Source of the DNA: Roseibacillus sp.
Lineage (GTDB): Bacteria > Verrucomicrobiota > Verrucomicrobiia > Verrucomicrobiales > Akkermansiaceae
Assembly (NCBI GenBank): GCA_051251855.1
Contig: JBPOGI010000001.1
Span: 1,568,001 to 1,632,000 of the forward strand
Direction: 5' to 3'
DNA length: 64,000 bases
A model generated the notes under the pieces. The model had not been told where the DNA came from and did not search any database. It saw only the letters and a program-made list of their open reading frames with translations. Within the stretch, counting starts at the first letter, position 1. The number at the start of each line of letters is the position of its first letter. Of the stretch, positions 1 to 64,000 are shown piece by piece. The translations under genes were made by a program, and so were the position numbers.

Positions 1-266
1 AAGCGTCAAACTCTCCTTTGACACTCTGAAACTCTCTTTCCGCAGCCCTATCGCCTCCGCGGCCACCACCCTTGCGCTGTGCTGAAGTGGTTGTGAGACT
101 TACCAAGAGGAGAAACGCCGTCGTTTGAAAAACCTTTTTCATATCTCTCACTAAAACCCATCAAGCCACCATAAGTTGCAAAAAACCAAAACAGTTCTCC
201 CTTTCGACATGCGACAAGGAAGCCACTGTCTTTTTTTCCTGTTTCAGTCCAAACTCGCACTCTGCC

Positions 267-1712
267 ATGCGCTTGACCCGCCTCACCCTTATTCTCATCG
301 CCGGGATTCTCACCCTTGGGTTCTTTCGCTTGTGCAGCTACCTCCTCGATGACCTCGAGTTCCAAACCTTTCAGGCCTCAGAGGAAGCCATGGTCGATGC
401 TGCCCATCTTTTTGCCTCCGCAGCAGAAGCCCATCTGACAGACGGAGAGTTTTCACCTGAGCTCATTACCGCATTTACAAACACTTTTAAGAACGCTCAC
501 CGCCGCGACTTCGAAGCCAATATCTTCGTCAAGAAGAAGACCTACGTTTCCATCGACTGCTACCTCACCGACAAAGAAGGAGTCGTCATCTTCGACTCCC
601 TAGAAGAACGTTTGGGGCAAGACCTCTCCGTCTTTCATGACGTCCTCCTGACCAAGCAAGGCAAATACGGAGCCCGCTCCAGCCGTATCAGCGAGAATGA
701 CGCCACCTCTTCCGTGATGTATGTCGGGGCCCCCATTCGTTATGAAGGAGAAATCATTGGCGTCGCCACCGCCTACAAGCCGCAGAAAGAACTCCTCCCC
801 TTCGTCAACAAGCGGCGCGGCCAAATCCTCAAGCCAACCATTGCCATCGCCCTTGCCATTCTCTTTCTCATCTGGTCTGTCCTTTTCTGGCTCTATCGCC
901 CGATTGGACGACTTGCCGAATACGCGCGCCACATCACCGCTGGGGAGCGCCCCAAATTCCCACTCTTAGGAAAAGGCCAAGAGGTCAACTCCCTTGGAAA
1001 GGCCCTCCGCGATATGCGCGAAACTCTCGAAGGTCGTTCCTACGTCGAGAACTACACTCAAACCCTTACTCACGAACTCAAGTCTCCCCTCGCGGCTATC
1101 CGGGGATCGGCCGAACTGTTAGACGAAGAGATGCCTCTGGAAGACCGTAGCCACTTCCTCTCCAATATTCGCAACGAAGTCGATCGCTCGGAACGACTCA
1201 TCAATCGGCTCCTTCACCTATCGACTTTGGAGGGAAAGACCGAACTTCAAAAGCGTGAACCCATTGACCTGAAGACACTGTTAGACGAATCAACGCGACT
1301 TCTCAGTTCCCAAGCCAACCTCAAGAACATCGAACTCAAAGTCATCACCCCTCCCAAGAAGATCGTCTTTGAGGGAGACTACTACATCCTAAGAGCAGCG
1401 CTCGAGAACCTCCTTCAGAACGCCCTCGATTTCAGCCCTGAGAACTCAGCCATCGAAGTCTACCTCGCCACCTTCGGGAAAGAAATCACCCTCTCCGTGC
1501 GCGACCATGGCCCAGGCTTCCCCCACTATGCTTTGGAAAAAGCCTTTGATCGCTTCTACTCCCACCGGCCCGAGAACTCCGGAACCAAGGGCTCCGGACT
1601 CGGCCTTACCTTCGTCAAGGAGGCAGCTCAACTCCACGGCGGCAGCGCCACTATCGAGAACAGCCCTGAGGGGGGAGCGATTGTTTCCATCCGACTCCCC
1701 CTCAACAACTAA
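267..1712 (+). CDS. creC: Two-component sensor histidine kinase, CreC-like
   Basis: Two TM segments, CreC-like periplasmic motif (GKYGARSS...SSVMYVGAPI), HAMP, H-box LTHELKSPL, HATPase boxes (NALDF, DHGPG, GSGLGL). Confidence 0.85.
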   Translation: MRLTRLTLILIAGILTLGFFRLCSYLLDDLEFQTFQASEEAMVDAAHLFASAAEAHLTDGEFSPELITAFTNTFKNAHRRDFEANIFVKKKTYVSIDCYLTDKEGVVIFDSLEERLGQDLSVFHDVLLTKQGKYGARSSRISENDATSSVMYVGAPIRYEGEIIGVATAYKPQKELLPFVNKRRGQILKPTIAIALAILFLIWSVLFWLYRPIGRLAEYARHITAGERPKFPLLGKGQEVNSLGKALRDMRETLEGRSYVENYTQTLTHELKSPLAAIRGSAELLDEEMPLEDRSHFLSNIRNEVDRSERLINRLLHLSTLEGKTELQKREPIDLKTLLDESTRLLSSQANLKNIELKVITPPKKIVFEGDYYILRAALENLLQNALDFSPENSAIEVYLATFGKEITLSVRDHGPGFPHYALEKAFDRFYSHRPENSGTKGSGLGLTFVKEAAQLHGGSATIENSPEGGAIVSIRLPLNN

Positions 1713-1731
1713 CCGAGCATTTGCCCCTGCC

Positions 1732-1788
1732 GGAGTGAAGGCTTCAGCCGTCATAGGATTGCCGCTGGACCACTAAAGTCGCCCCTCC
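1732..1788. repeat. Degenerate GGAG-tagged REP-like doublet between convergent creC and pyrC
   Basis: GGAGTGAAGGCTTCAGCCGTC at 1732-1752 shares GGCTTCAGCCGTC with 51564-51584; weak inverted partner near 1767-1788. Confidence 0.4.
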
Positions 1789-3068
1789 TACCTCTCCAAC
1801 AAAACCTGTTTACCTAAAACGACCACATCAACACTCCCCTTGAGAGTCTGTCCATAGAAGGGCGTATTAACACTCTTCGACTTCATAAACTCCCGCGAGA
1901 AAGTCGTCTCTCCATTGGGGTCAAAGACCAGCACCTCCGCCGCCTTTCCTTCCTCAATAGGCACCGGCTCTAAACTCATCATGCGACGTGGCTCTGCGGA
2001 ATAAGTCTTCACGATCACATTCCAGGACAAACTGCCCTTCGATACAAAGCGGTCGTATAACGAAACCAAAGCCGTCTCCAGACCGTTCAACCCATTGGGC
2101 GCACTCACAAAGTCCTGCGACTTTTCAAACTCGGTATGCGGGGCATGATCGGTCGCAATCAAATCAAAAACACCATCCTTCAATCCCTGCAGAAGAGCCT
2201 CGTTGTCCGAAGCTAAGCGCAGCGGTGGATTCATCTTATAGTTGGTGTCGAAATCCCCAATATCCTCTTCGTTGAATAGCAAATGGTGTGGCGCCACCTC
2301 GCAGGTCACCTTCGCGCCCATTTCTTTCCACCATCGAATGGTCTCCATCCCCAGTCGGGAAGAGACGTGCTGAATGTGCACGTGAGCTCCCGCTGCGTGC
2401 GCGAGTCGAATATCGCGGTCAATAAACAACTCCTCAGCACAAGCCGGCGTGCCGTCGATTCCCAGCTCATAACTCTTCTTCCCCTGATTCATCGCCCGCG
2501 GTCCCGCCAAGGCAGGGTCTTCACAATGGCTGGCAAAGAACATTCCAAACTCCTTGGCATAGCGCATCGCCTGGAGGAGTAGATTGGAATCCGGCACCGC
2601 GTCCCCATCATCGGTCAACATCAGCACCCCCAACTCCCTCATGCCATCAATCGCCGCCAGTTCCTTGCCTTCCCGACCCTTCGTAATACATCCCGAGGTA
2701 TAGACCGGAATCCGAGAGACCGCTTTCGCCTTATCCAAGACCATCTTCACCACCGCCGCCGAATCGATGGCAGGGCTCGTATTTGGCATCATCACGATTC
2801 CGGTAATACCACCGTTAATCGCGGCCTCAGTTCCGGCTGCGATATCTTCCTTGTGGGTCTGGCCTGGCTCGCGAAAATGCACGTGAGTATCAAACATCGT
2901 CGGCATCACCACCTTACCCGAGCAATCAATCACCCGCGCTCCCTCAGGGACAGACAAGCCGACCCCAACCGCTTTTACCACCCCGTCCTCGATCCAGACG
3001 TCCCCCTTCACCAAGGGGCCCTCTTCCGCGGCAATCTCGCCTCCTTGTAAAAACAACGCTTCGCTCAT
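1788..3068 (-). CDS. pyrC: Dihydroorotase (multifunctional-complex type)
   Basis: DTHVHFREPG metal motif, MMPNT, KMNPPLR, ATDHAPH. Confidence 0.92.
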   Translation of the reverse strand: MSEALFLQGGEIAAEEGPLVKGDVWIEDGVVKAVGVGLSVPEGARVIDCSGKVVMPTMFDTHVHFREPGQTHKEDIAAGTEAAINGGITGIVMMPNTSPAIDSAAVVKMVLDKAKAVSRIPVYTSGCITKGREGKELAAIDGMRELGVLMLTDDGDAVPDSNLLLQAMRYAKEFGMFFASHCEDPALAGPRAMNQGKKSYELGIDGTPACAEELFIDRDIRLAHAAGAHVHIQHVSSRLGMETIRWWKEMGAKVTCEVAPHHLLFNEEDIGDFDTNYKMNPPLRLASDNEALLQGLKDGVFDLIATDHAPHTEFEKSQDFVSAPNGLNGLETALVSLYDRFVSKGSLSWNVIVKTYSAEPRRMMSLEPVPIEEGKAAEVLVFDPNGETTFSREFMKSKSVNTPFYGQTLKGSVDVVVLGKQVLLER

Positions 3069-3334
3069 CGGCGGTATTCAAGGCCACATCGCCCTCGCAT
3101 TGAAGCCTCAATGCAAGTCATCCTCACATGTTTTCCATTTGCCAAAAATCCGCCCCACTCGGCAACCATGCCTATGGCGTGAGAGTAGTAGCTAGAACGG
3201 CACAACCAAAGCCGGTCTCACCCATGGTAGAATCAGGATCGCAGTCGCGTCAGTAGATCTCGACCAAGCCACCCACTTTCTGGGCATAGTAAACGAAGGC
3301 CTCACCAACGGGCCATCTACAAAATGACCTTCCC

Positions 3335-4573
3335 CTAGAACGTAAAGAGCGTCCCTAACTGCCTCTTCAATGCTTCGTAGCCATAATGCTTCTTCCCGAG
3401 TTCGTAATTAGTATGAGTCATTTCTCGGCGATAGTTCTCATCGGCCAAAAGCAGCTGAGTGCGCTTAACCACCTCTTGAGTGACATAACCACTCATGGCC
3501 ACGGTCTCAAAACCCTTCGGTTCGATATCCTGCACAAAGATCGAATAGCGATTTACCACCACCGGCTTTCGGAAGTAAAAGGTCTCAATCAACGCATTTC
3601 CAAAACCTTCGTAGAGACTAGGATACGTTACTAAGTCCGCATGAGGGTAAAGGTCCCACAAAGTGTAGACTTTACGACCCTTCTTATCCCGCTGGCGCTG
3701 CTCACCGATACGATCGCCCACGAGCAATAACTCCACCCCCTCATCTTTGGCCAAACGTTGGAGCATTTCCAAATACTCGAACCCCTCGTCACCAGCCTCG
3801 TGAGAAATCACCAGCTTACATCGAGGATCCTCCAATCGAGCCACCAACTGAATCGCCATCTCAATACCCTTCCTCGGAACAATGCGCGTAGGCTGAAGGA
3901 TAAAAACATCATCCTCAGCTAGTCCCAGTTCTTCCCTGACATCCGCCGAATAATCGTCGATTCCTGGCGGCTCTTTTTCAAATTGGAACACATTAGGCAC
4001 CAAAATCGAGCTCACCCCTTTGCGCCGTGCTAGTTGGTCCCCCGCCTGCCGATTGATTACGCCATGTCGTAAGTTCGGCAAGCGCGGCGGAAACGACATA
4101 TCTAAAAAGTCAGGGACTGCGTTCATCGAGAACCGATCCCTCTCCCAGTAAAAATCATGATGATGCGCCACCGCCTTCATGTTCGTCTCGGCCAAGAATT
4201 CTGTGATCGCCACCCCCAGAGGCAAGTGAACTGGAATCGTAAGCGCGTTTTCGGGCACCAAGACATCGATTTGAAATCGATTCACAAAACGCCGCAGCAT
4301 TTCCTTTAAATAGCCCGCCACATCTTGAATCCGCTCAGTCACCGTCGGATCACGCTGAGTGCAGCCCCACATCCGCTTCGCAAGCCACTGATTCTCTGGA
4401 TGTCCAAAGAAAGCCTCCGGTACGCACATCGAAACCTCTCCGGGGCGATCACTGAGACCGCTAAACCAAAAAACCTCGTGCCCCATCTCCTCGAGGACTT
4501 CCGCCCACTTCAGAGCCTCTAATGACACCCCGTCAGTGCCCGCAAACCGTGTTGAAACAAATCCCAATCTCAT
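3335..4573 (-). CDS. GT4-family glycosyltransferase, mannosylglucosylglycerate synthase-like
   Basis: RFAGTDGVSLE, HHHDFYWER, QPTRIVPRKGIE, YPSLYEGFGNA; start placed at ATG of MRLGFV; gpgS nearby. Confidence 0.8.
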   Translation of the reverse strand: MRLGFVSTRFAGTDGVSLEALKWAEVLEEMGHEVFWFSGLSDRPGEVSMCVPEAFFGHPENQWLAKRMWGCTQRDPTVTERIQDVAGYLKEMLRRFVNRFQIDVLVPENALTIPVHLPLGVAITEFLAETNMKAVAHHHDFYWERDRFSMNAVPDFLDMSFPPRLPNLRHGVINRQAGDQLARRKGVSSILVPNVFQFEKEPPGIDDYSADVREELGLAEDDVFILQPTRIVPRKGIEMAIQLVARLEDPRCKLVISHEAGDEGFEYLEMLQRLAKDEGVELLLVGDRIGEQRQRDKKGRKVYTLWDLYPHADLVTYPSLYEGFGNALIETFYFRKPVVVNRYSIFVQDIEPKGFETVAMSGYVTQEVVKRTQLLLADENYRREMTHTNYELGKKHYGYEALKRQLGTLFTF

Positions 4574-4731
4574 CTTCTTACAGAAACGGCACGCATCATG
4601 CGTTCCACTTTTCAAAAAACCAATTCATACAACCTCTTCAACCTCAAAACCCCGCTAGTCTCAACCCTTTCTCACGGAAATAACTTTTCGCAGGCAACAT
4701 AAAAGCCGACTCTAAACTCATCCAACGACCC

Positions 4732-5880
4732 ATGCCGACACCCACCGAACTTCGCGACCAACTTCAAGCTCATCAAGAACTCATTCTCGCCAACGCTCTC
4801 ATGTTGGGCGAATTCCCTTCTCCTTCCGGCGGAGAAAAGGACCGCATCAACTTTCTTGCCGAGCGCCTTTCGTCCCTTCAAGACGTCTCCATCGACGAGC
4901 AAGGCAACCTACAGGCAATTATTCCTGGCAAGAATCCGGAGTTCAACGTTCTCATCGCCGCTCACGCCGACACCTTACTCACTCAAAAGCCGGAACAGCG
5001 CAACACCATCAATGTCGGCCCCGAAGGCATCACCGGCCCCGGCATGGCCGACAATACCGTTGGTCTTGCTGCCTTAGCTGCTATTCCTGACCTTCTGGAG
5101 CGGCTCGGAATCCAACCGGAAGCCAACATCATTCTCCTCGCCCACACCAAGTCGCAAAACAGCCACGACCTCGCCGGACTTCGCTTCTTCCTCGAAAACT
5201 TTAAGCGCCCCATCCACGCCGGCCTGGTCCTCGAAGGCATCACTCTAGGTCGCCTCAACCACAGCTGTCTCGGTATGGTGCAGGCCGACGTCATCTGTCG
5301 TGTTCATCAGGAGCCCGGCACCCGCTGGGAAGCCGCCGAGAACTCCATGATCATCATGCACCGCATCATTCGGCGCATCCTAGAAATCCCCATTCCCCAA
5401 GAGCCGCGCACCTCCGTTATCCTCGGCTCCCTGCGCGCAGGAAAGACCTTCAACCGTCCTCCTGAGCTCGCCCGCCTCAAGCTCGAGATTCGTTCCGAGG
5501 AACCCGGCAAGGCGCGAGAAATCCGCCACCAAATCGCCGATATCCTCGACGAAATCTCTTCCGAGACCGCCTCCGACTGCTCGATCACCTTCCCCGCCCT
5601 TCGAAAACCCGGTGGCATCCCCTTCAACCATCCCCTTGTCGCTGCTGCTCGCGAAGTCCAAGAGCAGCTCGGCGTCAAAACTACCACCGGACCCAGCTAC
5701 TCCGACCTATCCATCCTCATCGAGCACAACATTCCCGCCCTCACCCTCGGCCTCACCACCGCCACCAACCTCAACGAAGCCGACGAAACCGTCGCCCTCG
5801 CCCCCCTCTTCACTGGCCTGGCACAAGTCTTTGGCATCATCCAAAAAATTGACACCCTCGAACCCGTCCTCACCGTTTAG
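4732..5880 (+). CDS. M20/M25/M40 peptidase-fold protein, probably catalytically altered
   Basis: AHADT and GMADN motifs plus dimerisation domain; expected EE and C-terminal His not evident. Confidence 0.7.
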   Translation: MPTPTELRDQLQAHQELILANALMLGEFPSPSGGEKDRINFLAERLSSLQDVSIDEQGNLQAIIPGKNPEFNVLIAAHADTLLTQKPEQRNTINVGPEGITGPGMADNTVGLAALAAIPDLLERLGIQPEANIILLAHTKSQNSHDLAGLRFFLENFKRPIHAGLVLEGITLGRLNHSCLGMVQADVICRVHQEPGTRWEAAENSMIIMHRIIRRILEIPIPQEPRTSVILGSLRAGKTFNRPPELARLKLEIRSEEPGKAREIRHQIADILDEISSETASDCSITFPALRKPGGIPFNHPLVAAAREVQEQLGVKTTTGPSYSDLSILIEHNIPALTLGLTTATNLNEADETVALAPLFTGLAQVFGIIQKIDTLEPVLTV

Positions 5881-5913
5881 CTGACAGCTTGCTTCAATCA
5901 GCTTCATCAAGTC

Positions 5914-6186
5914 ATGGCCACCATTGTCAAACTTCGAGACTCTCATCACCACGCTATTCTATTAGGGACGGGCTACGGCATGTATCACTCTTCACGCGGC
6001 TCAGCGCTTTTTGGCGATTGGGCCCCTTCCGTAAAGGAGGGTGAATCACATCTTGCCTGTGTCGCGGCAGCCGACGGCACGATCCTTTGGTGGCCCACCC
6101 AAGACTTCGAAGTCATTTCAATCGACGAACAAACTCCTGCCGAAATACTCGCTCCCTTTCTCAACAAAACTCCTTCCAACTCATAA
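5914..6186 (+). CDS. Small hypothetical protein
   Basis: 90-aa ATG ORF filling the gap between two co-oriented genes. Confidence 0.65.
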   Translation: MATIVKLRDSHHHAILLGTGYGMYHSSRGSALFGDWAPSVKEGESHLACVAAADGTILWWPTQDFEVISIDEQTPAEILAPFLNKTPSNS

Positions 6187-6210
6187 CCCTTCACAAGTAA
6201 CACTTCTTCC

Positions 6211-7185
6211 ATGTCCTGGCTCAAATCCAATACCTACCACCACTCTGACTTTGCTGACCTCGAAGCTCTTTGCAAAAAGAAGAAAGAAAGCGGCCTCAAA
6301 ATCTCTCTCTGCATCCCCACGCTCAACGAGGAAGCCACTATCGGCAAGGTGGTTGTCATTCTCAAGAGTGAGCTCATGGATCGCTTCCCTCTCATCGACG
6401 AAATTGCCGTCATCGACTCCGGTTCCACCGACAAAACCGGTGAAGTGGCCAAGTCCTTTGGCGCCGAATTCTACTACTCAGGCGACATCATGTCCTCCAC
6501 TGGATTCAAACGTGGCAAAGGCGAAAATCTCTGGAAAGCCATTCACCAACTCAAAGGCGACATCATTGCCTACGTCGACGCCGACATCGCCAACATTCAC
6601 CCGCGCTTCGTCTACGGCCTCATTGGCCCACTGTTAGAAAAACCTGAGGTCAGCTACGTCAAAGCCTTCTACGAACGTCCTCTCGCCTTCTCACAAGGCA
6701 TTCGACCCACCGGCGGCGGCCGAGTCACAGAAATCCTCGTACGCCCTCTTTTCAGCCTCTTCTACCCAGAGCTCACCCAACTTTTCCAACCTCTCTCTGG
6801 CGAGTATGCCGTCCGACGCGAGACCCTCGAAAAAATCCCATTCCCCATCGGCTACGGGGTCGAAACCTCACACCTCCTCGACGTCTACAAAGACGACGGC
6901 ATGAAAGCCTTCGCCCAAGTCGACCTCGACCAGCGTGTTCACCGCAACCAAGACACCAATGCCCTCGGCAAAATGTCTTTCGGCATCCTCCAAAGCTTCT
7001 TGGGGCGCCTCAAAGACCACGGCAAAGTCACCGACCTCACCGAACTCTCTTCCGTCTACCGCTCACTTCAAGCCACCGGCACCGAGTATGAGCAAATCGA
7101 GAAAGAGATCCTCGAGGAAGAACGTCCTCCCATCAACACCATCCCCGAATACCTGGAAAAATTCCCGGGTGCGACCAAAGGATAA
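6211..7185 (+). CDS. gpgS: Glucosyl-3-phosphoglycerate synthase
   Basis: CIPTLNEEATI, DSGSTD, GKGENLW, YVDAD, GGGRVTE, QPLSGEYA, GYGVE. Confidence 0.9.
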   Translation: MSWLKSNTYHHSDFADLEALCKKKKESGLKISLCIPTLNEEATIGKVVVILKSELMDRFPLIDEIAVIDSGSTDKTGEVAKSFGAEFYYSGDIMSSTGFKRGKGENLWKAIHQLKGDIIAYVDADIANIHPRFVYGLIGPLLEKPEVSYVKAFYERPLAFSQGIRPTGGGRVTEILVRPLFSLFYPELTQLFQPLSGEYAVRRETLEKIPFPIGYGVETSHLLDVYKDDGMKAFAQVDLDQRVHRNQDTNALGKMSFGILQSFLGRLKDHGKVTDLTELSSVYRSLQATGTEYEQIEKEILEEERPPINTIPEYLEKFPGATKG

Positions 7186-7197
7186 TTTGCAGTTAGG

Positions 7198-8721
7198 CTA
7201 CCACACAAAAGTCGCCATACTGTGGCCAGGGATTTCGTAGCCGAACCCCTGCTCACCATCAGCAACGCGGAAGCTACGCCCGTCGCCATTACGATTGAAC
7301 ACCACAAGCGACGCTCGATCTTTAGGTAGCAAGAACGCAATCGTATCAAGTCCTCCACTACCCGAACCACTGGCGGATACTCCGACTCGTTGCGCTCCTG
7401 GCAAAGCGGCCCTCGAGAGCTGCGCCATCGCAAAAAACTCTCTTTCATAAGCGATGTCCTTCTTCTCGGTATTGTAGGTTAAGAGACCATATCCTCGTGA
7501 ATCATCTCGCGGGCTCGGCCCCCAATTTTGATCCAAAACTAAGTTCCACTGCAACGCCGCTGCACTCCCCTCCAATTGCGGCCGAAGCCAGACGTGCGCC
7601 ATTCCCCACTCAATATCACTCCACCAGTCACCACGAACATCTCCCCATGCCGTGGCCTCCGTCGTTAAGATCATCTTCTTAGGGAGTTTCTCATTGAGTG
7701 CCCGATAGACCCTTTCCATCTCAGTCGCGTCACCCGAATAACAATGCCACGCACTCCCTGCAATCGCATCTTTAACGGTCGGGTCCGCAAAAATCTCAAG
7801 GACGCTTTCAAGCGGATCCTTTTTCACATCGCCTCCCATCACTCGATAGTCATTGGCATGCAGAGTCCAATTATGGTCATGCACGAAAAGCTGGGTCTTG
7901 AACCCTTCCGTTTCCAACCTCGGTGCGAGGAACTTTACCAATTGGATTTGGTCAGCGGCATCCATTCTCATACACGGATATTCCGAAAGGTCATTCTGAG
8001 GTTCGTTCTGCAGCGTGAGCCCGTAAATCTCAATTCCCTCAGCCTGGTAGCTTTGCAGGAACTTGATAAAGTAGTCAGCATAGGCCGAAAAAGAATCCCG
8101 TTTCAGGCGCGCAAAAACCCCAGCCTCCTTCTCCTCTTCACTCACCCCTCCAAGGCTTCCGTTTTCCTTCATCCATGCCGGCGCACTCCATGGCGTGCCA
8201 ATGAGGCGCAAGTCGGGCGCAATCTCCAAAATATCTTTCAGAACAGGAATGACTGCCGCTTGATCGCGGGCAATCGAAAAGCCTTCTAAGTCTGGCGAAG
8301 GCTCATCGCAATACGTCCAATAGTCCTCAGTCGCGACATAATCAGAAGCACCAACCGCCAAACGTAAAACCCGAAATCCCGCCCCCTTCTCAATCGAGAA
8401 CAAGCGCTCAAGCACGGCGCGATACCGAGCCTCGTCGTCCGAGCGCAGATTCAACAAGAGAACAGCCGCGCTATCGGTCAAAGCAGCCCCATAGCCCAAC
8501 ATCAACTGAAACACCTGCGAGCGATCAATCGAGATGATCGCGCCATCCCCGGCCCCCTTGCTATCTAGTTCCAAAGAACTCTGCTGAGCCAACCGAGCGT
8601 CGTCTGTATCGATGGTTGATAACAACACCTCGACTTCGGCACTGAGTGCGAGCGTCGAACCGACGAAGACGAAAGCAAGATACGTCTGAGCTAATTTTCT
8701 AATCATCAGGAAAGTGACCAT
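7198..8721 (-). CDS. Secreted glycoside hydrolase family 30
   Basis: Signal peptide; GYGAALTDS, TPWSAPAWMK, TLQNEP (acid/base), DHNW, AWHCY, TTEA. Confidence 0.85.
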   Translation of the reverse strand: MVTFLMIRKLAQTYLAFVFVGSTLALSAEVEVLLSTIDTDDARLAQQSSLELDSKGAGDGAIISIDRSQVFQLMLGYGAALTDSAAVLLLNLRSDDEARYRAVLERLFSIEKGAGFRVLRLAVGASDYVATEDYWTYCDEPSPDLEGFSIARDQAAVIPVLKDILEIAPDLRLIGTPWSAPAWMKENGSLGGVSEEEKEAGVFARLKRDSFSAYADYFIKFLQSYQAEGIEIYGLTLQNEPQNDLSEYPCMRMDAADQIQLVKFLAPRLETEGFKTQLFVHDHNWTLHANDYRVMGGDVKKDPLESVLEIFADPTVKDAIAGSAWHCYSGDATEMERVYRALNEKLPKKMILTTEATAWGDVRGDWWSDIEWGMAHVWLRPQLEGSAAALQWNLVLDQNWGPSPRDDSRGYGLLTYNTEKKDIAYEREFFAMAQLSRAALPGAQRVGVSASGSGSGGLDTIAFLLPKDRASLVVFNRNGDGRSFRVADGEQGFGYEIPGHSMATFVW

Positions 8722-8805
8722 ACCTTGCCCCTTCCAGAGTCTCTGCCAAAATACAAATCTCAGAAAAGAATCATTGCCGACGCCTTCCCACGATAGGCAG
8801 TCACC

Positions 8806-8867
8806 GGAGGGGCGGCCTTTATTGCCGCCCTTTTTGCCACTCCGGCGGCAGTAAATGCCGCCGCTCC
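8806..8867. repeat. REP-like inverted doublet
   Basis: GGAGGGGCGGCCTTTATTGCCGCC (8806-8829) and near-complement GGCGGCAGTAAATGCCGCCGCTCC (8844-8867). Confidence 0.7.
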
Positions 8868-8876
8868 ATTTCTTTG

Positions 8877-10622
8877 CTAATCTCTCTTCTTGCGGAAGTT
8901 CTTCTTACCACCCGTCCCGCCGTTAATCCCTCCAGGGGCACCAGGATTCTTATCGAAGTCCAAGCGAAACGGCTTCCCTTTCAGCTTCGCATCCTTCGCC
9001 ACCGCAATGGCATCATCGGCGACATCGCTTTGCACTTCCACGAGACAATGCTTGGGGAACATGTGAATACGACCCACAGCTCCGCGCGGAAGGTTCGCCT
9101 CATTGTAGAGGAGACCCGCAATATCCTTGGGCTGCAGGTGCATGGCCTTACCCATATTCAAGAAGAGTCGGGTCATCCCTTGCTCAGCTTCTCCACTATC
9201 ATCGCGGCTGCGACGAGGTCCACGCTCATTGCGCTCGCGACGATCACCACCCATCTCACCACCGCGATCACGGGGTTCGCGCTCGCGGCGACGGCCGGGG
9301 CGGTCCTCATCAATCTCCTGACCTTCGCGATTTTCTTTCTCGGACAGCATATTGAACAATACCGAAGCGATGTCCGTTCCCGTATGTCCTTGGTCTAGGA
9401 GACGGTCGATCTGCTCGGAGTAATCTTTCCATTCTCCCGCCTCTAACTTTTCACGCACACTTTCAAAGAGCTGGTCAGCAAGTTTCCCCCCGACTTCTTC
9501 CAAGGAAGGAATCCGAGCCCGCGGAATACTCTGCTTAATGTAGCGCTCCACATTCTGGAGCCTGTAAATATCACGCCCATAAACAAACGTCACCGCACGC
9601 CCCTTGCGCCCCGCTCGGCCAGTCCGACCAATACGGTGAACATAATCCTCAGGGTCTTGCGGTAAATCATAGTTCGCCACCAGGTCAATTTCATCGATAT
9701 CGATGCCGCGAGCTGCCACATCCGTCGCCACCAAAATCTCCACAGTGCTCTTACGGAAGCGCGCCAAAGTCCGTTCGCGCTGGTCTTGCGAAATATCACC
9801 ATGAAGGCGATCCGCTGAATAACCCCGCGCATTCAAAGTTTCACAAACTTCATCCACCACTCGGCGCGTGTTACAAAAGACAATCGCCAAACGCGGCTCA
9901 TCCATATCGAGAATCCGCGAAAGCACTTCCACCCGAGAGCGGTTGCGCACTTCATAGGAAACCTGTTCAATCGCCTCTACCGTCAGCGTCTTGCGCTCAA
10001 TCTCGATGGTGCGGGGATTATTGCCGAACTTCCGAATGAGTCCACCAACGCCCTTGTTCATGGTCGCAGAGAAAAACAAGGTTTGGTGCTCATCCGGCAT
10101 CACCGAGAGCAATTCCTCCATTTCCTCGCGGAAACCCATGTCCAACATCCGGTCCGCCTCATCGAGAACAACCGTCTTAATCTTCTTCGGATCAAAAGTG
10201 CCCCGACGCAAATGATCCTGCAGTCGACCAGGCGTTCCTACAATGACATGAACACCCTTCCGCAACTGACGCAACTGGCGGTCAATAGGAGCTCCTCCGT
10301 AAACCGGAATCGCCCGAAAGCCTTTCAAATATTTCCCCAAGACATGAATCTCCTCACAAACCTGATTCGCCAGCTCACGGGTCGGACAAACCACTAGGAC
10401 CTGAGGCGAAGCATCGTCCAAATCAATATTAGAAAGGAAAGGCAAGCCAAAGGCTGCGGTCTTGCCCGAGCCTGTCTGTGACAGTCCAATAATGTCCTCA
10501 CCCGACATCGCTGCCGGAATGGCCGCCGCCTGAATAGCTGACGGATTCTCAAAACCCAGCTCTTTCACCGCCCGCAGAAGCTCTTCCGGCAGGCCCAACT
10601 CATCAAAACTCAATTCACTCAT
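8877..10622 (-). CDS. deaD: DEAD-box RNA helicase with DbpA-type RNA-binding domain (DeaD/CsdA-like)
   Basis: Q motif, [31 protein letters not shown]-terminal RBD; start at MSELSF. Confidence 0.88.
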
Positions 10623-10831
10623 GGTCAATAACCCACGATGACTTGACGGTTCATAAATGCTCTTCAATGAGAGCGTTCAAGACGCTGCGGGGGCGAGGGC
10701 CTTAGCAGGGGGAATTCAGAAAAGAAATAGAAATCGAGATTATTAGTAAATACGTCACGATTTTGTCACCTTTTTTGCTTTCTAACTTGGCCCGAAGCCT
10801 GCTGACTTTATTTTGTCCCAATTATCAAATC

Positions 10832-11479
10832 ATGAAATTCCACACTCTCCTTGCTCTAACGACCTTCACAGCTGCCTCGGGTAGCTATGGTTCCCTAATA
10901 TTCACAGGCGTTGTCGACGGCACCCAAACTGGGGGAATTCCCAAAGCCATCGAAATTATGTCCACAGTCGACGGAACCGAGCTTTCAGATTTCTTTATTC
11001 TCCGTGATACGAACGGAACCTCTGGTGGACCATTTACGGTTTCCAGCGACTTTCAGCTTCCAGCAGGAACATTGGACGCTGGAGAATTCTATTACATCTA
11101 TGGTGGCACTTCTTCTGAGACAATCATGGAAGGTTTTGGAATTGGAAACACTGATACGAATGCAGTGGTCGATGGAATCGCCAACCAGAATGGTGACGAT
11201 ATCCTAGCTATCTCAACTTCGTTACTCCCAGCGGACGTCGTCGATGGTTTTGGTCTTCTAGGTCAGGGCGACACTGACTTCTACGCAAATAGTGTTTCCT
11301 ATCGCCAAGCGGGCACCGATGCGAATCCTACCGGTGTTGCTGATGGAGGAAACTTTGATATCTCAGCCTATAGCGACGCTAGTCTTCAAGCAACTTTTGG
11401 AACTTACGTTATCCCTGAACCTACCACAGCTCTTCTGGGTGGCCTCGGCTTCTTGGCCCTCCTTCGTCGCCGTCGCTAA
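10832..11479 (+). CDS. PEP-CTERM sorting-domain protein
   Basis: Signal peptide MKFHTLLAL; C-terminus VIPEPTTALLGGLGFLALLRRRR. Confidence 0.9.
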   Translation: MKFHTLLALTTFTAASGSYGSLIFTGVVDGTQTGGIPKAIEIMSTVDGTELSDFFILRDTNGTSGGPFTVSSDFQLPAGTLDAGEFYYIYGGTSSETIMEGFGIGNTDTNAVVDGIANQNGDDILAISTSLLPADVVDGFGLLGQGDTDFYANSVSYRQAGTDANPTGVADGGNFDISAYSDASLQATFGTYVIPEPTTALLGGLGFLALLRRRR

Positions 11480-11504
11480 TCTCTTTTATTTGTTTAAACT
11501 TTCT

Positions 11505-11538
11505 AAAAAGCAGTCTCATTGCGAGGCTGCTTTTTTTT
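11505..11538 (+). terminator. Intrinsic terminator
   Basis: AAAAAGCAGTCTC-ATTGC-GAGGCTGC followed by T8. Confidence 0.8.
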
Positions 11539-11575
11539 GTGGCCTGCCCCCTCACCTGTCCCTTGTAATCGTCAA

Positions 11576-12994
11576 ATGACCCAACTCCTCCTCACCTTCT
11601 TATTCTGCGGAACCCTTTTCGCTGAGAAACCCAACATCCTCATGATTCTCGCCGACGACATGGGATACAGCGACTTGGGATGCACTGGCTCGACCACCAT
11701 CAAGACCCCCCACATCGACGGACTCGCCGAGCGCGGTATTCTTTGCAAGCAGGGCTATGTCCCCTCCTCAGTCTGCTCCCCGTCCCGCGCCGGCATTCTC
11801 ACCGGTCGCGATCCTCGGCGCTTTGGCTACGAAGGGAACCTCAACAAGGGCGGCGACTCCTATCCCACCCGCCACGACCTCCAGGGCCTCCCCGTCTCCG
11901 AGCACACCCTTGCCGATCATCTCAAAGCTGTCGGCTACGCCACTGCCCTAGTTGGAAAATGGCATCAAGGTACCACCGCTCCATTCCACCCCAACGTGCG
12001 AGGCTTTGACCATTTTTACGGCATGCTTAACGGAGGCCACGACTACTTCCCCACTGCTGAGAAAAACAACCTCCAAGAAAATGGCCAACCTCTCACTGAG
12101 TTTTCCTCCTCCTACATCACCGACCTCTTCACCGACGAGGCCATCAAGTGGATCGGCTCTCAGGAAAAGGAAACCCCTTGGTTTCTCTTCGCTTCCTACA
12201 ATGCGCCGCACACTCCGATGCAGGCCACCGAGAAAGACCTCGCCCTCTACTCTCATATTCAAAACAAAACCCGTCGCACCTACGCCGCCATGATGCATGC
12301 CCTCGATCGTGGAGTGGGCAGGCTCGTATCACACCTCGAAGAATCAGGAGAATTGGAAAACACCCTCATCGTCTTCTTCTCCGACAACGGCGGCGCGACC
12401 AACAATGGCTCATGGAACGGACCATTCGCCGGTCGCAAAGGTTCCCTGCGCGAAGGCGGCACTCGAGTTCCCTTCCTCATCAGTTGGCCCGCCATGTTGC
12501 CCCAAGGCCAAACCTATCAAAAAGCGATCTCCGCCCTCGACCTTCTTCCCACCTTCATGGCCGCAGCAAATTCCGAGCCCCTACCTTTAAAAGCAGCGCC
12601 ATCCCACGAAGATGCCCGCAACCGAAGAAGAGCCAGCCAGCGCTATGGAGACTACGATGGCCAAAACCTACTTCCCAAATTTCTCACCAACGACGACGAC
12701 TCCGAAGAACGCCTCCTCTTCTGGCGTCTCCAAGGCCAAAGCGCGGTTCTCTCCGGAGACCGAAAATTAGTCAAACTCTCCCACCGCCCCGCCCAGCTCT
12801 TTGCGCCCGCAACCGACTTAGGCGAACGCGATGACCTCGCCAACGAAGAGACCGAAGTAATGGCCGAGCTCTTCCGACTTCTCGGCGAGTGGGAATCCTC
12901 CCTCGCCACCGTTCCCCTTTGGGACTCATCACCCCATTGGAACGCCGACTCCGCTAGAATCTACGACACTCCTCCTTCCGAAGAGCCCAAATAG
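11576..12994 (+). CDS. Exported formylglycine-dependent sulfatase (S1)
   Basis: PNILMILADDMG, CSPSR, GKWH, SDNG, LREGG. Confidence 0.92.
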   Translation: MTQLLLTFLFCGTLFAEKPNILMILADDMGYSDLGCTGSTTIKTPHIDGLAERGILCKQGYVPSSVCSPSRAGILTGRDPRRFGYEGNLNKGGDSYPTRHDLQGLPVSEHTLADHLKAVGYATALVGKWHQGTTAPFHPNVRGFDHFYGMLNGGHDYFPTAEKNNLQENGQPLTEFSSSYITDLFTDEAIKWIGSQEKETPWFLFASYNAPHTPMQATEKDLALYSHIQNKTRRTYAAMMHALDRGVGRLVSHLEESGELENTLIVFFSDNGGATNNGSWNGPFAGRKGSLREGGTRVPFLISWPAMLPQGQTYQKAISALDLLPTFMAAANSEPLPLKAAPSHEDARNRRRASQRYGDYDGQNLLPKFLTNDDDSEERLLFWRLQGQSAVLSGDRKLVKLSHRPAQLFAPATDLGERDDLANEETEVMAELFRLLGEWESSLATVPLWDSSPHWNADSARIYDTPPSEEPK

Positions 12995-13047
12995 AAAACA
13001 CTCAGGGCTAAACCTAGCGCTGTGCTAGAACTGAGGTATCATCACCT

Positions 13048-14043
13048 ATGAATCAGTTTTTCCAACAGGCCTACCTGGGCTCTCTCGTCGCTGATGCCCT
13101 CGCAATGCCCGGCCACTGGTACTACGATCGCGAAGCTCTTGAACGCGACTACGGCAAGCTCGACCACTACCAAACACCGCGCAATCCTCACGCTGATAGT
13201 ATTCTCTTCCGCTCCAAATACACTCCTCTCAACGAACAGGGTGAAATCCTTCACGACCAAGCACAATACTGGGGAAAACACGGCATCCACTATCACCAAT
13301 TTCTAACAGAAGGCGAAAACACTCTCAACCTTCAACTCGCCATCTTGCTGAACAAGCTCACCTTGGCTACCGGACATTACGACGCTGGTCTCTGGATCGA
13401 CTTTTACACTCAGTTCATGCTGACCCCCGGCAACCACCGCGACACCTACTTGGAAGAATATCACCGCGGCTTTTTTACCAACTTTTCCAAAGGCAAGGAC
13501 AAGCGCAAATGCGGCATCAAAGATGAGCATATTGGCGGTCTTTCCCAAGTCCCCGCCCTCCTTGCCGCGCTGCCAGAGGACGCCGATTGGCGCACCACAG
13601 TGAAAGAGCATGTCGCTCTCACTCACCGTCACTCCAACGTCCTTCGCGCCGCCGATTGCTTCGCCCGCATTCTGCACGCGATGGAAAACGGCGTCAGCCT
13701 CCGCGAAGCCATCGCCAAAGCCGCCGGAGATTGGTTCTCCACCCGTAAAGCGCAGAAGTGGTCTCTTCGTTCCGACCAAACGATTATTGGACGAGTTCTC
13801 AGCCCCGCCTGCTACATCGACCAAGCCTTTCCCGCCGCCCTCTACCTCGCTTGGAAGTATTACGACGACTTCGAAGCGGGCATTACTGCCAACGCTCAAG
13901 TAGGAGGCGACAGCTGTCACCGTGGCGTCGTCGTCGGAGCCCTGTTAGGTGCCAGTAATGGTGTCGACTCCCAATGGACCGACGGGCTCTACAGCCTCTC
14001 TAACAGCGCCGACCGAATCTCACTCAGTCGCTCAGGTGGGTAA
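13048..14043 (+). CDS. ADP-ribosylglycohydrolase family protein
   Basis: VADALAMPGHWYYD N-terminus; NAQVGGDSCHRG C-terminal motif. Confidence 0.8.
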   Translation: MNQFFQQAYLGSLVADALAMPGHWYYDREALERDYGKLDHYQTPRNPHADSILFRSKYTPLNEQGEILHDQAQYWGKHGIHYHQFLTEGENTLNLQLAILLNKLTLATGHYDAGLWIDFYTQFMLTPGNHRDTYLEEYHRGFFTNFSKGKDKRKCGIKDEHIGGLSQVPALLAALPEDADWRTTVKEHVALTHRHSNVLRAADCFARILHAMENGVSLREAIAKAAGDWFSTRKAQKWSLRSDQTIIGRVLSPACYIDQAFPAALYLAWKYYDDFEAGITANAQVGGDSCHRGVVVGALLGASNGVDSQWTDGLYSLSNSADRISLSRSGG

Positions 14044-14393
14044 GGTTCCTTCGCGTCACTACTCCAGACCACTCCCGGCCAAGCGGGGTCATCGGGCGAA
14101 CGTCCCACCACATGAATGTGCATCTGCCGCACCTGATTCCCAATGCAAGCCACGTTCAACTTCTCCGGCTGGAAATACTCTTCGACCACCCTCGAGACCG
14201 CTCGCAGCAAAAACATGACCTCCCCATATTGTTCCGGGCTCAATTGGTGAAGGTCTTCGATTCCAGACTCCACCTCTGGGACGATAATGACCCAGGGAAA
14301 ATGCTGGTTGTTCTTCAGCAAAACCCGACAGCCATTTCGAACAACGACTTCGACTGAACTCTTGAGGAGGCGGGGATTCACTTCAAACGACAT
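13989..14393 (-). CDS. HIT family protein
   Basis: FPWVIIVP, KLNVACIGNQVRQMHIHVVGR, DPAWPG; overlaps the 3' end of the convergent gene. Confidence 0.88.
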   Translation of the reverse strand: MSFEVNPRLLKSSVEVVVRNGCRVLLKNNQHFPWVIIVPEVESGIEDLHQLSPEQYGEVMFLLRAVSRVVEEYFQPEKLNVACIGNQVRQMHIHVVGRSPDDPAWPGVVWSSDAKEPYPPERLSEIRSALLERL

Positions 14394-14405
14394 GATGCAA
14401 AGGAG

Positions 14406-15647
14406 CTATTCCCCATGCTGCACTCGACGTCGAATGAGGTCCAGCACCACTTGGCTAACCTGTTCCTTGAAAGACTTTCTACCACGTGGGTAACACCTCT
14501 TAAAGACCGCCACTTCCTTCCCCTTCTCGGCGATTCCGATGAAAACCGTTCCCACCGGCTTTTCATCGCTCCCTCCATCCGGTCCCGCAATCCCCGTCAC
14601 CGAGACCGCTAGATCCGCGCCACTCGCCGCCAAGGCTCCCGCCGCCATTTCGCTACATACCTCTTCGCTCACCGCTCCAAAGTTCGCCAACGAGTCCTCA
14701 CTGACTCCTAACATCTGCGCCTTTGCCTCATTCGCATAAGTCACAAAACCATGGGTCAACACCGCACTCGCTCCCGGCACATCCGTGAGTCGGCTGGCAA
14801 TCATTCCGCCCGTGCAGCTCTCTGCCGTGGCCAGCTTCAGCCCACGATTCGTCAACTCCCGAATAACCACCGTCTCCAAGTTAGCGCCATCATCGCTCAC
14901 ATAGAATTTCTCAAAAGCCTTCTCAGCCAACGCTCGTCCCGCCCCCACCGCTTCAGAACCACCAATGAGACGTAAGTCCAACTCCCCCAAACGCGCACAG
15001 TAGCCAAATTCCAGTCCCTCGATCGCCTGCAGCTCATCATCGAGTCCTTCCGCAAACGAGCTTTCGCCAATTCCCACAAATTTTAACTCAATCGCCTCCC
15101 CCGCATCCTCAATCCCCGCCAACGCCTTCAGACGCGGCGCCACTTCAGCTTGAAACATCGGCTGAAGCTCTCTCGGCGGCCCGGGCAGCAAAAAGACCGC
15201 ACACGCCGAAACCTTACCCAAGCGCGGCGGAACATAGGTCCCTGGTGCCGTTCCATTGGGGTTCACCAAGACATCGGAACCCACTGGAACCATCGCTTGC
15301 TTCAAATTCGCCTCCGGAAAATGACCATAACCTCTCTTCTCGAAATACGCCTTCATGGTCCGAACAGCCTCCTCGTCCTGAATCAGCTCCACGCCCAAGA
15401 CTTCCCCCGTCGCCTCCCGTGTCACGTCATCGCTCGTAGGCCCCAGCCCTCCCGTCACAATCAGAGCATCGCATCGCAACAACGACTCCCGCATCGTCTC
15501 CAGAATCGCCTCTCCGTCTGGAACCGTCGTCTGACGCTGAACCCGCAAGCCCATTTTGAGCAACTCCTGCCCCATCCAATGCCCGTGAGTGTTTAACGTA
15601 GAGCCTAACAACAACTCAGTTCCCGTATTCAGAATTTCGATTCGCAC
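14406..15647 (-). CDS. cinA: CinA family protein (MoCF-like domain plus NMN deamidase PncC domain)
   Basis: GTELLLG, GGLGPTSDDVT, LPGPP, AESCTGG, TGIAGPDGG; GTG start. Confidence 0.92.
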   Translation of the reverse strand: MRIEILNTGTELLLGSTLNTHGHWMGQELLKMGLRVQRQTTVPDGEAILETMRESLLRCDALIVTGGLGPTSDDVTREATGEVLGVELIQDEEAVRTMKAYFEKRGYGHFPEANLKQAMVPVGSDVLVNPNGTAPGTYVPPRLGKVSACAVFLLPGPPRELQPMFQAEVAPRLKALAGIEDAGEAIELKFVGIGESSFAEGLDDELQAIEGLEFGYCARLGELDLRLIGGSEAVGAGRALAEKAFEKFYVSDDGANLETVVIRELTNRGLKLATAESCTGGMIASRLTDVPGASAVLTHGFVTYANEAKAQMLGVSEDSLANFGAVSEEVCSEMAAGALAASGADLAVSVTGIAGPDGGSDEKPVGTVFIGIAEKGKEVAVFKRCYPRGRKSFKEQVSQVVLDLIRRRVQHGE

Positions 15648-15735
15648 GCAGGCAGCTTCGTCCCATTCTCGAAATGCTCAAACCCGGATTCAGAAAAATC
15701 GCGACAAGGCTCAGAACAGCCCTTATCTTTTCTCC

Positions 15736-16425
15736 ATGAAGCTTACAGCTCTTCTTACTCTGCTCAGCCTCGGCAGCCTTTCTGCCGAAGTGCGCGACTG
15801 GACCAGCGCAGACGGCACCCGCACCTTCAGTGGCGAAGTCACCGCCTACGAAAAGGCGACCAACACCGTCAAAGTCTCCGTCGATGGCCAAGAGGTCAGC
15901 TTCACCACCGACAAGCTTTCCGAAGAAGACCGCGAATACCTTTCCACTTGGACTAAAGAAGCAAAGCCCAAGATCGAAACCGACGTAGCCCAAACCATTC
16001 CTCTGCTCCTCAAATCGGATAAACTCCACCGCCTGAGCGAGAAAAAGTTCGTGGAGACCGAGCTCGAAAAGACGCCCCAATACTTCCTCCTCTACTACTC
16101 TGCCTCCTGGTGACCTCCCTGTGTCAAAAGCGCTCCACAGTTAGTGGAGAAATACAACAAGCTCATTGGTCCCAATCCACTCTTCGAAATGGTTCACATC
16201 TCGATGGACGAAGACGTCAAGTCCGCCACCCAGTGGGCCGCCAAAGAGTCTTTCCCTTGGCTCACCATTCTCCCCGAGGCCAAGCCCGAAGGCGTGATGA
16301 GCTACTACCCCGAAGAAGGCGTCCCCGAGTATATGCTCGTTGATACCGCTGGAAAAATTGTTCTCGTCGCTCCCGGAGAGCAAGTTTTCGAAAAAATGAC
16401 CGAGCTTGCCAACACCGCTAAATAA
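15736..16425 (+). CDS. Exported SHD1 + thioredoxin-fold protein with in-frame TGA (probable selenocysteine, codon 126)
   Basis: ORFs 15589-16113 and 16144-16425 share a frame; readthrough gives YYSASW*PPCVKSAPQLVEKY; downstream HISMD and GVPEYMLVD; signal peptide and SHD1-like RDWTSADG...LSEEDREYL. Confidence 0.8.
16133..16149 (+). promoter_or_regulatory. Candidate bacterial SECIS hairpin
   Basis: CTCCAC-AGTTA-GTGGAG perfect 6-bp stem starting about 20 nt after the TGA at 16111-16113; G in the loop. Confidence 0.55.
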
Positions 16426-16432
16426 CCTCGGA

Positions 16433-16852
16433 TCAAGCCAAAACCTTCCCTCGCAAACTTGCTGGGGGAAGCTGGCACTCTTCGCTCGCTCCGAACCACT
16501 GTCGGCGATTGCGTGCAATCAGGTCGTAGAACCAGTCGCGAATCGACCTTGGAAAAAGACCTCCCACAACTGAAAGGAAGGCCCAAAACCCTCCCAACTC
16601 CCTCAACAGGGACAGCGCCCCACTGCTTTTAAAGGTCACCTCCTTCCTTTCTCGATCCCAATAGACAAAAGTCTCCGCCCCCTCCCCAGCCTCGGGCAAG
16701 CCTAACTCCTCCCGATACTGCGACGCAAACTCGCTCTCAAGGGCCGCGAACCATATCTCCCCCCGCCGGTCCCTCCTGTGTGTCCACTGAACCGCCGCAG
16801 AACAGAGCAAACACCCCCCGTCAAAAAACACAATCTTACGCGCCTGCTCCAT
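16433..16852 (-). CDS. DCC1-like thiol-disulfide oxidoreductase (DUF393)
   Basis: VFFDGGCLLC (DxxCxxC), RDWFYDLIARNRRQWFG; start uncertain (16852 or 16864). Confidence 0.85.
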   Translation of the reverse strand: MEQARKIVFFDGGCLLCSAAVQWTHRRDRRGEIWFAALESEFASQYREELGLPEAGEGAETFVYWDRERKEVTFKSSGALSLLRELGGFWAFLSVVGGLFPRSIRDWFYDLIARNRRQWFGASEECQLPPASLRGKVLA

Positions 16853-17114
16853 CTTCCGAAACATAGCAGAGCCCTTTCGATTTGCGAATCGAACTTCTGG
16901 AGTGAACAGTGGTTTTGCCCTTTGCGCCGCGAGTGAGAAACCAGTCATCTCGGCGGGATAGAAAAAGAACCAGCCCAAACGACCGGCACAGCCTTCGAGC
17001 GACAAAGGCACCTGCCACACTTCAGAAATAGTTTAACTGACAACCATGAGATTGCTTCGCGACAGAATCCCCTTTTTCCGATAGTAGATAAGGCAAGAAC
17101 ACTTAGAATTTCTC

Positions 17115-18410
17115 ATGCACAACTTCACCTCCCGTCGCCAAGTCCTCAAAACTACTACTGCTGCTGGAACCCTAGCAGCCATCGGAATGCCTCACATCGC
17201 AAAAGCACAGGCTGGTAACAACGAAACAATCAAAGTGGGCATCATTGGATGCGGAGGACGTGGAACAGGCGCCGTTGGCCAAGCCCTCAAGGCAGATCCT
17301 AATGTCAAACTCTGGGCTGCCGGCGACGCCTTCCAAGCCCCCATGGACCGCTGCCTTCAGAACATTTCCTCTTTTGGCGAACGGTCCAAAGTTCCTGCAG
17401 AGCGTCAGTTCACTGGCATCGACTGCTACCAAGACGTCATTGCCTCCGGCGTCGACCTTGTCATTCTCACCGCAGCCCCAGGCTTCCGCCCCCGTCATAT
17501 CGCGGCTGCGGTTGAAGCTGGAATTCACATGTTTGTCGAAAAGCCGATGGCTGTAGACCCAGCAGGCCTGCGCTCTGTGCTCGCCTCTGTCATGAAGGCC
17601 AAGGCCAAAGGGCTCTCAATTCAAAATGGATTCTGCTGGCGATTTCATCCCGCCGTCATTGAAGCTTATACCAAGATCACCTCTGGCGAATACGGACGCG
17701 TCAACGCCGTCTATGGCACCTACCTCGCCAGCCCTGTCCGCCCTCTCGCCAACAACGCCAAGAAGCCCGAGGGTATGGGCTCAGTCGAGTGGCAAGTCGC
17801 CAACTGGATCAACTTTGACTGGCTCTCCGGTGGCCCCCTCCTAGAGCAAGCCATCCATACCACCGACAAAGTGGCTTGGGCCATGAACGATGCCAAACCA
17901 CTCGCTGCGGTCGGAACAGGAGGCAAAGTGGCCCGCACCGATCCCGGCAACGTATACGATCACCACAACGTCACCTACGAATACGCTGACAACGTTTTCT
18001 GCCACGTTGGCCAACGGCAAATTCAAGGCGTGCACAACGAAGTCATTGACCGCGTCACCTGCGACGACGCCACTGTCGTCGGACCTGGGCGATGCTTTGC
18101 CAAGGACCACAAGGGCAAAATGATTTGGCGCTCCAAGGCCAAGCCCGGTGAAGAACAGGACATGTATCAGATCGAGCACAACCAGCTCTTTGCAGCTCTC
18201 CGTGCAGGCCAACAGGTCAACGGCGGCGAACACATGATCAACTCCACCGCTCACGCCCTCTTAGGAGCCTATGCTGCGCAAACGGGTCAGCGTGTCACTT
18301 GGGATGATCTCTGGAAATCCGACCTCGATCTCGCCCCCGAGACTCTCGCTTTCGAAGACGACTTCCAACCCGCCAGCCTTCCGATTCCCGGCCAATTCAA
18401 GCTCGCCTAA
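17115..18410 (+). CDS. Tat-exported Gfo/Idh/MocA oxidoreductase
   Basis: SRRQVLK twin-arginine signal; GIIGCGGRG; EKP; EQAIH. Confidence 0.9.
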   Translation: MHNFTSRRQVLKTTTAAGTLAAIGMPHIAKAQAGNNETIKVGIIGCGGRGTGAVGQALKADPNVKLWAAGDAFQAPMDRCLQNISSFGERSKVPAERQFTGIDCYQDVIASGVDLVILTAAPGFRPRHIAAAVEAGIHMFVEKPMAVDPAGLRSVLASVMKAKAKGLSIQNGFCWRFHPAVIEAYTKITSGEYGRVNAVYGTYLASPVRPLANNAKKPEGMGSVEWQVANWINFDWLSGGPLLEQAIHTTDKVAWAMNDAKPLAAVGTGGKVARTDPGNVYDHHNVTYEYADNVFCHVGQRQIQGVHNEVIDRVTCDDATVVGPGRCFAKDHKGKMIWRSKAKPGEEQDMYQIEHNQLFAALRAGQQVNGGEHMINSTAHALLGAYAAQTGQRVTWDDLWKSDLDLAPETLAFEDDFQPASLPIPGQFKLA

Positions 18411-18419
18411 TCCCGCAGC

Positions 18420-19553
18420 GTGAAACTCTCTTATTTTTGGCTCCCCAGTCTTGTTCTGACCCTCGCTTTTGAGGCGAAGGAAACTACCATCCTTCCCCAA
18501 ATACCAGAGAAACTCCCAGCGCTAGAACAGCTCGAACTCACAAAAAAACTACACGCCTTCATCACTGAACAGGCCAAGCAGGAAGGACACCTAGACTACG
18601 AACAAAAGGTTCCCAAAGCGGACAACCTCCCACTCCAGCTCATCGCCATATCCGGAGGCGACTTTCAATTCGGCGATGCCACAGCCGAACAGCGTCAAAT
18701 CAAGCTCTCCCCTTTCTGGATTTCCGCTACCGAAATCACTTGGGCACTCTACGATCCCTTTTGGCAAAACGACCCAGAATTCAATAACCCCCGCAACAAA
18801 GACGGTAGCCGCGACCGTGACAACGATCGCTACACCGTCGAAAAACCCGACCTCGAGAACTCCACCCTCGTCGACGCAGTCTCCCAGCCGACCATTCAGT
18901 ATCACGACATGTTCATGAACGGCAGCTTCGCTCACACCCCAGAGCATCCCGCCATGGACATGACCAACCACGCCGCAGCTAAATTCTGCCAATGGCTCTC
19001 CGCTCAAACCGGATACTTCTACCGCCTGCCCACCGAAGCCGAATGGGAATACGCCTGCCGCGCCGGCACCACCACTGCCTACTCCTTTGGCGACGATGCT
19101 GAGCAACTCTCCGAACACGCCTGGTTTGTCGACAACGGCGATTTCACCTATCAAAAAGTAGCTCTCAAAAAGCCCAACCCCTGGGGCCTCTTCGATATGC
19201 ATGGCAATGTTGCTGAGTGGACCATCGACGCCCACCACCCCGATCATCTCTCCAAACTCAAGGACGGCACCACCAACCCCTGGTTTTTCCCCACCAAGCG
19301 CTACCCTCGCGTCATCCGAGGAGGCTCTTGGGACGACGATCCCGACATGCTCCGCAGCGATGCACGGCTCGCCTCCGACAAAAATCTCAAAATTCAAGAC
19401 CCTCAGACCCCCAACTCAATTTGGTATCACACCAATGCCCAACACGTCGGCTTCCGCGTAGTGCGTCCGCAGACCATCCCCTCCGTCGAAGAAATGCATC
19501 TCTTTTGGAACTCCGATTTCCTCAGCGTCGAACGGACTCAAGAAGATCTATAG
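18420..19553 (+). CDS. FGE-sulfatase (SUMF1) domain protein
   Basis: RLPTEAEWEYACRAG, PNPWGLFDMHGNVAEW, RGGSW, GFRVV; GTG start. Confidence 0.88.
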   Translation: MKLSYFWLPSLVLTLAFEAKETTILPQIPEKLPALEQLELTKKLHAFITEQAKQEGHLDYEQKVPKADNLPLQLIAISGGDFQFGDATAEQRQIKLSPFWISATEITWALYDPFWQNDPEFNNPRNKDGSRDRDNDRYTVEKPDLENSTLVDAVSQPTIQYHDMFMNGSFAHTPEHPAMDMTNHAAAKFCQWLSAQTGYFYRLPTEAEWEYACRAGTTTAYSFGDDAEQLSEHAWFVDNGDFTYQKVALKKPNPWGLFDMHGNVAEWTIDAHHPDHLSKLKDGTTNPWFFPTKRYPRVIRGGSWDDDPDMLRSDARLASDKNLKIQDPQTPNSIWYHTNAQHVGFRVVRPQTIPSVEEMHLFWNSDFLSVERTQEDL

Positions 19554-19626
19554 CGGAACTTCCTTAACAGACTCCTTTTTCGCTCCAATCATTGCGACTT
19601 CGTCTCAGGTCAGTTACACCGCCCTT

Positions 19627-20226
19627 GTGCAAGTCACCCAAACAACCTTCCTCACATCCTCGCCCGATTTGGCGGGATGCCCCGAGACCCCGTTGTCTGA
19701 AGTCGCCTTCATCGGTCGCTCTAATGTCGGCAAATCCTCTCTCCTCAACATGGTGACCACCCGCAAGGAGCTCGCCAAGACCTCCTCCCGCCCTGGTAAA
19801 ACAGAGCTCATCAACTACTTTTTTATCCCTCCCAAAACAGGACATCTCGTCGATCTTCCTGGCTACGGCTATGCCCGAAAGTCGAAGGAGCGCCGCGACA
19901 TGTTCGCCTCCCTCATCACCGAATACATCTCAGATCGCGAACAGCTCAAACACGTCTTTGTCCTTGTCGATTCCATGATTCCACCCCAACAGATCGATCT
20001 CGACTTCATTCTCTGGCTCGCAGACCTCGGACGCCCTCACACCATTCTTTTCACCAAAACGGACCGAATCAAGAAAACCGCCTTGGCTAAAAACATCGAG
20101 AAGTTTCGGGCAACCCTTGGCGAACACTACAACCCATTGCCAGAGATGATTCTCACCTCTTCCAAAAAGGGCACCGGCAAATCCGAAATTCTAGCGGTGG
20201 TTCGCAACTCCTTAGCCACCAAATAA
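19627..20226 (+). CDS. engB: Ribosome biogenesis GTPase YihA/YsxC
   Basis: GRSNVGKSS, PGKT, DLPGYG, TKTD. Confidence 0.93.
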   Translation: MQVTQTTFLTSSPDLAGCPETPLSEVAFIGRSNVGKSSLLNMVTTRKELAKTSSRPGKTELINYFFIPPKTGHLVDLPGYGYARKSKERRDMFASLITEYISDREQLKHVFVLVDSMIPPQQIDLDFILWLADLGRPHTILFTKTDRIKKTALAKNIEKFRATLGEHYNPLPEMILTSSKKGTGKSEILAVVRNSLATK

Positions 20227-20231
20227 ACTCC

Positions 20232-20519
20232 CTAAACACCCGCAATAAGAGCTAACTTCTGCTTCCTAGTAAGAGATTTGATCCGAAGTTCCTCTTTGCA
20301 GGCCTCTGAGCGATTTCCAATCTCCCTTTGATAAACCAATGTGAGGGGCTGCTTACCACGGGTATACTTCGCCCCCTTGGGACCTTGAGACCCGTGTTCC
20401 TCGAATCTTCTCGCTACATCGGTCGCTATTCCGGTGTAGAGAGAATCATCACCACAACGAATCAGGTAGACAGACCATCGTATCACCGCCACTGCCTCCT
20501 CGCTTTTCTTCCCCTTCAT
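20232..20519 (-). CDS. GIY-YIG nuclease family protein (UPF0213-like)
   Basis: WSVYLIRCGDDSLYTGIATD...GAKYTRG. Confidence 0.88.
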   Translation of the reverse strand: MKGKKSEEAVAVIRWSVYLIRCGDDSLYTGIATDVARRFEEHGSQGPKGAKYTRGKQPLTLVYQREIGNRSEACKEELRIKSLTRKQKLALIAGV

Positions 20520-20711
20520 CGTGCTCCATCGCAGTGTTGCAGTAACCGTCACCATTCCAAGTGAGAAGAATCGTTTTTCTATTCAGGCTTGGAGACCAAT
20601 GCAGCCACTCCAAACTACCGCAGACCAAGAGCTGGCTATCATCAGACCATTAGAAAAACCTTGTTCTTTGACTCTCAGAGCCTTAATGTCCCTTCGTTCA
20701 CCCTATAACTT

Positions 20712-21230
20712 ATGAAGAAGTTCCTCATCTGTCCCCTTGCCTTGTTCGCTTCCCTCTCATCTCTGAGCGCGTTTTCCTTGGATTTCACTGGTTTTTACGA
20801 AAGCCTCGGTGCTGAACCTGACTATTCTTTCAGTGAAGGTGATAGCGGTGCTATCGCGGTCGACGACTATGGATTCTTGACCTTCATTATCCCCTCTGAG
20901 AATCCAAGCATTGTCCCTCTCTCTGACACCTATGGCGATGCCGCTCTTGAGTTCACCGACGGCCAGTCCATTCTCGTGCAATTTGTTCAGAATGCGGAAG
21001 TTACAGGCACCCCTACCAATGTGAGCCTGAACTCGATTGGTGATGGTGGCACTGGAACCTACAGCATCTTCTCAAGCAACCCAGGCGAGCCAGTCATCGG
21101 ACAGATCACTTGGGCCGGTGCTAATGGTGGAGTTGAATCAATTAGCTTTGATACCGCAGTCATTCCTGAACCTTCTGTTTCCCTGCTGGGAGGAGTTGGA
21201 ATGCTCGCCCTTCTTCGCCGTCGTCGCTAG
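20712..21230 (+). CDS. PEP-CTERM sorting-domain protein
   Basis: Signal peptide; VIPEPSVSLLGGVGMLALLRRRR. Confidence 0.9.
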   Translation: MKKFLICPLALFASLSSLSAFSLDFTGFYESLGAEPDYSFSEGDSGAIAVDDYGFLTFIIPSENPSIVPLSDTYGDAALEFTDGQSILVQFVQNAEVTGTPTNVSLNSIGDGGTGTYSIFSSNPGEPVIGQITWAGANGGVESISFDTAVIPEPSVSLLGGVGMLALLRRRR

Positions 21231-21261
21231 ACCGCAGGCCAATTCGCTTAACTTTTTGAAG

Positions 21262-21287
21262 AAGCCCTCGAGACCGAGGGCTTTTTT
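21262..21287 (+). terminator. Intrinsic terminator
   Basis: AAGCCCTCG-AGAC-CGAGGGCTT followed by T-run. Confidence 0.8.
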
Positions 21288-21373
21288 GTGTCTTTCTCTT
21301 GGCCAAATCATATTCCAACGATTGCGCCTCTGCCAATTGAGCGTAAAACTCTCCTTTGTCTCTCCGTAAGATT

Positions 21374-22894
21374 ATGATGCTTCGCCGCTTCCTCTCCCTC
21401 TTCTTTCTCACCTCCATTCTATCGAACTCAGCCGAGACTAAGCCTAACGTTATCCTCATCTTTGCCGACGACCTCGGACCGGGCATGCTGGGCTGCTACG
21501 GGCAGAAACTCGTAAAAACACCTCACATAGACCAATTGGCTCACGAGGGCATCAAGTTCTCCAACTACTACGGAGGAGTCTACTGTGCTCCTTCTCGCTG
21601 GACGCTCCTCACCGGTCTCCATGATGGCCGCATCGGAGGCTGGTCCCAAACTCGGGCTGGACTCCCCATTCAGCGCGATGCTGAAAGAATCACTGAACAA
21701 GTTTATCAGGAACGCCTCGCCGAACTAAAAGCAAAGGCCCACCCCATTGCCGAAAACGAAGTCTTCCTCGCCCAAGTTGCACAAAAAGCCGGCTACCGCA
21801 CCGCCCAATTTGGAAAGCTAGACCGAGGTTTTCTCACATGGCATGAACGTGTGAAGCGATTTGGCTGGGACTTCTACGAAGGCTATTACGATCATCAGCG
21901 CTGCCATGGCTTCTACCCCGCCTATCTTTGGCGCAATGGAGAAAAGTTCGAACTCCCAGGCAACCACGATCCCGCTTGCGGAGTGAGAAGCGAAAAGGGA
22001 GACGAGCCCGTGGGATCTGGAGGCCAAACCTACTCCCAGAATGTTTTCATCAGAGGTATTCTCAAGTTCATCCGCGAAAACAAGGACAGGCCTTTCTTCC
22101 TCTACCACCCCACTCAACTCCCCCATGGACCTGTTGCCATTCCCCAACTTCATCCCGACTTTGCCGACCACCCCACTCTTTCCTTGGCAGAAAAAAAATA
22201 TGCTTCCATGGTCAAAATGCTCGACGACCACGTCGGTCTCATCATGGCCGAATTAAAAGAACAAGGTATCGACGATAACACCATTGTCATCTTCACCTCC
22301 GACAATGGACACGAACTTTATTACGGACCTAAACCTGAATTCAAACAACAACTCCTCCCCGACGGCCAGAAAGCGAACCTCACTAACCGTAAATGGCGCA
22401 CCTCCGAGGCTGGCGACGTCTTTGATGGCGCAGGTGGCCGCGCGGGACTTAAGCGCAGTGGCTATCAAGGAGGAATGCAATGCCCCCTCATCGCTCGCTG
22501 GCCCGGGAAAATTTCACCCAATACCGAGAGCAGCCTCCTCTCCGCGCACTATGACTTCATGGCTACCCTAGCAGAAATTTGCGGAAACAAGGCCCCCTCT
22601 GGCAAAGACAGCATCTCCTATCTCCCTACCCTTCTTGGCCTCCCACAAGAGGAAAAACACGACTATCTCATCATCAACAATAAGTTCGCACGCATGGCAT
22701 CCAGCGCCCTCATTGCGCAAGACGGGATGAAAGTGGTGGAAGCAAACCGGAAAGAGAAGCGCTATCAGCTCTACAATATCCTCACCGACAATGAAGAGCG
22801 CCACGAACTCTCAAAAGAGCATCCCCAGCGTCTCAAAGACCTCCGCAAAACCCTCCAAAGCGAACTCAACTCCAAGCGTCCCGACTTACCGTAA
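21374..22894 (+). CDS. Exported sulfatase (S1)
   Basis: PNVILIFADDLG, CAPSR, SDNG; signal peptide. Confidence 0.92.
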   Translation: MMLRRFLSLFFLTSILSNSAETKPNVILIFADDLGPGMLGCYGQKLVKTPHIDQLAHEGIKFSNYYGGVYCAPSRWTLLTGLHDGRIGGWSQTRAGLPIQRDAERITEQVYQERLAELKAKAHPIAENEVFLAQVAQKAGYRTAQFGKLDRGFLTWHERVKRFGWDFYEGYYDHQRCHGFYPAYLWRNGEKFELPGNHDPACGVRSEKGDEPVGSGGQTYSQNVFIRGILKFIRENKDRPFFLYHPTQLPHGPVAIPQLHPDFADHPTLSLAEKKYASMVKMLDDHVGLIMAELKEQGIDDNTIVIFTSDNGHELYYGPKPEFKQQLLPDGQKANLTNRKWRTSEAGDVFDGAGGRAGLKRSGYQGGMQCPLIARWPGKISPNTESSLLSAHYDFMATLAEICGNKAPSGKDSISYLPTLLGLPQEEKHDYLIINNKFARMASSALIAQDGMKVVEANRKEKRYQLYNILTDNEERHELSKEHPQRLKDLRKTLQSELNSKRPDLP

Positions 22895-22920
22895 GGCTCG
22901 AGTCTCTCTAAAGATTTCCT

Positions 22921-25332
22921 TCAGTCGCTTTCTTCAAAATCGAGCTCCACTTTGAAGAAGGCTTTTTCGTTTCCTTCATGAGTGCGAAAACTCATCCAAC
23001 GGTAACTTTCGTTGAGTGCCGGCAAGCCCGTAGGATTGGGAATCACTGAAATCGCTTCTCCCCATTCTTGTAAATCGAAAGAAGAACGAATCTGATAGTT
23101 CATTCCACCAACTTGATAGGAACTCCCTTCACCTTGGCCTCCAGCGAGGACAGGGACGCTGAAAAACTTCATTCCATTGTCGTCTTCTTCACTCTGGAAT
23201 AGAAAAGGACCACACGCACCAGAGAAGAGATTCGGATTCAAGCCAAAGGCAAATTCCTTGAGAGACTGAGACTCAAAGCTATTCGCAAAATAATCGATCC
23301 CAGCCTGCTGAAGCGCCAAAGCCTCAGCTCCCGCGGTTATCTCGAATTCAATCCAGTTGAGATTCGTTCCGTCTCCAGTCGTTTCGATGCGCAGAACTTG
23401 CTCTCCCGAAAACGGAATCACGATTCCCTCCAATTCAGACGATTCCCACGAATTGAAAGCCCCCGTATCAGGGACTACGAATAGCCCTAATTCCTGTCCA
23501 CTCATGAGCAACCTCAGCGGTGCGGGATTGTCTAGGCCACTCGCCGTTCTTACTATCACCCTGTATATTCCGGGAGTGACGTTGACCGTGTATTCCACCC
23601 ACTCGTTGGAGTCAAAATAGCCAAGACCGAAACTCCCATCCACGTCGCCCGAAGGCTCAATATCGACTCCCTCATCCCGATAGCTCCCTGTGATGTTAAA
23701 GTCCTCGTTATCTTGATACCCAATTCCTTGCCCACCGGTATCGAAATTTTCCGCCTCAACTCGATCTGGAATATTAGCGAGATTCCCGTCGAAAGGAGCT
23801 TGGCCTTCATTGTCTTGTGCGGTCTCAAAACGAACCCAATCGAGCGCAAAGCCACCGCCCTCAAATTCCAATCTCAAAGTGACCTCTCCCGATGTTTGTA
23901 GGCTCAGATCACTCAACTCCAGAGTCCTCCATCCTGATTCCCCGCCATCAGCAAAGACCGCGCGTCGCCCCACTTCCTCGCCATCAATCAAAACTCGGAT
24001 AGAACTGGCCAAGAAAGGCGCTCCCGCCACACGAGCTAAGAAATTGTAATCTCCAGAGCTCAAATCAACGGTGTACTCCAGCCATTCCCCATCCTCAATT
24101 TGAGTGACGACATAACCACCGTCAGATTCAGTAGAAGGCAATAAATCGACCCCTTCATCGCGATAATCGTCGCCTAAGTTCTCCGCATCTCTGTCGAAAT
24201 ACGCGACCTCTCTTCCCCCTTGATCGAAATCCTCCGCCTCAATCGAACCCGGAATTGAAAGCTCCTCGTTAAAGACAGCTTGTTCCGGATAAATGATCGT
24301 TTCCGCTATCAATTCGAGGTTCGTCAGGCTCCCTCGCACAGTATCGGTGCTGTAAACGGTTGCTAAACCGCTTCTACTCGCGTCAGTAGAGGTGGCGCTG
24401 AGTGTCGCGGTATCAAATTCTGACAGGGAAAGAATCTCTGGCAGCTGATCTGATTGAAAAACGGTTCCTGATGAATCTTCAAAGAGAAATTGAAAGGTCG
24501 TCCCACTGGATGTTCCTGATCGGTAATCAACCTGATAGGCACGATAGTAGAGCGAAAGGCTGTCTTCAACCGAAGCCGCTGGTGTTTCGAAATCTGACTC
24601 CGTGAAATCATTTTTCACAGTCGCAGTTAGCCTTGCGAAGGAATTCGAACTGTTGAACCACGTCGACTGGTTTCCAAGCTTTGCTGACTGATAATAAATA
24701 CCATATCTAGCATCTCCAGTATCTTTCAGACCATCGAATTGGCCTAACGAAGGATCCAACGGCTGAGAATCAGAGAAGGAGCGATTTAGAGTGAACCTTC
24801 CAGCCGTCAGGTCACCAGTGAAGATCTGCCCGCTTCCTCCACTAACACCAGGAGGTCCGTTGCTTACCCTGCCCGAAGATTCTCTACTGTCTATCGTCTG
24901 CTCGAACGAATAGTGCTGAATATGCAACACCTCAGAAGAGGTCGGAATTGAAATAGAGGACCACTCGTTATAAATATCCTCATCAGAGGTAATGATATTA
25001 AAACGGTGAGAACCGCTAACAAGGTTCTCCTTGATTGGAATCTCGATCCAAAACGAAAGACTCCCTTCAGAGAAGGTGTAGTCCACTTCCCTTGGAAAAT
25101 CGAAGGAACTCAAGCTCGCAGGGTCATCTAGTGAGAGGCTGAAATTTATATCTCGAGGAGCAGGAATGAATTCAATCACTCCAGACTCCCTTAAGCGGAC
25201 TTCTATTTTAACCACCCCATCCCGCTGATTGAAATATGAGTCAAAACTCAAAAATGTGAGAGCCTGAAGTTGGCAGAGAGCTCCGGAAAACAGGAACGTC
25301 CAAAACAAAGCTGTGGTCTTGTGAAAAATCAT
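22921..25332 (-). CDS. Secreted protein with two CBM6-like carbohydrate-binding modules
   Basis: Signal peptide; two repeats IEAEDFDQGG...YRDEGVD...GEWLEYTV / VEAENFDTGG...YRDEGVD...NEWVEYTV; C-terminal FAFGLNP...FFKVEL domain. Confidence 0.75.
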   Translation of the reverse strand: MIFHKTTALFWTFLFSGALCQLQALTFLSFDSYFNQRDGVVKIEVRLRESGVIEFIPAPRDINFSLSLDDPASLSSFDFPREVDYTFSEGSLSFWIEIPIKENLVSGSHRFNIITSDEDIYNEWSSISIPTSSEVLHIQHYSFEQTIDSRESSGRVSNGPPGVSGGSGQIFTGDLTAGRFTLNRSFSDSQPLDPSLGQFDGLKDTGDARYGIYYQSAKLGNQSTWFNSSNSFARLTATVKNDFTESDFETPAASVEDSLSLYYRAYQVDYRSGTSSGTTFQFLFEDSSGTVFQSDQLPEILSLSEFDTATLSATSTDASRSGLATVYSTDTVRGSLTNLELIAETIIYPEQAVFNEELSIPGSIEAEDFDQGGREVAYFDRDAENLGDDYRDEGVDLLPSTESDGGYVVTQIEDGEWLEYTVDLSSGDYNFLARVAGAPFLASSIRVLIDGEEVGRRAVFADGGESGWRTLELSDLSLQTSGEVTLRLEFEGGGFALDWVRFETAQDNEGQAPFDGNLANIPDRVEAENFDTGGQGIGYQDNEDFNITGSYRDEGVDIEPSGDVDGSFGLGYFDSNEWVEYTVNVTPGIYRVIVRTASGLDNPAPLRLLMSGQELGLFVVPDTGAFNSWESSELEGIVIPFSGEQVLRIETTGDGTNLNWIEFEITAGAEALALQQAGIDYFANSFESQSLKEFAFGLNPNLFSGACGPFLFQSEEDDNGMKFFSVPVLAGGQGEGSSYQVGGMNYQIRSSFDLQEWGEAISVIPNPTGLPALNESYRWMSFRTHEGNEKAFFKVELDFEESD

Positions 25333-25558
25333 TGCCTTTGAGGGTTAATTCTCAGCCAAAGATCAATTTTCTCGGTTGAGATTAAGGACACCTAACAAAT
25401 ACACCTATAAGTAGCGACTAATTTTTTTAAACCCAGGCAATAGGCACCCACAACCAACGACTTAGGAATAGTTGAAATTGAGTTCAATTTGCTCTTTAAA
25501 AATAGATCTTCGGCAATACTTCAGGACCCTCCCCATCCTTGCAGCTGGTTAGAAACGC

Positions 25559-25592
25559 AAAAAATCCGGATACCTCTTTCGAGATATCCGGA
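25559..25592 (-). terminator. rpoBC operon terminator
   Basis: Minus strand TCCGGATATCTC-GAAA-GAGGTATCCGGA followed by T-run. Confidence 0.85.
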
Positions 25593-25630
25593 CTTAAAAC
25601 TAATTGAGCGACTCTTAGGTCGCCTTGCTG

Positions 25631-28600
25631 TTAGGCGCTTTCCTTGATGTCTTCGTCGGAATCCATCTCGGGTTCCGCTGCTGGCTCAGGAGAGACTTCA
25701 GCGACAGTATCCTCAGCTACTTCGCCTTCAGCAATTGCTGAAATGGCTTCGATTGCTTCGTCAGCTTCAACTTCGGCAGCAGTAGGTGCTTCCACGAGGG
25801 ACTCTTCGCCTTCAGGGACTTCTGAATCAGAAGCTTCCACAATGGGCTCGGGCTCTTCAACGGTCAGCTCGATGTCGACTGAACGGTGAGTATGGAAACC
25901 GGTTCCGGCAGGAATCAGATGACCCATGATGACGTTCTCTTTGAATCCAGTGAGACGGTCAATCTTGCCCATGGTCGCGGCCTCGGTGAGGACACGAGTG
26001 GTGTCCTGGAAGGACGCGGCAGAGATGAAGGACTCAGTCTCAAGAGAAGCCTTGGTGATACCCAAGAGAACAGGCTCAGCTTCAGCGGGCTTACCACCCT
26101 GCTCAGCGAGTTCCTCGTTCACCTTCTTGAAGGTCACCCGCTCCACTTGGTCACCCCAAAGGAAATCAGAGTCACCAGGCTCAGTGATACGCACTTTGCG
26201 CAGCATCTGGCGAATGACGACTTCGATGTGCTTGTCGTTAATCTCCACACCCTGGGCGCGGTAGACGGACTGAACTTCGGAGACGAGGTGCTCTTGGAGA
26301 GCTTGAGTTCCGCACGCTTCGAGCAAATCTTCGGGAGCCACAGGGCCCTCGGTGATTTGGTCACCACGCTTGAGAAGGTCACCCTCGGTCACGATAATCT
26401 GACGGCCCATAGGGACGAGGTGGTCAACGGACTCGCCGCTTTCCACGTCGGTCACGATGACCTTCTTCTTACCACGAACGGTTCCGCCAAAGGAAACGTC
26501 ACCGTCAATCTTGGCGATAACACAAGCGTCTTTCGGACGACGGGACTCGAAGAGTTCCGCAACCCGTGGTAGACCACCGGTAATATCCTTCGTCTTGGCA
26601 ACCTTACGAGGCGTCCGCGCAACCTGCGTTCCACCGGCGACTTTGGCACCTTCTTTAACAGAAAGGTGAGCGCCGACAGGAATGGAGTAGTTGGCGAGAA
26701 CTTCCTTGGACTTGGGGTCGACGACGACCACCTGTGGGTGAAGGTCTTCCTTGTGCTCGGTGACGGTCATTCCCTTCTTACCGGTCTCCTTATCGGTCTC
26801 GGTTTGAACGGTAATTCCGACAATCATATCGCGGAATTCAACCTTACCAGCCTTCTCGGAAATAATCGGCACGGAGTGAGGATCCCAAGTGAGAATCTGA
26901 GCTCCTTTTTTCACCTCGGCGCCATCGGCCGCCTTAATGACGGAACCAATCACAACCTTGTGAGATTCAAGCTCGAGACCATCTTTGTCGCGAATGGAAA
27001 CCTTACCGTTCTTGTTGAGAACAACGAAGTTGCCATCGACATCCTCTACCGCACGCAAGTCAATAAAGGTGATGAAACCTTTGTTCTTGGCAGTAATGAA
27101 GGGCTGTTTGGTGGCACCAAAGGCAACACCACCGGAGTGGAATGTGCGCATGGTCAACTGTGTTCCAGGCTCACCAATGGACTGTGCCGCGATGATACCC
27201 ACTGCTTGACCAATCTGAGCAAGCTCGTTGGTCGCAAGGTTGAGGCCATAACACTTCACACAACATCCACGGTCTGACTCACAAGTGAGAGCAGAACGGA
27301 CGCGGAGTTGTTCGAGGCCAACATTCTCGACGGCAAGAGAAGTCTTCTCGTCGATGTGCTGTCCTGGCTTGAGGATGACTTTGCCGGTTACGGGGTCAGT
27401 CACCTTCTCCAAAGAAGTTCGGCCATAGATGCGGGATGCCAAGGAAGTGGACTCCTCGTCACCACTATAAATGGTGTGCATGGTGAGTCCGTTGACAGTT
27501 TCGCAGTCAGGGATGGTCACGATGACGTCCTGAGAAACATCGACCAACTTACGGGTCATGTATCCGGAGTCAGCGGTCTTCAGTGCGGTATCGGCAAGAC
27601 CCTTACGCGCACCGTGAGTGGAGATGAAGAACTCCAACACCGAAAGACCTTCACGGAAGTTCGAAGTAATGGGGCGTTCGATAATCTCACCAGATGGCTT
27701 GGCCATGAGACCACGCATACCGGAGAGCTGCTTAATCTGGTTCTTGTTACCACGAGCACCAGAGTCGACCATCATGAAGAGTGGGTTGGCGATGACTTTG
27801 CCATCGTTGTGCTCAATCTTACGATAGAGCGCACTCGCGATGTGATCGGTGGCACGGGTCCAAATATCGACCACCTTCTGGTAGCGCTCGCCGTTGGTGA
27901 TAATACCATTGCGGTAGTGCTTGGTGACGGTTTCGATTTCGGCGTAGGCCTTAGCCACTTCGACCTTCTTCTCCTCGGGGACGACCATGTCGACGATACC
28001 GATGGAGATTCCAGAACGAGACGCTTCTTTGAAACCGAGCTCTTTGAGCAAGTCGAGAGACTCAACTGTCGGTCCTCGTCCGGCGGCCTGATAGGAACGC
28101 CAGATGATGTTTCCGATCTGCTTCTTACCGACGGTCTCGTTGACGAAACCAAGACCTTGCGGCCAAATCTCGTTGAAACGAACACGACCCGGAGTGGTGA
28201 TGATGTGGCGTGACTCTTTGTCACCCAAAATGGTTTCCTTACCGAAGTCAGGGTTCTTGATGCGAATCCATTGGTGATAGTTCACTCCACGCTGGGAAAT
28301 GGCATACTCGACCTCGTTAGTGTCTGAGAACGAAGGCAGGCTCACGTCAGTGGCTGGCTTCACCGCAGAACGCACGTAGGTGAGGTAGTAAATTCCAAGA
28401 ATGATGTCCTGAGAAGGAGTCGTGATGGGCTGACCACTTGCTGGTGAGAACAAGTTGTTAGGCGCCAACATGAGCTGACGACACTCCATCTGCGCTTCCA
28501 CGGAAAGTGGAACGTGCACCGCCATTTGGTCACCATCGAAGTCGGCGTTGTAGGCCGAACAAGTCAATGCGTGCAAACGAATGGCAGAACCCTCAATCAA

Positions 28601-29932
28601 GACGGGCTCGAAAGCCTGAATGGACAAACGGTGAAGAGTAGGAGCGCGGTTCAACATCACAGGGTGACCTTTGGTCACTTCTGCGAGGATGTCCCAGACC
28701 TCGGTGGTCTTGCGGTCGATCATCTTCTTAGCGGAACGGACGGTGTGGCAATAGCCAAGCTCCTTAAGGCGACGGATGATGAAGGGCTCAAACAAAGTGA
28801 GAGCCATCTTCTTCGGCAATCCGCACTGGTGAAGCTTGAGGTCAGGACCAATCACGATCACGGAACGACCGGAATAGTCGACACGCTTACCGAGAAGGTT
28901 CTGACGGAAGCGACCACCCTTACCCTTGAGCATGTCAGAGAGGGATTTGAGAGGACGGTTACCCGCACCGGTGACTGCACGGCCGTGACGACCGTTGTCG
29001 AACAAGGCGTCGACCGCTTCCTGGAGCATGCGCTTCTCGTTTCGAATGATGACCTCGGGGGTCTTCAACTGGAGAAGGTTGCGGAGACGGTTGTTGCGGT
29101 TGATGACACGACGGTAGAGGTCGTTGAGGTCAGAAGTCGCAAAGCGGCCCCCTTCCAAAGGAACCAAAGGACGAAGATCGGGAGGAATGACCGGAAGGGT
29201 ATTCATCACCATCCACTCAGGGCGAGTGTTGGAACCGTGGAAGCCCTGAGCGAGCTTGAGTCGCTTGGCGAGCTTCTTGCGGTTCTGCTTGGAGCGAGTG
29301 GCATCCATGGCCTCTTCGAGCTCGACGATCAATTTGGGTAGATCGACTTGCTTGAGGGATTCTTGGAGGGCTTCAGCACCCATTGCGGCGCGGAAGGCGT
29401 CTTCGCCGTAGTCGTCCTCGGCGTCGCGGAGCTCGACTTCCGTCAAAAGCTGACCGAGTTCGAGAGGCGTGTTGCCGGGATCGATGACCATGTAGTCCTC
29501 GTAGTAAATCACGCGCTCGAGTTGGCGAGCAGCCATATCAAGGACCAAGCCGATGCGGCTGGGCATACATTTGTAGAACCAGATGTGGCTGACAGGAACT
29601 GCCAACTCGATGTGGCCCATACGCTCGCGACGGACACGGGAGAGGGTGACCTCTACTCCACAACGGTCGCAGATGACGCCCTTGTGCTTGATTCGCTTGT
29701 ATTTTCCGCAAGCACACTCCCAGTCCCGAGTAGGACCAAAGATTCGCTCACAAAAGAGACCACCCTTCTCGGGCTTGAAAGTCCGGTAGTTGATGGTTTC
29801 AGGATTCTTGACCTCACCGTGACTCCAGCTCCGAATGGTTTCGGGATGGGCAACAGTGATGGCGACGTGGTCAAAAGCTTCAGGCTTTTCGTCTACCCCG
29901 TAAAGGTCACGTAAATTGGTTTCAACGCTCAT
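25631..29932 (-). CDS. rpoC: RNA polymerase beta' subunit
   Basis: NADFDGD, zinc-binding cysteines, trigger loop [13 protein letters not shown]. Confidence 0.99.
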
Positions 29933-29969
29933 AAATCGTATTTAGTAAATAGGTTGGTTATCGGGGAAA

Positions 29970-32900
29970 TTAGATAGTGAGATCGTCCAAGGAGAAGTCG
30001 TCGGAGAGTCCCACCCCTTCGCCAGCTTCTTTTGCTGCAAGTCCGCGGCCTGGCTTGACGTCCAGTCCGAGAGATTGCATTTCCTTGATCAATACGTTGA
30101 ATGATTCGGGAGTTCCCGCTTCGAGGGTGTTATCCCCTTTCACGATGGACTCATAGATTCGGGTCCGTCCTTGCACGTCATCCGACTTCACAGTCAAAAG
30201 CTCCTGCAAGGTGTAGGCCGCGCCATAGGCTTCGAGGGCCCAGACTTCCATCTCTCCGAAACGCTGACCACCGTATTGGGCTTTACCACCCAAGGGTTGC
30301 TGCGTAACGAGCGAGTAAGGTCCCACCGCACGAGCGTGGATCTTATCGGCAATGAGGTGACCGAGCTTGAGCATGTAGATTTGACCGACAACGACAGGCT
30401 GGTGAATCGGGTCACCAGTCCGGCCATCATAGAGCATGCTCTTACCGGCGACGGAACCGTCTTTGCCATCACCAATCCAGTCAAAACCAGGAACGGCCTT
30501 GGCCTCTGACATGTATTCCCAAATCTTGTCCTCGTGGATACCGTCGAAAATCGGGGTCGCCACTTTGAATCCGAGGGCTTTGGCAGCGACACCGAGGTGT
30601 GTTTCCAAAACCTGTCCCACGTTCATCCGAGAAGGAACGCCGAGTGGGTTCAAGCAGATGTCGATAGGAGTTCCATCGGAGAGGAACGGCATGTCGGCCT
30701 CGGGAACGATAATGGCGACAACACCTTTGTTTCCGTGACGTCCCGCCATCTTGTCACCGACAGAAAGCTTACGCTTCTTGGCGACAAAGACCTTCACTTC
30801 CTTAATCACGCCGGGGTCGACTTCGTCTCCGCTCTCGATTTGGTCGAGGCGACGTTCGCGGTCGGTATCGAGCTCGCCGAAGCGGGACTCGAAGCTCTGG
30901 ATGATTTCGAGAATCTTGTTCCGAATCGGGCTCGGGTCGATTTCGATGTGGTCATGGGCACTCGCGAGCTTGCGAAGAAGAGTCTTCGTAATCTTGCGGT
31001 TGGCCGGGATGATGATTTCGCCGGTTTGGGCGTTGACGACATCGAGAGGAATTTTCTCTCCCAAAAGAATGTCGGAAAGCTTCTCAGTGAGGTCGTCAGT
31101 GAGCTTGTCTTTCTTCTTCTTGTAGTCGTCGTTGATCTTCTTGAGCTGCTTCTTGGCTTCGGCGGTATTCACCTCTTCGTTGCGCACGCGGGCAACTCCA
31201 TGGGAAGACATCCGAATCTCTTGCACGATACCAATTGTTCCAGAAGGAACGCGCAAGGAAGTGTCCTTCACGTCCGCTGCTTTCTCACCGAAAATGGCGC
31301 GCAAGAGGCGCTCTTCCGGTGCAAGTTCGGTTTCGCTCTTGGGAGTGATTTTACCAACAAGGATATCTCCGGGATGCACTTCGGCACCGACGCGGACGAT
31401 TCCGTCGTGGTCGAGGTTCTTGAGAGCCTCTTCCCCTACGTTTGGAATATCGCGTGTAATTTCCTCTGGTCCCAGCTTGGTGTCACGGGCAGCGACATCG
31501 AACTCGGAGATGTGGATGGAAGTGTAAACGTCATCTTTCACGATGCGCTCGGAAATCACGATGGCATCCTCAAAGTTATATCCGTTCCAAGGCATGAACG
31601 CGACGAGCACGTTACGTCCAAGGGCCAGTTCGCCTTGCTCGGTGTTCGGTCCGTCCGCGAGAACGTCGCCGACTTTGATCTTCTTCCCTTTCGCCACGAT
31701 GGGCTTCTGGTTGATGCAAGAACCGGAGTTCGAACGCATGAACTTGCGGAGAGGATAAACGTAGATGCCTTTATCAGGGACGGTCTTGAGAACCTCGGGG
31801 GTGCTCAGGAACTTTTCGTCCGAGATAGGAAGCTCGCCGTCCTTGGTGGTGACGATGAATTCAGCAGTCGCGGCAGCGACAACGCCGTCCGCTTCGGAGA
31901 CGATGACTGCGCGTGAGTCGCGGGCCGCTTTGCCTTCCAAACCAGTTCCCACGAAGGGAGACTCGGAAACCAAAAGTGGCACCCCTTGACGCTGCATGTT
32001 CGCTCCCATGAGGGCGCGGTTGGCATCATCGTGCTCGAGGAAAGGAATCATTCCGGCCGCAACTGAAACGAGCTGCTTGGGAGAAACGTCCATGTAATGA
32101 GTCTCGGAAGGAAGAACCTCTAGGAACTCACCACGCTCACGAGCGGTGATGCGCTCGGTGGTGAAGCCGCCTTTGTCGTCGATGGGGTTACTCGCCTGGG
32201 CGATGAGATAACCTTCTTCTTGGTCGGCGGTGAGATACTCGATGTTCTTGGTCACCTTGCCGTTTTTAACTTGGCGATAAGGAGTCTCGATGAATCCGAA
32301 CTCGTTGATACGAGCGTAGGTGCACATCGAGTTAATGAGACCAATATTGGGACCCTCAGGAGTCTCAATCGGGCAAATGCGTCCGTAGTGAGACGGGTGA
32401 ACGTCACGAACTTCGAAACCAGCACGATCACGGTTCAGTCCACCAGGTCCAAGAGCCGAAAGACGGCGCTTGTGGGTGAGCTCGGCGAGCGGGTTGGTTT
32501 GGTCCATGAACTGGGACAACTGGGAACGACCGAAGAAGTCACGAACGACGGCGCTGAGCGCTTTCGGGTTGATGAGTTTCTGTGGCGTCATGCCCTCGAT
32601 GTTCACGTCGAACAAAGTCATGCGCTCTTTCACCAAACGCTCGGTGCGGGCAAGACCCACGCGGCACTGGTTGGCGAGCAATTCACCGACCGCACGGACG
32701 CGGCGTGAACCAAGGTGATCGATATCGTCGAGGACACCTTCCCCTTTTTTAAGCTTGAGAAGATACTTCACGGCCGCGAGGAAATCCTCGGAAACCATGA
32801 TGCGCTCATTGGGGTCAACTCCCACTTGGAGCTTCTGGTTGATCTTGTAACGACCGACGCGAGTGAGGTCATACTTCTTAGGATCAAAGAAGAGACGCTT

Positions 32901-33848
32901 GAGCAATGCACGGGCATTGGCTGCAGTTGGCGGGTCGCCGGGGCGGAGCTTCTTGTAGATATCCTTGAGCGCGGACTCTTCGTCGTGCGCGGGGTCTTTG
33001 CGAAGGGACTTGAGAAGAATCTCGTCTTCGGTGGAGTCGATGACTTCAAGAGACTTGACGCCGAGAGCGAGAAGCTGGTTCACAACTCCGATAGTCATGG
33101 GCTCGTAAGCACGAGCGACCACGATTTCGCCATCGTGAATGTCCTCGAAAGGAACCTTCGAAGCGAGGAGGTCCTCGTCCATGCTGGCTGAAAGCTTGAG
33201 CTTCTGGACGGTGTAGAAGTTCTCCACGATGTCCCGGTCGGTCGGGAATCCGAGGGCACGCAAGAAGGTCGTGGCGAGGAACTTTCTTCTCCGGCGACGA
33301 CGGTCAAGATAGACGTAAAGAAGGTCGTTGGTGTCGAACTGGGTCTCCAACCAGGAACCACGGTCCGGAATGATGCGGAAAGAGTGAAGAATCTTACCAT
33401 TCAAGTGAATGGAAGTCTCGAAACAGATACCAGGTGAGCGGTGAAGCTGGGCGACAATCACGCGCTCAGCACCGTTGATCACGAATGTGCCACGACGAGT
33501 CATCATCGGAAGCTCACCCATATAAACACGCTCTTTCTTGGTCGCGCTTTCGTCTTTCAACTTGAACGTCACATAGAGAGCCGAGCTGAAGGTCTCGCTG
33601 GACCGCAAAGACTCGAGAGAGCTCATTTTGGGTGCTTCAATGTCGTAAGCGACAAAATCGAGCTCGACGGTGTCGTCATAGCTCTTGATCGGGAAGACCT
33701 CTTTAAAGACCGCTTGCAGGCCGGTGTCGGCCCGCTGCGATGGAGGAATGTCCTGTTGCAAAAAGTCCTCATAGGACTTGCTTTGGACCTCGATCAGGTT
33801 TGGTGGTTCAATGACCTCTTTGATTGTTCCGAAGTAACGGCGTTCCAT
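29970..33848 (-). CDS. rpoB: RNA polymerase beta subunit
   Basis: [34 protein letters not shown]. Confidence 0.99.
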
Positions 33849-33959
33849 CTTAGGTAGTATTAGTTAGTTTGGCGGTGGCGTGAGCGAACCGCGGGCGGTT
33901 GAATAAGGGCGGGAAAGGATTTCCCTATGTGAAAATTTTCGGACGGTTTTTGGACTGTC

Positions 33960-34049
33960 CGGCTTCTAATATCAGGGCGATTTTCGTGGAAAAACCCTTC
34001 CTGATACCAGAAGCCGAAAAGTCCGAGGAGGCGCAAAGGCCCCCTCGGA
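33960..34049 (-). promoter_or_regulatory. rplL-rpoB intergenic hairpins (terminator/attenuator or processing site)
   Basis: Stem at 34022-34049 followed by UUUU on the minus strand; long stem at 33960-34016. Confidence 0.55.
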
Positions 34050-34068
34050 TTTAAAAGAAATAAGGTAA

Positions 34069-34446
34069 TTACTTAAGCTCGACTTTGGCGCCAGCCTCTT
34101 CAAGAGCCTTTTTGGCCTCTTCGGCAGCATCCTTAGCCGCGCCTTCAACGAGGACGACAGGAGCACTCTCGACGAGCTTCTTAGCATCCGCAAGTCCGAG
34201 TCCAGACACAACACCACGCACTGCCTTAATGACAGCGATCTTGTTGCCTCCAGCTTCGGCGAGGAATACGTCAAAGTCAGTTTTTTCTTCTGCAGCTTCA
34301 CCTCCGCCAGCAGCGGGGGCTGCGGCAGCAGCTACGGGAGCAGCAGCGCTAACGCCCCACTCTTCTTCCAATTTCTTCACAAGTTCTGCCGCTTCAAGTA
34401 CGGTGAGCTTGCCCAATTCTTCTGCAATGTTGCTAATGTCAGCCAT
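34069..34446 (-). CDS. rplL: 50S ribosomal protein L7/L12
   Basis: [40 protein letters not shown]; start MADIS. Confidence 0.98.
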
Positions 34447-34475
34447 TTTTTTGTTTTTCTGGTTGGTGTCGTCGC

Positions 34476-34570
34476 GGACCGGAAGCCTCCAGTCCATTTC
34501 AGTTCTCACAGCCGTGAGTCCCGACTAGGGACCATTCCCTTTGCAGCTGCGGAATGCGAAAACCCGCAGC
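34476..34570 (-). ncRNA. Candidate structured cis-regulatory RNA upstream of rplL
   Basis: Four hairpins in the 141-nt rplJ-rplL spacer, two with identical GGCU loops. Confidence 0.45.
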
Positions 34571-34587
34571 ATCTGTTCTAAATTCGT

Positions 34588-35100
34588 TTATTCTCCGTCT
34601 GGATATTTTGCTTTGATGACGCGTGCAAGCGCCGACCCTGGCTCGTTGATGGTGCGCACCAGCTGGGAAGCAGGAGCGTTGATGACCGCCAAAAGCTGTG
34701 CGAGAAGCTGATCGCGAGACGGAAGGTCTGCGAGAGCTTGCACCTGTGAGGGCTCAAGAAGGGCTCCATCAAGGATACCACTCTTAATCTCAGGCTTCTT
34801 GAACTCCTTATTGAAGTTCTTGATAACCTTCGCTGCACCACAAACGTCATCAGCACCTGTGACGAAGGCGGTCTGCCCTTTGAGCTCGTCACCGAGGCTC
34901 GGAAGACCGGCTTCCTCGATAGCGATGCGCATGTAGCGGTTTTTTCCAACGTGGACTTCAGAACCAGCCTCAGAGAGACGGTTACGAAGTTCGCTGAACT
35001 CAGGCACGGTCATGCCGTTGTAGTCCACGACGAGGAGGAAAGGAGAGCCATTTACTCTTTCGAGAAGCTCGTCGACGATGATTTTTTTATCTGGATTCAT
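34588..35100 (-). CDS. rplJ: 50S ribosomal protein L10
   Basis: DYNGMTV..LR, KN, ADLPSRDQLLAQLL; operon position. Confidence 0.97.
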   Translation of the reverse strand: MNPDKKIIVDELLERVNGSPFLLVVDYNGMTVPEFSELRNRLSEAGSEVHVGKNRYMRIAIEEAGLPSLGDELKGQTAFVTGADDVCGAAKVIKNFNKEFKKPEIKSGILDGALLEPSQVQALADLPSRDQLLAQLLAVINAPASQLVRTINEPGSALARVIKAKYPDGE

Positions 35101-35118
35101 AATCGGTGTTTCTCGGGA

Positions 35119-35823
35119 TTACTGGTTGATAACGTAAAGTGATTGCTCAAGCGCGATGCCGGGCAACATGGATGAAGCAAGGGTCGCGGACTGGATGAAG
35201 TCCCCTTTTGCAGATGCAGGCTTAGATTTAACAAGGCTCTCAAGGAGAGAAGCGGCGTTCTCCACCAATTTTGCCTCGTCAAAAGAAACTTTTCCAACAG
35301 CTGCTGCGACACAGCCGTTCTTGTCGACCTTGTAGTCGATCTTACCAGCCTTCACCGCGTTGATCGCCTTAGCTGTATCATCGGTGACAGTGCCAGTCTT
35401 GGGGTTAGGCATCAGACCACGCGGTCCAAGAACCCGAGCAATCTTACGAACCTCCTTCATCGCGTCCGGAGTAGCGATAGCAGCGTCGAAGTCGAGGAAA
35501 CCATCGGAAACCTTCTTGATGAGGTCGTCCATGCCCACGATGTCTGCGCCTGCATCTTCGGCAGCCTTGGCGGCGTCACCGGTGGCAAAGACAATCACGC
35601 GAACCGTCTTACCCGTGCCGTGTGGCAAAGAGACAGAACCGCGAACCATCTGGTCGCTTTTACGAGGGTCGATGCCCAACTTGAACGAAAGAGTGACGGT
35701 TCCGTCAAACTTAGGTGCAGGGAGAGCCTTGAGGAGTGTTACCGCCTCAGCGAGGGGGTAACCTTTTCCAGCTTCGATTTTCTCGACAGCTTGGAGGTAA
35801 CGTTTGCTTGGTTTGTTAGCCAT
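35119..35823 (-). CDS. rplA: 50S ribosomal protein L1
   Basis: KFDGTV, DQMVRGSVSLPHGTGK, LGPRGLMPNPK; start MANKP. Confidence 0.98.
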   Translation of the reverse strand: MANKPSKRYLQAVEKIEAGKGYPLAEAVTLLKALPAPKFDGTVTLSFKLGIDPRKSDQMVRGSVSLPHGTGKTVRVIVFATGDAAKAAEDAGADIVGMDDLIKKVSDGFLDFDAAIATPDAMKEVRKIARVLGPRGLMPNPKTGTVTDDTAKAINAVKAGKIDYKVDKNGCVAAAVGKVSFDEAKLVENAASLLESLVKSKPASAKGDFIQSATLASSMLPGIALEQSLYVINQ

Positions 35824-35834
35824 TTTATTTGTTT

Positions 35835-35875
35835 GTAGTGCGGGCAAGCCCAGCGAAATTGCCGGGCTCTCCTAC
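35835..35875 (-). promoter_or_regulatory. Candidate L1-binding autoregulatory RNA directly upstream of rplA
   Basis: mRNA GUAG-GAG-AGCCC...GGGCU-UGCCCGCA-CUAC: two helices around an asymmetric GAG internal loop, as in L1 sites. Confidence 0.6.
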
Positions 35876-35914
35876 GTTTTATGCGGGCCCTTCCGAAGAA
35901 CGACCCAAGATTGA

Positions 35915-36343
35915 TTACATGCCCTCGATTTCGAGGCCCATTTGACGAGCGGTGCCTGCGAGAATCTTCGCAGCTTGCTCGGGGTCGTTGGTGTTAAGGT
36001 CAGCGATCTTAGCCTTCACGACTTCCATCAACTTCTCTTTGGTGATGCTGCCTACCTTAGTGGTGTGCGGCTCGCCAGAACCAGAAGCGATGTTCGCTGC
36101 CTTCTTCAACAAAACAGCCGCAGGTGGCTGCTTGGTGATGAAAGTGAAGGAACTATCCTTGAAGACCGTAATCACGGTCGGCAAAAGATCGCCTGACTGC
36201 GCCTGCGTCTTGGCGTTGAAATCCTTACAGAACTGCATGATGTTCACGCCTGCCTGACCGAGTGCTGGACCAACTGGAGGAGAGGGGTTTGCCTGTCCTG
36301 CGTTAATCTGCAGCTTTAATATTGCTTTTACTTCCTTAGCCAT
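35915..36343 (-). CDS. rplK: 50S ribosomal protein L11
   Basis: [23 protein letters not shown]. Confidence 0.98.
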
Positions 36344-36368
36344 CTGAGTGTTGCTTAAATATTATAAA

Positions 36369-36938
36369 TTAGGCGCTTTCCACCTGCCAGGTCTCCAACT
36401 CAACAGGAGTTGAACGACCAAAAATTGTAACGGAAACACGAAGTTTGCCGCGCTCGTGATCGATTTCCTCAACCACGCCATTCTGAGATTCGAAAGGACC
36501 ATCGGCCACCAAAACGGTGTCGCCCACTTCGAAAGCGATGGACGGACGAACCGAATCCTCACGCTCTTTGATCTGGGCCAACATGCTCTCAACCTCACGC
36601 GCTCGCATGGGGATGGGCTTGTCCTTGGTGCCAGCGAAACCGATGACACCGTCCATTTCCTTCACGAAATACCAGGACTGATCCATCAGCTCCTTGTTTT
36701 CGTCGAAGAGATACATATTCACGATGATGTAGCCGGGGAAGAATTTCTTCTTTAACTCGACCTTCTTCCCCTTGCGGTTTTCCTCGACCATCTCGGTAGG
36801 AACCAACACCTCAAAGATGTAGTCGCCCAGCTCTTCGCGCTCCACGCCACGGCGGATTCGCTTGGCTACACTGTTTTCCTGTCCGGAAAGCACGTGAACC
36901 ACATACCACTGGTCTTTGGCCTTGGGAATATTCGGCAT
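36369..36938 (-). CDS. nusG: Transcription termination/antitermination factor NusG
   Basis: WYVVHVLSGQE, FFPGY, KOW DGPF, IFGRSTPVEL. Confidence 0.97.
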   Translation of the reverse strand: MPNIPKAKDQWYVVHVLSGQENSVAKRIRRGVEREELGDYIFEVLVPTEMVEENRKGKKVELKKKFFPGYIIVNMYLFDENKELMDQSWYFVKEMDGVIGFAGTKDKPIPMRAREVESMLAQIKEREDSVRPSIAFEVGDTVLVADGPFESQNGVVEEIDHERGKLRVSVTIFGRSTPVELETWQVESA

Positions 36939-36988
36939 CGTTGTATCGAAATCGTAAAAAAGTTATAAAATTCAGGGAGTTGTATCCC

Positions 36989-37216
36989 CTATCCCACACC
37001 GAGTCCGGTGAGGAAATCAACCACATTGCGGTGAATGAAGTCCCAAAAGGCAACAAACCCCGCGAGGAGGAGCATTGCAATAATCACTACCACAGTAGAA
37101 TCAATCAATTCCTTGAACTTTTTAAAGCCCTTGACCTTTGGATCGGGATCCCAGGGCCACGCGGCCTTGCGGAGTTCGCTTTTGACCTCGCCGATAAATG
37201 TAAACGCTTTGCGCAT
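36989..37216 (-). CDS. secE: Preprotein translocase subunit SecE
   Basis: EVKSELRKAAWP, single TM segment, between tRNA-Trp and nusG. Confidence 0.93.
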   Translation of the reverse strand: MRKAFTFIGEVKSELRKAAWPWDPDPKVKGFKKFKELIDSTVVVIIAMLLLAGFVAFWDFIHRNVVDFLTGLGVG

Positions 37217-37261
37217 GAAATTGGTTGATTTGAACCGAGTGAAATTGAAATTTGAGAAGAG

Positions 37262-37337
37262 TGGCAGGACAGATAGGACTCGAACCTACAACCCTCGGTT
37301 TTGGAAACCGATGCTCTACCAATTGAGCTACTGTCCT
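37262..37337 (-). tRNA. tRNA-Trp (CCA)
   Basis: Cloverleaf AGGACAG...TCGGT-TTCCAAA-ACCGA...GTTCGAGTC...CTGTCCTGCCA. Confidence 0.97.
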
Positions 37338-37428
37338 GTTGAGGCGACTTGGGGCATTCCGGTTTTACCCGGAATGCCCCGCAAAATATCGCCAACCGAA
37401 TACTTGCGCACTCAGTGGATTTGTAAAT

Positions 37429-38613
37429 TTAGTCAAGAATGTCGCCGACACGACCAGCTCCAACGGTGCGACCACCTTCGCGAATCGCGAAACGCATGGT
37501 CTTCTCCATTGCAATTGGCTGAATCAACTCAACTTCGAGCTCAACATTGTCACCAGGCATAACCATCTCAACTCCATCAGGAAGTGCGATGCTACCAGTA
37601 ACGTCCGTTGTGCGGAAGTAAAACTGAGGACGGTAATTGCTGAAGAATGGAGTGTGACGTCCACCCTCGTCCTTAGAAAGGACGTAGATCTCAGCTTTAA
37701 ACTTCTTGTGAGGAGTGACTGAACCAGGCTTCACAATAACCTGGCCACGCTCGAGGTCGTCTTTCTTAAGACCACGCACGAGAAGACCCACGTTGTCACC
37801 TGCACGACCTTCGTCGAGAAGCTTACGGAACATCTCAATGTCAGTAATTGTAGTGGTCTGAGTGTCGCGGATTCCCACGATCTCAACTTCACCCATCTTT
37901 TTGATGATACCACGCTCAACACGACCAGTAGCAACAGTTCCACGACCTTCGATAGAGAACACGTCCTCAATAGGCATGAGGAAGTCTTGGTCAATGGGGC
38001 GCTCTGGCTCGGGCACATAAGAATCGACAGCCTCCATGAGCTTGAGAATCGCTTCCTTATGGGCAGGATCGCCTTCAAGAGCCTTCAATGCAGAACCCTT
38101 AACGATTGGGATATCGTCACCAGGGAATTCATACATGCTGAGAAGCTCACGGACTTCCATCTCAACGAGTTCGAGGAGTTCCTCGTCGTCAACTTGGTCA
38201 GTCTTGTTCAAAAACACGACCAATGCGGGAACACCAACCTGACGAGCAAGAAGGATGTGCTCACGGGTCTGTGGCATCGGGCCGTCTGCTGCAGAAACAA
38301 CGAGGATACCACCGTCCATTTGTGCGGCACCTGTAATCATGTTCTTAACGTAGTCAGCGTGACCGGGACAATCAACGTGAGCGTAGTGACGATTTTCAGT
38401 CTCATACTCAACGTGTGCGGTAGAGATAGTAATACCGCGTGCTTTTTCCTCGGGAGCCGCATCGATCTGGTCGTATGCCTTAGCCTCACCGCCACCTGCT
38501 TCAGCCAACACAGTCGTGATAGCTGCAGTCAAAGTAGTTTTACCATGATCAACGTGCCCAATCGTTCCAATGTTAACGTGGGGCTTGTTTCTTTCGAATT
38601 GTTCTTTCGCCAT
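37429..38613 (-). CDS. tuf: Elongation factor Tu
   Basis: [29 protein letters not shown]. Confidence 0.99.
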
Positions 38614-38649
38614 TTCCTTTAATTTTTTGCGGATTTTTCTCCCGGGACC

Positions 38650-38724
38650 TGGAGCTTATGGTGGGAATTGAACCCACGACCTCATCCTTACCAAGGATGT
38701 GCTCTACCCCTGAGCTACATAAGC
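38650..38724 (-). tRNA. tRNA-Thr (GGT)
   Basis: GCTTATG...CATCC-TTGGTAA-GGATG...GTTCAATTC...CATAAGCTCCA. Confidence 0.97.
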
Positions 38725-38829
38725 GATTTGTCCGGTCGCCTGACGAGTGGCAGTGACTCAGTTTGAACTGAAAAGCAATAGAAACTTGCAACAGTTTAAA
38801 CGAAGGCCGCCCCGCGAAAAGCGGGCGGG

Positions 38830-38857
38830 AAGTTAGCAGTGACTCGCAAGCTGTCAA
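38830..38857 (-). promoter_or_regulatory. Sigma70-type promoter of the tRNA-Thr/tuf operon
   Basis: Minus strand TTGACA-16 nt-TAACTT with TG extended -10 and a GC-rich discriminator. Confidence 0.7.
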
Positions 38858-39116
38858 AATCAAACTAAACAATTAGTAAAAAACTCCTTGAGGCTTGTTC
38901 CACAGCCTGTTCTTCAACTCTCGCTCACTCGGGGCAAGTAACCACAATGCAAATCAGCTGTAAAATCGATAACTGCTGATGATTTGTATGTGCGAAGGAG
39001 TCCTTTTTTCGTGGATTCATGACACAATGCCAATCTAGTTTGCCCCTCAATTTCACCTCAACAACGCTCGTTCAAATCTTAGGCGCGGAGAAATTGAAGA
39101 CTGCAAGACTACTTCC

Positions 39117-39692
39117 ATGCCCGAAACCAAGTTCAACCCCTCTCAACAAGTCGAACGTATTCGCGAAATCCTCGTGGGACGAGAAATGGGCCGCATTGAG
39201 CGCCGCCTCGTCGAACTCGAGACTTCGACGACCGAAACCACCCCATTCCGGCGCGAACCCGAAGTGGAAAACCGGATGGCCTCCACCCAGCAAACACTGC
39301 TGCGTGAGACCCAGGAACTCAAAATCCGCGTTCAAAAGGAATCTGCCGCTCGCCAACAACAGTTTGCCCAACTATCGCAAAAGCTTGTCCGCAGCGGCAC
39401 AGGAACTCCTATGAGCTTGGCTGAGCAGGGCTCAATCGAGCGCCACGTCAGCGAACGGATGGAACGCGTAGCTGCCGAGATGACCTCTCTTATCGATGCA
39501 CGCACTCGCGAAATCCTTCATCATTTGCAAAACGAAATTCTCCAGTGGAAGAACCAGATGGATCGGGATCTTCAAAGCATTCGTGATGTAAAAGCCGATA
39601 AAAAAGAGATAACGAGCCGTTTTGCCCGCTTGGCTTCCGCAGCTATGGAGGAAGACAGTAACCTTGAGACCCCAGAAGGATACCTTCTCTAA
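39117..39692 (+). CDS. Hypothetical coiled-coil protein
   Basis: 191 aa, VERIREILVG N-terminal motif, heptad-rich. Confidence 0.75.
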   Translation: MPETKFNPSQQVERIREILVGREMGRIERRLVELETSTTETTPFRREPEVENRMASTQQTLLRETQELKIRVQKESAARQQQFAQLSQKLVRSGTGTPMSLAEQGSIERHVSERMERVAAEMTSLIDARTREILHHLQNEILQWKNQMDRDLQSIRDVKADKKEITSRFARLASAAMEEDSNLETPEGYLL

Positions 39693-39721
39693 CCTAACCA
39701 AATTAGACGCAGCTTATCGAC

Positions 39722-40714
39722 ATGACGATTCAATCTCCGTTCCCTGAACTCAAGCCTTTTGAGACCCCTCCTCGGTTGCCATCTCTTCAAAGCCTGTTAG
39801 CGGCGCTCCCAAGTGGTCAATCCGAAGCGGGCAAAGAAGCTTCTGCAAGGCAACCTCAACATTTTCCCTCCTTCCCGATGGAGAACGCAACTTTGCCCAA
39901 GCATACTCCAACCAAGACTCTCAACGACCCCCTCCCTCCCCCCTCCGAGTCTCAATCTACAGGCAAGCCACCCTCCACCGTCCCGACCGCACCGATGCCA
40001 ACTTCAATGGCCTCAACAGTCTCCCGAGCCATGGAGGATGAGGAAACCCCGCCGGCTACCGATGACGACCTCCGCAGAGCTTTTGAGCCGATTGTTGAAA
40101 AATCTCTTGAGCGAGTCCTTTATGCTCCCGACAAGGGATTACACACCTACCTCGAACCAATGCTGCGTAGCACAGTTCGCAGGGCCATTGCAGAACAAAT
40201 TGACGCCGCTGTTCAGTTCCGCTCGACAGGCACTGTCGATCGCTTGGGTTGGCGTCTCAAAGCCTTAATAACGAGCCGAAGCTACGACGAGGTCGTCTTC
40301 CGCTCCACACGGCGCTATCAAGTTGAAGAAGCATTTCTTCTGCGCCGCGAGGACTACTCTTTAGTCTCTTTCGCTTCCCATGATCCTGCTCGCCATGCTT
40401 CTGAGAAGCGTGTCGCCAACACCATCAAAAAACTCATTCGTCGCCTGGCCGACGACGAGGGGAGACTCCGGAAGACCTTCGATTACAGCGAGGACCAAAT
40501 GGCCATCATTCGACAGGGCAAACATACTCTACTTGTCGCCTTGGTGAGAGGACGCTCAAACGCTTTGGTTCGCGCCGACCTCGATTACGTTCTTCGCCAA
40601 GCGGAAGACCGGTTCGGCGAACGACTCGAAGACGAAACAGACGCCTTTCTTCACGTCCTACAACCCATTCTCGAGGGCTGCCTACTTATTCAGTCACCAG
40701 CTCCACCCACCTAA
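39722..40714 (+). CDS. Hypothetical protein (Pro/Ser-rich N-terminus, globular C-terminal domain)
   Basis: 330 aa, 29 nt after the preceding gene; WRLKAL...YQVEEAFLL motif. Confidence 0.75.
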   Translation: MTIQSPFPELKPFETPPRLPSLQSLLAALPSGQSEAGKEASARQPQHFPSFPMENATLPKHTPTKTLNDPLPPPSESQSTGKPPSTVPTAPMPTSMASTVSRAMEDEETPPATDDDLRRAFEPIVEKSLERVLYAPDKGLHTYLEPMLRSTVRRAIAEQIDAAVQFRSTGTVDRLGWRLKALITSRSYDEVVFRSTRRYQVEEAFLLRREDYSLVSFASHDPARHASEKRVANTIKKLIRRLADDEGRLRKTFDYSEDQMAIIRQGKHTLLVALVRGRSNALVRADLDYVLRQAEDRFGERLEDETDAFLHVLQPILEGCLLIQSPAPPT

Positions 40715-40963
40715 CTAGTTCTAGTAAGCCTCAGCCTCAAACTCTCCACCAGACTCTAGGAAGCGCCCAATCACAGCCACTCCATGCACTGAGATATCGG
40801 CTACGCAGCCCTCTCCGTCTTCGAGACGCTCACCAAGACCAAACAAGTCGGAACACATAGAACCCGCCATGCATTCGGCTTCTCAGAGAAAACGAACTAT
40901 CCGTAGCTTCGATAGAAGTCCACGGGAACGTGGATAGCCTTCCAAAATCCGCCTATTCTCGCC

Positions 40964-42388
40964 CTAGCACTCCAGCAAAAGCCTTGCCGGATTCTCGAGA
41001 CTATCTTTGATGCTGATCAAGAAGGTTACCGCCTCTTTACCGTCGACGATGCGATGGTCGTAACTTAGCGCGAGATACATCATGGGACGAATCTCGACCT
41101 TGCCATCAACCGCCACGGGACGCTGCTGAATGGTGTGCATGCCCAAAATTCCACTCTGGGGCGGATTCAGAATCGGCGTGCTCAGCAAGGAGCCGTAGAC
41201 TCCTCCATTTGAAATCGTGAAGACCCCACCCTGCAAATCTTCGATCTGCATGGTGCCGTCCTTTGCTTTTCCAGCCGCCTCTGCAATGGCTTTCTCGATC
41301 TCGGCAAAGTTCTTCTGATCGCAGTCCCGAATGACCGGAACGACGAGCCCCTTCTCCGTTCCCACCGCTACGCCAATATCGTAAAAATCATTCTCAATCA
41401 CCTCATTACCATCAATGAAAGAACGAATACCCGGAGTCTCCTTCAGAGCATGGACGACCGCCTTCGTGAAGAGAGACATGAAACCCAGTTTCACACCGTG
41501 TTTGCCGACAAATTCTTCCTGAACCTCTTTCCGAAGCTTCATAATCGCACTCATATCGACCTCGTTGAAGGTCGACAGAATCGCGGCGGTCTGCTGTGCG
41601 TTGACCAAATGTTGAGCAATCTTACGTCGCAGCATGCTCATCTTCTTACGGGTCGAACGCCCATCCTCCGCCGGGGAGGCTGCAGGAGTGGAAGACGAAG
41701 GTGGCGCGGTAGCACCAAGGCTCGGCTTAATACGGGCCGATTCCGCAGCTGCGGCGGCAAGTGCCGACTTCACTTTTTCGGGTGCAGCCTCGGCCTTCTT
41801 GGATGGCTGAGGTGTCGCAGGAGACGCCGCTGGAGCACCAGCTCCTTCCGTCAATTTAGCGATCACAGTTCCGATCTCCATCTCTTCCCCTTCTTCCACC
41901 AAAATCTCAATCGTCCCGGAGTAATCAGCATCGAGCTCCTGAGAAACCTTGTCGCTCTCCAACGTGATCAGCGTCTGCCCCTTAGAGACGGCTTCACCAC
42001 TTTTCACCTTCCATTCCGCCAAGCTGGCGGTGTTGATGGAATCTCCAAAAGGAGGAATCTTAATATCATGGACTTCACCATCAGAAGCCGAACTTTCAGC
42101 CACCTCACCAGCAGAACTCGGAGCACTCTCCAACGTACCGCTGGAACCTGCCGCAGAGGTGTCGATTTCCGCAATCACGGCTCCGACCTCAACCTCTTCA
42201 TCCTCGCCCACAAGAATCTTCAAGACCCCATCGAACTCAGCTTCAAGGTCCTGCGAAACCTTGTCGGTCTCCAAAGAAACCAAGGTTTCCCCCTTCTTCA
42301 CAAAGTCACCATCCGCTTTTTGCCAACGCGAAACATTCGCGGTGGTAATCGACTCGCCAAAAGGCGGTATTTTCACTTCCTCTGCCAT
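40964..42388 (-). CDS. sucB: 2-oxoglutarate dehydrogenase E2 (dihydrolipoamide succinyltransferase)
   Basis: Two lipoyl domains (LETDKV, LESDKV); catalytic SYDHRIVDG; follows sucA. Confidence 0.95.
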
Positions 42389-42400
42389 CTCTTTAATTCT

Positions 42401-45208
42401 TTAAACTTCGAATGCACCTTCCACGAGCATTGCTTGCTCCCGTTTATGCATCGCCTTTGATCCTGCTGCAGGACTTGATGCTCGGTCGCGGCCCGAATAA
42501 CGGATCCGACTATCAAATGTGTCTTCTAGTCGCGGTCCCACGAAGGTCCAAGCCCCCATATTGAGCGGCTCCTCCTGACACCAAATCCACTTGGTATTGT
42601 TCGTGTAAGGCTTCGTTGCTGCTAAAACAGACTCTTCGTCGTAAGGATAAACCTGCTCCACCCGCACAATAGCAGCGTTATCGATACTGTTCGCTTTGCG
42701 ATACTCGATGAGGTCGTAGTAAACCTTTCCAGAGCAGAAGATCACCCGCTCCACCTCCTCTGGCTTTTGCTCCATTTCGGCATCACCAATCACTTCTTGG
42801 AAAGAAGTCTCCCCGCTTAAATCAGCCAGAGTCGAGACTGCTTCCGGCTTGGTCAAAAGACTCTTAGGAGTCATCAAGATCAGCGGTTTGCGGAAATTAC
42901 GAAGCTTCTGACGTCGAAGAGCATGGAAATACTGTGCTGGAGTCGTGAAGTTACCAACAATCATATTCTTCTCCGCACACAACTGCAGAAAGCGTTCCAT
43001 ACGAGCACTCGAGTGCTCAGGCCCCATCCCCTCATAGCCGTGAGGAAGCAACATCACGAGGTCCGTCGGCGTCTGCCACTTCGACTCTGCCGAAGCAATA
43101 AACTGGTCAATAATCACCTGAGCTCCATTGCCAAAGTCACCGAATTGCGCCTCCCACATGATGAGCATGTTGTCACAGCCCAGCGAGTAACCATAATCGA
43201 AACCAAGCACGGCCGCTTCCGATAAAAGACTGTTATAGACACAGAATTTCGCCTGATCCTCCCCAAGATTCTTGAGCGGCGTGTAGCGCTCTCGAGTATT
43301 GTGATCGTAGAAAAATGCGTGCCTTTGACTAAAGGTGCCACGACGACAATCTTGGCCCGACAGCCTCACCGGATAACCTTCTAACAGTAGACTTCCCCAT
43401 GCCAGCGATTCCGCAAGCGCCCAATCAATGCCCTCCCCTTCGGCCATCGCTTGCGCACGCCGCGGGACAAAGCGCTTTTTGAGAGTCGGGTGAAGATTGA
43501 AATCAGCGGGAATATCCGTCAGCACGCTTCCCACCTTCTTCAGAACCTCTTCCGAGACCCCCGAAGTCACGGTGTCGTGCTTGTAAGCCTCCTGCTCAAT
43601 CGCAGTCGAACCACTGAACACCGTGCGCTCCCCCTCTTCCTCCAAGCGACGCATCTCCTCGTAACCCGCCTCTAAGCGAGCCCAAATCTTCTTATGCAGT
43701 TCGTCGGCACGCTCCAAAGTCACGGACCCAACCCCCGCCAACTCATCACGGTAGAGCTGACCCGCGGTTTTGCGCTCATCCAACTTGCGATAAATATGTG
43801 GCTGTGTGAAAGCGGCCTGATCCGTCTCGTTGTGGCCTTGGCGACGATAGCAATACATGTCGATCACGATATCGCGCCCCCACTTCTGGCGGAACTCCAA
43901 GGCAAACTCAGCCGCCCACCAAAGCTCCTCCGGCTTCTCACCATTCACGTGCAAAATGGGAGCTTCAATCATCTTGGCCACATCCGTCGCATAACTCGAT
44001 GAACGCGCGTCCGCCGGCATGGTAGTGAAGCCAATTTGATTGTTAATAATAAGGTGAATCGTTCCTCCCGTGCGATAGCCGGGAAGCTGCGAAAGGTTCA
44101 AAACCTCCGCCACCGAACCCTGTCCCGCAAAGGCAGCATCTCCATGAAGAAGGAGTGGCAAGACCTGCTTGCGGTCCGTCTTCACACCATCATCGCCAAT
44201 CACCCGCTGACGTGCGCGTGCTTTTCCTTCAACAACGGCATTAACGGCCTCCAAGTGACTAGGATTTGCCGCCAAATTCACGCGAATCTTACCATCCTTG
44301 ACCTCACGAACACTTTCGTAGCCCAAGTGATACTTCACATCTCCGTCACCAGCGACCAAGTCAGGCACATAGTTAGGAGTAAACTCATAGAGCAGAGTGC
44401 GAATCTTCTTCCGTAAAAAGTTGGCCAGAATGTTAAGACGCCCTCGGTGAGCCATTCCCATCTCGATCTCCTTGACGTCGCTTGACGGACAAAGCTGCAA
44501 AATCCGGTTCAAAAGCACCATCACCCCTTCGCCACCCTCCAGAGAAAATCGCTTTTCCCCCAAAAATCGCTTCCCGACAAACTGCTCGAAAATCTCGGCC
44601 TCAAACAACCAGCGCAAAGCCTGAGATTGCTGCTCCTCGTTCATGACTTTTCGCTCACCGCGATGCTCCACCCTCTCCCGAATCCAGTTCCGGACCTCGG
44701 TATTGTGAATATGCATGAACTCAAAACCAATCGATCCCGAGTAGGTCTCCTTCAGAGCTTCCACCATGTCGCGAAGAGTCATCCCCTCGCCTTTGCGGAA
44801 AAACTGAGTCGCAGCAGGCCTATCAAGGTCTTCCTCCGTGATTCCAAAGCGGCTCAACTCCAAACGAGGATTCACGGGGGCCTCATCCTCCAGCGGATTG
44901 ATATGGGCCTGAGTATGACCCAGCGTCCGATAGTTATAAACGAGGCTCACCACCCGTCCTAAGAAGTTCAGGTTGTGGTCGCTATCAAGGTCCGCACCCA
45001 AAGTCGCCGCACCCGAGGAGGGACTCGACTTACTTTGTGCTTGGCCAGACGCAGCCTCACTCTTCGGCTTAGCCTGCACCACCCCCAGCTCAAAACCTTC
45101 GAAAAAAGCGGCCCAAGTGCCATCGACAGACCGAGGGTCAGCGAGCCAGCGCTCGTAGTTTTCATCTAGCAAATTCGCATTTAAGCGTGCCGAAACGGAG
45201 GAACTCAT
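42401..45208 (-). CDS. sucA: 2-oxoglutarate dehydrogenase E1
   Basis: GMAHRGRLN, GDVKYHLG, HGDAAFAGQG, WEAQFGDF; start MSSSV. Confidence 0.97.
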   Translation of the reverse strand: MSSSVSARLNANLLDENYERWLADPRSVDGTWAAFFEGFELGVVQAKPKSEAASGQAQSKSSPSSGAATLGADLDSDHNLNFLGRVVSLVYNYRTLGHTQAHINPLEDEAPVNPRLELSRFGITEEDLDRPAATQFFRKGEGMTLRDMVEALKETYSGSIGFEFMHIHNTEVRNWIRERVEHRGERKVMNEEQQSQALRWLFEAEIFEQFVGKRFLGEKRFSLEGGEGVMVLLNRILQLCPSSDVKEIEMGMAHRGRLNILANFLRKKIRTLLYEFTPNYVPDLVAGDGDVKYHLGYESVREVKDGKIRVNLAANPSHLEAVNAVVEGKARARQRVIGDDGVKTDRKQVLPLLLHGDAAFAGQGSVAEVLNLSQLPGYRTGGTIHLIINNQIGFTTMPADARSSSYATDVAKMIEAPILHVNGEKPEELWWAAEFALEFRQKWGRDIVIDMYCYRRQGHNETDQAAFTQPHIYRKLDERKTAGQLYRDELAGVGSVTLERADELHKKIWARLEAGYEEMRRLEEEGERTVFSGSTAIEQEAYKHDTVTSGVSEEVLKKVGSVLTDIPADFNLHPTLKKRFVPRRAQAMAEGEGIDWALAESLAWGSLLLEGYPVRLSGQDCRRGTFSQRHAFFYDHNTRERYTPLKNLGEDQAKFCVYNSLLSEAAVLGFDYGYSLGCDNMLIMWEAQFGDFGNGAQVIIDQFIASAESKWQTPTDLVMLLPHGYEGMGPEHSSARMERFLQLCAEKNMIVGNFTTPAQYFHALRRQKLRNFRKPLILMTPKSLLTKPEAVSTLADLSGETSFQEVIGDAEMEQKPEEVERVIFCSGKVYYDLIEYRKANSIDNAAIVRVEQVYPYDEESVLAATKPYTNNTKWIWCQEEPLNMGAWTFVGPRLEDTFDSRIRYSGRDRASSPAAGSKAMHKREQAMLVEGAFEV

Positions 45209-45354
45209 GAGTGGGTGAAAGTAGTCTTCGCTCCCTGCTAGGATTGACCTTGCTTGGAACCGCCAAGGCGTATGCGCCAATTGGCCTTTAGTCAATCACG
45301 CTCCTAACCTTCTGCGACTGCAAACCACATTCCCCGATCTCGACCAATCGTCCT

Positions 45355-45648
45355 CTACAAAGGATAGCGACCGTCCTCGTCTTCCCCCTCCCAGCCGAGC
45401 CCTCGAAACGCTCGGATAATTCCGACCTCCAAATCATCCTCACCCTCCGCCGCCTCAATCACCGCCGAACGAGCCAATCCTCGCTGAGATTCGATAGAAA
45501 CCACCGTCTCCTTGCCTTCAAAAACAATCCAGTCTCCCCAGCTTTGCTTATCGTGCTTCGCCGGAATCTTCTGACCCTCCAAAGCCAGCACCACCTCCTT
45601 AATCGAAGCTGGAGGCTCTCCCTCGCGTACCATAACACGTGTTTCCAT
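45355..45648 (-). CDS. Small hypothetical protein
   Basis: 97-aa 3' part of ORF 45355-45996, starting METRVMV; avoids overlap with msrA. Confidence 0.65.
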   Translation of the reverse strand: METRVMVREGEPPASIKEVVLALEGQKIPAKHDKQSWGDWIVFEGKETVVSIESQRGLARSAVIEAAEGEDDLEVGIIRAFRGLGWEGEDEDGRYPL

Positions 45649-45747
45649 CCCCCGTTCCTTGGCTAAAGAGATTGCAGCCGCAAGAAGATTTCGAAAAATC
45701 ACTTTCTCTCGGGAATTTACGGCGTAACTTTCAACTCTTATCTCTGT

Positions 45748-46398
45748 ATGAAAACTCTTCTCACCCAACTTTTGGTTTGCTTTGGATTGCTCACCGCAGC
45801 GTCCTGCGAACCGAACACCCAAACCGCAACCCCACCCAAAAACGTCAAATTGAAAGAAAACATCGACGACAAAGAAGGAGTCCCAGAAGGCTATCAAATC
45901 ATCACTCTCGGTGGAGGCTGCTACTGGTGCGTCGAAGCCGTCTTCCAACAACTCGAAGGCGTCCACTCTGTTGTCTCCGGCTTCACAGGTGGGCACATCG
46001 CCTCCCCAACTTACGAAGAAGTCTGCAGCAAGCAGTCAGGCCACATCGAAGTCATCAAGGTCGTCTACGACCCCAAAAAGCTCCCACTCGGCGATGCTCT
46101 CGCTTGGTTCTGGTCATCCCATGACCCCACCACAAAAGACCGTCAAGGCAACGACGTCGGCCCACAATACGCTTCTGCTATCTTCTATCACAACGAAGAG
46201 GACAAAGCCGTCATCGACGCTTCCATCGAGAACGCTCAGAAGGAATTCGACAAACCTATCGTCACCGTCGTACGCAAGGCTGAAAAATTCTACGAGGCTC
46301 CTGCCGACCACCAAGATTACTACTTCCAGAATAAGAACGCGGGCTACTGCCAATACGTCATCAAGCCCAAGCTCGAAAAGCTCAAGCTGAAGAAGTAA
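45748..46398 (+). CDS. msrA: Peptide-methionine (S)-S-oxide reductase, lipoprotein-type signal
   Basis: GGGCYWCVE, HDPT, RQGND, HQDYY, GYC; LTAASC lipobox-like. Confidence 0.93.
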   Translation: MKTLLTQLLVCFGLLTAASCEPNTQTATPPKNVKLKENIDDKEGVPEGYQIITLGGGCYWCVEAVFQQLEGVHSVVSGFTGGHIASPTYEEVCSKQSGHIEVIKVVYDPKKLPLGDALAWFWSSHDPTTKDRQGNDVGPQYASAIFYHNEEDKAVIDASIENAQKEFDKPIVTVVRKAEKFYEAPADHQDYYFQNKNAGYCQYVIKPKLEKLKLKK

Positions 46399-46405
46399 AA
46401 GGCGC

Positions 46406-46680
46406 GTCGACTTCAGTCGAATGGCACTGCGTTAAGCCATATTGTCGTATCGGGCTCAGAGAATTGGGAGCGCGGTCTTTCCAAGCCGCTACCTAAAAAC
46501 CTACAGAGTTGAAGGTAGGCCCGTAGGTTCCCGAATCGATTGCTCCGATGATGACTGAACCGGCCTCCTGCGATCGATATCAACCCCAGCAGCTTAAAAA
46601 GCCACTCTCCCGAGCCTACGGCCACCGTCTTTTTGTCTCCCGGCTTTTCTCTTAACACATGCCATTCGACTCAAGTCGAC
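46406..46680. repeat. MITE/REPIN-like element with terminal inverted repeats and an internal REP
   Basis: GTCGACTTCAGTCGAATGGCA (46406-46426) matches the reverse complement of 46660-46680 with 1 mismatch; internal GGAGCGCGGTCTTTCCAAGCCGC at 46467-46489. Confidence 0.7.
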
Positions 46681-46718
46681 CCTTCAGGCAGCCGAGACAA
46701 CCTCCGCAAACGGATGTA

Positions 46719-48119
46719 CTAGAACTCCACCGTCTTCCCAAGCTCACCGACCTCGACATCGCCGTCATGAATCTCACGCAGCGCATCGCACAAGGCCTCC
46801 GAGCGAGACTGCTCCCCGTGAATCAGCCAGACCTTACTCTTCGGCCCCGTCGTCGCTTGAAAGTAATCTAACAACTCCGAGTGGTCGGCGTGACCCGAGA
46901 AGGAATCCACCATATCGATGCGCGCCTTCACCGCATATTCATCGCCAAAAATCTTCACCTTGTCCCAGCCCTCTCGCAGCTTCCAACCGAGGGTCTGCTC
47001 CGCACAATAACCCACAAAGAAAACGGTATTGCGCGGATTGCCCACCCCATTCTTAAGGTGGTGCAAAATCCGACCAGCCTCGCACATTCCTGAGGCAGAA
47101 ATAATAATGCACTGCTCCTCACTCGCATTGAGAGCCTTCGACTTGTCCACCGAACGAATCAGCGTCAGCCCATTGAATCCAAAGGGATCGCGCTTTTCGT
47201 GCAAGAACTCATAGACCTCATCGTTAAAGCACTCCGGATGAAGCCGGAAAATCTCGGTCGCATTCGTCGCCAAAGGACTATCCACATAAACGGGCACTTT
47301 CGGAATCCGGCCATCTTCAAAAAGTTGATGCAGCACAAAGAGAATTTGCTGAGTCCGCTCCACCGCGAAGCAAGGGATAATCACCTTCCCGCCTTTTTTC
47401 AACGCCTGCTTGAGAACCGCAGCCACCTCATCATCGGCCCCCGTTCCCAACTCGTGCTCGCGGCCCCCGTAAGTGCTCTCCATCAACATGAAGTCGATGT
47501 CCTTACCCGGAACCGGATCGCGCAAAATATCGTTATCACCTCGACCAACATCTCCTGAGAAAAGGAAGCGCTTCGTCTTCCCGTCTTCTTCATCCTTCAC
47601 TTCTAACAGCACCTGAGCACTTCCCAAAATATGTCCCGCATCGAGGAACGTCAGCGTCACCCCGTTCGCAATCAACATCGGACGATTGTAGCCAAGGTTT
47701 ACGAACTGACGGAGGCACTTCTCGGCATCGATCTCATCGTAGAGCGGTTCAATCGGCGGCAAGTCTTCTTTCTTACGACGCTTGTTCATCCACTTGGCAT
47801 CACTGGTCTGAATCCGTGCCGAATCCGGCAACATGATCGCGCACAAGTCACGCGTTGCGAAGGTCGCAAAGATATTTCCAGCAAAACCCTTCTTCGAAAG
47901 ATTGGGAAGGTTCCCCGCATGGTCAATGTGCGCATGGGAAAGCACCACCGAATCAATCGTCGCCGGGTCAAAATGCGGAAAGCAGCAATTGATCTCATGA
48001 GCATCATTCCTCCGCCCCTGATACAATCCACAATCCAGCAAAATGCGCTGACCATTCACCTCCAACAAGTGCTGAGAACCAGTCGTCGTTCCCGCCGCTC
48101 CACAAAAAGTTAACTTCAT
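46719..48119 (-). CDS. MBL-fold / beta-CASP metallo-hydrolase (RNA-processing type)
   Basis: SHAHIDH, AGHILG, SGD, MESTYG, ASGMCEAGRILHH, FSGHAD. Confidence 0.9.
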   Translation of the reverse strand: MKLTFCGAAGTTTGSQHLLEVNGQRILLDCGLYQGRRNDAHEINCCFPHFDPATIDSVVLSHAHIDHAGNLPNLSKKGFAGNIFATFATRDLCAIMLPDSARIQTSDAKWMNKRRKKEDLPPIEPLYDEIDAEKCLRQFVNLGYNRPMLIANGVTLTFLDAGHILGSAQVLLEVKDEEDGKTKRFLFSGDVGRGDNDILRDPVPGKDIDFMLMESTYGGREHELGTGADDEVAAVLKQALKKGGKVIIPCFAVERTQQILFVLHQLFEDGRIPKVPVYVDSPLATNATEIFRLHPECFNDEVYEFLHEKRDPFGFNGLTLIRSVDKSKALNASEEQCIIISASGMCEAGRILHHLKNGVGNPRNTVFFVGYCAEQTLGWKLREGWDKVKIFGDEYAVKARIDMVDSFSGHADHSELLDYFQATTGPKSKVWLIHGEQSRSEALCDALREIHDGDVEVGELGKTVEF

Positions 48120-48254
48120 CGCTCTCAAGCTAACACCTCCCCCTTTCCCTCCAAGGGGAAAAACAGTGCGTAAGCGTAAGTTCCTCCCTCAATTCAGCGG
48201 ACATTCACCGGACATCTTCTTCACAAGAGACCTTCCCCTCAACATACTCATGGG

Positions 48255-50048
48255 ATGAAGGCCTGCTTCTCATTTCTACTCTTCCTTTGCCTACCACTCG
48301 CTGCCGCGCCAAAAATCTCGGGCGAGCTCCAGCAATGGCACAAAGTCACCCTCACTTTCGACGGTCCCCAAACTTCGGAAACAGCCTCCCCCAACCCCTT
48401 CACCGACTTCCGCCTCGACCTCACCTTCACCCAGGGCAAAAGAAGCCTCCTCGTCCCCGGCTACTTTGCGGCCGACGGAGACGCCGCCAACACCTCTGCC
48501 ACCGAGGGCAACAAATGGCGCGTCCACTTCTCCCCACCCACCACCGGTGAATGGACCTGGCGATCCTCCTTTCGAACCGGTGAACAAATTGCGGTCACCG
48601 AAGCTCCCTCTGCAGGTTCACCCACCTCGTTTGATGGCACTACCGGAACCCTCACCATCGCACCCAGCAACAAAGTCGCCCCTGATTTCCGCGCCCTAGG
48701 CCATCTCGTCTACGACGGCACCCGCTACCCCAAAACCCTCGGGACCAATAAAACCTTCCTCAAAGCCGGGTCCGACGCCCCCGAAAACTTTCTTTCCTAC
48801 GCCGACTTCGATGGCGACTTCGCCAGCGACGGCATCAAGGACCATCTCGTCAAAACCTGGCAACCCCACCTCCGCGACTGGAACGAAGGCGATCCCGTGT
48901 GGCAGAAAGAAAAAGGCAAAGGCATGATTGGAGCCCTCAACTATCTTTCATCCAAAGGCATGAACGCCTTCTCCTTCCTCACCATGAACATCGGCGGCGA
49001 CGACGCCAACGTCTTCCCCTACCTCGATAGCAAGCAACTCGACCGCCTCGACGTCTCACGTCTCGCCCAATGGGAAATCGTCTTCAGTCACGCCACCAGC
49101 AAAGGCCTCTTTCTTCACTTCAAAACCCAAGAAACCGAGAACGAGCTCCTTCTCGACAACGGCGACCTCGGCCCTCAACGCCGCCTTTACTACCGCGAAC
49201 TCATCGCCCGCTTCGCTCACCATCCCGGACTCAACTGGAACATGGGCGAAGAAAATGGCCGATGGAAAAACAAGCCCGAAAAGCCCTTCCAAACCACCGA
49301 ACAAAGACTCGCCATGGGTCGTTTTATGCAAAAGAACGACCCCTACCAACACCCCATCGTCATCCACAATGGCCAATGGTATGACGACCTCTACGGACCC
49401 GACTCCCCCTACAACGGAGCCTCCCTTCAAACCGCAAACCCCGAATTCAAAAACGTTCACCGCGCCACCCACGGTATCTTGCAAGCCAGCGCCAAGAAGG
49501 GAAAACAATGGATGGTCGCCTGTGACGAACCCGGCGACGCCCAGCACTCTCTCGTTCCCGATTCCGTCGACCCCGAACACAACAACGCACGCACAGGCGC
49601 TCTCTGGGGAAACTTCCTCGCCGGCGGCTGGGGCATCGAGTGGTATTTCGGCTACGCTCACCCCCACTCTGACCTCACCTGCCAAGACTACCGCAGCCGC
49701 GACCTCATGTGGGACCAATCCCGCCACGCCCTCGAATTTTTCAAAGCTCACAACCTCCCCCTCGGTGAAATGGAAAACAACAACAGCCTGCTCTCTCACA
49801 AAGGCGACTTCTGCCTCACCAAGCCCGGCAACACCTATCTACTTCTCTTAAAAAACGCCTCCCAACCCACCCAACTCGACCTCGCCAAACATGAAGCCGA
49901 ATACACCGTTCGTTGGTTCAACCCTCGCAACGGTGGCCCTCTTCAAACAGGCTCCAAAGCCACCATTTCCGGCCACAACAAACAAGACCTCGGCGCCCCT
50001 CCCGCCGACCCAGAAAAAGACTGGGTCGTCCTTATCACTCGCAACTAA
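48255..50048 (+). CDS. Secreted DUF5060 / glycoside-hydrolase-like protein with C-terminal collagen-binding-like domain
   Basis: GELQQWHKVTL, NPFTD, GYFAADG, WNMGEEN, DEPG, WFNPRNG. Confidence 0.75.
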   Translation: MKACFSFLLFLCLPLAAAPKISGELQQWHKVTLTFDGPQTSETASPNPFTDFRLDLTFTQGKRSLLVPGYFAADGDAANTSATEGNKWRVHFSPPTTGEWTWRSSFRTGEQIAVTEAPSAGSPTSFDGTTGTLTIAPSNKVAPDFRALGHLVYDGTRYPKTLGTNKTFLKAGSDAPENFLSYADFDGDFASDGIKDHLVKTWQPHLRDWNEGDPVWQKEKGKGMIGALNYLSSKGMNAFSFLTMNIGGDDANVFPYLDSKQLDRLDVSRLAQWEIVFSHATSKGLFLHFKTQETENELLLDNGDLGPQRRLYYRELIARFAHHPGLNWNMGEENGRWKNKPEKPFQTTEQRLAMGRFMQKNDPYQHPIVIHNGQWYDDLYGPDSPYNGASLQTANPEFKNVHRATHGILQASAKKGKQWMVACDEPGDAQHSLVPDSVDPEHNNARTGALWGNFLAGGWGIEWYFGYAHPHSDLTCQDYRSRDLMWDQSRHALEFFKAHNLPLGEMENNNSLLSHKGDFCLTKPGNTYLLLLKNASQPTQLDLAKHEAEYTVRWFNPRNGGPLQTGSKATISGHNKQDLGAPPADPEKDWVVLITRN

Positions 50049-50054
50049 CTTCCC

Positions 50055-51557
50055 ATGAAAACAACCCTTTTCACCGCCACACTATTAACTACATCACTTT
50101 TGTTATCTGCCAATGAGCGACCCAACATCGTTTTCATCATGGCCGATGACTTGGGCCTGGGAGACGTCGCCTTCCATCGCAAAAATTTCCAGCAGAAGGA
50201 CATCATCGTCCCCACCCCCAATATCGACGCCCTCGCCGAGCAGGCGCTTTGGTTCACCGATGGCCACTCCTCCACCGCCTTATGTTCTCCCACGCGCTAT
50301 TGCGCTATGACCGGCAATCACAACTACCGCAGCTATGCCCCCTGGGGCGTCTGGGGAGCCTTCCGTGAATCTCCCATTAAGAAAGACGATGCCACCCTCG
50401 GCACCGTTACCCGCGATGCCGGCTACACCACCGCCTTCATCGGCAAGTGGCACCTCGGAGGCGACTTTTACACCCAAGGCACTCAAGAAATCTACCGCAG
50501 CACCGAACGCGGCAACCCCGATTTCAAAGTCGATGTCAGCCAATGGATAGGCGGCAATCCCAAATCCTTCGGTTTCGACTACGACTTCACTCTTCCTTGC
50601 GGCATTCAAGGCCCCGTCTACACCGCCTACGAGAACGGCACTTGGGCCCCCTTCTCCTCAGACTCCACCATCGTCTTCCTCAACAAAGACAACGCCCTCG
50701 ACCCTCGCTTCATCTCCGACAAAGGCCCCGGTCCCGGAGACTCCCATTGGAACACCAAAGAGGTCGGCCCTCTCCTCGCCAACAAAGCCGCCGCCTTCAT
50801 CAAAAAGCAATCCCGCGAACAACCCTTCTTCCTCTGCTACTGGAGCCCCAACGTGCATCTCCCACACTGTCCACCCGAAGAAATCAACGGCGTCAAAATT
50901 GCCGGCCAAACTCCCACCGCTCACCTCGACACCATCCTCGACCTCGACCAACAGGTCAAAACCATCACCGACGCCCTCAAAAAATCGGGAGCCTTCGAGA
51001 ACACCCTCCTCATCTTCACTTCCGACAACGGCGGCCTCAACGACGGCCCCGCGCAAAAAGCTGGCCACGCATCGAACGGTGGCTTTCGCGGAACCAAAAA
51101 CGCTCCCCACGAAGGCGGCCACCGCGTCCCCTTTTTCGCAACCTGGCCCGGTATCATCCAGCCCGGCACCAGCGACGCCGTTGTCACCACCCACGACGTT
51201 CTCGCCACCATTGCCGCAGCGGCCGGAAAACCCGTCACCAACGAGCAAGCTCCCGACTCCCTCAACTTTCTCCACATCTTAAAAGGCAAAAGCAAGAACA
51301 CCGGCCGCAAGGAAGTCCTCCTCCAAGGGGGCAGCAAAAACGAGCTCATCTTCCGCCAAGGCCAGTGGAAACTCATCATCCAAAGTAATCACAAGCTCTC
51401 CAAATTCGAGCCCACTGGCCTCTTCAACCTCTCTGACAACGTTAAAGAGCTCGAAAAAGACAATCTCATCCAATCCCCCGAGTACCAATCCCGCGTCCAA
51501 ACCATGCTCACCCGCTACCTCGACCTCCGAAAAACCAAAGCCCCCACCGCCCAATAA
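50055..51557 (+). CDS. Exported sulfatase (S1)
   Basis: PNIVFIMADDLG, CSPTR, GKWHLG, SDNG, EGGHRVP. Confidence 0.92.
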   Translation: MKTTLFTATLLTTSLLLSANERPNIVFIMADDLGLGDVAFHRKNFQQKDIIVPTPNIDALAEQALWFTDGHSSTALCSPTRYCAMTGNHNYRSYAPWGVWGAFRESPIKKDDATLGTVTRDAGYTTAFIGKWHLGGDFYTQGTQEIYRSTERGNPDFKVDVSQWIGGNPKSFGFDYDFTLPCGIQGPVYTAYENGTWAPFSSDSTIVFLNKDNALDPRFISDKGPGPGDSHWNTKEVGPLLANKAAAFIKKQSREQPFFLCYWSPNVHLPHCPPEEINGVKIAGQTPTAHLDTILDLDQQVKTITDALKKSGAFENTLLIFTSDNGGLNDGPAQKAGHASNGGFRGTKNAPHEGGHRVPFFATWPGIIQPGTSDAVVTTHDVLATIAAAAGKPVTNEQAPDSLNFLHILKGKSKNTGRKEVLLQGGSKNELIFRQGQWKLIIQSNHKLSKFEPTGLFNLSDNVKELEKDNLIQSPEYQSRVQTMLTRYLDLRKTKAPTAQ

Positions 51558-51563
51558 TCTCAA

Positions 51564-51625
51564 GGAGATTCGGCTTCAGCCGTCCCCACCAAGGACCGAA
51601 CAGGAGCGCGGTCTTTCCAAGCCGC
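51564..51625. repeat. Two GGAG-tagged REP-like units
   Basis: GGAGATTCGGCTTCAGCCGTC (51564-51584); GGAGCGCGGTCTTTCCAAGCCGC (51603-51625), identical to 46467-46489. Confidence 0.7.
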
Positions 51626-51889
51626 CACCTTGAGATGTTGGCTGTTCAGGGTAGGCCTACCAGCCTTCGGATCCTTATATTCGAGTTCAAATACCCACCG
51701 ACCCGAAAACTGAACTATCTCAGCGGCATTCAATACCGCGGAAGCCTTTGGCTTCTTCATCGCTCAACTCCAATTTTCGACCACCCTGCCCAAATCACCC
51801 CAGAAACGACCAAAATTAGTCCAAGATTCCTTCTTGCCATCCCCCCGCAAAGCCCCTAGGTTCCCGCCCCCGAACGACCCGAAATTCTC

Positions 51890-52045
51890 ATGTCTAAGCA
51901 TAACAGTCTCAAAGCAGCCAGCACCGCAGGTGGAAAGCGTTCCGTAATGAAGCGTTTCGAACGCATCAAAGTCTTGCGCGAGCGCGGCCAATGGAAAGAG
52001 GGCCAGAGCCCTATCGGCCTCCCCAAGACCAAAGGCGAAGCTTAA
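51890..52045 (+). CDS. PVC-superphylum small basic protein (TIGR04137-like); absent from the ORF track
   Basis: MSKHNSLKAASTAGGKRSVMKRFERIKVLRERGQWKEGQSPIGLPKTKGEA, 51 aa; upstream TTGCCA promoter-like element and downstream terminator. Confidence 0.88.
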   Translation: MSKHNSLKAASTAGGKRSVMKRFERIKVLRERGQWKEGQSPIGLPKTKGEA

Positions 52046-52074
52046 TTCCCCTTTCTTGATTTAATCACATTTCG

Positions 52075-52127
52075 AGCGGAACCCCACGCGTCGCCCTCTG
52101 GCTTCGCCGAAAAGGTTCCGCTTTTTT
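52075..52127 (+). terminator. Probable intrinsic terminator
   Basis: AGCGGAACC...GGTTCCGCT followed by T-run; unusually large loop. Confidence 0.55.
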
Positions 52128-52151
52128 GTCGCCACACTTAGCGCCACCCCG

Positions 52152-52886
52152 ATGGAAGAAATTCGCCTCAACAAATTCATTGCCTCTTGCACCGAGCTTT
52201 CCCGTCGGGAAGCTGATCGCAAGATTCAAGAAGGCGAAGTCAGCGTCAACGGCTCCATCTGCGAGACCCCCGCCATCCGCGTCACCGACGACGACACCGT
52301 CCGACTCGGGCGCAAAGTCCTGACCCGACGCAGCATCCTCGTCGTCGCCTTCAACAAACCCCGCGGCGTGGTTTGCTCCAAAAGCGACGAGCGCAATCGC
52401 GAGACTATCTATCATCGGCTCCCCTACAAATATCACCACCTCAAGCATGTCGGCCGTCTCGACCTCGACTCCGAAGGCCTTCTCATCCTTACCAACGATG
52501 GCGACCTCGCCCAAAAGCTGACTCACCCTTCCAAAAAGCTGGAAAAGGAATACCAAGTCACCGTCGACCAAAACTACGAGCCCAAAGTCCTTCTTCAGCT
52601 CGTCAAAGGCGTCCACATCCCCGAAGTCGGCCAAGCGCGCGCCAAATACTGCAAGCGCGTCTCCTCCCGCCGCCTCACCATCGTTCTCGAATCCGGCCTC
52701 AAGCGCCAAATCCGTCTCATGCTCGAGACCCTCGGCCTGCGCGTCACCAAGCTCGTTCGAACCCGAGTCGGCTCCCTAACGATGGATAAACTTCCCGTCG
52801 GCGCCACCGAAGAACTGCGCAAAGAAGACATCGCGCACCTTCTCACCAACCCCACCCCGCCCAAGCCCAAGGAAGAGGCATCCTAG
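52152..52886 (+). CDS. rRNA pseudouridine synthase (RsuA/RluB family) with S4 domain
   Basis: RLNKFIA..SRREAD, NKPRG, VGRLDLDSEGLL, KEYQV. Confidence 0.92.
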   Translation: MEEIRLNKFIASCTELSRREADRKIQEGEVSVNGSICETPAIRVTDDDTVRLGRKVLTRRSILVVAFNKPRGVVCSKSDERNRETIYHRLPYKYHHLKHVGRLDLDSEGLLILTNDGDLAQKLTHPSKKLEKEYQVTVDQNYEPKVLLQLVKGVHIPEVGQARAKYCKRVSSRRLTIVLESGLKRQIRLMLETLGLRVTKLVRTRVGSLTMDKLPVGATEELRKEDIAHLLTNPTPPKPKEEAS

Positions 52887-53026
52887 GCTTCAATCCCTCC
52901 ACCGGAAATCCGGTCGTCCTCAATCATCTTTTGAAACATGGCCCAGCCACGTTTTCATCCTTCCTTCGCAATTTTCAGCATTGTCTCATCGTGCTCTCTC
53001 CGCTTGCATAGTCGGCAACACTTTCC

Positions 53027-54985
53027 ATGAGCAAAAACATCGAGACTCACCTTCACGAAAAACGCATTTTCAAACCCAGCAAGGAGTTTTCAAAGCAGGC
53101 CCGCGTGTCCTCCATGGCAGAATACAAGCGCCTCTATCAAGAGTCCATCGACAAGCCCAACACCTTCTGGGCTCGCGAAGCGAAAGAACTCTCTTGGCAG
53201 AAGAAGTGGACCAAAGTTCTCAATTGGAAAGCCCCCTACGCGGAATGGTTTGTGGGCGGCAAGCTCAACGTCAGCGAAACCTGTCTCGACCAACACCTCA
53301 CCACTCATCGTCGCAACAAAGCCGCCATCATCTGGGAAGGCGAGCCCGGCGAAACTCGGACCCTAACCTACCTCCAACTCCATCGCGAAGTCTGCCTCTT
53401 CTCCAACGTCCTGCTCAACCAAGGCATCAAGTCCAAGGACCGCGTCATCATCTACATGCCCATGGTCCCCGAAGCAGCCATCGCCATGCTCGCCTGCGCA
53501 CGCATCGGAGCCGTTCATTCAGTCGTCTTCGGAGGCTTCTCGGCCGACTCCATTGCCGACCGCATCGAAGACTCCGGAGCCACTGCCGTCATCACCGCCG
53601 ATGGAGGTTACCGTCGCGGAAAAATCGTCCCTCTCAAAGCCAGTGTCGATGCCGCTCTTAAGAAGCAAAAAGGCATCAAGACCGTCATTGTCCACCAACG
53701 CACCGGTGAAGATGTCGCTATGAAAAAAGGACGCGACGTCTTCTGGCACGAGGAAGCCGCCAAAGCATCCCCCGAGCACCAAGCCAAAGCCTTCGACTCC
53801 GAGCACCCTCTCTTCATTCTCTACACCTCCGGCTCCACCGGTAAACCCAAAGGCATCCTGCACACCAGCGCAGGCTATCTCACCGGAGCCTACACCACCT
53901 GCAAATACATCTTCGACATGCGCGACGACGACGTCTACTGGTGCACCGCAGATGTCGGTTGGATCACTGGGCACACCTACATCGTCTACGGCCCCCTCGC
54001 AAACGGCGTCACCCAAGTGATGTATGAGGGCGCGCCCAACCATCCCGACTTCGGTCGCTTCTGGGACATGGTCGAGCGCCACAAAGTCTCCATCTTCTAC
54101 ACCGCTCCCACCGCCATCCGCGCCTTCATCAAGGCCGGCGACCACTTCCCCGAGAAACACGACCTCTCCTCCCTCCGTCTCCTCGGAACCGTCGGCGAAC
54201 CCATCAATCCGGAAGCTTGGATGTGGTATCACGAAAAGATCGGCGGCGAGCGCTGCCCCATCGTTGACACTTGGTGGCAAACCGAAACCGGAGCGATCAT
54301 GATTTCCCCTCTCCCCGGAGTCACCCCCACCGTCCCCGGAACCGCCACTCTACCTTTCTTCGGCATCGACGCCGCCATCCTCGATGAAAACGGCAACGAG
54401 TGCGCACCCAATGAAGGAGGCAAACTCGTCATTCGCAAGCCATGGCCTTCCATGACCCGCACCATCTACAAGGACAAGCCCCGCTACCGCAAAACCTATT
54501 GGGGTGACTACCCCGGCAAATACACCGCCGGCGACGGAGCCTTCCGCGACAAGAAAGGTAACTTCTGGATCGTCGGTCGCCTCGACGACGTTCTCAACGT
54601 CTCCGGCCATCGCCTCGGCACCGCCGAAGTCGAGTCCGCCCTCGTCGAACACAAAGCCGTCGCCGAAGCCGCGGTCGTTCCTCGTCCCCACGAAATCAAG
54701 GGCCAAGGCGTCGTCGCCTTCGTCACCTTAAAAGAAGGCGTCCTCGACAGCGCCAAGCTCAACCAAGAACTACGCTCTCACGTCGCCAACGCCATTGGAG
54801 CAATTGCCCGCCCCGACGAAATCCACTTCGCGCCCTCCCTTCCCAAAACCCGTTCCGGTAAAATCATGCGCCGCCTCCTTAAAGAGCTCGTCTCAACGGG
54901 AACCGTCTCTGGCAACATCACTACCTTAGAGGACGTCCAAGTCATTGAAACCTTGCAAAAAAGCATCGCCCAAGCCAAATCCTAA
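53027..54985 (+). CDS. acs: Acetyl-CoA synthetase
   Basis: [40 protein letters not shown]. Confidence 0.97.
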
Positions 54986-54988
54986 TCA

Positions 54989-55858
54989 ATGACCCGCTCA
55001 GCCTACATCGTCGCAAGAGTGTTCTCGACCTTCGGACTTGCTCCTCTCGAGAAATTTCGTACTGCGGCTGCTTTTGAAGCCCACCTTCTGCGAGATGCCG
55101 AAACCATCATGGGCGAGTTAGCTTGGGACAGCCTCGAAGAGATGGAAGAGGTTTCCTCCGAATATTGGCAACTTCGTAAGATCACCAAAGCACGCGACGA
55201 ACTCGAGGTGAAGATTTCAGCTCTCAACGAAGAACTGGAAGAAGCACAGGAAGCTCGCGTCAGAGCCCTCGAAGAAGTCGCCGAAGTCACCAAGGATAAA
55301 GTTGATGCTCGCGACAAAGCTGCAGAAAAAATCGACCGACTGCATCAGGAACGAGACGATATTCAGCGCGATGGTCGGACCATTAAAAGAGTTCACTCCG
55401 GACTCAAAACAAAGCTCGAAGTCCTCCTGGAAGAATTTGATAACGAAGAGAGTCCCGACATCTCCAAGACTCGCGAAGAGCTAAAATTAAAACGCCTTCA
55501 GTTTGAAAAAATCAAAGAGAGGCACCGCACGATCGACAAACGTATCGCAGAGCTTCAAGAAGAACTCTCAGAACTCAACCAAGTGATTGAGAAAGAAAAC
55601 GATACCATTCGAGAAAAAGCCGAAAAGCAATTCAGCACGATTGGAAAGACAAACAAGGAGCTCACTGACCTTGGAAATAAAGTAGGAGTCATAGATGTAG
55701 AACGATCGGCACTTTTCGCCGAAGTTGGTCGCCACGTCCTTCAAAACTCAAAGGATCCAACGATTCGCAAAGCTGCACAGAAGCAACGAGGACTTTTGTC
55801 TCTCATCGATGAGATTCGCGCTTCATCCAATCGTCACCGACGCCTTATTGGCAACTAA
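54989..55858 (+). CDS. Hypothetical long coiled-coil protein
   Basis: 289 aa, E/K/L heptads; starts 3 nt after the acs stop. Confidence 0.75.
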   Translation: MTRSAYIVARVFSTFGLAPLEKFRTAAAFEAHLLRDAETIMGELAWDSLEEMEEVSSEYWQLRKITKARDELEVKISALNEELEEAQEARVRALEEVAEVTKDKVDARDKAAEKIDRLHQERDDIQRDGRTIKRVHSGLKTKLEVLLEEFDNEESPDISKTREELKLKRLQFEKIKERHRTIDKRIAELQEELSELNQVIEKENDTIREKAEKQFSTIGKTNKELTDLGNKVGVIDVERSALFAEVGRHVLQNSKDPTIRKAAQKQRGLLSLIDEIRASSNRHRRLIGN

Positions 55859-55911
55859 AAGTGCTTTGGTCTCCCTCCACCCCTTCCTCGAAAGCTTCGC
55901 GGACCAAACCG

Positions 55912-55961
55912 TAAGTGTAATAAACACACCTTTCCCTTGTTAAGTGCCAATAGAACACTAA
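55912..55961 (+). promoter_or_regulatory. Two candidate NrtR operators
   Basis: AAGTGT-AATAAAC-ACAC (GT-N7-AC) and AAGTGC-CAATAGA-ACACT just upstream of nrtR. Confidence 0.65.
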
Positions 55962-55970
55962 GGTGGGGTC

Positions 55971-56657
55971 ATGCCCACATACGAATACGCTCGCCCCGCC
56001 CTCACCACCGACTGCGTCGTCTTCGGCCTCGATGACGAGGATCTCAAAGTCCTCCTCATCAAACGTGGCCTCGCTCCCTTCAAGGGAAAGTGGGCTCTCC
56101 CTGGCGGATTCGTCCGAGTTGGCGAAGACCTCGAAGCCAGCGCCCGACGCGAACTCCAAGAAGAAACCGGCCTCAAGAAAGTCTTCCTCGAACAACTCTA
56201 CAGCTTCGGCCACCCCAAACGCGACCCGCGCGAGCACATCATCACCGTCTCCTACTACGCCCTCGTCAATCTCAACGAGCATCCCCCCACCGCCGACACC
56301 GATGCCGATGAGGCCGCTTGGTTCCCCTTCGACGACCTTCCCAAACTCGCCTTCGACCACAGCGAAATCCTAGCCACCGCCCAAGAACGCATCCGCTCCA
56401 AGCTCCGGCACACCCCTATCGGATTCGAACTCCTCCCTCGCAAGTTCACCCTCACCCAGCTGCAAAGTCTCTACGAACGCATCCTTGGAAAACCCCTCGA
56501 TAAACGCAACTTCCGCAAAAAACTCCTCAAGCTCGAAATCCTCGAAGAAACCGACGAAATCGAACAAGACGTCGCTCACCGTGCCGCCCGACTCTACCGC
56601 TTCGACCGCAATGCATACGAGAAAAAGACCAAGGCTGGCCTCAATCTAGAAATCTAA
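55971..56657 (+). CDS. nrtR: Nudix-related transcriptional regulator
   Basis: [27 protein letters not shown], wHTH FTLTQLQ...DKRNFRK...AARLY; upstream of pncA. Confidence 0.9.
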
Positions 56658-56666
56658 CAACCACTC

Positions 56667-57287
56667 ATGAAAGCTCTCCTCATAGTAGACCTTCAAAACG
56701 ACTTCCTCCCCGGCGGAGCCCTCGGCGTCAACGGTGGCGACGAACTCGTTCCTCATATCAACGAACTTCTCCCCCACTACGACCTCGTTGTCGCCACCCA
56801 GGACTGGCACCCCGCCGACCACGGCAGTTTTGCCAGTAATCATCCCGGCAAGGAAATCGGCGACACCATCAAACTCGCCGGCCTTCCCCAAATCCTCTGG
56901 CCCACCCACTGCGTGCAAGGAACCACCGGAGCCAACTTCGCCCCCGGACTCGACACTGGCCGAATCGACACCGTCTTTCGCAAAGGCATCGACCCCGCCA
57001 TCGACAGCTACAGCGGCTTTTACGACAATGGCCATCGCAACAGCACTGGGCTCGCCGACTACCTCCGCGACAAAGGAGTCTCCAACCTCCACGTCTGCGG
57101 CATCGCCACCGACTACTGCGTCAAATTCACCGTCCTCGACGCCCTCAAAGAAAATTTTCCCACCACCCTTCTCACCGACGCCTGCCGCGGAGTCGACCTC
57201 ACCCTTGGCGACATTGAGCGAGCCCTTCAGGAGATGAAAGCCGCAGGAGCAGAAACCCATGAAGAGGCGGCCTTTACTGCAGCCTAA
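56667..57287 (+). CDS. pncA: Nicotinamidase/pyrazinamidase
   Basis: VDLQNDF, QDWHP, WPTHC, DSYSGF, GIATDYCV. Confidence 0.95.
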   Translation: MKALLIVDLQNDFLPGGALGVNGGDELVPHINELLPHYDLVVATQDWHPADHGSFASNHPGKEIGDTIKLAGLPQILWPTHCVQGTTGANFAPGLDTGRIDTVFRKGIDPAIDSYSGFYDNGHRNSTGLADYLRDKGVSNLHVCGIATDYCVKFTVLDALKENFPTTLLTDACRGVDLTLGDIERALQEMKAAGAETHEEAAFTAA

Positions 57288-57334
57288 ACTACAAAATCGG
57301 TGGCAAACCTACTCAAACCCGCTATCTTTCCCTC

Positions 57335-57715
57335 ATGATTACTCTTTCTCCCAAGGCGGCCATCGCCCTCAAGGACCTCCTAGCCAAGAAGGAGGCTCCC
57401 CCTTCCGCAGGCCTGCGTCTCGCCATTGAGCGTGGAGGCTGCGCAGGCCTCGCCTATACCATGCGTGTTTCTGAGCCTCAAGAAGGAGACACCATCGTCG
57501 AACTCGATGGCGCTCGAGTCCTCGTCGCCGCCGACTCCATGGAAAACCTCTCAGGCTCGGTGCTCGACTACTCCGACAGCCTCTCCGACGCCGGATTCAA
57601 GATCACCAACCCCAATGCCGCTCGCTCCTGTGGTTGCGGCACCTCCTTCGAACCTGCCGAAGAAGGCAAAAAACCTGAATACGACCCCGCCCTCGACGGC
57701 ACCGCCTGCCGTTAA
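57335..57715 (+). CDS. HesB/IscA family Fe-S cluster assembly protein
   Basis: GGCAG and NPNAARSCGCGTSF. Confidence 0.92.
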   Translation: MITLSPKAAIALKDLLAKKEAPPSAGLRLAIERGGCAGLAYTMRVSEPQEGDTIVELDGARVLVAADSMENLSGSVLDYSDSLSDAGFKITNPNAARSCGCGTSFEPAEEGKKPEYDPALDGTACR

Positions 57716-57716
57716 T

Positions 57717-57808
57717 TGGGAGCGCCGGTTTTCAACCGGCCCCAGCGGTTGATGGCCACTATCCGGAGGAGTCGAACCGACGGAGCCGGTCGAAGACCAG
57801 CGCTCCCA
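57717..57808. repeat. REP-like inverted doublet between convergent genes
   Basis: TGGGAGCGCCGGTTTTCAACCGGC (57717-57740) and GCCGGTCGAAGACCAGCGCTCCCA (57785-57808). Confidence 0.75.
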
Positions 57809-57816
57809 GTGGCTCA

Positions 57817-58380
57817 CTAGCTCTTCAAAAAGTTCGCCAACAGATTCTTCCCCTCCGCCGTCAAAATCGACTCCGGATGAAACTGCACCCCATGAATCTC
57901 GTGCTCCTTATGCTTGAGCCCCATGATTTCTCCCTCTTCGGTCCAAGCAGTCACCTCCAAGCACTCAGGCAAAGTATCCTTCTTCACAATCAGTGAATGA
58001 TATCTTGTCGCCACAAAAGGCTGAGGAAGACCTTTGAAGACACTCGCCCCCTCATGCTGCATCATGGAAGTCTTTCCATGCATCAAACGGTCCGCTCTCA
58101 CCACATCCCCACCGAAGGCCTGCGCAATTGATTGGTGTCCGAGACAGACTCCCAGAATCGGCACTTTGCCACCAAACCTCTTCACAACCTCAACACTGAC
58201 CCCCGCTTCATTCGGGCTACAGGGGCCAGGCGAAATCACGATCTTATCAGGCTTGAGCGCCTCGATTTCATCAATCGTCAATTCGTCATTACGAATCACT
58301 TTCATGTCTGCACCTAACTCCCCAAAGTATTGCACTAGATTGTAGGTAAAAGAATCGTAGTTATCGATAACAAGCAGCAT
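57817..58380 (-). CDS. trpG: Anthranilate synthase component II (glutamine amidotransferase)
   Basis: [32 protein letters not shown]. Confidence 0.92.
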
Positions 58381-58382
58381 GA

Positions 58383-59915
58383 CTAAGAAGTAGTTTCAGG
58401 TTTTAAAAGGGTTTTCGCTAGACCAATGGCGCGCATCATTCCTGCCGCCTTGTTAGCCGTTTCTTCAAACTCAGAGGCCGGCACACTATCAGCAACCACC
58501 CCCGCGCCCGCCTGCACATAAGCTTTCCCGTCTTTCAACAGGACCGTGCGCAGCGCAATACAGGAGTCGTGACTCCCATCCCAACCAAAGTAACCCACCG
58601 CCCCCGAGTAAGCTCCACGCTTCGTCGTTTCAAGCTCATTGATAATTTGCATAGCCCGAATCTTAGGCGCGCCACTTACCGTTCCCGCTGGGAAAGTCGA
58701 CCGCAAAACATCGTAACTACTATGAGTATCGTCGAGTCTTCCGCTCACATTAGAAACTATGTGCATCACGTGGCTGTAGCGCTCCACAATCATGAAGTCA
58801 TCCACCGAAACACTGCCATGCTGTGAGATACGCCCGACATCGTTGCGCGCCAAGTCCACCAACATGAGATGCTCCGCGCACTCCTTCTTGTCAGCCAACA
58901 AGTCCGCCGCCAAAGCATCATCTTCCGCCTCCGTCTTCCCCCTCCAACGCGTTCCCGCAATAGGACGAATATCAATCCGCCCCTCAATAGCGCGCACATG
59001 AACCTCCGGTGAACTGCCCACCAGAGAAAAACCATCTAACTCGAGGATAAACAAATACGGGGAAGGATTTACATGCCGCAAAGCCCGATAGAGGTCCGTC
59101 GCACCACCCTCAAAGTCTGTCTCGAATCGCTGACTCGGCACGATTTGAAAAGCATCTCCGGCTCCAATGTATTCCTGAGCTTTGCGCACATTATCCTCAT
59201 AGCGCTCGCGGGTGACATTGCTCTTCGTCACCGGCGTCTCATAATCCACCAATCCGTTCAACGCGGGAACCTGCAGCGGCCGTTCCAGCATCTCCTCCAA
59301 CGCCGCAATTCTCCCACGCGCATCAGCCCATGCATCTTCGGGAGTGTCGTGCTCGTCCAAAAAGGCATTCGCCACCACCAAAAGGCGTCTCAGCTTGTGG
59401 TCAAAGATGAGAACCTCCCCCGAAATCATAAACAATGACTCCGGCAAGCCCAAATCATCCTCAGGCGTCGTCTTGATGCTCGGCTCAAAGGTCCTGACCG
59501 CATCATATCCCAAATAGCCCACTGCTCCGCCGAAAAACGGCGGCGCGTCTCCATGCTCCACCACCTTGTAGCGGCCCATCACCTTTTCCAGCTCAGCCAA
59601 AGGATCGCCCTCCAACTGCTCTGTCTCTTTACCATCCCAAGCCACCGAACACTTCGTGCCATCGGAACGAAAGACTCCCCGCGGACTTGTGCCCACCAAC
59701 GACCAACGTCCGCTGGCATCCGTGCTTTCCGCGCTCTCTAGGAGAAATCCCCACTGACCATCACGAATCTTCAAGTAGGCCGATAACGGGGTCTCAAAGT
59801 CTGCCGCCAACTGGGCATAGACCGGCACCACGTTTCCCTGCTTTGCCAACTCGCAAAACTCTTCTATTTTCGGTTGAACCGCCACCTCTCGCACGTGCGA
59901 AACCCTAGCGACCAT
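58383..59915 (-). CDS. trpE: Anthranilate synthase component I
   Basis: [41 protein letters not shown]; exact start uncertain. Confidence 0.92.
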
Positions 59916-60034
59916 TTCGCGAAGTCCAATCCTTGATTTTTAGGGCGACAGAACTTTTTTTGCTCAATTACGCGACCTTTTCTTGCCCTAAGCACAAAGT
60001 TTCTCCATCTTCGCCGCTCGACGCTGAAATCCCC

Positions 60035-60122
60035 GGAGGGGTGGCAGAGTGGTCGAATGCACTGGTCTTGAAAACCAGCGTAGGGAAACCTACCGTGGGT
60101 TCGAATCCCACCCCCTCCGCCA
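60035..60122 (+). tRNA. tRNA-Ser (TGA)
   Basis: GGAGGGG acceptor stem, CTGGT-CTTGAAA-ACCAG, long variable arm, GTTCGAATC, CCA end. Confidence 0.97.
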
Positions 60123-60288
60123 GCTTCCTTTTTTCCCCGCAATCAGGAGCCTCCGATAACGGTTCCCAGTTGCCGTTCTCTTTCCAAGCTCAACAACAGC
60201 ATCCCTCGTCTTTTCGCGGAAAATCACTGTTTCCAAACTGAGAAATCCAGCTTTCATTCCAAGATGGGCTAGTTCACGGAAAACTTTA

Positions 60289-60333
60289 AAGTGGCCATAA
60301 GTCTGTTTTCTGGGCACTTATGGCCACTTATAG
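60289..60333. repeat. Left palindromic boundary element of the ATPase gene
   Basis: AAGTGGCCATAAGT-ctgttttctgggc-ACTTATGGCCACTT-ATAG, ending 3 nt before the ATG. Confidence 0.92.
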
Positions 60334-60336
60334 AAA

Positions 60337-61761
60337 ATGAAACTGACGGGTCGGGAACAGGAAATCAAGAAGCTCAACCTGCTGCTGAAGAGCAAGGAAG
60401 CTGAATTCCTAGCCCTTTATGGACGACGACGGATCGGTAAGACTTTTCTCATTGAGCAACACTTCAAGAAAGAGCTTTGCTTCCAATTGAACGGCCAGAA
60501 GGACGGCACTCTGAAGGAACAGCTCGGAAATTTTCATAGCACGCTCAGTGACCGGAGTCGGAAGAAGCGGAACTGCCCGGGGTCTTGGCAGGAAGCCTTT
60601 CAGCAACTCACCGCCCACCTCAAAACACTGCGGGGAAAGGGCAAGTATGTCGTCTTCCTCGATGAGTTGCCCTGGTTGGCGAGCCCACGTTCGCGCTTCC
60701 TGCAGGCTCTCGATTACTTTTGGAACAGCTTTCTCAGCAAAGACCCGCGCTTCATTCTCGTCATCTGCGGTTCGGCCGCCTCGTGGATGATTGCCAAGGT
60801 CATTGATCACAAAGGCGGTCTTCACAATCGAGTGACCGCTCGCATCAAACTCAATCCCTTCACCCTGGCGGAAAGTGCTCAATTTCTGCGTTCACGCGGG
60901 GTCAAACTCACTCCCTACGATCAGCTCACACTGGCGATGGTGATGGGCGGAGTCCCCCACTATCTCAAGGAAGTCCAAGCCGGCCAATCGGCCGTGCAGG
61001 CTATTGATGCCAGCTGCTTTCATCCTTCCGGCCTTCTCCACGACGAGTTCAATCGCCTCTACACCTCCCTCTTTGATAGCTCGGACCGTCATGTCGAACT
61101 GGTGCGTGAACTGGCGAAGCATCCGCAAGGATTGACCCGCAAGGACCTCACCAGCGCCTACAAGTCAGGCGGGCGACTGACGCACACTCTCACCGAACTC
61201 GAAGAGGCAGGTTTCATCAGCATTCAGAATCCTTTTGAGAAAACCAACCGCGACGCCCTCTACCGCTTGGCCGACGAGTTCTCCCTCTTCTTTCTCAAGT
61301 GGATGGATGGAAAGCGAAGCACTGGGAGCTTTGCCAAAAAATTCAAAACACCTGCTTGGCATGCCTGGAGTGGTTACGCTCTTGAGTCCATCGCCCACAA
61401 GCACATCGCACATATCAAGACCGAGATCGGAATCGCGCAAATCGAGACCGAACATTGTTGCTGGGTTCATCGTGCTAACAAGACTTGGCCGCAAGGAGCA
61501 CAAGTGGATCTCCTCATCGACCGCGCGGATCGCAGCATCAACTTAGTCGAAATCAAATTCTCGCAAGGCCCCTTCACCATCAAGAAGAGCTATGCCGCCG
61601 AGCTCCGTCGCAAAGTGCAGGTCTTCCGCGAAGTGACCGGCACTCCCAAAAACGTCTTCCTGACCTTCCTCACCACCAACGGGCTCACCGAAAACGCGTA
61701 CGCGAGCGAGCTGGTAGACACCGCCATCACCACTGAATCACTCTTCAAGGAAATCCTATAA
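60337..61761 (+). CDS. AAA-type ('archaeal ATPase') protein with winged-helix region and C-terminal PD-(D/E)XK nuclease-like domain
   Basis: Walker A YGRRRIGKT, Walker B VVFLDE, CGSAASWM, GGVPHYL, C-terminal QVDLLIDRAD...LVEIKFS. Confidence 0.85.
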   Translation: MKLTGREQEIKKLNLLLKSKEAEFLALYGRRRIGKTFLIEQHFKKELCFQLNGQKDGTLKEQLGNFHSTLSDRSRKKRNCPGSWQEAFQQLTAHLKTLRGKGKYVVFLDELPWLASPRSRFLQALDYFWNSFLSKDPRFILVICGSAASWMIAKVIDHKGGLHNRVTARIKLNPFTLAESAQFLRSRGVKLTPYDQLTLAMVMGGVPHYLKEVQAGQSAVQAIDASCFHPSGLLHDEFNRLYTSLFDSSDRHVELVRELAKHPQGLTRKDLTSAYKSGGRLTHTLTELEEAGFISIQNPFEKTNRDALYRLADEFSLFFLKWMDGKRSTGSFAKKFKTPAWHAWSGYALESIAHKHIAHIKTEIGIAQIETEHCCWVHRANKTWPQGAQVDLLIDRADRSINLVEIKFSQGPFTIKKSYAAELRRKVQVFREVTGTPKNVFLTFLTTNGLTENAYASELVDTAITTESLFKEIL

Positions 61762-61804
61762 GTGGCCATAAGTCCTCAAAAAACAGACTTATGGCCACTT
61801 ATAG
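61756..61804. repeat. Right palindromic boundary element of the ATPase gene
   Basis: CTATAAGTGGCCATAAGTC-ctcaaaaaaca-GACTTATGGCCACTTATAG, perfect 19-bp arms, containing the TAA stop. Confidence 0.92.
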
Positions 61805-62033
61805 CGAAAACCCTTCTCCGGATTTTTAGGAACAGAGTCCTTCAATCGCCTCAGACTCACCCTGAATTCAGGCTGAAAAAACAAGGATGAGAGAGACCGC
61901 GAAAACAGCGAAATGAGCGAAAAAGAATCAGGCCGAAATTGGACTTCGTTCTTTGAGCAAGTTTCGCCCCTCCCCCGCGCTCCAAACGATTCCTCTCTGT
62001 CTCGTTGTCGTCGGACTTCTTTTCCTCACATCC

Positions 62034-62112
62034 TCCAGACGGAGCGCGGATCTTTAGTCCGCCCCACTGCCATGATGACGGATCGTTGGGGCAGGCTAAA
62101 GACCCGCGTTCC
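62034..62112. repeat. REP-like doublet; first 38 nt repeated at 63586-63623
   Basis: GGAGCGCGGATCTTTAGTCCGCC...GGCAGGCTAAAGACCCGCGTTCC. Confidence 0.75.
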
Positions 62113-62262
62113 ATCAGGTCGACCTAGACTGTAGCCATAGTGGTAAGGCATGAGCCTCAAGATTTGGTCTCGAGCGCTTTCATCTCTTCCAAACTGATCC
62201 GGCGATCACTCACCTTCTTTTTCGTAAATCTTCTAGGAGTACCATCAGGGCGATGACTTACG

Positions 62263-63441
62263 CTATTCCTCTTCTTGGATGGTCGCCAAGACCTCAGAAA
62301 TACGACTCTCAGGCACGTCCCATTCTCGGAGGGCGCTGGCCACCATTCCGGGTTGAGAAAACCCGCGAAGAGCACTCAACTCTTCGATTCTCGCTTCGTT
62401 GTCCGGGAGGTCGTTGAGTAATTCTTGAGACATCATAAAACCTGTTGGGGGCCGGCTAGAGAGGGCTGCGAGGCGGAGCTGTCGTGCGGGTTCCTCTTCC
62501 ATCAGGGGAAGAATCTTCCGTGTCCTAGGGCTGTTGTTCACGAAGTCGGAATTCTCGACAAGCTTATCGAATTGGTTACGAGAGAGTGCTGATAGACGCT
62601 CTGCCATTACGGTATGGCTTTCGATGCTACCAATTTTCTTTTCAAGACCGTAAAGAGCCATCGAGAAGCTCACTCTTTTTCCGTCCAAAGAACGGTCAAG
62701 GGCATAGTCGATAGCAGCATCAGGATCTCTTTCAACCCATTCTTTGAGCGGAGAAGTGGAGATTGCGGCTCTCGGCACTTCATCTCTCATGCCATCGAGA
62801 AGTCGCTCAAAATCGAAGTCTTCGGGGTAATCCATCCCCACCCCTTGACCCTGATTGGTATCATTTTTTGGAAGGCGTTTCATGGTGGCTAGTAAAGCTT
62901 CCGCTCCTTCCGCAGCCGATTGAAGGAAGGCCTTTCGAACCGTTCCGGCGAGTGGGCTAATGAAGGCTCCCACAGAATGCTTTTCGCATTCACAATAGAG
63001 CTCAAAGGCGAGCTCGGGTTCGCTGCGAGCGAGAACCGAGGCCACGGAGCACAAGGCCACTTCTTGCTTCTTGCCTTTCTGGCTGCGGACCCAGGCAATA
63101 CAGCCCTCTTGGTCTCTTTTGAGCCACTCTCCGAAAAGCCGTTGCAGAAGACGGACATCATCACGCCCCATCCCACCCCACATTCCGCCCATCGCTTCGT
63201 TCACAAGAAACGGAAGTTCATCGTCGTCCGCCTCTTTTGCGACCGAGGGGCCTTCACTCTCCAAACGGCTGATGAGCTGGGTCAGCCTACTGGCGGACTT
63301 GGCTTCGCTCGTATTGGATTTCATTCCCTGCGCACTCTTGGTGGGAGCGGCCTTCACGAGGGGAGTTTTCTCAGGTTTAACGAGCCAGCCAAGAGTGAAA
63401 CCAATGAGCAAAGTTCCAAAAGCAATCACACTAGTCTTCAT
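62263..63441 (-). CDS. Hypothetical membrane-anchored alpha-helical protein
   Basis: N-terminal hydrophobic anchor; repeated W-x-x-RD motifs (WLKRDQEG, WVERDPDAA). Confidence 0.75.
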   Translation of the reverse strand: MKTSVIAFGTLLIGFTLGWLVKPEKTPLVKAAPTKSAQGMKSNTSEAKSASRLTQLISRLESEGPSVAKEADDDELPFLVNEAMGGMWGGMGRDDVRLLQRLFGEWLKRDQEGCIAWVRSQKGKKQEVALCSVASVLARSEPELAFELYCECEKHSVGAFISPLAGTVRKAFLQSAAEGAEALLATMKRLPKNDTNQGQGVGMDYPEDFDFERLLDGMRDEVPRAAISTSPLKEWVERDPDAAIDYALDRSLDGKRVSFSMALYGLEKKIGSIESHTVMAERLSALSRNQFDKLVENSDFVNNSPRTRKILPLMEEEPARQLRLAALSSRPPTGFMMSQELLNDLPDNEARIEELSALRGFSQPGMVASALREWDVPESRISEVLATIQEEE

Positions 63442-63585
63442 TCCTTCTAGAGCGTTCTCTAGTGGCCTTTTTTTGTCGATATCTCTTTTAGAGAGAAAAT
63501 TCTTTTGACCAGAACCCTAACCCTTACCCTTACCTCCGCCTGCTGGACTGGAGACTCCGCTTGGCAAGCCACCGGGAAAGGATAG

Positions 63586-63623
63586 TCCAGACGGAGCGCG
63601 GTTCTTCAGTCCGCCCCACTGCC
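63586..63623. repeat. REP-like unit, direct repeat of 62034-62071
   Basis: TCCAGACGGAGCGCGGTTCTTCAGTCCGCCCCACTGCC, 36/38 identical. Confidence 0.8.
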
Positions 63624-63665
63624 TCATGACAGGAGCAATGGAGGCAGCCCTCGCATCTAAAAATT

Positions 63666-63998
63666 TTAGCAACACGCACGCATCATGGGGCAATCTTTGC
63701 TCCCTTGCTGGCCTGAGCTGCGATAATTCTGCAATAAGCGTCGAGACTCTTTGGCCAGCATGCGGCGCACCTCGCGGCGGGCTCCTTTTTCGCGAGGGAT
63801 GGTCATGTGATCATAAGCGGTCGTTTGATGGCGCATCCAGGCGATCACTGCCGATTCGGCGCGCTGCTCGATGGGGATTCGCTGCGTGCGAGCCACGGTG
63901 CCACTCCCGACCGGAACGGCGTGCTCGGCCACCGCTTTTGCCATCTTGTTTGCCAGCTCCAGATGTTCCTGATGGAAAGCGAGAAACTGAAACACCGC
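63666..63998 (-). CDS. DUF2293-like protein, 3' part (5' end beyond the window)
   Basis: HAVPVGSGTVART, AVIAWMRHQTTAYD, RREVR. Confidence 0.75.
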   Translation of the reverse strand, partial: AVFQFLAFHQEHLELANKMAKAVAEHAVPVGSGTVARTQRIPIEQRAESAVIAWMRHQTTAYDHMTIPREKGARREVRRMLAKESRRLLQNYRSSGQQGSKDCPMMRACC

Positions 63999-64000
63999 CT

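Follow-up and report, generated by a model that had tools for sequence, protein, structure and literature searches.

A single ATPase-nuclease gene that is framed by two palindromic repeats beside a tRNA-Ser gene raises the question of what the repeats are for. They may be the ends of a mobile unit, the targets of a recombinase or the binding sites of the protein encoded between them. We addressed this question for a locus in a 64,000-nucleotide stretch of a Roseibacillus sp. genome (GCA_051251855.1, contig JBPOGI010000001.1, positions 1,568,001 to 1,632,000), hereafter the window. An earlier note, made from the sequence, had offered three answers: (a) a cassette inverted or mobilised by a recombinase in trans, (b) a minimal selfish element whose own protein recognises its ends and (c) paired operators for autorepression by DNA looping. 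The features of the locus, in coordinates of the window, are as follows.

60035..60122, plus strand: tRNA-Ser(TGA), at the left edge of a lineage-specific insert.
60123..64000, no strand assigned: start of the insert, ~7.85 kb of mixed cargo, which extends past the window end.
60216..60285, plus strand: ~70 bp that lie outside the left site and recur in L001, the 89% sister locus (0/2000 shuffles).
60286..60332, no strand assigned: upstream 47-bp site with half-sites 60286-60302 and 60316-60332.
60337..61761, plus strand: gene for the 474-aa PDC-S27/ATPase_2 protein (PADLOC, Pfam, AF2 model).
60337..61071, plus strand: AAA+/STAND-like ATPase with Walker A (GRRRxGKT), Walker B (DE) and fold matches.
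61084..61269, plus strand: winged helix, residues ~250-311, from secondary structure; S277, R280 and R305 covary with the site.
61351..61746, plus strand: PD-(D/E)XK-type nuclease domain with conserved E350, D391, E405 and K407 and fold matches.
61757..61803, no strand assigned: downstream 47-bp site with half-sites 61757-61773 and 61787-61803.

Its sequence makes the gene an ordinary PDC-S27 member. It matches the PADLOC PDC-S27 model PDLC04984 from position 3 to 473 of 474 (595.6 bits, E 1.8e-179) and, over cut-off, Pfam ATPase_2 (PF01637, E 3.8e-15). The AF2 model of the 474-aa protein has a pLDDT of 92. In fold comparisons of this model, residues 1-326 align with the archaeal ATPases 2qen (Z 20.1) and 2fna (Z 19.7) and also match Orc1/Cdc6 2qby (Z 14.2), and the model predicts a winged helix built from helices at 250-290 and strands at 294-311. 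The C-terminal 148 residues resemble 1y88 (Z 9.0), 2vld (Z 8.9) and FokI (Z 7.5). Across 71 proteins, Walker A and Walker B are 99-100% conserved, as are the nuclease motif residues (D391 1.00, E405 0.99, K407 0.99), and sequence conservation and predicted fold place a PD-(D/E)XK domain with an intact motif at the C-terminus. DUF234, classed as PD-(D/E)XK in PMC3424549, is matched in 32 of 52 homolog C-termini, while the window's own C-terminal piece is unmatched. PDC-S27 ranks among the commonest defence candidates, with a putative anti-phage role. In PMC12988326, S27 is presented as an ATPase-PD-(D/E)XK candidate that is abundant, detected 3503 times in archaea and 4562 times in bacteria, and validation is given as pending for most PDCs; the main text of the PDC preprint does not mention S27. 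In the locus contexts that we compared, R-M and TA genes are among the gene's neighbours.

The two repeats are paired beyond chance. The reverse complement of 60289-60333 is identical to 61756-61800 at 42/45 positions with all three mismatches in the spacer, and the palindrome arms measure 14 bp in the left and 19 bp in the right site, just as the earlier note had described. Its statement that the right site supplies the stop codon also holds, as the TAA at 61759-61761 lies inside the downstream half-site 61757-61773. At the other end, 4 nt separate the upstream site, which has a T-rich 13-bp spacer, from the ATG. A search of the 4.96-Mb genome for further copies of the 14-mer arm returned four at 0 or 1 mismatch, all within the two sites, so that a dispersed repeat can be rejected. 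The ATPase-nuclease gene is single-copy in this genome, and no Rfam family matched at the two sites. Elsewhere in the window, a 34-bp inverted repeat (82%) lies between two convergent genes at 57717-57808, and a 38-bp REP-like repeat with four genomic copies at <=5 mismatches flanks a 392-aa orphan gene (62034-62071 and 63586-63623).

Homologs redefine the repeated unit as a 47-bp site of two 17-bp half-sites with 13 bp between them. The half-site consensus across homologs is the 17-bp TATA-N4-GCCA-AAWST, arranged in inverted pairs 13-14 bp apart. Using a site finder that ignores the protein, and skipping 12 redundant loci, we found sites at fixed offsets upstream in 15/16 and downstream in 16/17 homologs of 60-100% identity. 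The corresponding counts were 33/46 and 8/49 at 41-60% identity, 8/23 and 0/23 at 34-41%, and 2/14 and 0/13 below 34%, with 3/495 in shuffles and 0/85 in far-upstream flanks. The expectation that homologs carry palindromes at both ends is thus confirmed for the closer relatives and fails downstream in most others. Conservation is 0.95 for the downstream and 0.94 for the upstream site, including loci without hsdM behind the gene, as here. The clade pattern occurs in 3/401 genomes, always at the gene. Six of the seven sites that match the family pattern in 301 Bacteroidota genomes lie at the gene, so this pattern is no widespread regulon motif of the hosts. One genome of 3.2 Mb (G436) contains 21 dispersed paralogs (L200, L204, L205, L207, L209-L225), no pair of which exceeds 61% identity; as judged by eye, each has its own upstream inverted repeats, with many different cores. 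In one further Bacteroidota locus (L393, G589:C108), about five half-sites are arrayed with no gene match beside them, and this array is possibly a remnant after gene loss.

Palindromes of this kind could also act as RNA, with a translation-control stem upstream and a terminator-like stem downstream. Both fold strongly (z -5.6 and -11.4), as any palindrome does. However, their spacing is fixed and the inner pentamers vary independently, often being unable to pair. Site mismatches have no G-U bias (upstream GT 12 vs AC 12, downstream 6 vs 13), and this favours a DNA site over an RNA stem. Considering also that the site covaries with a DNA-binding fold, as described below, we regard RNA hairpins as highly improbable.

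Covariation points to the encoded protein as the reader of the sites. From 100 candidate loci, 75 had a site and 71 gave usable proteins, two of which were misframed and dropped, leaving 69 loci; covariation was scored by leave-one-out and parsimony tests using sets of 29 and 39 representatives. Three residues of the winged helix vary together with the site: 277 with positions 11-12, 280 with position 8 and 305 with position 13. All three are located in the wing or where the recognition helix begins. Residue 277 predicts base 11 correctly in 27/29 representatives, compared with a baseline of 16, with 20 for the next of 458 columns and with a shuffled maximum of 22, and it predicts base 12 equally well. 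Residue 305 predicts base 13 in 38/39 (baseline 32, next column 36) and scarcely stands out in the 29-set, where it scores 28 and the next column 27. For base 8, residue 280 comes top both in the 39-set, with 25 vs 12, and in the parsimony test over 391 columns; in the 29-set it is outside the top four, and L230-L233 and L239 are exceptions. Across the 69 loci, S/T277 is paired with C in 52/53 cases and D277 with G in 8/8, and R305 is paired with T or C in 8/8 and any other residue at 305 with A in 60/61. Since three winged-helix residues track site bases, the sites are most likely read by the protein whose gene they flank, and direct binding of the winged helix to the sites of its own gene is very probable. 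The co-variation of palindrome and winged helix that the earlier note had proposed to look for is therefore present. The same residues bear on the hexamer ATAAGT repeated at 10-bp spacing, which does occur here as the note had said and is peculiar to this variant, most of the clade having AAATCT/AAAAGT there. The window, L001 and L002 combine R305 with T or C at base 13, the remaining clade K with A; as R305 goes with T or C at this base, the hexamer repeat is a local variant.

A match between site and cargo protein is not what option (a) predicts, in which the locus is an invertible or excisable cassette for a host tyrosine recombinase of the loxP or dif kind. The arm-spacer-arm shape and the inverted orientation at this locus resemble such a cassette, and six tyrosine-recombinase matches over cut-off are found elsewhere in the genome. 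The nearest on the contig is ~318 kb away, which agrees with the note's observation that no recombinase is adjacent. Yet the site follows the winged-helix residues of the cargo protein and not the host, and the 21 paralogs of one genome have upstream repeats of their own with differing cores. Within the 14-locus clade, the two spacers (13-14 bp) are never identical, their best identity ranging from 0.36 to 0.85, and orientation is mixed, the inverted fit being better in eight loci and the direct fit in six. At this locus, one contig of depth 4163 covers both sites, and the contigs of the likely source run contain no inversion joint, although contigs lose rare forms. A contig joint from 3087 to 1789 (depth 2.5) was considered as a possible circle and rejected, as a relative's own site explains it and the joint falls 174 bp before the end of the gene. 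We conclude that a recombinase cassette is extremely improbable.

The gene itself is patchily distributed, occurring in 1/8 same-genus genomes and 19/401 in the phylum, and its contexts are unrelated. In 5/8 same-genus genomes, the gene carrier included, the next gene after the tRNA-Ser is the one that at our locus follows only after ~7.85 kb, while the remaining 3/8 are uninformative on this junction; the presence/absence variation named in the note is thus seen among relatives. The insert behind the tRNA-Ser reaches ~67975 (locus L196) and was found to contain no integrase, its cargo comprising the orphan 392-aa gene, DUF2293, a PIN-domain pair, an M3 peptidase and an APH kinase. A tRNA-targeting integrative element was considered and rejected, as no integrase is linked, the tRNA 3' end is not duplicated at the insert's far side and a tRNA lies in the flanks of 0/41 homolog loci. 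The association with a tRNA gene emphasised earlier thus does not recur in these homologs. Neither is the unit exactly one ORF, as had been claimed, since homology with the 89% sister L001, in this one pair, continues ~70 bp beyond the left site (0/2000 shuffles). This segment is possibly a promoter region travelling with the gene; no sigma-70 consensus promoter was found at this locus.

Patchiness in unrelated contexts is what one would see if the sites delimited a minimal element that mobilises itself, with the protein binding both ends and the nuclease excising the element or priming insertion, as in option (b). The 21 paralogs in one genome are consistent with this, as is the finding that the two spacers of an element resemble each other more than they resemble those of other elements (P 0.0016). 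In three Bacteroidota loci (L016, L201, L236), moreover, the outermost upstream site is copied downstream in direct orientation at 92-100%. Near-exact direct downstream copies, seen in L016/L203, L201, L236, L142 and L007, would permit loop-out or amplification by recombination. Against self-mobilisation, homology passes the left site by 70 bp, all paralog pairs are at or below 61% identity and the downstream site is absent from most homologs. No short target duplication was apparent by eye in the 14-bp flanks, the 401 class genomes contain no solo site, and no transposase family appeared among Pfam, NCBIfam and fold matches, a new chemistry remaining conceivable.

Duplications around hsdM bear on the same question. 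In five clade loci (L001, L003, L005, L078, L080), hsdM starts at most ~25 bp past the downstream site, and in four of these five a decayed hsdM 5' copy lies upstream; the direct duplications at hsdM in sister loci span 80-350 bp. As a signature of the element these were rejected, since in G982 an hsdM duplication frames unrelated cargo without sites. The 5' end of one type I hsdM family is repeatedly duplicated in the five loci and in L266, framing cargo as varied as this ATPase, a RES-Xre pair and a 343-aa gene, and the duplications resemble a cassette array made by homologous recombination. Taken as a whole, option (b) retains a protein that likely reads the sites and a mobile gene, and it loses the sites as exact boundaries, so that we consider self-mobilisation quite unlikely. 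Horizontal transfer and host recombination likely carry the gene into variable regions, and the palindromes are probably not its cut points.

Paired operators, option (c), fit best, in a form with four half-sites in total that are clustered or split. Exactly four half-sites are present in 43/69 loci, either as 4+0 upstream (23) or as a 2+2 split (20), compared with 0/69 in the far control, with overlaps filtered beforehand; six loci carry only two. The 2+2 layout comes from one clade in 14/20 cases, and the trade-off between upstream and downstream half-sites is significant overall, with P 0.07 outside that one clade. From these totals we infer a complex that would require four half-sites, built side by side or across the gene. 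Because the upstream site abuts the gene start, the protein likely represses its own gene. The downstream pair may complete the four-site complex by looping or act as a second dock, a proposal for which we see even chances.

The family pattern was also found in viral sequences, occurring in at least 120 IMG/VR stretches, compared with none for the reversed pattern, two for gaps of 14-17 and none for gaps of 22-25. Among the matches listed, the gene is absent near the site in 119/120 (of the 120, 80 have long and 40 short flanks), and 9/9 whole phage records lack it, four of them being at least 90% complete. One phage, 95% complete and without ATPase_2 (L258), carries this clade's site plus a third half-site. 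The R305-type site variant has seven IMG/VR matches, none with the gene, and the GCGG-type site has none in IMG/VR. At the phage loci (L267-L386, L395-L401, L258), the gene-less sites are intergenic and often combine two arms of different specificity. The matches listed represent 36 contexts, are intergenic in 28/31 assessable cases and have 65 neighbours, 31 of which match PHROGs, mostly replication, recombination and nucleotide genes but also terminase and baseplate. Positions 15-17, which are absent from the search pattern, match the host consensus at 5.0/6 in phages and hosts alike (expected 2.65). The specificity block is less symmetric in phages (1.9/4) than in hosts (3.4/4, P 8e-8, the contexts being partly dependent). 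Short palindromes are more frequent near phage sites (0.69) than in shuffled (0.05) or far sequence (0.29), and other phage modules matched distant host repeats in only 1/36 contexts. In one cluster of 39 phage contigs the site is shuffled among other ~45-bp modules, some of them palindromic, and in another it is surrounded by phage tRNA genes. The search for cultured phages with the site returned none, and a match in Lak-B1 was rejected as an AT-rich chance match. We found no paper on these sites or their phage copies in a search of mainly open-access literature. The gene-less phage-borne copies are a new observation here.

These copies weigh on two further explanations. In the simpler one, the upstream site would be nothing more than an operator for autoregulation, the downstream copy would have arisen as a by-product of duplication or would control the next gene, and the phage copies would be neutral remnants. 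The upstream site is indeed the widespread feature, hsdM closely follows the downstream site in the five clade loci named above, and L393 provides one gene-less array in a bacterial genome. However, the downstream site is equally conserved, even without hsdM behind it as here, and among the matches listed the phage copies keep the invariant positions and the spacing in 36 unrelated contexts, which makes a plain operator unlikely. The other explanation reverses the direction: the motif was originally a phage origin or promoter for a phage protein, the host nuclease came to target it, and the asymmetry of phage copies reflects escape. Their intergenic position amid replication and recombination genes is compatible with this, and phage copies vary exactly in the specificity block. 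Host cores, on the other hand, change in step with the host protein and some are absent from phages, the host retains perfect sites next to its gene, and the phage flanks yielded no related winged helix. A phage origin of the motif is very unlikely on this evidence.

The explanation that we favour, with somewhat better than even confidence, is that the ATPase-winged-helix-nuclease would dock on four cognate half-sites at its own gene. The bound protein would limit expression of that gene, docking would keep the nuclease parked, and gene-less site copies in phages would serve as decoys. That released or excess protein acts against phages, which counter it with such decoys, is a possibility to which we give slightly less than even chances. 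More tentative still is a full model in which PDC-S27 would be a one-gene defence nuclease with DNA in the role of the antitoxin. Here, four cognate half-sites would keep a tetramer inactive and set its dose, infection would remove or overload the docks and thereby free the nuclease, and phages would answer with intergenic decoys whose two arms differ in specificity. The three-residue winged-helix code might then let specificity diversify in an arms race. The locus supplies a concrete candidate DNA substrate and a residue-to-base code for PDC-S27, and it is a reason for cloning the gene together with both sites. The orphan sites in phages are independent sequence-level evidence of phage interaction with the PDC-S27 family. 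If the decoy reading is true, they form a DNA-decoy class of anti-defence, and they would point to anti-defence in non-coding DNA that is overlooked by protein-centred searches.

Among known systems, the locus is closest in gene content to PDC-S27/COG1672 (ATPase_2 plus DUF234), as seen in the full-model match and in the ATPase-PD-(D/E)XK fusion described in PMC12988326 and PMC3424549. The AAA+ plus winged-helix fold is shared with archaeal Orc1/Cdc6 proteins (Z 14.2 to the origin-bound 2qby). Their ORB repeats are cognate sites that lie next to the gene, inverted on either side of an AT-rich spacer, a layout that is alike here, whereas the protein of this locus adds a nuclease domain, is patchily distributed and has sites at both gene ends. 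The operators of toxin-antitoxin and R-M controllers are likewise paired palindromes at the gene start that are bound by the encoded protein. Here, in contrast, there is one gene without an antitoxin partner, a second site behind it and orphan copies in phages. Tyrosine-recombinase target pairs such as loxP and dif have identical spacers of 6-8 bp, unlike the 13-14 bp spacers of 0.36-0.85 identity seen here, where the site covaries with the cargo protein. The hsdM direct duplications in sister loci resemble the insertion with long target duplication described in PMC2853133. A transposase-less nuclease gene within imperfect inverted repeats is a layout shared with a known nuclease insertion system. 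In our case, each end is a palindrome in its own right and corresponds to the protein, we saw no 8-bp target duplication, and the long duplication is a feature of the hsdM hotspot. Finally, phages are known to mimic host defence signals, as with Chi sites and the solitary repeats of RNA anti-CRISPRs. The copies described here would similarly be a host defence recognition sequence carried by a phage without the gene, but they differ in providing a putative double-stranded DNA dock for a sequence-specific ATPase-nuclease.
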